In this document: positions 1-7,024 of the stretch, piece after piece | Layout of the letters: each line of letters opens with the position of its first letter | Numbering within the stretch: the stretch's first letter is position 1 | Source: a virus | Taxonomy: Duplodnaviria > Heunggongvirae > Uroviricota > Caudoviricetes | Strand: one strand, 5' to 3' | Virus record (IMG/VR): IMGVR_UViG_2547132272_000021 | Coordinates: 1 to 7,024 of that record | Length of the DNA stretch: 7,024 bases | Made by a program: the position numbers and the translations under genes | The notes under the pieces: model-generated | The model's input: the letters and a program-made list of their open reading frames with translations, nothing else | What the model was told of the DNA's origin: nothing | Database searches by the model: none

Positions 1-87
1 CCATACCCACGGATTACGGGTGCTGGTCACTGCCCCTTCCAGCTTAAGCTCTCCGCTGAAATCCTCTCCCGGCGTGTTCCAGTGTGA
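1..87 (+). CDS. Possible 3' end of an unidentified upstream gene (partial, enters from left edge)
   Basis: Frame 1 is open from the window edge to TGA at 85-87 and the stretch is visibly GC-richer than the following AT-rich intergenic DNA. The opposite strand is also open here but has no in-frame ATG/GTG/TTG before its stop at 181-183, so + is favoured. No product recognisable from about 28 codons. Confidence 0.25.
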   Translation, partial: PYPRITGAGHCPFQLKLSAEILSRRVPV

Positions 88-475
88 TGGTTCATGATAA
101 ATACGAAAAGAATAATCCGGGATTAGGTTAGTAAAGACGGGAATAGATTGGAGTGAAAAATCTTTTGTATCAGCAGTTTGTTAGCGCAAAGATATGTGTT
201 GGTAAAGTTATCCCTTCATTTCTGTGAAACACGAAAAAATGAAAGGATTACGTGATTGTTTCACTAAAGAGGCGAAAAGATGGTTGATTGTATAAAGTCT
301 TCAAATATGTTCAAAACCGCTTCAATACTGCATTTGAAGCTGGTTTAAGGTGGGGCATAGGTGTCTGATAACAGAATTTACTATAAACTTTGTTGATGCA
401 TCATGAATTTAAATGTTTTTATTTAAAATCAATGCGTTAGTGAATATTACATGATACATAGGTGTAAAGTAGCGC

Positions 476-493
476 ATTGCATATCTATGCAAT
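476..493. promoter_or_regulatory. Perfect 8-2-8 palindrome ATTGCATA-tc-TATGCAAT, candidate operator for a dimeric regulator
   Basis: Read directly: ATTGCATA (476-483) and TATGCAAT (486-493) are exact reverse complements; it lies about 25 bp upstream of a candidate -35 hexamer. Confidence 0.4.
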
Positions 494-517
494 ATGTGTC
501 GGATGTGCATAAACACT

Positions 518-550
518 TGCCAACCAATTTTATTGTTGATAACTTATAAA
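518..550 (+). promoter_or_regulatory. Candidate sigma70-type promoter (TTGCCA, about 17 bp spacer, TAACTT/TATAAA) pointing rightward
   Basis: Hexamers read by eye at 518-523 and 541-550 with roughly canonical spacing, just upstream of a hairpin and an intrinsic terminator. Not computed with a promoter model. Confidence 0.25.
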
Positions 551-633
551 AGCACTCGATAAAGTCGAGTGTCGGGCGTAGGAACCCGTGTAAGCACATG
601 GCGACACAAGACGCGCCAAGCGTCTTTTTTATT
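551..633 (+). ncRNA. Candidate short terminated transcript (small RNA or leader), about 80 nt
   Basis: 5' hairpin CACTCGA-taaag-TCGAGTG (553-571), a short stem CGGG/CCCG (about 573-588) and a terminator hairpin plus T-run at 608-633, all directly downstream of the candidate promoter. No ORF with an RBS inside. Confidence 0.3.
608..633 (+). terminator. Rho-independent terminator (AAGACGC-gccaa-GCGTCTT followed by TTTTTTATT)
   Basis: 7-bp GC-rich stem (608-614 / 620-626), 5-nt loop, T-run 625-630 then ATT. Confidence 0.55.
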
Positions 634-689
634 GTCGTAATATCAGCGCACCTGCATTCAGTGGCTTATGGTGCACCGTATCTATGGTG

Positions 690-800
690 GCGCTGGTGGG
701 GCAGTCGAAAGGCTGGCCGGTTTCCTTGTGCGCCGGTATTCCTACCCCCGCCAGCGTCACCGCCCCTTATGAGTGTAGGAACTCAGGCGGTGACTCCTTA
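690..800 (+). ncRNA. GC-rich structured leader upstream of the icd-like gene; candidate C4/CI-type antisense RNA or cis-regulatory structure
   Basis: Long-range pairing GCGCTGGTGGGG (about 691-702) with CCCCGCCAGCG (about 746-757, one G-U), plus hairpin GTCACCGCC (757-765) / GGCGGTGAC (785-793). The six-frame ORFs here (598-801, 684-896) lack RBSs. In phage P1 an icd gene follows the c4 antisense RNA in the immI operon. Confidence 0.3.
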
Positions 801-823
801 AATTTGCACGAGGAGGCTGCCAA

Positions 824-1021
824 ATGGCTACGACCCCAACCACTTTACGCTCTGAATTTACCTTTCATTTTCTGGCTGTTCGCCGTTCCGATCTGAACGA
901 CCGCCCACACCGCGAATCTATTAACGCACCTGATGAAGCAACTGCCCGTCGTATGCTGGCACGTGATTTTGTGTTGGTGTTTGCTGCCTGCATCCCTGCT
1001 AAAGGGGGTAAACATGAATAA
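824..1021 (+). CDS. Small protein (65 aa), probably host cell division inhibitor Icd-like family
   Basis: Strong SD GAGGAGG at 812-818, 5 nt before ATG 824. The sequence (FLAVRRSDL ... ARDFVLVFAA) matches my recollection of Icd-like proteins found in P4-like and P1-like elements; not verified by search. Its stop overlaps the start of the next gene (ATGAATAA). Confidence 0.55.
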   Translation: MATTPTTLRSEFTFHFLAVRRSDLNDRPHRESINAPDEATARRMLARDFVLVFAACIPAKGGKHE

Positions 1022-1418
1022 TGTTGTCAAGTTTCCGGTGCGGAATAATAAAAAAGTTGCGAAATCGAGAGAAGATATTGCTGTAAATCTGTTTAAAGAT
1101 ATTGTTGCTGCTTTATCAAAACAGGCGCGTGACTATATTAATGATGGCGTTACCGGGATCAATGGATGCCTAGATGGTAATGGCGGATATGAAACCTTTC
1201 TATCCTCTTTGTTGCTTTATATTCGTGGCATTGACTCAAAAATTGGCCTGTTTAGTATGTCTCTTGATTCAATACATCCAATACTACATGATGCATGCAA
1301 TGACTTAACGAAAGTTATTTCCCTGACGGAGCGTTTTATTGAAAGTAGAGGCGTAATCGCAGAGGCGGCAAATGGAAAACTTACAGAAGAACAAACGCGG
1401 CAGACTTTCAAAAATTGA
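1014..1418 (+). CDS. Hypothetical protein (134 aa), function unknown
   Basis: ATG 1014 preceded by strong SD AAAGGGGG (1000-1008); overlaps the icd-like stop and is overlapped at its 3' end by the next gene, implying translational coupling. AT-rich codon usage. The six-frame ORF beginning at 933 is out of frame with icd and has no RBS, so 1014 is preferred. Confidence 0.6.
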   Translation: MNNVVKFPVRNNKKVAKSREDIAVNLFKDIVAALSKQARDYINDGVTGINGCLDGNGGYETFLSSLLLYIRGIDSKIGLFSMSLDSIHPILHDACNDLTKVISLTERFIESRGVIAEAANGKLTEEQTRQTFKN

Positions 1419-1734
1419 ATTGCTGCCTGAAAAGATAAAAAGGAAGCTTGATAAAATGCTTATCTCACGTAAGTATTCTCAGGCTGAAATTCTAAATATC
1501 ATAGATCAGGATATAGTAATAGCAGGGTGTTCAGAACTGGTCATATCCAAAACCGGATTGAACAGATATGCGATTAGTTTAATCAATGCTGTTTCGGTAG
1601 CCAAGAAGCATGGAGAAGTGTCTCGCCGTTATAAGCATGCCGAACTACACAGGAGACTTGATAAACTTGAATCAAAGATAGACAGATTAGGGACCAGACT
1701 TGAACGAGTGTTAGAGCTTCTCGAAAAACATTAA
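1372..1734 (+). CDS. Mu gp27-like DNA-binding protein (DUF3486 family; putative small terminase-like or packaging/regulatory protein), 120 aa
   Basis: SD AGAGG at 1361-1365, 6 nt before ATG 1372. N-terminal motif RGRLSKIELLPEKIKRKL ... SQAEILNII ... SKTGLNRYAISL matches the pattern I recall for Mu gp27/DUF3486 proteins (GRKS.ID.LP.EIR ... S.S.L.RY), followed by a coiled-coil-like C-terminus. Ends immediately before an intrinsic terminator. Confidence 0.7.
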   Translation: MENLQKNKRGRLSKIELLPEKIKRKLDKMLISRKYSQAEILNIIDQDIVIAGCSELVISKTGLNRYAISLINAVSVAKKHGEVSRRYKHAELHRRLDKLESKIDRLGTRLERVLELLEKH

Positions 1735-1742
1735 CTATCCCA

Positions 1743-1768
1743 AAGCCGCCCCGTGCGGCTTTTTTATT
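1743..1768 (+). terminator. Rho-independent terminator (AAGCCGC-cccgt-GCGGCTT followed by TTTTTTATTGT)
   Basis: 7-bp GC-rich stem (1743-1749 / 1755-1761), 5-nt loop, T-run 1760-1765, about 10 nt after the stop of the gp27-like gene. Confidence 0.7.
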
Positions 1769-1938
1769 GTTTGGCACTCGCTGTACATATCAGCGCATAT
1801 TTCATGGAAAACGGTAAATCTATCTTCCCTAAAAATCCCGAGTAATCTCACAGCATCCAGAGCAAACGGAGATGGTTCTTTTTTGAAAAAATTATGTTTT
1901 ATCACAATCGGGGATAAACTTATTTTTGATTCCCATAT

Positions 1939-1973
1939 CCGCAATAATCGTTATCGTAACATTGCGGATAACG
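1939..1973. promoter_or_regulatory. Overlapping dyad symmetries (CCGCAAT/ATTGCGG and CGTTATC/GATAACG), candidate operator upstream of the 2055 operon
   Basis: CCGCAAT (1939-1945) with ATTGCGG (1961-1967) and CGTTATC (1949-1955) with GATAACG (1967-1973) are exact reverse-complement pairs in the intergenic region preceding the next gene. Confidence 0.35.
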
Positions 1974-2054
1974 TTAAGTTTGCTGCAAGCATTGGCTATC
2001 GCGCATCGCGCTCAAATGTACACAGGTATATGCAAAAGCTTAAGCGAGAAGATT

Positions 2055-2783
2055 ATGGCTAAACAAACCTTTAAAAATCTCATGTTAACGCCGCCACACA
2101 ATGATATTACAGCGATAAATAAATTCATTGTTTCTTCATGCTTTTCTCGTGATATCTGTGATGTTATGTCTTATATCGGTAAAATGGGATATGCATGTAA
2201 TTATAATGAAGTCAGTGAGCATGTGAAATTGATTGAAAAACAATTCCACGCAGTAAAACATGAACAGAGAGGCGAGTGTGAAATTGATGTTTTTTGTAAT
2301 GTCGCAGGCACCGCTCTCTTTAATGAATTTATATCTGTTTGCGGGAAACAGACGTTCTATCTTGATGCAATGAAATTTGAACCGGATTTTTTTAGTGGTG
2401 GCCCGGTTAAGCATATCCGCAAAACTGCTATTATCGCTTTATTGAGAAATGAAACAAAGATTCTTCCAGAAAGTGTGACCATGATTATGGGCGCTATTGA
2501 GGCGGCATTAAAAAAAATTGGAGTAGACCCACAAGAAGAAGTAAACAGCACGACAAAAATATTCATTGCAACAAAGGCATTTCTGGAAGTTGTAGGTGGA
2601 ATTCAGTTTTATTTACCTAAGGCCGACTCACTTAGTAGAATAATGAAAAAAGCAAATATATATGCAGATAGTTATGTTATGTCTCCTGCTGAACTAGCTA
2701 TTAAATATGGGGAGTCTGGTAAATCGATATACACAACAATAAAACATGTAGGAGCGGTTATTGGTAATCATGAGCAAAGTTAA
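2055..2783 (+). CDS. Hypothetical protein (about 243 aa from ATG 2055; alternative starts at 2016 or TTG 1926), function unknown
   Basis: Long open frame with AT-rich codon usage; ATG 2055 has a weak SD-like GAGAAG 4 nt upstream, whereas 2016 and 1926 lack one. Cys-containing N-terminal half; no catalytic motif recognised. 3' end overlaps the next gene by 14 nt. Confidence 0.6.
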   Translation: MAKQTFKNLMLTPPHNDITAINKFIVSSCFSRDICDVMSYIGKMGYACNYNEVSEHVKLIEKQFHAVKHEQRGECEIDVFCNVAGTALFNEFISVCGKQTFYLDAMKFEPDFFSGGPVKHIRKTAIIALLRNETKILPESVTMIMGAIEAALKKIGVDPQEEVNSTTKIFIATKAFLEVVGGIQFYLPKADSLSRIMKKANIYADSYVMSPAELAIKYGESGKSIYTTIKHVGAVIGNHEQS

Positions 2784-3192
2784 CATAAATAATGCACACA
2801 TATTACAAACAGGTCTGAGCCTCGGTATTGATGTAATGAGAAGTAATCTTCCTGAAGAGTTAAAACTTGTAGAACGTGCAGTTATTGAATCATGTAATGA
2901 TATTGGCTTAAATCCAGAGCATGAAATTAATGGTTTATCATTTATTGGTCGGGTCATATTAAAAATAATGGAACTACAAACCGGATGTAGTTTCATACCT
3001 GAGTATGCGATTGATTCATCCAGAATTATTTTTATTTCTAAAGTTGCTGCATATGCAGAAAAATTTGGAGCAGATAAAGCAGCCAAAGCCTACTCCATTA
3101 CAGTAGATCAGGTTACGGAAATGATGAATGAAGCAAGTATGTTTGTTTCCCAATTTGATGATTTTGGTATAGACAAGGAGAAAAGCCACTGA
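2770..3192 (+). CDS. Hypothetical protein (141 aa), function unknown; translationally coupled to the upstream gene
   Basis: ATG 2770 lies inside the end of the previous ORF (14-nt overlap); continuous open frame with the same AT-rich composition; no recognisable domain. Confidence 0.6.
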   Translation: MSKVNINNAHILQTGLSLGIDVMRSNLPEELKLVERAVIESCNDIGLNPEHEINGLSFIGRVILKIMELQTGCSFIPEYAIDSSRIIFISKVAAYAEKFGADKAAKAYSITVDQVTEMMNEASMFVSQFDDFGIDKEKSH

Positions 3193-3246
3193 AACACGCT
3201 GTGATGTTGTTTTGTCTTATCGGCGGTGTTCTGGGTGCCCTGCACC

Positions 3247-3290
3247 TTTTTGAAGGTGCTACGGTGTTTTTGAAGGGGTTTTGAAGGGGG
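3247..3290 (+). repeat. Three direct copies of TTTTTGAAGG(GG) immediately upstream of the head-gene operon; candidate activator-binding or late-promoter element
   Basis: Copies at 3247-3256, 3267-3278 and 3279-3290; the last G-run may double as the SD for ATG 3301. A related TTTTTTGAAAAAA occurs at about 1880-1893 upstream of the 2055 operon. Confidence 0.4.
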
Positions 3291-3300
3291 TTTTGCATCC

Positions 3301-4140
3301 ATGACAGAGGAACTAATGAATATAATCGCTTTATGCACTGATTTATCGGGTGATAAGACTCCTCCGGAATGGGTTGAGTTACTGCCAGCAGGACCGGAAA
3401 TTGAAGGGCGTGACGGAAGGAGCTGGACACTTAAAGATCCACAAAGCATTAAACAGGCGTTTTCGTGTCGCGGAATGTCACTTGTGGTCGATTATGAACA
3501 CTCTACAGAAGTGATTGCACCAAAAGGTGGCGAGGCTCCTGCCGCCGGATGGATTAATGACGTTGCTGTCCGTAATGATGGTTCTGTATGGGGAAGAGTT
3601 GAATGGACTCCACGGGCAATGAATTCCATTACATCCCGTGAATACCGATACCTTTCACCAGCGTTCCGTCATTCTCAGGATGGTGAAATACTGGAACTCG
3701 TTAGCGTGGCGTTAACGAATAAACCAAATCTGAAACTTACTGCGCTGAATACTCAGCAGACACTTAGCAAAATCGCACTGGCACTTAATATGGAGGAAGT
3801 TAATTCACTTGAAGAAGTGCTGACAGCGTTAAATAAAAGACAAGCTGAACAACATAGTCAGATTGTAAATGAATATATCGAAAAAGCTGTTTTCTGTCCG
3901 GCCCAGCGGAATATTCTTCTGTCCATGTGTTCAAGTGTTGGAGAAAATGCATTCAGGAAGTTTGCTGATATGCAGGAAAAATCGACGAGTAATTTTTTAC
4001 ACTTTGCTAGGCCTGTAAGTGTAAAAGGTAAAGAACCCCCGAGAACGCTTACTGAATCGCAACTGGCTGTTTGCCGCATTACAGGTGTAAGCGAAGAAGA
4101 CTATTTGATAGCTTTAGGAAAAGAAAATGAAAGATATTAA
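3301..4140 (+). CDS. Mu I-like head maturation protease / scaffold protein (279 aa)
   Basis: Sits immediately upstream of, and overlaps by 14 nt, a clear Mu gpT-like major head gene, which is the Mu I-T arrangement. Motifs VEWTPRA, YRYLSPAF and ALTNKPNL fit my recollection of the Mu-like prophage I protein family; the C-terminal third is helical and charged, as expected for a scaffold. An alternative start at ATG 3316 (SD GAGG 3307-3310) is possible. Confidence 0.72.
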   Translation: MTEELMNIIALCTDLSGDKTPPEWVELLPAGPEIEGRDGRSWTLKDPQSIKQAFSCRGMSLVVDYEHSTEVIAPKGGEAPAAGWINDVAVRNDGSVWGRVEWTPRAMNSITSREYRYLSPAFRHSQDGEILELVSVALTNKPNLKLTALNTQQTLSKIALALNMEEVNSLEEVLTALNKRQAEQHSQIVNEYIEKAVFCPAQRNILLSMCSSVGENAFRKFADMQEKSTSNFLHFARPVSVKGKEPPRTLTESQLAVCRITGVSEEDYLIALGKENERY

Positions 4141-5023
4141 TTGTGTAATTGCTGATGCTACTATCGCTTTTAACGCCAAGTTTGAATCAGGAAAAAAAGC
4201 CTACAATCCTGTACATCCAACGATTGCTTCAGAAGTAACGTCTTCATCGGCAGTTAGTGCTTATGGCTTCCTCGAAGATTTCCCGGAAATCAAAGAGTGG
4301 TTAAACGACCGACAGTTAAAATCACTGTCAACCCGTGATTATTTTCTGAAAAATAAAACGTTTGAAAGCAGCATTCAAATTAAACGTGAGGATTTTGAAG
4401 ATAATGATTATGGTAAGTATTCAATGGTTTTTGAACAGTACGGGCGCAAAGCGGCTGCATTCCCTGATAAGTTACTGTTTGAAGCTATGAAGAAAGGGCA
4501 CTTATCAGAAGGAATTGATGGGCATAACTTCTTTGCTACTGACCATCCTAATGGTGAAGGCGTTTATTCAAACCTCTATGGAAGCAATCCAGCAAAAAAT
4601 GCAGATGCAACGCCGTTATGGTACTTATTTGATGGTAGTCAGGGATTGAAACCTTTTATTTATCAGGTTCGTCGTCCAATGGCTGTAACTTCTGTTACTG
4701 ATTCCGGCGCTACCGATGTGTTTCTGAATAATCGTTTTCTGTTTGGTGTTGATGGGCGTCTTAATGTTGGATATGCAATGTGGCAATGCGCAGCGGCATC
4801 ATGGGATACGCTGAATGAAACCACATTTAATGAAGTGTACGACGGGATGTTATCCGTTAAGGGAAGTAGCGGTGAACCATTGGGAATCGTGCCTACTGTT
4901 ATTGTAGTCCCCGTATCGTTAAGAGCCGCAGCGGAAAAATTGCTGTTACGTCAGTATCTGGATAACGGGGAAGACAATCCAAATTATAAACGCGTGGAAA
5001 TTATTGTTTCACCATTTATTTGA
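4127..5023 (+). CDS. Major head (capsid) subunit, Mu gpT-like family (298 aa)
   Basis: SD AGGAA at 4116-4120 before ATG 4127. Multiple motifs match the Mu T protein as I recall it: NKTFE, EDFEDN, GRKAAAFPD.LLFEA, GHNFFATDHP, WYLFDGSQGLKPFIYQ.R, NVGYAMWQCAA, VVPVSLRAAA, NGEDNPNY. Length also matches. Confidence 0.85.
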   Translation: MKDINCVIADATIAFNAKFESGKKAYNPVHPTIASEVTSSSAVSAYGFLEDFPEIKEWLNDRQLKSLSTRDYFLKNKTFESSIQIKREDFEDNDYGKYSMVFEQYGRKAAAFPDKLLFEAMKKGHLSEGIDGHNFFATDHPNGEGVYSNLYGSNPAKNADATPLWYLFDGSQGLKPFIYQVRRPMAVTSVTDSGATDVFLNNRFLFGVDGRLNVGYAMWQCAAASWDTLNETTFNEVYDGMLSVKGSSGEPLGIVPTVIVVPVSLRAAAEKLLLRQYLDNGEDNPNYKRVEIIVSPFI

Positions 5024-5029
5024 TAATTC

Positions 5030-5054
5030 GGAGGGGATTTCCCCTCCTGTTTTT
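5030..5054 (+). terminator. GC-rich hairpin plus short T-run just after the capsid gene stop; possible partial terminator/attenuator
   Basis: GGAGGGG (5030-5036) - attt - CCCCTCC (5041-5047) followed by TGTTTTTAT. The T-run is short (5 T) and overlaps the first candidate ATG of the next gene. Confidence 0.4.
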
Positions 5055-5066
5055 ATGGGGAATATA

Positions 5067-7024: not shown

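Follow-up and report, generated by a model that had tools for sequence, protein, structure and literature searches.

The region at positions 476-1021 of the window (the whole 7,024 nt stretch of tailed-phage DNA that was analysed) is very probably the regulatory head of an early operon, belonging to the class represented by the immI locus of phage P1, the immunity region of satellite phage P4 and the isrK locus of the prophage Gifsy-1. It comprises an IsrK-type leader RNA, a C4-family antisense RNA and an icd-like gene, and as such a switch it is a further member of the kind already known from P1 c4, P4 CI and Gifsy-1 IsrK, ordinary in itself. The module sits inside a 6,898 bp insertion (83-6980) with Mu-type ends and 5 bp target duplications (Table 1). 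An antisense-RNA immunity module of the P1 c4 or P4 CI type had been suggested by an earlier note on this DNA, and this reading is upheld: the C4 and IsrK models both match above their gathering thresholds, and the recognition loops co-vary with their targets. All of the features which that note described in the region were recovered at, or close to, the positions it gave them. The family memberships, the RNA structures, the complementarities with their co-variation and the coupling geometry of the genes are directly supported.

Table 1. Features of the control region, the operon downstream and the ends of the carrier element, in window coordinates
Feature	Position	Strand	Basis
Mu-type left end, starting TGTGATGGTTCATGATAAATACGAAAAG	83-290	+	MuA-site-like motifs at 88-111 and 257-280; TCCAG duplication at 78-82
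Dyad symmetry ATTGCATA-TC-TATGCAAT, candidate protein-binding site	476-493	.	Exact match
Candidate sigma-70 promoter	517-545	+	Inspection; layout conserved in the nearest relative (L010)
IsrK-family (P4 seqA-type) leader RNA	552-633	+	Rfam RF01394; terminator scan; fold
C4/CI-type antisense RNA	680-767	+	Rfam RF01695; fold; covariation
a2 target, GUAGGAA	775-781	+	Loop of hairpin 770-785; 7/7 complementary to a'
b2 target, GCACGAGGAG (806-815), overlapping the icd Shine-Dalgarno sequence GAGGAGG (810-816)	806-816	+	
Icd-like gene, 65 aa	824-1021	+	NCBIfam NF033153, 71.8 bits (cut-off 25)
Orphan gene (orf134), 134 aa	1014-1418	+	ORF list
Mu Gp27-like gene, 120 aa, last of the operon	1372-1734	+	Pfam PF11985; PHROG 'terminase small subunit'
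Predicted strong intrinsic terminator, ending the C4-controlled operon	1742-1768	+	Terminator scan (8 bp stem and T-run)
Mu-type right end, ending ...TTTCGCGCTTTTTGTGAGATGCTTTCGCGCTTTTTGTGAAACGCCTCA	6930-6980	+	TCCAG duplication at 6981-6985

Architecture of the control region

The most upstream feature, a dyad centred around 67 bp before the predicted transcription start, had been described as a perfect palindrome. Its two 8 nt arms are real, but they flank a 2 nt centre that is not symmetric, making the dyad imperfect through its middle. When up to three mismatches were allowed, the pattern was found in the window only at the exact site and at one three-mismatch site, with 0.10 expected from shuffled sequences. 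The dyad is unchanged in all of the copies of the element from E. coli, Salmonella and Shigella; the approximately 45 nt just upstream of it, by contrast, are heavily substituted in L100, the copy that diverges most. In another relative (L096), the promoter region is otherwise unrelated, and the position of the dyad is occupied by TTTGCATA-CA-TATGCATA and ATGCATAA-CTA-TTATGCAT. On these comparisons the dyad is judged to be real, with its core kept in a divergent relative, and is a candidate operator. A similar dyad is absent from both of the full Mu-like prophages examined. Identification of the dyad as a P1 C1 operator was rejected, as it does not resemble the asymmetric 17 bp sequence of such sites (P1 Oc4 being AATGCTCTAATAAATTT).

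The candidate promoter ahead of the short RNA, which the earlier note had also proposed, consists of a -35 hexamer TTGCCA (517-522), a 17 bp spacer, an extended -10 TG (537-538) and a -10 hexamer TAACTT (540-545). The start predicted from this layout, at around position 552, coincides with the beginning of the match to the IsrK model. The -10 hexamer has only three of six consensus matches, such that the promoter is weak by consensus, and a generic sigma-70 scan of the window called no site ahead of the short RNA; the assignment therefore relies on inspection and on conservation of the layout in the nearest relative, which together provide moderate evidence for it. P4 has an equivalent arrangement, TTGCC-N17-TATAGT.

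The transcript of about 80 nt, composed of a hairpin and a terminator, that had been placed at 551-633 corresponds to a match to the full Rfam isrK model at 552-630 (59.4 bits; gathering threshold 50). Within this leader, hairpin 1 (552-572) precedes hairpin 2 (573-588), which holds the a1 sequence GUAGGAA (578-584) in its loop; there follow b1, GCACAUGG (594-601), and an intrinsic terminator, detected by the terminator scan as a stem at 608-626 and a T-run, with the U-run reaching 633. The leader folds with a free energy of -30.2 kcal/mol (z = -3.7 relative to shuffled sequences), and the spacer separating it from C4 (634-679) is unstructured (z = +1.0). The Rfam c4-a1b1 model (RF03163) remained below threshold at 539-592 (21 bits against 46.7) even though a1 and b1 are present, and the leader fits the isrK model better.

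The GC-rich segment at 690-800 had been interpreted as a structured leader. Strongly structured it is, but rather than being a mere leader it comprises the C4 gene and the target hairpins downstream of it. A search with the Rfam C4 model, which the earlier note had suggested as a check, proved positive, with a match covering model positions 1-87 of 87 at 77.1 bits against a gathering threshold of 45 (E = 2.7e-14). A closing stem of 16-17 bp encloses a GAAA-capped hairpin and a second hairpin, the loop of which is b', UUCCUUGUGC (722-731); a', UUCCUAC (739-745), lies in a single-stranded junction. The minimum free energy structure (-48.8 kcal/mol, z = -4.4) has the family shape of a long stem enclosing two hairpins. 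In P1 and P4, RNase P cuts C4 out of a longer precursor, and a tRNA-like 3' RCCA after the stem is a criterion for RNAs of this family. The sequence following the closing stem is GCCC here and GCCA in most relatives, a difference that could affect RNase P-type processing.

Two further hairpins are formed by 768-821 (z = -2.5), one presenting a2 and the other sequestering the Shine-Dalgarno sequence; as this sequestration is predicted to occur in cis, some control could be intramolecular. Like a2, a1 is complementary to a' at 7/7 positions, and an independent inverted-repeat analysis recovered both complementarities (I2 and I3). Between b2 and b' there are ten contiguous pairs, including two G-U, and b1 matches b' at 7/8 positions, with one mismatch. 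In nearly all relatives b1 and b2 pair more exactly than they do here, and the b1 mismatch and two G-U pairs may mean that pairing strengths are tuned differently in the window. The two RNA segments are hence parts of an antisense module, as had been supposed, and the roles that the earlier note left unassigned can be given to them, the RNA of about 80 nt being the IsrK/seqA-type leader that carries a1 and b1.

The gene expected to follow the structured segment is indeed Icd-like by its protein family, and is predicted to be the gene of the controlled operon that is translated first. Its ATG lies 7 nt downstream of the GAGGAGG Shine-Dalgarno sequence, and its product can be aligned with Icd of P1 and of D6, as well as with a frame in P4 that is Icd-like. 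The next gene, orf134, would be translationally coupled to icd, because its ATG precedes the stop codon of icd by 5 nt; this geometry and the icd reading frame are intact in every copy of the element. The orf134 protein has no match in Pfam, NCBIfam, PHROGs, PADLOC or the PDB sequences and does not resemble P4 epsilon; domains of the Ant, Bro or KilA type were not found in it, and there is no Ant homologue after icd. Its homologues form only five protein clusters, all from E. coli, Salmonella or Shigella, and its AlphaFold model was unusable (all-helical, mean pLDDT 47). The N-terminal 70 or so residues of the Gp27-like protein are 45% identical to a Gp27/DUF3486 protein of a Mu-like prophage (BLASTP). 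Weak isrK and Trp-leader matches at the terminator closing the operon were dismissed as reflecting the terminator alone.

Co-variation across related loci

Co-variation in trans was assessed across 81 related loci representing 20 specificity types, in which six types of a' and 11 types of b' occur in 20 combinations. Within every locus, the match of a1 and of a2 to a' is 7/7; for b1 and b2 against b', the averages are 7.75 and 7.65 of eight positions respectively; between loci of different specificity, the means fall to 4.9/7 for the a sequences and 4.6/8 for the b sequences. The recognition loops thus co-vary with their targets perfectly or nearly so. For instance, a' and b' of the nearest relative each depart from those of the window at a single base, and its a1, a2, b1 and b2 sequences are changed to match. 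The b' sequence of the window element recurs in none of the other types among the 20. The arrangement of the parts is similarly constant: a2 is at a fixed offset from C4 in all related loci, b2 ends in GGAG over the icd Shine-Dalgarno sequence in every one of them, C4 precedes an icd-like gene in 81 of the 84 sources, and in 82 of the 84 the leader lies upstream of C4 (using model R2, built in this analysis).

The covariation check that the earlier note had proposed for the structured RNA also gave a positive result. In C4, 17 of the 27 base pairs change on both sides, with 99.6% of cells remaining paired, a level reached by none of 500 shuffles and compared with 30-50% pairing in slid controls. 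Among copies of the element in E. coli, Salmonella and Shigella, positions 575-830 are near-identical while the orf134 proteins are only 78-87% identical; this conservation is attributable to selection on the RNA.

Proposed regulation and alternative readings

A scheme covering the transcription start and terminator efficiency, the transcript ends, the processing of the RNA, the direction of regulation in vivo and a decoy role for the short RNA can be proposed from the sequence. Transcription would start near 552 from the promoter at around 517-545, and most transcripts would end at the intrinsic terminator (608-633) to give an IsrK-type RNA of approximately 80 nt displaying a1 and b1. Read-through transcripts would carry C4, to be excised from the precursor as RNase P does in P1 and P4, and C4 would then pair with a2 and b2 on the read-through mRNA through a' in the junction and b' in the hairpin loop. 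As b2 overlaps its Shine-Dalgarno sequence, icd would be untranslated when C4 is bound, and since orf134 and the Gp27-like gene are coupled or overlapping, the whole operon as far as 1742-1768 would be silenced, probably with reinforcement from Rho-dependent polarity. The IsrK-type RNA holds the same target sequences and could therefore titrate C4, switching the operon on. The specificity of immunity would be set by the a'/b' sequence pair.

Several steps of this kind have been described in Gifsy-1 (Hershko-Shalev et al. 2016, PMC4825925), where the terminator is partly read through, a processed RNA of about 80 nt accumulates, and IsrK provided in trans raises translation of the downstream coupled genes approximately 140-fold. 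The mutations G28A and G31A were found to act through pairing with C162 and C159, the mutated positions and their partners falling, as mapped in this analysis, in a1 and a'. The authors of that study see IsrK as comparable to P4 seqA, and the processed RNA as comparable to CI. They also report that the toxicity of IsrK was not relieved when the C4-like RNA was expressed constitutively, and the simple titration picture is therefore incomplete.

The output of the switch might instead resemble that of P4, with C4 pairing mainly triggering premature termination, at the IsrK terminator and/or a Rho site, and the block on icd translation being secondary. The module DNA is about equally close to the P4 immunity region (73%) and to the P1-like phage D6 (72%), P4 carries the same isrK and C4 pair, a termination mechanism is described for P4 in the literature as quoted in PMC4825925, and a strong terminator lies between a1/b1 and C4. 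Such an output is nevertheless rather unlikely to be the main one, as b2 lies over the Shine-Dalgarno sequence, ending in GGAG, in every locus, which favours a primary role for ribosome exclusion; the two outputs are compatible, since untranslated mRNA invites Rho. An additional or even predominant role of the IsrK-type RNA as an Hfq-dependent sRNA acting in trans on host mRNAs would accord with the description of the family in Rfam as Hfq-binding and with the terminator hairpin and U-tail, which are like those of typical Hfq-dependent sRNAs. This is improbable, given that its exposed sequences co-vary with the C4 of their own locus and not with any host gene, in the comparison of the related loci.

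More radical alternatives would deny the module its function as an RNA switch or its activity altogether. The frame at 684-896 matches Pfam Phage_ASH (PF10554) at 56.9 bits against a cut-off of 26, is annotated by RefSeq as a CDS for an 'ash family protein' in every copy of the element, and stays open through C4 in 25 of the 27 distinct loci, yet it is extremely unlikely to encode a real regulatory protein. The Pfam match spans exactly the C4 RNA and a2/b2; variable columns are spread evenly over the three codon positions (9/11/8 in stems and 9/9/10 in unpaired sequence); the frame has no Shine-Dalgarno sequence; it is closed early in P1 (28 aa) and D6 (39 aa); in P4-like loci it would start upstream of the promoter; and the substitutions beneath it are compensatory at the level of RNA. 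The view that the open reading frames over 598-896 reflect RNA rather than protein, already favoured on first inspection, is thereby strengthened, and the 'ash family protein' annotations over the module in RefSeq and Pfam appear to be translations of an RNA gene. The slight imperfections of b1 and b2, along with the GCCC tail in place of GCCA, could be taken to indicate an inherited relic that no longer functions in the window element. This too is very improbable, since 575-830 is almost invariant across the three genera while the neighbouring protein diverges, all six recognition elements still match, and icd and its coupling are preserved throughout. A functioning C4-based switch, primarily excluding ribosomes from icd, hence remains the preferred reading.

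A Mu-type carrier element and its relation to known systems

The ends of the insertion carrying the module resemble those of two full Mu-like prophages. Duplications of 5 bp mark the target at eight insertion sites (seven distinct sequences): at the seven for which both ends were read, these are TCCAG, GCCAG, TCCAC (twice), CTGAG, ATCAG and ACCCA, and the eighth insertion, in puuC, is shown by the split gene. Insertions of the element inactivate host genes, namely a fimbrial gene here and puuC, ycaN and the flg operon in other genomes. As none of the ORFs in 83-6980 has a domain recognised as transposase or integrase in searches of Pfam, NCBIfam and PHROGs, the element would be non-autonomous. 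An origin as a recent deletion derivative of the co-resident Mu-like prophage was rejected, its capsid and protease proteins being only 43% and 34% identical to those of the prophage and its compact layout being conserved across three genera.

Elements of this type have Mu-type ends, 5 bp duplications and no transposase, and encode capsid, protease, Mor-like, Gp27-like and sometimes tape measure proteins. It can be suggested tentatively, at somewhat less than even chances, that the module is the lysogeny and activation switch of a family of Mu-dependent satellites, 4.8-6.9 kb in length, transposed and packaged by a co-resident Mu-like phage. RNA immunity of the P4/P1 type would then substitute for the Mu protein repressor, and the C4-controlled icd, 134 aa orphan and small-terminase-like Gp27 genes would constitute the first step in exploiting the helper. 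A description of Mu-type satellites was not found in the open-access literature searched, although absence there is no proof of novelty. If these elements are true satellites of Mu-like phages, they would represent a new mode of satellite mobility, in which the replicative transposase of the helper is borrowed rather than an integrase being used, and a natural counterpart of the laboratory mini-Mu.

Relative to Mu itself, the TG...CA termini of the element resemble the L1 and R1/R2 sites of that phage. Its proteins of Mu type comprise Gp27 and Mor together with the I protease, the T capsid protein and the tape measure protein. By contrast, the element lacks the A/B transposase, the c or ner regulator, the portal, the large terminase and other tail genes, and the RNA immunity module of P4/P1 type replaces the repressor and early region.

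The combination of isrK, C4 and icd is also present in P4, D6, P1 and Gifsy-1. In P1, the annotated order is operator, promoters, a1, b1, c4, a2, b2, icd and ant, and the parts of P1/P7 immI (Op51, the P51 promoters, a1-b1, c4, a2-b2, icd and ant) are ordered as in the window. The C4 RNA of P1 folds alike, a' being placed in the 3' junction and b' in the second hairpin loop, and P1 likewise has b2 over the icd Shine-Dalgarno sequence and an icd homologue translationally coupled to the next gene. The recognition sequences differ, however, and the P1 leader scores only 35 bits with the isrK model and 51 with c4-a1b1, whereas the window has a full IsrK-type RNA and a strong terminator; P1 and Gifsy-1 pass the c4-a1b1 model, unlike the window. 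The orphan orf134 occupies the position of ant in P1 and of epsilon in P4. The immI operon of P1 is not matched as a whole, the window having neither a C1-type operator nor a detectable Ant after icd.

The immunity region of P4 (PLE, seqA, CI RNA and seqC), to which the 73% identity over the module applies, resembles the window in its isrK and C4 pair and the Icd-like frame downstream, as well as in having immunity based only on RNA, no gene for a protein repressor and a small, helper-dependent element, such dependence being putative for the window. Its specificity differs, as does the leader-C4 spacing, which is 49 nt in the window and about 108 nt in P4, and the P4 hallmarks of integrase, alpha primase/helicase and sid/psu/delta are absent among the ORFs of the element in family searches. 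Similarly, the isrK-orf45-anrP locus of Gifsy-1 (isrK 79 bits, C4 69 bits) has an IsrK RNA with a terminator, a C4-family RNA and coupled genes, as here (Hershko-Shalev et al. 2016, PMC4825925). In Gifsy-1, C4 directly precedes the antirepressor-like gene and is overlapped by orf45, whereas in the window a separate icd-like gene follows C4. The chief value of the control region is as confirmation that IsrK-C4-icd forms a portable immunity cassette that swaps specificities, one shared by plasmid prophages of the P1 type, satellites like P4, lambdoid prophages including Gifsy-1 and, with the present case, a Mu-type element.

The C4-type RNA gene and its leader

As far as tested, the region at 476-1021 shows the features that define the C4, IsrK and Icd-like families. 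When the whole window was scanned against Rfam, full-length matches were found to IsrK (RF01394; 59.4 bits against a gathering threshold of 50) and to the C4 antisense RNA (RF01695; 77.1 bits against 45, E = 2.7e-14), the latter being the model that the earlier note had proposed for checking; a c4-a1b1 hit overlapping that to IsrK is below its threshold (21 versus 46.7). The short terminated RNA described in that note is therefore a leader preceding an antisense RNA gene, its hairpin having been detected by a terminator scan. By the same reasoning, the supposed 'structured leader' is the antisense RNA gene itself: its strong folding was upheld and its role as a leader was not. Fold energies are -30.2 kcal/mol for 552-633 (z = -3.7) and -48.8 kcal/mol for 680-767 (z = -4.4); 768-830 is also folded (z = -2.5), and the spacer at 634-679 is without structure (z = +1.0).

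Features of the control region and the operon downstream of it
Feature	Position	Sequence	Remark
Dyad	476-493	ATTGCATA-TC-TATGCAAT	8+2+8
Candidate promoter	517-522, 537-538, 540-545	TTGCCA, TG, TAACTT	17-bp spacer
IsrK-type leader RNA	552-630
a1	578-584	GUAGGAA	loop of second IsrK hairpin
b1	594-601	GCACAUGG	one mismatch to b'
Terminator hairpin of leader	608-626		followed by T-run
C4 RNA	680-767
b'	722-731	UUCCUUGUGC	hairpin loop in C4
a'	739-745	UUCCUAC	junction in C4
a2	775-781	GUAGGAA	loop of small hairpin
b2	806-815	GCACGAGGAG	two G-U pairs; overlaps Shine-Dalgarno GAGGAGG, 7 nt before ATG
icd (Icd-like gene)	824-1021
134-aa orphan gene	1014-1418		ATG 5 nt before icd stop codon
Mu Gp27-like gene	1372-1734		overlaps end of orphan gene
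Strong terminator	1742-1768		after Gp27-like gene

Eighty viral loci were gathered with an alignment of Icd, and our own models detected C4 immediately ahead of icd in 81 of 84 sources and an IsrK-type leader in 82. Across 28 distinct C4 sequences, 99.6% of alignment cells are paired and 17 of the 27 pairs change on both sides, a level of covariation reached by none of 500 shuffles; slid partners give 30-50% paired. The covariation that the earlier note had suggested looking for is thus present. This alignment was fitted to the model, biasing it towards structure, and the conclusion is nevertheless safe because of the effect size and the slid controls.

The C4 scaffold is almost constant, while its hypervariable recognition elements, a' and b', recombine freely, with 6 a' types and 11 b' types forming 20 combinations. 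Within a locus, both a1 and a2 match a' at 7/7 positions in all cases, and b1 and b2 match b' at means of 7.75/8 and 7.65/8, respectively; between loci of differing specificity, the means are 4.9/7 for a' and 4.6/8 for b'. The 3' end of b2 is GGAG, the icd Shine-Dalgarno, in all loci. In the nearest relative, L010, a' and b' each carry a single base change relative to the window, and all four targets change to match. In the window, whose b' specificity is absent from the other 19 types, the complementarity of a' to a1 and a2 was recovered independently as inverted repeats by a repeat search. Such co-variation is expected of an antisense specificity determinant and provides the chief evidence that this module would work like P1 c4 and P4 CI; together with the family matches, it bears out the type of module originally proposed.

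Some departures from the common pattern were observed. The b1 mismatch, the two b2 G-U pairs and the difference between b1 and b2 set the window apart from almost all its relatives, and the tail following its C4 stem is GCCC rather than the usual GCCA. In two P4-like viral contigs, L049 and L076, the b' loop is mismatched to its own b1 and b2 (5.5-7/8), and these may be hybrid or immunity-defective variants.

The same stretch can also be read as protein-coding. The overlapping ORFs at 598-801 and 684-896, for which an RNA function had been thought more plausible, are present; the frame at 684-896 matches Pfam Phage_ASH (PF10554; 56.9 bits), and RefSeq annotates an 'ash family protein' CDS in every copy (including L001, L090-L093 and L103), equivalent to 642-896 in the window. 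An Ash protein is disfavoured on several grounds: the Pfam match spans exactly C4 and a2/b2, the three codon positions hold similar numbers of variable columns (9/11/8 in stems, 9/9/10 in unpaired segments), the start codon has no preceding Shine-Dalgarno, the frame reaches just 28 aa in P1 and 39 in D6, and in P4-like loci the ORF would start upstream of the promoter. As the frame at 684-896 has no coding signature, the preference for RNA was well placed, and the 'Ash' protein is most plausibly the translation of an RNA gene; the RefSeq ash CDSs and PF10554, where they lie on the C4 gene and its targets, are probably likewise a translated RNA gene.

Promoter, dyad and controlled operon

A generic promoter scan found nothing suitable ahead of the IsrK-type RNA. 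The candidate promoter of the earlier note is accordingly a candidate by inspection, with a predicted start (~552) that coincides with the beginning of the IsrK match; its layout is retained in L010, and the equivalent position in P4 reads TTGCC-N17-TATAGT. The dyad further upstream had been called a perfect palindrome: its 8-nt arms are exact, and the symmetry does not extend through the two central bases. With up to three mismatches allowed, the window contains the exact site and one three-mismatch site, 0.10 being expected from shuffles. The E. coli, Salmonella and Shigella copies of the element all have the dyad unchanged, and the most divergent copy, L100, has about a dozen substitutions in the 45 nt just upstream of an intact dyad. 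In the Salmonella copy L096, where the promoter region is otherwise unrelated, TTTGCATA-CA-TATGCATA and, overlapping it, ATGCATAA-CTA-TTATGCAT take the place of the dyad; a TTGCATA-N2-TATGCA core is thus maintained, which supports the dyad as a candidate protein-binding site. The dyad was absent from two full Mu-like prophages examined, and the P1 C1 operator was rejected as its identity, there being no match.

The Icd-like ORF expected after the RNA segment was confirmed by the NCBIfam Icd-like model (71.8 bits; cut-off 25), and its product can be aligned to the Icd proteins of P1 and D6 as well as to an Icd-like frame in P4. The orphan gene that follows had no match in family searches and has no solved relative; it has just five homologue clusters, and structure prediction gave no usable model. 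The control region is most closely related to that of L006 (IMGVR_UViG_2778261544_000011), where a Gp27-like gene again follows, ParB-like and TET-associated glycosyltransferase genes lie upstream and an IS3-family insertion lies downstream.

Transcription, constitutive or dyad-modulated, would start near 552, most transcripts terminating to give the short RNA and C4 being made by read-through. Pairing of C4 with a2 and b2 would keep ribosomes off icd and silence the coupled genes, Rho polarity being likely, and the short RNA, carrying a1 and b1, would act as a C4 antagonist. In P1 and P4, c4 and CI are processed by RNase P. Experiments on the homologous Gifsy-1 locus support this scheme: its terminator permits partial read-through, IsrK in trans raises downstream translation ~140-fold, and an ~80-nt processed RNA accumulates; the IsrK mutations G28A and G31A act via pairing with C162 and C159, and the authors liken IsrK to P4 seqA and the processed RNA to CI (PMC4825925). 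By our own mapping, G28 and G31 fall in the a1 loop, and C162 and C159 would correspond to a'. The dominant output may be a translational block, as in P1, or premature termination, as in P4, and the two are compatible with each other.

A Mu-type carrier element

In many plasmids the faeI fimbrial gene runs straight from the window's left end (1-82) into its right end (6981-7024), and the intervening 6,898 bp (83-6980) are therefore an insertion in a faeI-like gene, with Mu-type TG...CA ends and a target site duplication, TCCAG, at 78-82 and 6981-6985. The block recurs at other E. coli chromosome sites, bounded in every case by TGTGATGGTTCATG... and ...GAAACGCCTCA; each site carries a 5-bp duplication of its own (TCCAG, GCCAG, TCCAC at two sites, CTGAG), and that of the Salmonella copies is ATCAG. 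A 4,764-bp short form (L100-L102, in Shigella boydii/E. coli-type assemblies; duplication ACCCA) shares the control region and ends, with protease, capsid and two small Mor-like genes, and lacks the tape-measure gene. The element is found at 14 places in 9 of 5,426 complete E. coli genomes, some of which harbour two copies; in one such genome the two encode identical proteins, and one of them splits puuC.

Gp27-like, Mor-like, Mu I-protease, Mu T-capsid and tape-measure proteins are encoded, and neither a transposase nor an integrase is present among the element's ORFs. In the Mor-like protein (2049-2783), the Mor domain is limited to residues 140-243, and no family was detected in the ~135-aa N-terminal extension. 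The ends of the element resemble those of full Mu-like prophages (L104, E. coli RIVM_C036569, 1775-35463; L094, 4,5xx-38,5xx). Of the 9 carriers, at least 6 contain such a prophage, against only 95 of the 5,426 E. coli genomes; this co-occurrence hints at a helper and is suggestive only, the carriers being partly clonal. The tape-measure protein is 87% identical to that of a Mu-like prophage, and identity is far lower for the capsid protein (43%) and the protease (34%). In element and prophages alike, the protease gene is immediately preceded by a 51-bp stretch (3244-3294 in the window) with three TTTTGAAGG repeats, 88-90% identical to its prophage counterparts, whereas the proteins of the flanking genes share only 34-43% identity; the stretch may be a late-regulatory site common to both.

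The carrier looks like a non-autonomous Mu-type element with P4-style RNA immunity; it is probably a satellite, and a candidate Mu-dependent one. No description of a Mu-type satellite of this kind was found in the searchable literature, and prior work elsewhere is possible. As a known mechanism explains the control module well, its own interest is modest, and the carrier is the part deserving follow-up.

Relationship to known immunity systems

Over 566-885, the DNA shares 72-73% identity with the immunity regions of two phages, the P1-like D6 and the satellite P4. The combination of isrK with C4 also occurs in P4, D6 and one viral contig; in P1 it appears as c4-a1b1 with a sub-threshold isrK match, and the original IsrK locus of Gifsy-1 scores 79 bits for isrK, 69 for C4 and 48 for c4-a1b1. 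At this Gifsy-1 locus (L095; 34131-34316, minus strand), the published 'orf45' and processed RNA STnc1160 coincide with the C4-family RNA (69 bits). Phage D6 (L003) has, ~470 nt ahead of its main isrK-C4 pair, a second and divergent C4-like RNA (2059-2138), whose 40-42 bits fall just short of the Rfam threshold.

The C1 operator and Ant of a complete P1 immI operon are absent from the window, as are the integrase, primase and sid/psu/delta of a P4-like satellite. The P1 record runs in the order C1 operator, two promoters, a1, b1, c4 RNA, a2, b2, icd and ant, with b' in the loop of the second hairpin and a' in the single-stranded junction on the 3' side of that hairpin; the design of the window is alike and its sequences are different. 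The orphan gene occupies the place of ant in P1 and epsilon in P4, a likeness of position only. The module is of an already known kind, and its recognition from sequence was correct.

Follow-up and report, generated by a model that had tools for sequence, protein, structure and literature searches.

Two similar intrinsic terminators, probably with different jobs, at an IsrK/SeqA-C4/CI-type locus of a Mu-type mobile element

Introduction

The window analysed here, a stretch of 7,024 nucleotides of Caudoviricetes DNA (IMGVR_UViG_2547132272_000021), contains two rightward intrinsic terminators, T1 and T2, that resemble each other closely. Downstream of each stands the 11-mer ATATCAGCGCA, at the places where an initial annotation had reported it, and then a similar motif: ATTCAGTGG (656-664) after the first 11-mer (site A) and TTTCATGG (1800-1807) after the second (site B). 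The + strand of the window has exactly these two occurrences of the 11-mer. The annotation took the whole for a duplicated module of about 60 bp and suggested a repeated regulatory cassette, either a terminator with a regulated restart site or paired antisense targets in the manner of P4 seqA/seqC. Are T1 and T2 copies of one such unit, or do they serve different ends? The second answer is preferred here, with a probability of about 0.8: T1 and T2 are separate intrinsic terminators that do different jobs in one operon, and not cassette copies. The features on which the argument turns are collected in Table 1.

Table 1. Features of the window, in order of position.
Feature	Position	Strand	Basis or remark
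Whole mobile element	83-6980	+	Mu-type ends TG...CA; target duplication TCCAG at 78-82 and 6981-6985
Candidate promoter of the IsrK-like RNA	517-545	+	TTGCCA, 17 nt, TAACTT; proposed from reading the sequence
IsrK/SeqA-type leader RNA	552-630	+	Rfam RF01394, 59.4 bits (gathering score 50); model positions 1-77, full length
a1, upstream target/mimic complementary to C4 a'	574-584	+	Pairing energy -16.7 kcal/mol
b1, upstream target/mimic complementary to the C4 b' loop	594-605	+	b':b1 pairing
T1, first copy of the 28-mer	608-635	+	Rho-independent terminator of the IsrK-like RNA; stem 608-614/620-626, T run 625-630
11-mer, site A	640-650	+	Inside the 49-nt 5' leader (631-679) between T1 and C4
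C4/CI-type antisense RNA	680-767	+	Rfam RF01695, 77.1 bits (gathering score 45); b' loop 720-731, a' 739-749
a2, downstream target of C4 a'	773-781	+	a' pairing
b2, downstream target of the C4 b' loop	806-817	+	Over the icd Shine-Dalgarno GAGGAGG (810-816); ATG at 824
icd-like gene	824-1021	+	RefSeq annotation of an identical copy; PHROG hits
orf134	1014-1418	+	Placed where P1-like and P4-like loci have an anti-repressor/derepression gene
Short Mu gp27-like protein, N-terminal part of a small terminase family	1372-1734	+	Pfam PF11985, E = 1.9e-9; PHROG 426
T2, second copy of the 28-mer	1743-1770	+	Intrinsic terminator at the end of the icd-orf134-gp27-like operon
11-mer, site B	1787-1797	+	Inside the variable spacer 1771-1800

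Two genuine terminators

T1 (AAGACGCGCCAAGCGTCTTTTTTATTGT) and T2 (AAGCCGCCCCGTGCGGCTTTTTTATTGT) are identical at 23 of 28 positions, which bears out their description as near-copies, and a repeat finder independently ranks them as the longest direct repeat of the window (D1, 28 nt, 82%). Each consists of a 5-nt loop closed by a stem of 7 bp, with six T in a row; the hairpin of T1 spans 608-626. Of the five mismatches between them, three fall in the loop and the other two make up a single compensatory base pair of the stem (A-T to C-G). The resemblance also exceeds chance. For comparison, 45 unrelated sites resembling terminators were drawn from E. coli DNA (about 237 kb) and aligned where the T run begins; the 989 pairs agree on average at 11.5 +/- 2.3 of 28 positions, the best pair reaches 21, and none reaches 22. 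T1 and T2 are two genuine and similar terminators. T2 begins 9 nt past the stop codon of the gp27-like gene, and among the copies of the element its stem is conserved while its loop varies. With a GC-rich stem, a short loop, a full T run, a conserved stem and a free loop, it looks like any Rho-independent terminator at the end of an operon, and differs from these only in its unusual likeness to T1.

An IsrK/SeqA-type RNA ends at T1

T1 is the terminator of an RNA of the IsrK/SeqA family, and this RNA is followed after 49 nt by a C4/CI-type RNA. The C4 sequence folds at -48.8 kcal/mol, and its predicted minimum-energy structure reproduces the two hairpins closed by a long stem. The c4-a1b1 model (RF03163) falls short of its gathering score here (21 against 46.7 bits), and the isrK model passes. 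IsrK has a structural homologue in P4 SeqA (PMC4825925), the literature equates IsrK with SeqA and C4 with CI (PMC4825925; PMC10111431), and relatives of CI and seqA are detected by the Rfam C4 and isrK models (PMC10111431). The order isrK, spacer, C4, icd is also that of P1-like and P4-like E. coli loci, in which the spacers measure 44-98 nt. T1 itself is identical at 22-24 of 28 positions to the IsrK terminators of these loci.

Scanning the C4 core against the whole window places a1/b1 first among the targets (-28.7 kcal/mol), with b2 at -23.6 kcal/mol; b2 and b' form an uninterrupted 15-bp duplex of -23.2 kcal/mol. The heptamer GTAGGAA occurs in the window only at 578-584 and 775-781, that is, in a1 and a2. 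It faces TTCCTAC in a', and in the IMG/VR relative GTAGCAA faces TTGCTAC. Covariation of a1 with a' and a2 is seen in the IMG/VR and P1-like loci, and in b the GCAC/GTGC of the window becomes GTAC/GTAC in the IMG/VR relative. Each of the six loci compared has a b-specificity of its own, and the three partners have changed in step. When every b' is paired with every b2, each b' has its best partner, alone or in a tie, in the b2 of its own locus; for b1 the cognate pair is best in 5 of 6, the exception being the window, whose own b' pairs slightly better with the b1 of the IMG/VR relative (-11.9 vs -10.1). This three-way covariation across six loci supports a1/b1 and a2/b2 as the antisense targets. 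A further pairing was considered and set aside: in the minimum-energy fold of 552-835, residues 651-660 pair with the a2 region to form a leader-trailer stem around C4, and the idea was dropped because the leader of the IMG/VR relative, read by eye, cannot form it.

The annotation's comparison with P4 therefore stands in part. A homologous system is present at site A, and as in the satellite phage P4 (seqA, CI RNA = seqB, seqC) an antisense RNA lies between complementary sites on the same transcript, from which in P4 it is processed; both the isrK and the C4 model also match in P4-like E. coli islands, in the order seen in the window. What does not stand is the choice of sites, since the equivalents of seqA and seqC are a1/b1 and a2/b2 and not the 11-mers. 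At the 11-mers the C4 core reaches only -16.5 and -15.3 kcal/mol, within about one standard deviation of the background (-12.0 +/- 4.4), and no covariation is seen. Nor do the 11-mers flank the antisense gene, as site B lies 1,020 nt past C4, beyond three ORFs and a terminator. The b specificity of the window is unlike that of every P4-like locus examined.

The 11-mers might still be extra targets of C4, as ATATCAGCGCA is nearly complementary to C4 729-739 (TGCGCCGGTAT). This is the least probable of the readings weighed here. The complement inside C4 has two mismatches, and by manual count 10 of the 11 positions could pair if one G-U is allowed; however, about 2.25 hits with at most two mismatches are expected by chance in the window, and hairpin 2 of C4 would have to open. 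The G to A change in b' of the IMG/VR relative has its counterpart in b1 and b2 and none in the leader, and sister copies alter bases of site B while C4 is unchanged.

The shared 11-mer

If the two sites were copies of a module, they should align. They do not: site A has 4 nt between the 28-mer and the 11-mer, and site B has 16 nt, so that the supposed module of about 60 bp is not colinear and a plain alignment leaves the 11-mers out of register. The non-chance placement claimed for the 11-mer holds only nominally. For two pre-chosen stretches of 60 nt, sharing an 11-mer has a P of about 5e-4 to 8e-4; yet the window contains 8 separate stretches with repeats of at least 11 nt (17 repeated 11-mers). 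When the 195 nt 3' of each terminator are aligned locally with gaps allowed, the best result is GTA-ATATCAGCGCA only, with P = 0.005 against shuffles and 0.036 against random pairs of real stretches of the window.

The element that carries the locus was compared across four lineages only, which are 92-98% identical overall. At site B the UMNF18 copy, two RIVM copies and one metagenome contig read ATATCCGTGCA in place of ATATCAGCGCA, and the IMG/VR copy keeps ATATCCGT and then has an insertion of about 1.3 kb, so the exact 11-mer is absent there from all three other lineages. The surrounding spacer varies in 9 of its 30 columns, against a mean of 1.8, which puts it among the patches of the element that vary most; 574-873 has 3 in 300. 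All E. coli copies agree in the 11-mer of site A, as they do throughout 574-873; the IMG/VR relative and the P1-like and P4-like loci have not kept this 11-mer. The downstream motif is thus lost at site B within the element family and at site A in more distant relatives. The window's own site-B patch has seven private substitutions in 30 nt. Its state is most simply taken as derived, because UMNF18, the closest relative overall (146 differences, vs 346 for RIVM), reads ATATCCGTGCA; the patch could also be a piece recombined from an unsampled relative with an older motif. Gene conversion from site A to site B is unsupported, because 3 of the 7 private substitutions move towards A and about 2.3 would do so by chance.

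These results bear on the cassette, in which a single protein or RNA factor would recognise the terminator and ATATCAGCGCA and govern read-through or restart both where the operon begins and where it ends. The likeness of T1 and T2, the nominal improbability of the shared 11-mer and the invariance of site A in all E. coli copies speak for it, but it is brought close to refutation by the conservation comparison and disagrees with the 12-nt difference in spacing. The promoter scan predicts no sigma-70-like promoter at the 11-mer of either site. TAATAT at 638-643 was rejected as a -10 candidate, as a usable -35 hexamer is missing and relatives do not preserve the sequence. A search for an antisense partner of the 11-mer returned no complement with at most one mismatch anywhere in the window. 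We regard the cassette as very improbable. A small hairpin at site B, CGCTG...CAGCG (1779-1795), was rejected as well, being broken in sister copies. The 11-mers would have no function of their own, site A being leader sequence and site B fast-changing spacer, and their match appears to be a coincidence private to the window's lineage.

Origin of the likeness between T1 and T2

The preferred account leaves the likeness between T1 and T2 unexplained; a short duplication or recombination is possible, and so is convergence. One proposal is that T2 descends from an IsrK-type terminator by a real duplication or recombination of some 30-45 bp, the downstream likeness being a decayed remnant and both sites now being plain terminators. 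It is compatible with the reading preferred here and differs on origin only. T2 resembles T1 more than any of the 989 unrelated pairs resemble each other, and as closely as the genuine IsrK terminators of other elements do. The isrK model also matches 1700-1765 weakly (21.5 bits, E = 0.25), nearly all of it through the terminator, and the downstream alignment with GTA-ATATCAGCGCA points the same way at the P values given above. Against this, the likeness stops at the boundary of the 28-mer on the 5' side, and an Rfam scan finds no C4-like RNA downstream of T2. In the IMG/VR relative T1 and T2 agree at only 19 of 28 positions by manual count and diverge past the T run (TTTTTTTGTGT vs TTTTTTATTGC), and the P1-like and P4-like loci have no second IsrK-like terminator within 2.5 kb. 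Such a duplication is conceivable but rather doubtful.

A model for the operon

With T1 and T2 taken as separate terminators, a working model can be proposed by comparison with known loci. Transcription would start just upstream of 552, and a candidate promoter lies there; its TTGCCA hexamer is kept in the IMG/VR relative, and it falls below the threshold of the promoter scan. Most transcripts would end at T1 and give an IsrK/SeqA-type RNA of about 79 nt carrying the mimics a1 and b1. Since a known IsrK/SeqA-C4/CI system is found at T1, this terminator is plausibly leaky and regulated, like that of Salmonella IsrK, which a subset of transcripts passes (PMC4825925). The Salmonella homologue is a short stable transcript with partial terminator read-through and Hfq binding, and the stable RNA downstream of it relies on the isrK promoter (PMC4825925).

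Read-through of T1 would cross the 49-nt leader, including the 11-mer of site A, and enter C4, which would then be excised from the precursor. The 5' cut of the C4/CI RNA is made by RNase P in P1/P7 and P4. Once released, C4 would pair through a' and b' with a2 and b2, cover the ribosome-binding site of icd and turn icd off. The icd-like, orf134 and gp27-like genes overlap and are probably translationally coupled, so that the shut-off of icd may also silence the other two. Position alone suggests an anti-repressor- or derepression-type role for orf134, which has no Pfam or PHROG match. By analogy with Salmonella IsrK, the short RNA would compete for C4 or open the closed structure, and the operon would be switched on. 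T2 would halt transcription 9 nt beyond the last stop codon, before the Mor-type activator genes. Site B takes no part in the RNA switch.

Two further known systems stand close to this locus. Phage P1/P7 immI (a1b1, c4, a2b2, icd, ant; RF01695, RF03163) shares with it the order of the parts, an icd homologue and an a2/b2 target lying across the start of icd translation; the difference is that an Ant homologue is not recognised in the window. Salmonella Gifsy-1 isrK-orf45-anrP (PMC4825925) also begins with an RF01394 short RNA that ends in a Rho-independent terminator, partly read through in Gifsy-1, and continues with a stable processed RNA, a small first ORF with its ribosome-binding site hidden by RNA pairing, and coupled genes. 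Here, however, the genes are icd-like, orf134 and a short Mu gp27-like gene and not an annotated anti-repressor, and while the Gifsy-1 locus sits in a lambdoid prophage, that of the window sits in a Mu-type transposable element.

The carrier element

This element is complete and measures 6.9 kb, with target duplications of 5 bp. Four insertions at unrelated sites have the duplications TCCAG, GCCAG, GCGCC and CTGAG. Its genes encode Mor-type activators, a head protease/scaffold, a major head protein, a tape-measure-like protein and the short gp27-like protein. Neither ORFs nor Pfam matches for MuA or MuB are found within 83-6980, and the element has no repressor or integrase. It is non-autonomous, because it lacks MuA and MuB genes. 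Its TG...CA termini have Mu-like end repeats, its right end resembles that of a Mu-like prophage, and the element is seen only in genomes that also carry such a prophage. The chances seem to us evenly balanced that it is a Mu-dependent transposable phage satellite, a natural "mini-Mu", with T1 and T2 as the entry and exit of its early operon, gated by the P1/P4-type IsrK-C4 RNA switch. On such a reading the operon could derepress the helper or redirect packaging. A search of the searchable literature found no description of a Mu-dependent satellite of this kind.

A megablast of the whole window against the phage collection gives no match, and a query of the GTDB species genomes with the Mor-like protein finds no relative, a single-protein query of this sort finding only close relatives. 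In IMG/VR, queries with the Mor-like and gp27-like proteins lead to the same single contig. A metagenome scan with the 19-mer adjoining site B gives 12 hits, of which two are real, one of the window type (L018) and one of the RIVM type (L022), and it adds no new lineage.

Conclusion

The flagged feature adds one more example to the IsrK/SeqA-C4/CI-icd RNA immunity switches described for P1, P4 and Gifsy-1, with an ordinary terminator at the end of the operon. In annotation, T1 should be labelled as an IsrK terminator, a1/b1 and a2/b2 are the motifs that matter, and caution is advised with the "ash family protein" CDS that overlies C4. The matched b-specificities of the six loci illustrate neatly, from natural variation, how types of RNA immunity diversify. 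If the element is indeed a satellite, transposition would join the known ways in which satellites exploit their helper phages.

The IsrK-C4-icd switch at site A

Site A, the copy of the 11-mer downstream of terminator T1, belongs to a newly found member of an RNA immunity system that is itself already well known. Rfam models identify an IsrK RNA whose terminator is T1, followed by a C4 antisense RNA and then by an icd-like gene. The order isrK, spacer, C4, icd also occurs in one P1-like plasmid and three P4-like islands of E. coli. IsrK is a structural homologue of P4 SeqA (PMC4825925), and relatives of CI and seqA are detected by the Rfam C4 and isrK models (PMC10111431). In Salmonella, the IsrK terminator is read through by a fraction of transcripts, and a stable RNA downstream of IsrK depends on the isrK promoter (PMC4825925).

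Features of the switch, the two terminators, and further copies of the element
Feature	Position	Details
IsrK RNA	552-630	Rfam, 59.4 bits (gathering score 50); terminator T1
a1	574-584	inside IsrK-like RNA; pairs with a'
b1	594-605	inside IsrK-like RNA; pairs with b'
T1	608-635	AAGACGCGCCAAGCGTCTTTTTTATTGT
11-mer, site A	640-650	ATATCAGCGCA
Motif after site-A 11-mer	656-664	ATTCAGTGG
C4 antisense RNA	680-767	Rfam, 77.1 bits (gathering score 45)
C4 b'	within 720-731	12-nt loop
C4 a'	739-749	single-stranded stretch
a2	773-781	downstream of C4; pairs with a'
b2	806-817	downstream of C4; pairs with b'; covers icd Shine-Dalgarno, ATG at 824
icd-like gene	824-1021	downstream of C4
orf134	1014-1418	middle gene of operon
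T2	1743-1770	AAGCCGCCCCGTGCGGCTTTTTTATTGT
11-mer, site B	1787-1797	ATATCAGCGCA
Motif after site-B 11-mer	1800-1807	TTTCATGG
Further copy of element	L002 10005-16903	
Further copy of element	L003 7394-14289	
Further copy of element	L004 3003-9898	

With the C4 core as probe, a scan of all 30-nt stretches in the window puts a1/b1 at the top (-28.7 kcal/mol), and b2 forms an uninterrupted duplex with C4 (-23.6 kcal/mol). The 11-mer stretches reach -16.5 and -15.3 kcal/mol, against a background of -12.0 +/- 4.4. Both pairings covary three ways between the window and the IMG/VR relative: a changes from GTAGGAA/TTCCTAC/GTAGGAA to GTAGCAA/TTGCTAC/GTAGCA, and b from GCAC/GTGC/GCAC to GTAC/GTAC/GTAC. 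Among six loci, no b' pairs better with a foreign b2 than with its cognate one, although ties occur. For five of the six, the cognate b1 is the best partner; the b' of the window has a slight preference for the IMG/VR b1. As suggested in the initial annotation, this locus does have paired antisense targets of the P4 kind, in the form of a1/b1 and a2/b2; they are neither the 11-mers nor at site B.

A model can be proposed; its read-through and processing steps, and the direction in which it switches, are taken from homologues. Transcription would be driven by a putative promoter just upstream of 552. The majority of transcripts would stop at T1, yielding the IsrK-like RNA, and C4 would be processed from those reading through. 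By pairing with a2/b2, C4 would mask the icd ribosome-binding site, silencing icd and its coupled genes. The short RNA bearing a1/b1 would compete for C4, turning the operon on, and T2 would mark the operon's end, ahead of the Mor-type activator genes.

In RefSeq, an "ash family protein" CDS spans 642-896; its start codon is not ATG and lies within the site-A 11-mer. The part of the product that matches Pfam PF10554 (E = 4e-17) is translated C4 sequence, and the ash family may largely reflect a conserved RNA and not a real protein.

The terminators and the 11-mer

T1 and T2, which both form terminator hairpins, are indeed near-copies: they are identical at 23 of 28 positions, and a repeat finder independently lists them as the window's longest direct repeat. 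The mismatches are three loop bases and one compensatory stem pair. About 237 kb of E. coli DNA supplied 45 unrelated terminator-like sites for comparison. In register at the T run, their mean pairwise identity is 11.5 +/- 2.3 of 28; the top pair has 21, and none of the 989 pairs reaches 22. T1 and T2 are therefore more alike than terminators ordinarily are, and as similar as T1 is to true IsrK terminators of other elements (22-24 of 28). A short duplication or recombination may be the origin of the likeness, though this is less likely than not, and would leave the function of T1 and T2 unchanged.

Three genes overlap here: the icd-like gene, orf134 and, last, one for a short Mu gp27-like protein (Pfam PF11985), with its stop codon 9 nt before T2. 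The stem of T2 is conserved among copies and the loop is variable. T2 looks like a plain terminator ending an operon, and the paired-target switch does not involve site B. Over the first 3.3 kb of the element, variable columns are most crowded at 1074-1373, within orf134 (18, 13 and 21 per 100 nt, compared with 0-9 in the rest of those 3.3 kb). The gene, for which no family match was found, occupies the slot of the anti-repressor or derepression gene in P1-like and P4-like loci, and may be evolving fast.

The 11-mer occurs in the window at its two sites only, and the 11-mers and their following motifs sit exactly where first described. However, the supposed duplicated unit of about 60 bp is not colinear: the gap from the 28-mer to the 11-mer is 4 nt at site A versus 16 nt at site B, and plain pairwise alignment does not bring the 11-mers into register. 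An 11-mer shared between two pre-chosen 60-nt stretches has P ~5e-4 to 8e-4; the window contains eight separate repeated stretches of at least 11 nt. Local alignment with gaps, applied to the 195 nt that follow each terminator, yields at best GTA-ATATCAGCGCA (P = 0.005 versus shuffles, 0.036 versus real-sequence pairs). No complement of the 11-mer that could be the envisaged antisense partner occurs in the window at one mismatch or fewer, and a complement with two mismatches within C4 (729-739) does not covary. Promoter prediction gave nothing at either 11-mer.

Nor is the motif kept in relatives. Across the four known lineages of the element (window type, UMNF18, RIVM and the IMG/VR relative), site B reads ATATCCGTGCA in UMNF18, two RIVM copies and one metagenome contig, while the IMG/VR copy shares ATATCCGT before an insertion of about 1.3 kb. 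Since UMNF18 is the closest relative overall, the window's exact site-B 11-mer is most simply read as derived. Variable columns make up 9 of 30 in 1771-1800, versus a mean of 1.8. Among E. coli copies site A does not vary, but the whole of 574-873 is just as constant, with 3 variable columns in 300. The IMG/VR relative, like the P1-like and P4-like loci, has a different leader at site A, with only a loose GC(A/G)CACC in common. Lack of conservation of the downstream motif in homologous elements, the result that the initial annotation named as refuting its idea, is thus what is seen. The flagged duplicated module is not a functional unit.

The surrounding Mu-type element

The window holds a complete 6,898-bp Mu-type element (83-6980) with TG...CA ends and Mu-like end repeats, flanked by a 5-bp target duplication, TCCAG (78-82 and 6981-6985). 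This and three further copies are inserted in unrelated genes, each with its own 5-bp target duplication. In E. coli STEC388, a copy (L001 16983-17700 region) matches the window at 100% identity over 83-5065 before an IS1 insertion cuts it off, with loss of the tape-measure-like gene and the right end.

Three closely spaced TTTTGAAGG(T/G)G repeats at 3240-3295, immediately ahead of the head protease gene, may be a binding site of a late, Mor/C-type promoter; the complement of one copy recurs, at 94%, near the left end (310-325). An unannotated ORF of 59 aa, which begins with TTG (1883-2062), runs up to the start of the Mor-like gene and hardly varies among copies; its PHROG 15000 match is weak (E = 1.5e-4). 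The IMG/VR relative, contig IMGVR_UViG_2778261544_000011, is more distant, with a different left region and with a and b immunity specificities both different from the window's. It carries four (T)TATTCAAGATAA-like repeats, iteron-like in appearance (L010 2560-2960). Its insertion (L010 about 4423-5760) sits exactly at the site-B motif, has two overlapping ORFs of 136 and 301 aa, and resembles an insertion sequence.

The element encodes Mor-like activators, a head protease, a major head protein, a tape-measure-like protein and the short gp27-like protein; no transposase, repressor or integrase was found among its ORFs and Pfam matches. A Mu-like prophage has a similar right end. There are 14 copies in 9 of 5,426 complete E. 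coli genomes, and all nine fall among the 51 with a Mu-like prophage. The literature searched holds no description of a Mu-dependent satellite of this sort, and we consider the element a candidate Mu-dependent transposable satellite.

Follow-up and report, generated by a model that had tools for sequence, protein, structure and literature searches.

A gp27-like gene without a large terminase in a probable natural mini-Mu, a candidate satellite of Mu-like phages

A short gene whose product resembles gp27 of phage Mu (DUF3486) is found in a 7,024-nt stretch of Caudoviricetes DNA (IMG/VR record IMGVR_UViG_2547132272_000021), the whole of which is termed the window here. DUF3486 genes were noted in a preliminary description to sit normally just upstream of the large terminase gene (terL), and this order is seen in resident Mu-like prophages, which carry a DUF3486-TerL pair. 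The same description noted that no large terminase adjoins the gene in this locus. None is present in the window, and the same holds for more than 12 other copies. The questions raised are what type of element carries an isolated gene of this kind, termed gp27L, and what its product may do. Comparison of sequences suggests, with a probability of about 0.9, that positions 83–6980 of the window are a natural mini-Mu that depends on a co-resident Mu-like prophage.

Ends, insertion sites and candidate cis sites

The boundaries of the element and the sites recognized near them are as follows.

83–6980, plus strand: whole element, non-autonomous Mu-type, 6,898 bp, termini 5′-TG...CA-3′
78–82, no strand: left copy of the target site duplication (TSD), TCCAG; the same 5-mer recurs at 6981–6985
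83–110, plus strand: terminal repeat L1, Mu transposase-site-like, TGTGATGGTTCATGATAAATACGAAAAG; aligned collinear with L1 of resident Mu-type prophages
118–151, plus strand: pac-like site, two 14-nt direct repeats 20 bp apart, CGGGATTAGGTTAG-N6-CGGGAATAGATTGG; single occurrence in the window
223–279, plus strand: internal left-end repeats L2 (223–239) and L3 (254–279), aligned with L2 and L3 at the left ends of Mu-type prophages
3240–3294, plus strand: 55-nt cis block common to Mu-type helpers, of the central strong-gyrase-site or late-promoter type, from alignment to helpers
6925–6980, minus strand: right-end repeats R1 and R2, reverse complement TGAGGCGTTTCACAAAAAGCGCGAAAGCATCTCACAAAAAGCGCGAAA; compare the Mu-type right end TGAAGCGGCGCACGAAAAACGCGAAAACGTTTCACGATAAATGCGAAAAC
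6981–6985, no strand: right copy of the TSD, TCCAG, matching 78–82

The window copy has split the fimbrial gene faeI, one half of which lies on either side of it. Both flanks joined through a single TCCAG give a contiguous match over 121/121 positions with 99.2% identity to intact faeI, which exactly recovers the empty site. A large terminase just outside the window, which the preliminary description had named as the finding that would overturn its reading, is excluded at this locus because the element ends at 6980 and the flanking sequence is faeI on both sides.

A perfect 5-bp TSD is present in 12 of 12 complete copies, every copy at a different locus; in all of them a pyrimidine occupies position 2 and a G or C position 3. 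A 5-bp TSD is also seen in two further element types, and at least 13 independent insertion sites with intact ends are found. Copies disrupt faeI, ycaN, yddA, puuC, yiaK and ddpC, and one is situated between flgH and flgI. The left end is attL-like and aligns collinearly with the Mu-type attL through L1, the pac region, L2 and L3, and the right end is similar to R1/R2 of Mu. The helper of type C and Klebsiella elements is expected to be a transposable phage with ends of the TTTGATAC type. The element thus has the TG...CA termini, the repeats in the order L1, L2-L3 / R1-R2, and the 5-bp TSD at near-random targets of a Mu-type element. No open reading frame or domain for the DDE transposase A or the ATPase B is found in the element, and because neither A nor B is encoded the element is non-autonomous, a mini-Mu.

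A search for a pac-like site, as had been proposed, gives the candidate repeats at 118–151. The repeat pattern is unique in the window and is found in 0 of 200 shuffled sequences. A strict form of the pattern, derived from these very sequences, is present in 7 of 31 fetched loci, once in each and always about 35 nt inside the pac-side end. The region aligns with the Mu-type CCGGGAGGACATTGG...CGGGA region, and the Klebsiella repeats are almost identical to those of E. coli type B elements.

The 55-nt block gives an alignment score of 73, versus a mean of 15 and a maximum of 26 for shuffled sequences. There is one block per helper, intergenic and upstream of gene I, and its relative position is similar in the two (46% along the element, approximately 45% along the helper). 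In the helper, a 43-nt sequence common to the upstream regions of lys and I lies downstream of the block, which tentatively favors a gyrase site over the late promoter P_I. A late-promoter-like similarity following the gp27L terminator (approximately 1798–1820) scored within the shuffle range and was rejected.

The gp27L operon and the other genes

The predicted RNAs and genes of the element, all on the plus strand, are listed in order.

552–630, plus strand: isrK-family small RNA with its own terminator (Rfam RF01394, 59.4 bits, gathering score 50; hairpin 608–626)
680–767, plus strand: C4 antisense RNA of the P1/P7 immI type (Rfam RF01695, 77.1 bits, gathering score 45, full-length match)
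824–1021, plus strand: icd-like gene, 65 aa (NCBIfam phage_ICD_like 3.5e-20; phrog_6928, phrog_1743)
1014–1418, plus strand: ORF134, all-helical orphan overlapping both neighbors (dN/dS 0.42–0.64)
1372–1734, plus strand: gp27L, 120 aa, N-terminal DUF3486 DNA-binding domain and C-terminal coiled coil (PF11985; dN/dS 0.12–0.43)
1742–1772, plus strand: hairpin and T-run ending the icd-ORF134-gp27L operon (terminator scan)
2055–2783, plus strand: long Mor-family activator, 242 aa, C-terminal Mor domain (PF08765 3.7e-8; phrog_532 late transcriptional activator; dN/dS 0.16–0.37)
2770–3192, plus strand: ORF140/143, remote second Mor-family paralogue (29% identity over 93 aa to the C-terminal part of the long Mor; dN/dS about 0.1)
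3316–4140, plus strand: Mu I-type head protease/scaffold, 274 aa (279 aa from a start at 3301; PF10123 8e-49; phrog_328)
4127–5023, plus strand: Mu gpT-type major capsid protein, 298 aa (PF10124 6e-89; dN/dS 0–0.16)
5067–6854, plus strand: Mu-type tail tape measure protein, full-length, 595 aa (phrog_973 8e-107; dN/dS 0.06–0.13)

gp27L passes the family threshold of PF11985, Phage_Mu_Gp27 (E = 1.9e-9, 38.6 bits, gathering cut-off 28), and matches phrog_426, 'terminase small subunit', at 9e-14; the assignment to the DUF3486/gp27 family made in the preliminary description is thus confirmed, for the first ~70 residues, which are the only homologous part. The PF11985 match covers gp27L residues 15–83 and profile positions 1–64 of 173. 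Residues 1–70 share a 45% identity with the N-terminus of the 193-aa DUF3486 protein of resident Mu-like prophages, and the residues invariant in the DUF3486 family are retained. Full-length relatives consist of 187–194 aa, and in gp27L a 45-aa coiled coil replaces the last ~115 residues. The missing segment would be expected to be the part of DUF3486 proteins that contacts the large terminase. As read from these alignments, gp27L is the N-terminal DNA-recognition domain of Mu gp27 fused to a new coiled-coil tail. The earlier identification as a small terminase therefore stands for the N-terminal DNA-binding head, but only this N-terminal third of gp27 is present.

AlphaFold2 models, made from shallow alignments and of low confidence, give a long helix at gp27L residues 85–119 (pLDDT 62) and a pLDDT of 53 for ORF134. 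For these models Foldseek returned no significant match from BFVD or PDB (best viral match, a DUF3486 protein with E = 0.35), and there is no solved structure related by sequence. ORF134 yields no family match in Pfam, PHROG, NCBIfam or PADLOC, and its homologues are confined to these elements. Among the element proteins, icd is the sole family recognized by NCBIfam.

The end of icd and the beginning of ORF134 share 8 nt (ATGAATAA). The overlap of ORF134 with gp27L is 47 nt and AGAGG is found 6 nt 5′ of the ATG at 1372; translational coupling of the two is therefore plausible. Overlaps of this type persist in related elements (32, 35 and 11 nt). The open reading frames and their order had been described correctly, as had the terminator that ends the gp27-like gene, and this hairpin and T-run are conserved in type B and C elements. 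The order C4 RNA (above the gathering score) followed by icd is that of immI, with ORF134 and gp27L at the position of ant, although they are unrelated to Ant by sequence. The icd-X-gp27L triad is retained in type C and Klebsiella elements, whose upstream regulators differ. The gp27L gene is the best-conserved module across element types that differ in ends and capsid genes (86–93% nt identity vs ~67%); in the Klebsiella element a short gp27-like gene is found at the same position but is barely recognizable. The placement of gp27L, behind isrK, C4 and icd and with a terminator before the capsid genes, is more easily reconciled with an early or regulatory function than with one in late packaging.

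Searches of the ORF list and of Pfam and PHROG profiles show no transposase, large terminase or portal in the element, and the tape measure is the sole tail gene. Integrase, primase and AlpA are also not found (ORFs, Pfam, PHROG, NCBIfam), so the element does not have the core gene set of P4-like elements, PICI, cf-PICI or PLE. The protease/scaffold shows a 33% identity to the helper I protein (320 aa; dN/dS of the element gene 0–0.18) and the capsid protein a 43% identity to helper T; the capsid lineage is absent from sequenced phages, where the best identity is 43.5%. The tape measure has 87.6% identity to that of the ETEC1732 Mu-like prophage and 39–46% to those of the resident helpers checked. 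Truncation of the tape-measure gene was considered and rejected, since comparison with a Mu-like tape measure of 603 aa shows it to be complete. Every gene of the element is intact, with dN/dS between 0 and 0.64 (capsid, scaffold and tape measure at most 0.18). Judged by these ratios, all the element genes are under purifying selection.

Distribution, helper phages and possible roles of gp27L

All nine complete E. coli genomes that bear the element carry a Mu-type A gene, as compared with 94 of 5,426 genomes overall. Seven of these nine are one clone, which leaves only 3 independent lineages. The test covers type A elements only, because the capsid region of types B and C has no match in the 5,426 complete E. 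coli genomes. In the clone, where the A gene is 100% identical, the element is found at flgH/flgI, puuC, yiaK, ddpC, yddA, a D-lyxose isomerase gene and an intergenic site, and it is missing from 10 members of the same clone. The canonical DUF3486-TerL pair of these genomes is situated elsewhere, within the Mu-like prophage. In UMNF18 the Mu-like prophage examined carries an internal deletion. Essential virion and replication genes are thus missing from the element and a phage that has them co-occurs, as is characteristic of a satellite. The preliminary description had taken an isolated small-terminase-like gene as the mark of an element that exploits a helper phage. Helper dependence and the lack of a large terminase agree with this, but the element is a mini-Mu transposon and not an integrase-based, PICI-like island.

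Relatives of the element are found in Salmonella, Shigella, Klebsiella, Citrobacter and Yersinia. By cluster counts, such elements would be carried on hundreds of contigs in assemblies of Escherichia, Salmonella, Klebsiella, Citrobacter and Enterobacter, next to single examples from Shigella and Yersinia. The architecture is identical across genera, and capsid relatives at 70–79% (in the Klebsiella, Citrobacter and Yersinia contigs examined) are present in the same kind of mini-element. The dS of the capsid gene between the window and Salmonella copies is 0.03–0.04; such near-identical copies indicate horizontal spread between E. coli and Salmonella and, like the pac-like repeats, give indirect support for transfer in helper particles. 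Some copies are damaged: the one in STEC388 is truncated by IS1, one in Yersinia is interrupted by an IS and the one in L020 is rearranged. A scan of GTDB species-representative genomes with gp27L gave no match. The IMG/VR scan gave one, a rearranged copy in a predicted prophage region of an isolate genome, which is uninformative on packaging. Megablast of the window showed no DNA match among phage genomes, and among plasmids (PLSDB) no element; the plasmid matches were confined to empty faeI sites and pieces of the tape measure. With PADLOC, no defence match in the element was credible.

These data are compatible with the following course of events. On induction of the helper, its A and B proteins would bind L1–L3 and R1–R2 and copy the element by replicative transposition. 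The two Mor-family activators of the element, or those of the helper, would switch on the protease/scaffold, capsid and tape-measure genes, and the helper large terminase would package the element by the headful mechanism from the pac-like repeats just inside the left end. gp27L would most likely act on the repeats at 118–151, and perhaps on the equivalent site of the helper as well, and so bias the DNA choice of the helper terminase, either by drawing terminase to the element or by taking the place of full-length helper gp27. Since the element has no transposase, it would require the A protein of a helper in the recipient cell for integration. That the element is packaged and transferred as a satellite is slightly favored; a part for gp27L in pac recognition or packaging bias is put forward as a tentative assignment, at somewhat less than even odds.

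Because gp27L keeps only the N-terminal third of gp27 and lies in a C4-controlled, immI-like operon, a dominant-negative or a regulatory role is a serious alternative, each judged unlikely by itself. As a dominant-negative interference factor, gp27L would lower helper packaging, either from a position on the helper pac site or by joining helper gp27 in dead hetero-oligomers, while residual helper gp27 would serve the pac-like site of the element. The make-up of the protein, profile positions 1–64 of 173 followed by a coiled coil, is what such a factor might have; the CCGGGA...CGGGA frame is common to the pac-like regions of element and helper, and SaPIs carry a separate packaging blocker, Ppi, in addition to TerS (PMC6893505). 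The divergence of gp27L between genera is also rapid and that of the pac-like repeats small, as would be seen in an arms race against a protein of the helper; there is no covariation of gp27L and site, since the Klebsiella gp27L is barely recognizable yet its repeats are almost those of type B. However, blocking a site nearly identical to its own would harm the element too, and a dN/dS of 0.12–0.43 is ordinary constraint, not positive selection. Alternatively, gp27L and ORF134 may form an early regulatory or antirepressor-type module in the place of ant in a P1-type c4-icd-ant operon. Expressed when the element reaches a new cell or when C4 control is lifted, they would target the helper repressor/operator or promoters of the element, one possible purpose being to switch on the helper transposase needed for integration. 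The full-length C4 and isrK RNAs and the icd-like gene directly upstream, the overlap of the three open reading frames, the terminator that separates them from the capsid genes and the persistence of the triad under different upstream regulators all fit this, and the conserved part of gp27L may be simply a helix-turn-helix-like domain. But the only detectable relatives of this domain are gp27/DUF3486 proteins, the neighbors of large terminases, the element contains pac-like repeats, and neither ORF134 nor gp27L displays similarity to known antirepressors (Pfam, PHROG, NCBIfam, PADLOC).

Two further explanations concern the element as a whole. The helper transposase might move an element that is never packaged and spreads on conjugative plasmids, with the capsid, scaffold and tape-measure genes serving otherwise, e.g. 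poisoning helper assembly as a host defence against Mu. The window copy lies in faeI, mostly a plasmid gene (129 of 153 places), and mixed assemblies could be non-productive given the 33–46% identity of T, I and tape measure to those of the resident helpers checked. This is considered improbable, as no PLSDB plasmid carries the element, PADLOC is negative for defence, and the conservation of pac-like repeats and a gp27-like gene in all element types is hard to explain without packaging. The other, an inert deletion remnant of a Mu-like prophage with gp27L as a functionless truncated leftover, would account for the Mu-family homologues of all structural genes and for the damaged copies in STEC388, Yersinia and L020. 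It is largely refuted and very improbable: the ends are intact at 13 or more independent sites, the architecture is the same across genera, every gene is under purifying selection, no full phage contains the capsid lineage, and a recent deletion from the resident prophage is rejected by protein identities of only 33–46%.

The mini-Mu interpretation, extended by packaging, would place the element in a new class: transposable satellites of Mu-like phages without integrase or replicon, driven by the helper transposase, with their own heads and tape measure and a truncated gp27 that captures or blinds the helper terminase at pac. This class is proposed with reserve, at nearly but not quite even chances. 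No published description of a natural mini-Mu or of satellites that depend on Mu was found in literature searches. A helper-satellite pair of Pseudomonas, AH14a/b, was considered as a precedent and rejected, as it is not Mu-like. To our knowledge, the satellite families on which genome-wide detection relies (P4-like, PICI, cf-PICI, PLE) all have an integrase, and usually a replicon of their own, as anchor; elements of this type would therefore escape current tools. If the proposal is true, use of the helper transposase for both integration and replication is a different solution to phage parasitism, one that links non-autonomous transposons with phage satellites and that matters for gene disruption and gene flow in Enterobacteriaceae. 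The system is tractable, with sequenced E. coli hosts that carry an apparently intact Mu-like prophage and with mature Mu genetics, and the truncated gp27 offers a route into the barely studied pac recognition of Mu-type phages.

Comparison with known systems

Laboratory mini-Mu and Mud constructs, which are internally deleted forms of phage Mu complemented by a helper Mu, are packaged by this helper, by the headful mechanism, from the left-end pac site. Like the element they have two Mu ends and 5-bp duplications, and they transpose and replicate by A and B; mini-Mu constructs are classic substrates of Mu replication studies (PMC10052514). Unlike these constructs, the element is natural, forms a conserved family across genera and has no A, B or repressor gene. 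It has also kept or acquired a divergent capsid, scaffold/protease and tape measure of its own, together with two Mor-family activators, a retooled gp27 and an operon of immI type under RNA control. The immI region of P1/P7 (c4-icd-ant) shares with this operon a full-length C4 followed by an icd-like gene and overlapping downstream open reading frames, but the element has ORF134 and gp27L at the ant position and an isrK-type RNA upstream.

The delta protein of P4 and Ogr of its helper P2 are activators of one family. The element is similar in that its activators are of the family of the helper's (the Mor-family pair vs helper Mor and C) and in that most virion parts would come from the helper. 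P4, however, has an integrase and its own primase/replicon, and resizes P2 capsids through Sid rather than with a capsid protein of its own. Rpp of E. coli PICIs, reportedly described by Fillol-Salom et al. in 2019, is said to be a small satellite protein that shifts the site choice of the helper terminase via the helper small terminase. It is reportedly not a small-terminase homologue and works on cos phages; gp27L, by contrast, is a shortened homologue of small-terminase-like proteins and belongs to a system of the headful/pac type.

A PICI of Pasteurella, PmCI172, has a Mu-like myovirus as its resident helper and forms small capsids (PMC6893505). It too exploits a Mu-like phage, but is an integrase-based PICI and not a transposable element. 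In SaPI/PICI, a satellite homologue of the helper small terminase recognizes the satellite pac, and a separate factor blocks helper packaging (PMC6893505; PMC10085698). gp27L resembles these TerS proteins in its homology to the DNA-binding domain of helper gp27 and in the pac-like site within the element. It differs in consisting of the N-terminal third only, in an element without integrase, primase or replicon whose helper is a transposable phage. The cf-PICI encode their own capsid and protease and take the rest from the helper (PMC10085698), and a satellite-encoded capsid and protease are found in the element as well. However, cf-PICI are ~14 kb, carry integrase, AlpA, primase, TerS, TerL, portal and head-tail connectors, and borrow tails only; the element shares with them only the capsid, the protease and a TerS-like fragment, and adds a tail tape measure.

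Termini, target duplications and co-resident Mu-type prophages

A megablast search of 5,426 complete E. coli genomes showed the same ~6.9 kb sequence in 8 genomes, with matches that always start near window position 79–83 and end near 6980–6986. The copies in UMNF18 and strain 54214 interrupt the LysR gene ycaN and yddA, respectively, the 1424KP copy is intergenic, and the STEC388 copy, inserted in an autotransporter gene, is truncated by IS1, which replaces its tape-measure end (fetched locus L002, 16983–17700). The element (window 83–6980, 6,898 bp) has the termini 5′-TGTGATGGTTCATGATAAATACGAAAAG... and ...CGCCTCA-3′, and the window copy has TCCAG on either side. When the flanks are joined with one TCCAG, the resulting 121 nt give a gapless 99.2% alignment to an uninterrupted faeI; this gene, for a minor subunit of F4/K88 fimbriae, is in most cases carried by plasmids (129/153 places). 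Window positions 1–82 and 6986–7024 flank the insertion in faeI, part of a fimbrial operon of F4/K88 type. The locus occurs mainly on conjugative plasmids, and a copy carried on a plasmid would offer the element a second means of passing from cell to cell.

Perfect 5 bp duplications are present in 12 complete copies: TCCAG, GCCAG, TCCAC (twice), CTGTA, ATCAG, ACCCA, CTGAG, ACCGG, ATGGA, ATGTG and GCGCC. In 12/12 the second base is a pyrimidine and the third a G or C, which is the core of the Mu target preference, N-Y-G/C-R-N. The E. coli Mu-like prophages of ETEC1732, UMNF18 and 54214 have essentially classical Mu termini, and the first 240 nt of the element can be aligned to the left ends of these prophages in consecutive segments (L1, the CCGGGA...CGGGA region, L2 and L3). 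The right end carries two CACAAAAAGCGCGAAA repeats, the Mu counterparts being CACGAAAAACGCGAAA and CACGATAAATGCGAAA. Open reading frame and domain analysis of the element showed no transposase, B ATPase, large terminase or portal, and a tape measure as the only tail gene. Having Mu ends and none of these functions, it is classed as a non-autonomous element of the Mu type, or natural mini-Mu. The preliminary description of a gp27-like gene that lacks a neighboring large terminase agrees with this, as ORF calls and profile searches find no large terminase encoded by the element.

A Mu-type A gene is found in 94 of the 5,426 complete E. coli genomes. The element left end is found in 9 genomes at 14 places, and all 9 carry the A gene; seven of these share a 100% identical A gene and belong to a single clone, which leaves 3 independent lineages for the co-occurrence. 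Within the clone, 7 members carry the element (5 of them with two copies each) and 10 clone-mates do not. Insertions are at flgH/flgI, puuC, yiaK, ddpC, yddA, beside a D-lyxose isomerase gene, and at one intergenic site. This is a pattern of recent, repeated insertion in a background that supplies the Mu transposase. The 54214 Mu-like prophage is apparently complete across the fetched stretch, which reaches from its left end to where the tape-measure gene begins, and carries a canonical DUF3486-TerL pair. In the UMNF18 Mu-like prophage, situated in yphC, gpT is fused to a truncated tail sheath gene by an internal deletion (L007 36773–36797); a second Mu-type A gene is present in UMNF18 at about 1.46 Mb.

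The short gp27-like gene and its operon

The gene for the short gp27-like protein, gp27L, is the last of three overlapping open reading frames:

824–1021, same strand as the two following genes: icd-like gene (NCBIfam match)
1014–1418, same strand: ORF134
1372–1734, same strand: gp27L, 120 aa (Pfam Phage_Mu_Gp27 and PHROG matches)
1742–1772, 3′ of gp27L: hairpin with T-run

The icd stop overlaps the ORF134 start by 8 nt, and ORF134 overlaps gp27L by 47 nt, with a Shine-Dalgarno-like AGAGG before the ATG at 1372. ORF calls and profile searches thus bear out the arrangement first described for the gene, i.e. a gp27-like reading frame overlapping ORF134, an icd-like neighbor and a terminator-like hairpin at the 3′ side. 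ORF134 has no family match in Pfam, PHROG, NCBIfam or PADLOC searches. Directly on the 5′ side of icd are a full-length C4 antisense RNA of the P1/P7 immI type (680–767) and a full-length isrK-type sRNA (552–630). With these RNAs, the operon appears to be built like P1 immI; it differs in that ORF134 and gp27L are found in place of ant. In related copies, a RefSeq "ash family protein" CDS is called across the C4 RNA region and is probably a mis-call.

The assignment to DUF3486 holds for the N-terminal part of the protein. The score against Phage_Mu_Gp27 is 38.6 bits (curated threshold 28), but the match is limited to residues ~15–83, the first 64 of 173 profile positions. A PHROG family, "terminase small subunit", is matched as well. 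Among 1.84 billion representatives searched exhaustively with HMMER, only 30 relatives were found. One cluster matches over the whole length; the remainder are ordinary 187–194 aa DUF3486 proteins, in which the match covers the N-terminal ~70 residues, and a small number of other short forms. In alignment, the N-domain retains the family-invariant R11, S13, K14, L18, P19, L26, L30, Q37, S59, L63 and R65, and from residue ~76 the sequence diverges into a heptad-like helix, HAELHRRLDKLESKIDRLGTRLERVLELLEKH. In the AlphaFold model, which is of low confidence (pLDDT 62), residues 85–119 form a long helix and there are three short helices besides; fold searches with this model added nothing, and no solved structures related to gp27L by sequence were found. 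gp27L is predicted to combine the DNA-recognition head of Mu gp27 with a new tail for oligomerisation.

The exact gp27L sequence of the window is WP_071988105.1 of Escherichia sp. TW09231. Three other short gp27-like proteins of 113–116 aa in the global protein library (P0015, P0033, P0038) share the design of an N-terminal extension and a short C-terminal helix. On the 5′ side of the long Mor gene is a 59 aa open reading frame with a TTG start (1883–2062). It has a conserved counterpart in the Yersinia element (Ye_59) and is also called in one Salmonella copy (L016); its similarity to the gp27 helix-turn-helix is faint and non-significant (PF11985, E = 0.017).

Conserved genes, related elements and candidate cis sites

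Identities and dN/dS values of the element proteins. Identities are to the three Mu-like prophages examined, except as stated; dN/dS is against the window sequence.
gp27 N-domain: identity 45%
gp27L: dN/dS 0.12–0.43
ORF134: dN/dS 0.42–0.64
Mor: identity 24–25%
long Mor: dN/dS 0.16–0.37
ORF140/143: dN/dS about 0.1
I (protease/scaffold): identity 33%; dN/dS 0–0.18
T (major capsid): identity 43%; dN/dS 0–0.16
tape measure: identity 39–46% to the two resident helpers checked (54214, UMNF18), 87.6% to that of ETEC1732; dN/dS 0.06–0.13

The tape measure gene (5067–6854) is full length and mosaic, and is missing from the element types B and C. ORF140/143 (2770–3192) is remotely paralogous to the Mor part at the C-terminus of the neighboring 242 aa gene (29% over 93 aa); the element therefore has two Mor-family genes, where Mu has Mor and C.

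All genes are intact, and their lengths do not differ between the E. coli and Salmonella copies. The window and the Salmonella copies are separated by a dS of 0.03–0.07 in T, I and the tape measure. This is far less than the divergence between the two host genera, which points to a recent crossing between them by an element with no conjugation or integrase genes of its own. That the element is a decaying remnant was considered and rejected: the genes are intact, dN/dS is 0–0.64, no capsid protein of sequenced phages is more than 43.5% identical to T, and the 70–79% capsid relatives are found in like elements. Those examined, from Klebsiella, Citrobacter and Yersinia, all lie within the same kind of ~6.8 kb element, with icd-like, ~100–110 aa ORF, ~245 aa Mor, ORF137, I, T and tape measure genes, and these capsid variants are found on hundreds of contigs by cluster membership. 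The Klebsiella element also has a short gp27-like gene; none is recognisable in the Citrobacter and Yersinia elements examined. Smaller types of 4.77 and 5.07 kb in E. coli and Shigella carry gp27L, I, T and two Mor genes without a tape measure. All three E. coli-group types share a short gp27-like gene together with I, T and Mor-family activators.

A second type of end, with TTTGATAC repeats in place of TTCAY...CGAAA, is found in E. coli type C and in Klebsiella (L009 8417–13486; L027 5279–12089), and also shows 5 bp duplications (ATAAC, ATCAT). In the Klebsiella element the pac-like end is on the tape-measure side, the gene block being inverted relative to the ends. Individual copies are damaged or rearranged; a Yersinia copy has an IS between T and the tape measure (L031 10035–11471), and an IMG/VR contig copy has a 1.3 kb insertion after gp27L (L020 10420–11754). 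One type C copy (L010 4805–11668) adjoins P2-like prophage late genes (gpO, capsid, terminase small subunit, etc.) and may be an insertion into or beside that prophage.

The pac-like site that the preliminary description proposed looking for has a candidate at 118–151, 35 nt inside the left end. It consists of two 14 nt direct repeats spaced 20 bp, CGGGATTAGGTTAG-N6-CGGGAATAGATTGG, a pair that occurs once in the window. The strict pattern is found in 7/31 fetched loci, one each and always just inside an element end, a statistic that is partly circular as the pattern was derived from the same sequences. Types B and C and the Klebsiella element carry closely similar repeats equally far from one end, despite differing transposase-binding repeats. 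Mu-type prophages have CGGGAGGACATTGG-N6-CGGGATTT... at the equivalent place, and Mu pac has been mapped to about nt 32–54 of the left end. Mu packaging is of the headful kind and is initiated by a cut made a fixed distance beyond one end (PMC5557969).

A 55 nt block of phased TTTTGAAGG repeats lies just upstream of gene I (3240–3294; L021 34528–34580; L005 about 13510–13565). It is ~87% identical to a block found once per Mu-type helper, which is intergenic and upstream of the helper I gene. The alignment score is 73 compared with a shuffle maximum of 26, and the surrounding DNA is otherwise unalignable. The block is positioned at 46% of the element length and at about 45% of the helper length, where it precedes a 43 nt sequence common to the lys and I upstream regions. 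Both the central strong gyrase site of Mu and the late promoter P_I map to this position; of the two, a candidate strong gyrase site is favored over part of P_I.

Probable helper dependence and comparison with known satellites

The element has Mu-type ends with target duplications and many independent insertions, encodes no transposase or terminase, co-occurs strictly with Mu-type prophages and shows selection on all its genes. The A and B proteins of a helper would transpose and amplify it, and Mor/C-type activators would turn on its I-T-tape measure operon. Heads could then form from its own capsid and shorter scaffold (274 aa vs 320 aa) with use of the helper portal, and the helper large terminase would package from the pac-like repeats. 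Following transfer, integration of an element without transposase seems to require a recipient that is lysogenic for the helper or co-infected by it.

The part played by gp27L may be to bind the pac-like repeats of the element, or those of the helper, and so bias the choice. The main doubts are that most of gp27 is missing, that the gene is in an early-type operon under antisense RNA control, and that gp27L, unlike the pac-like repeats, shows strong divergence from genus to genus. A dominant-negative role and a regulatory, antirepressor-like role are both live rivals to a packaging role. The satellite idea raised at the outset is right in kind, with redirection of helper packaging as one possible function of gp27L. 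The gp27L gene is one component of what seems to be a hitherto undescribed family of non-autonomous transposable elements in the Enterobacteriaceae that depend on Mu and encode a capsid. A full-text literature search found no description of natural mini-Mu satellites, although a paper may exist beyond the literature searched.

Integrases are listed among the core genes of all satellites in the SatelliteFinder paper (PMC10085698). The element has no integrase, primase or AlpA and for this reason falls outside all four catalogued satellite families. It would work in the manner of a laboratory mini-Mu complemented by helper Mu (PMC10052514), with a parasitic logic similar to that of SaPI/PICI satellites, which have their own small terminase as well as packaging blockers (PMC6893505), and of cf-PICIs, which have their own capsids (PMC10085698).
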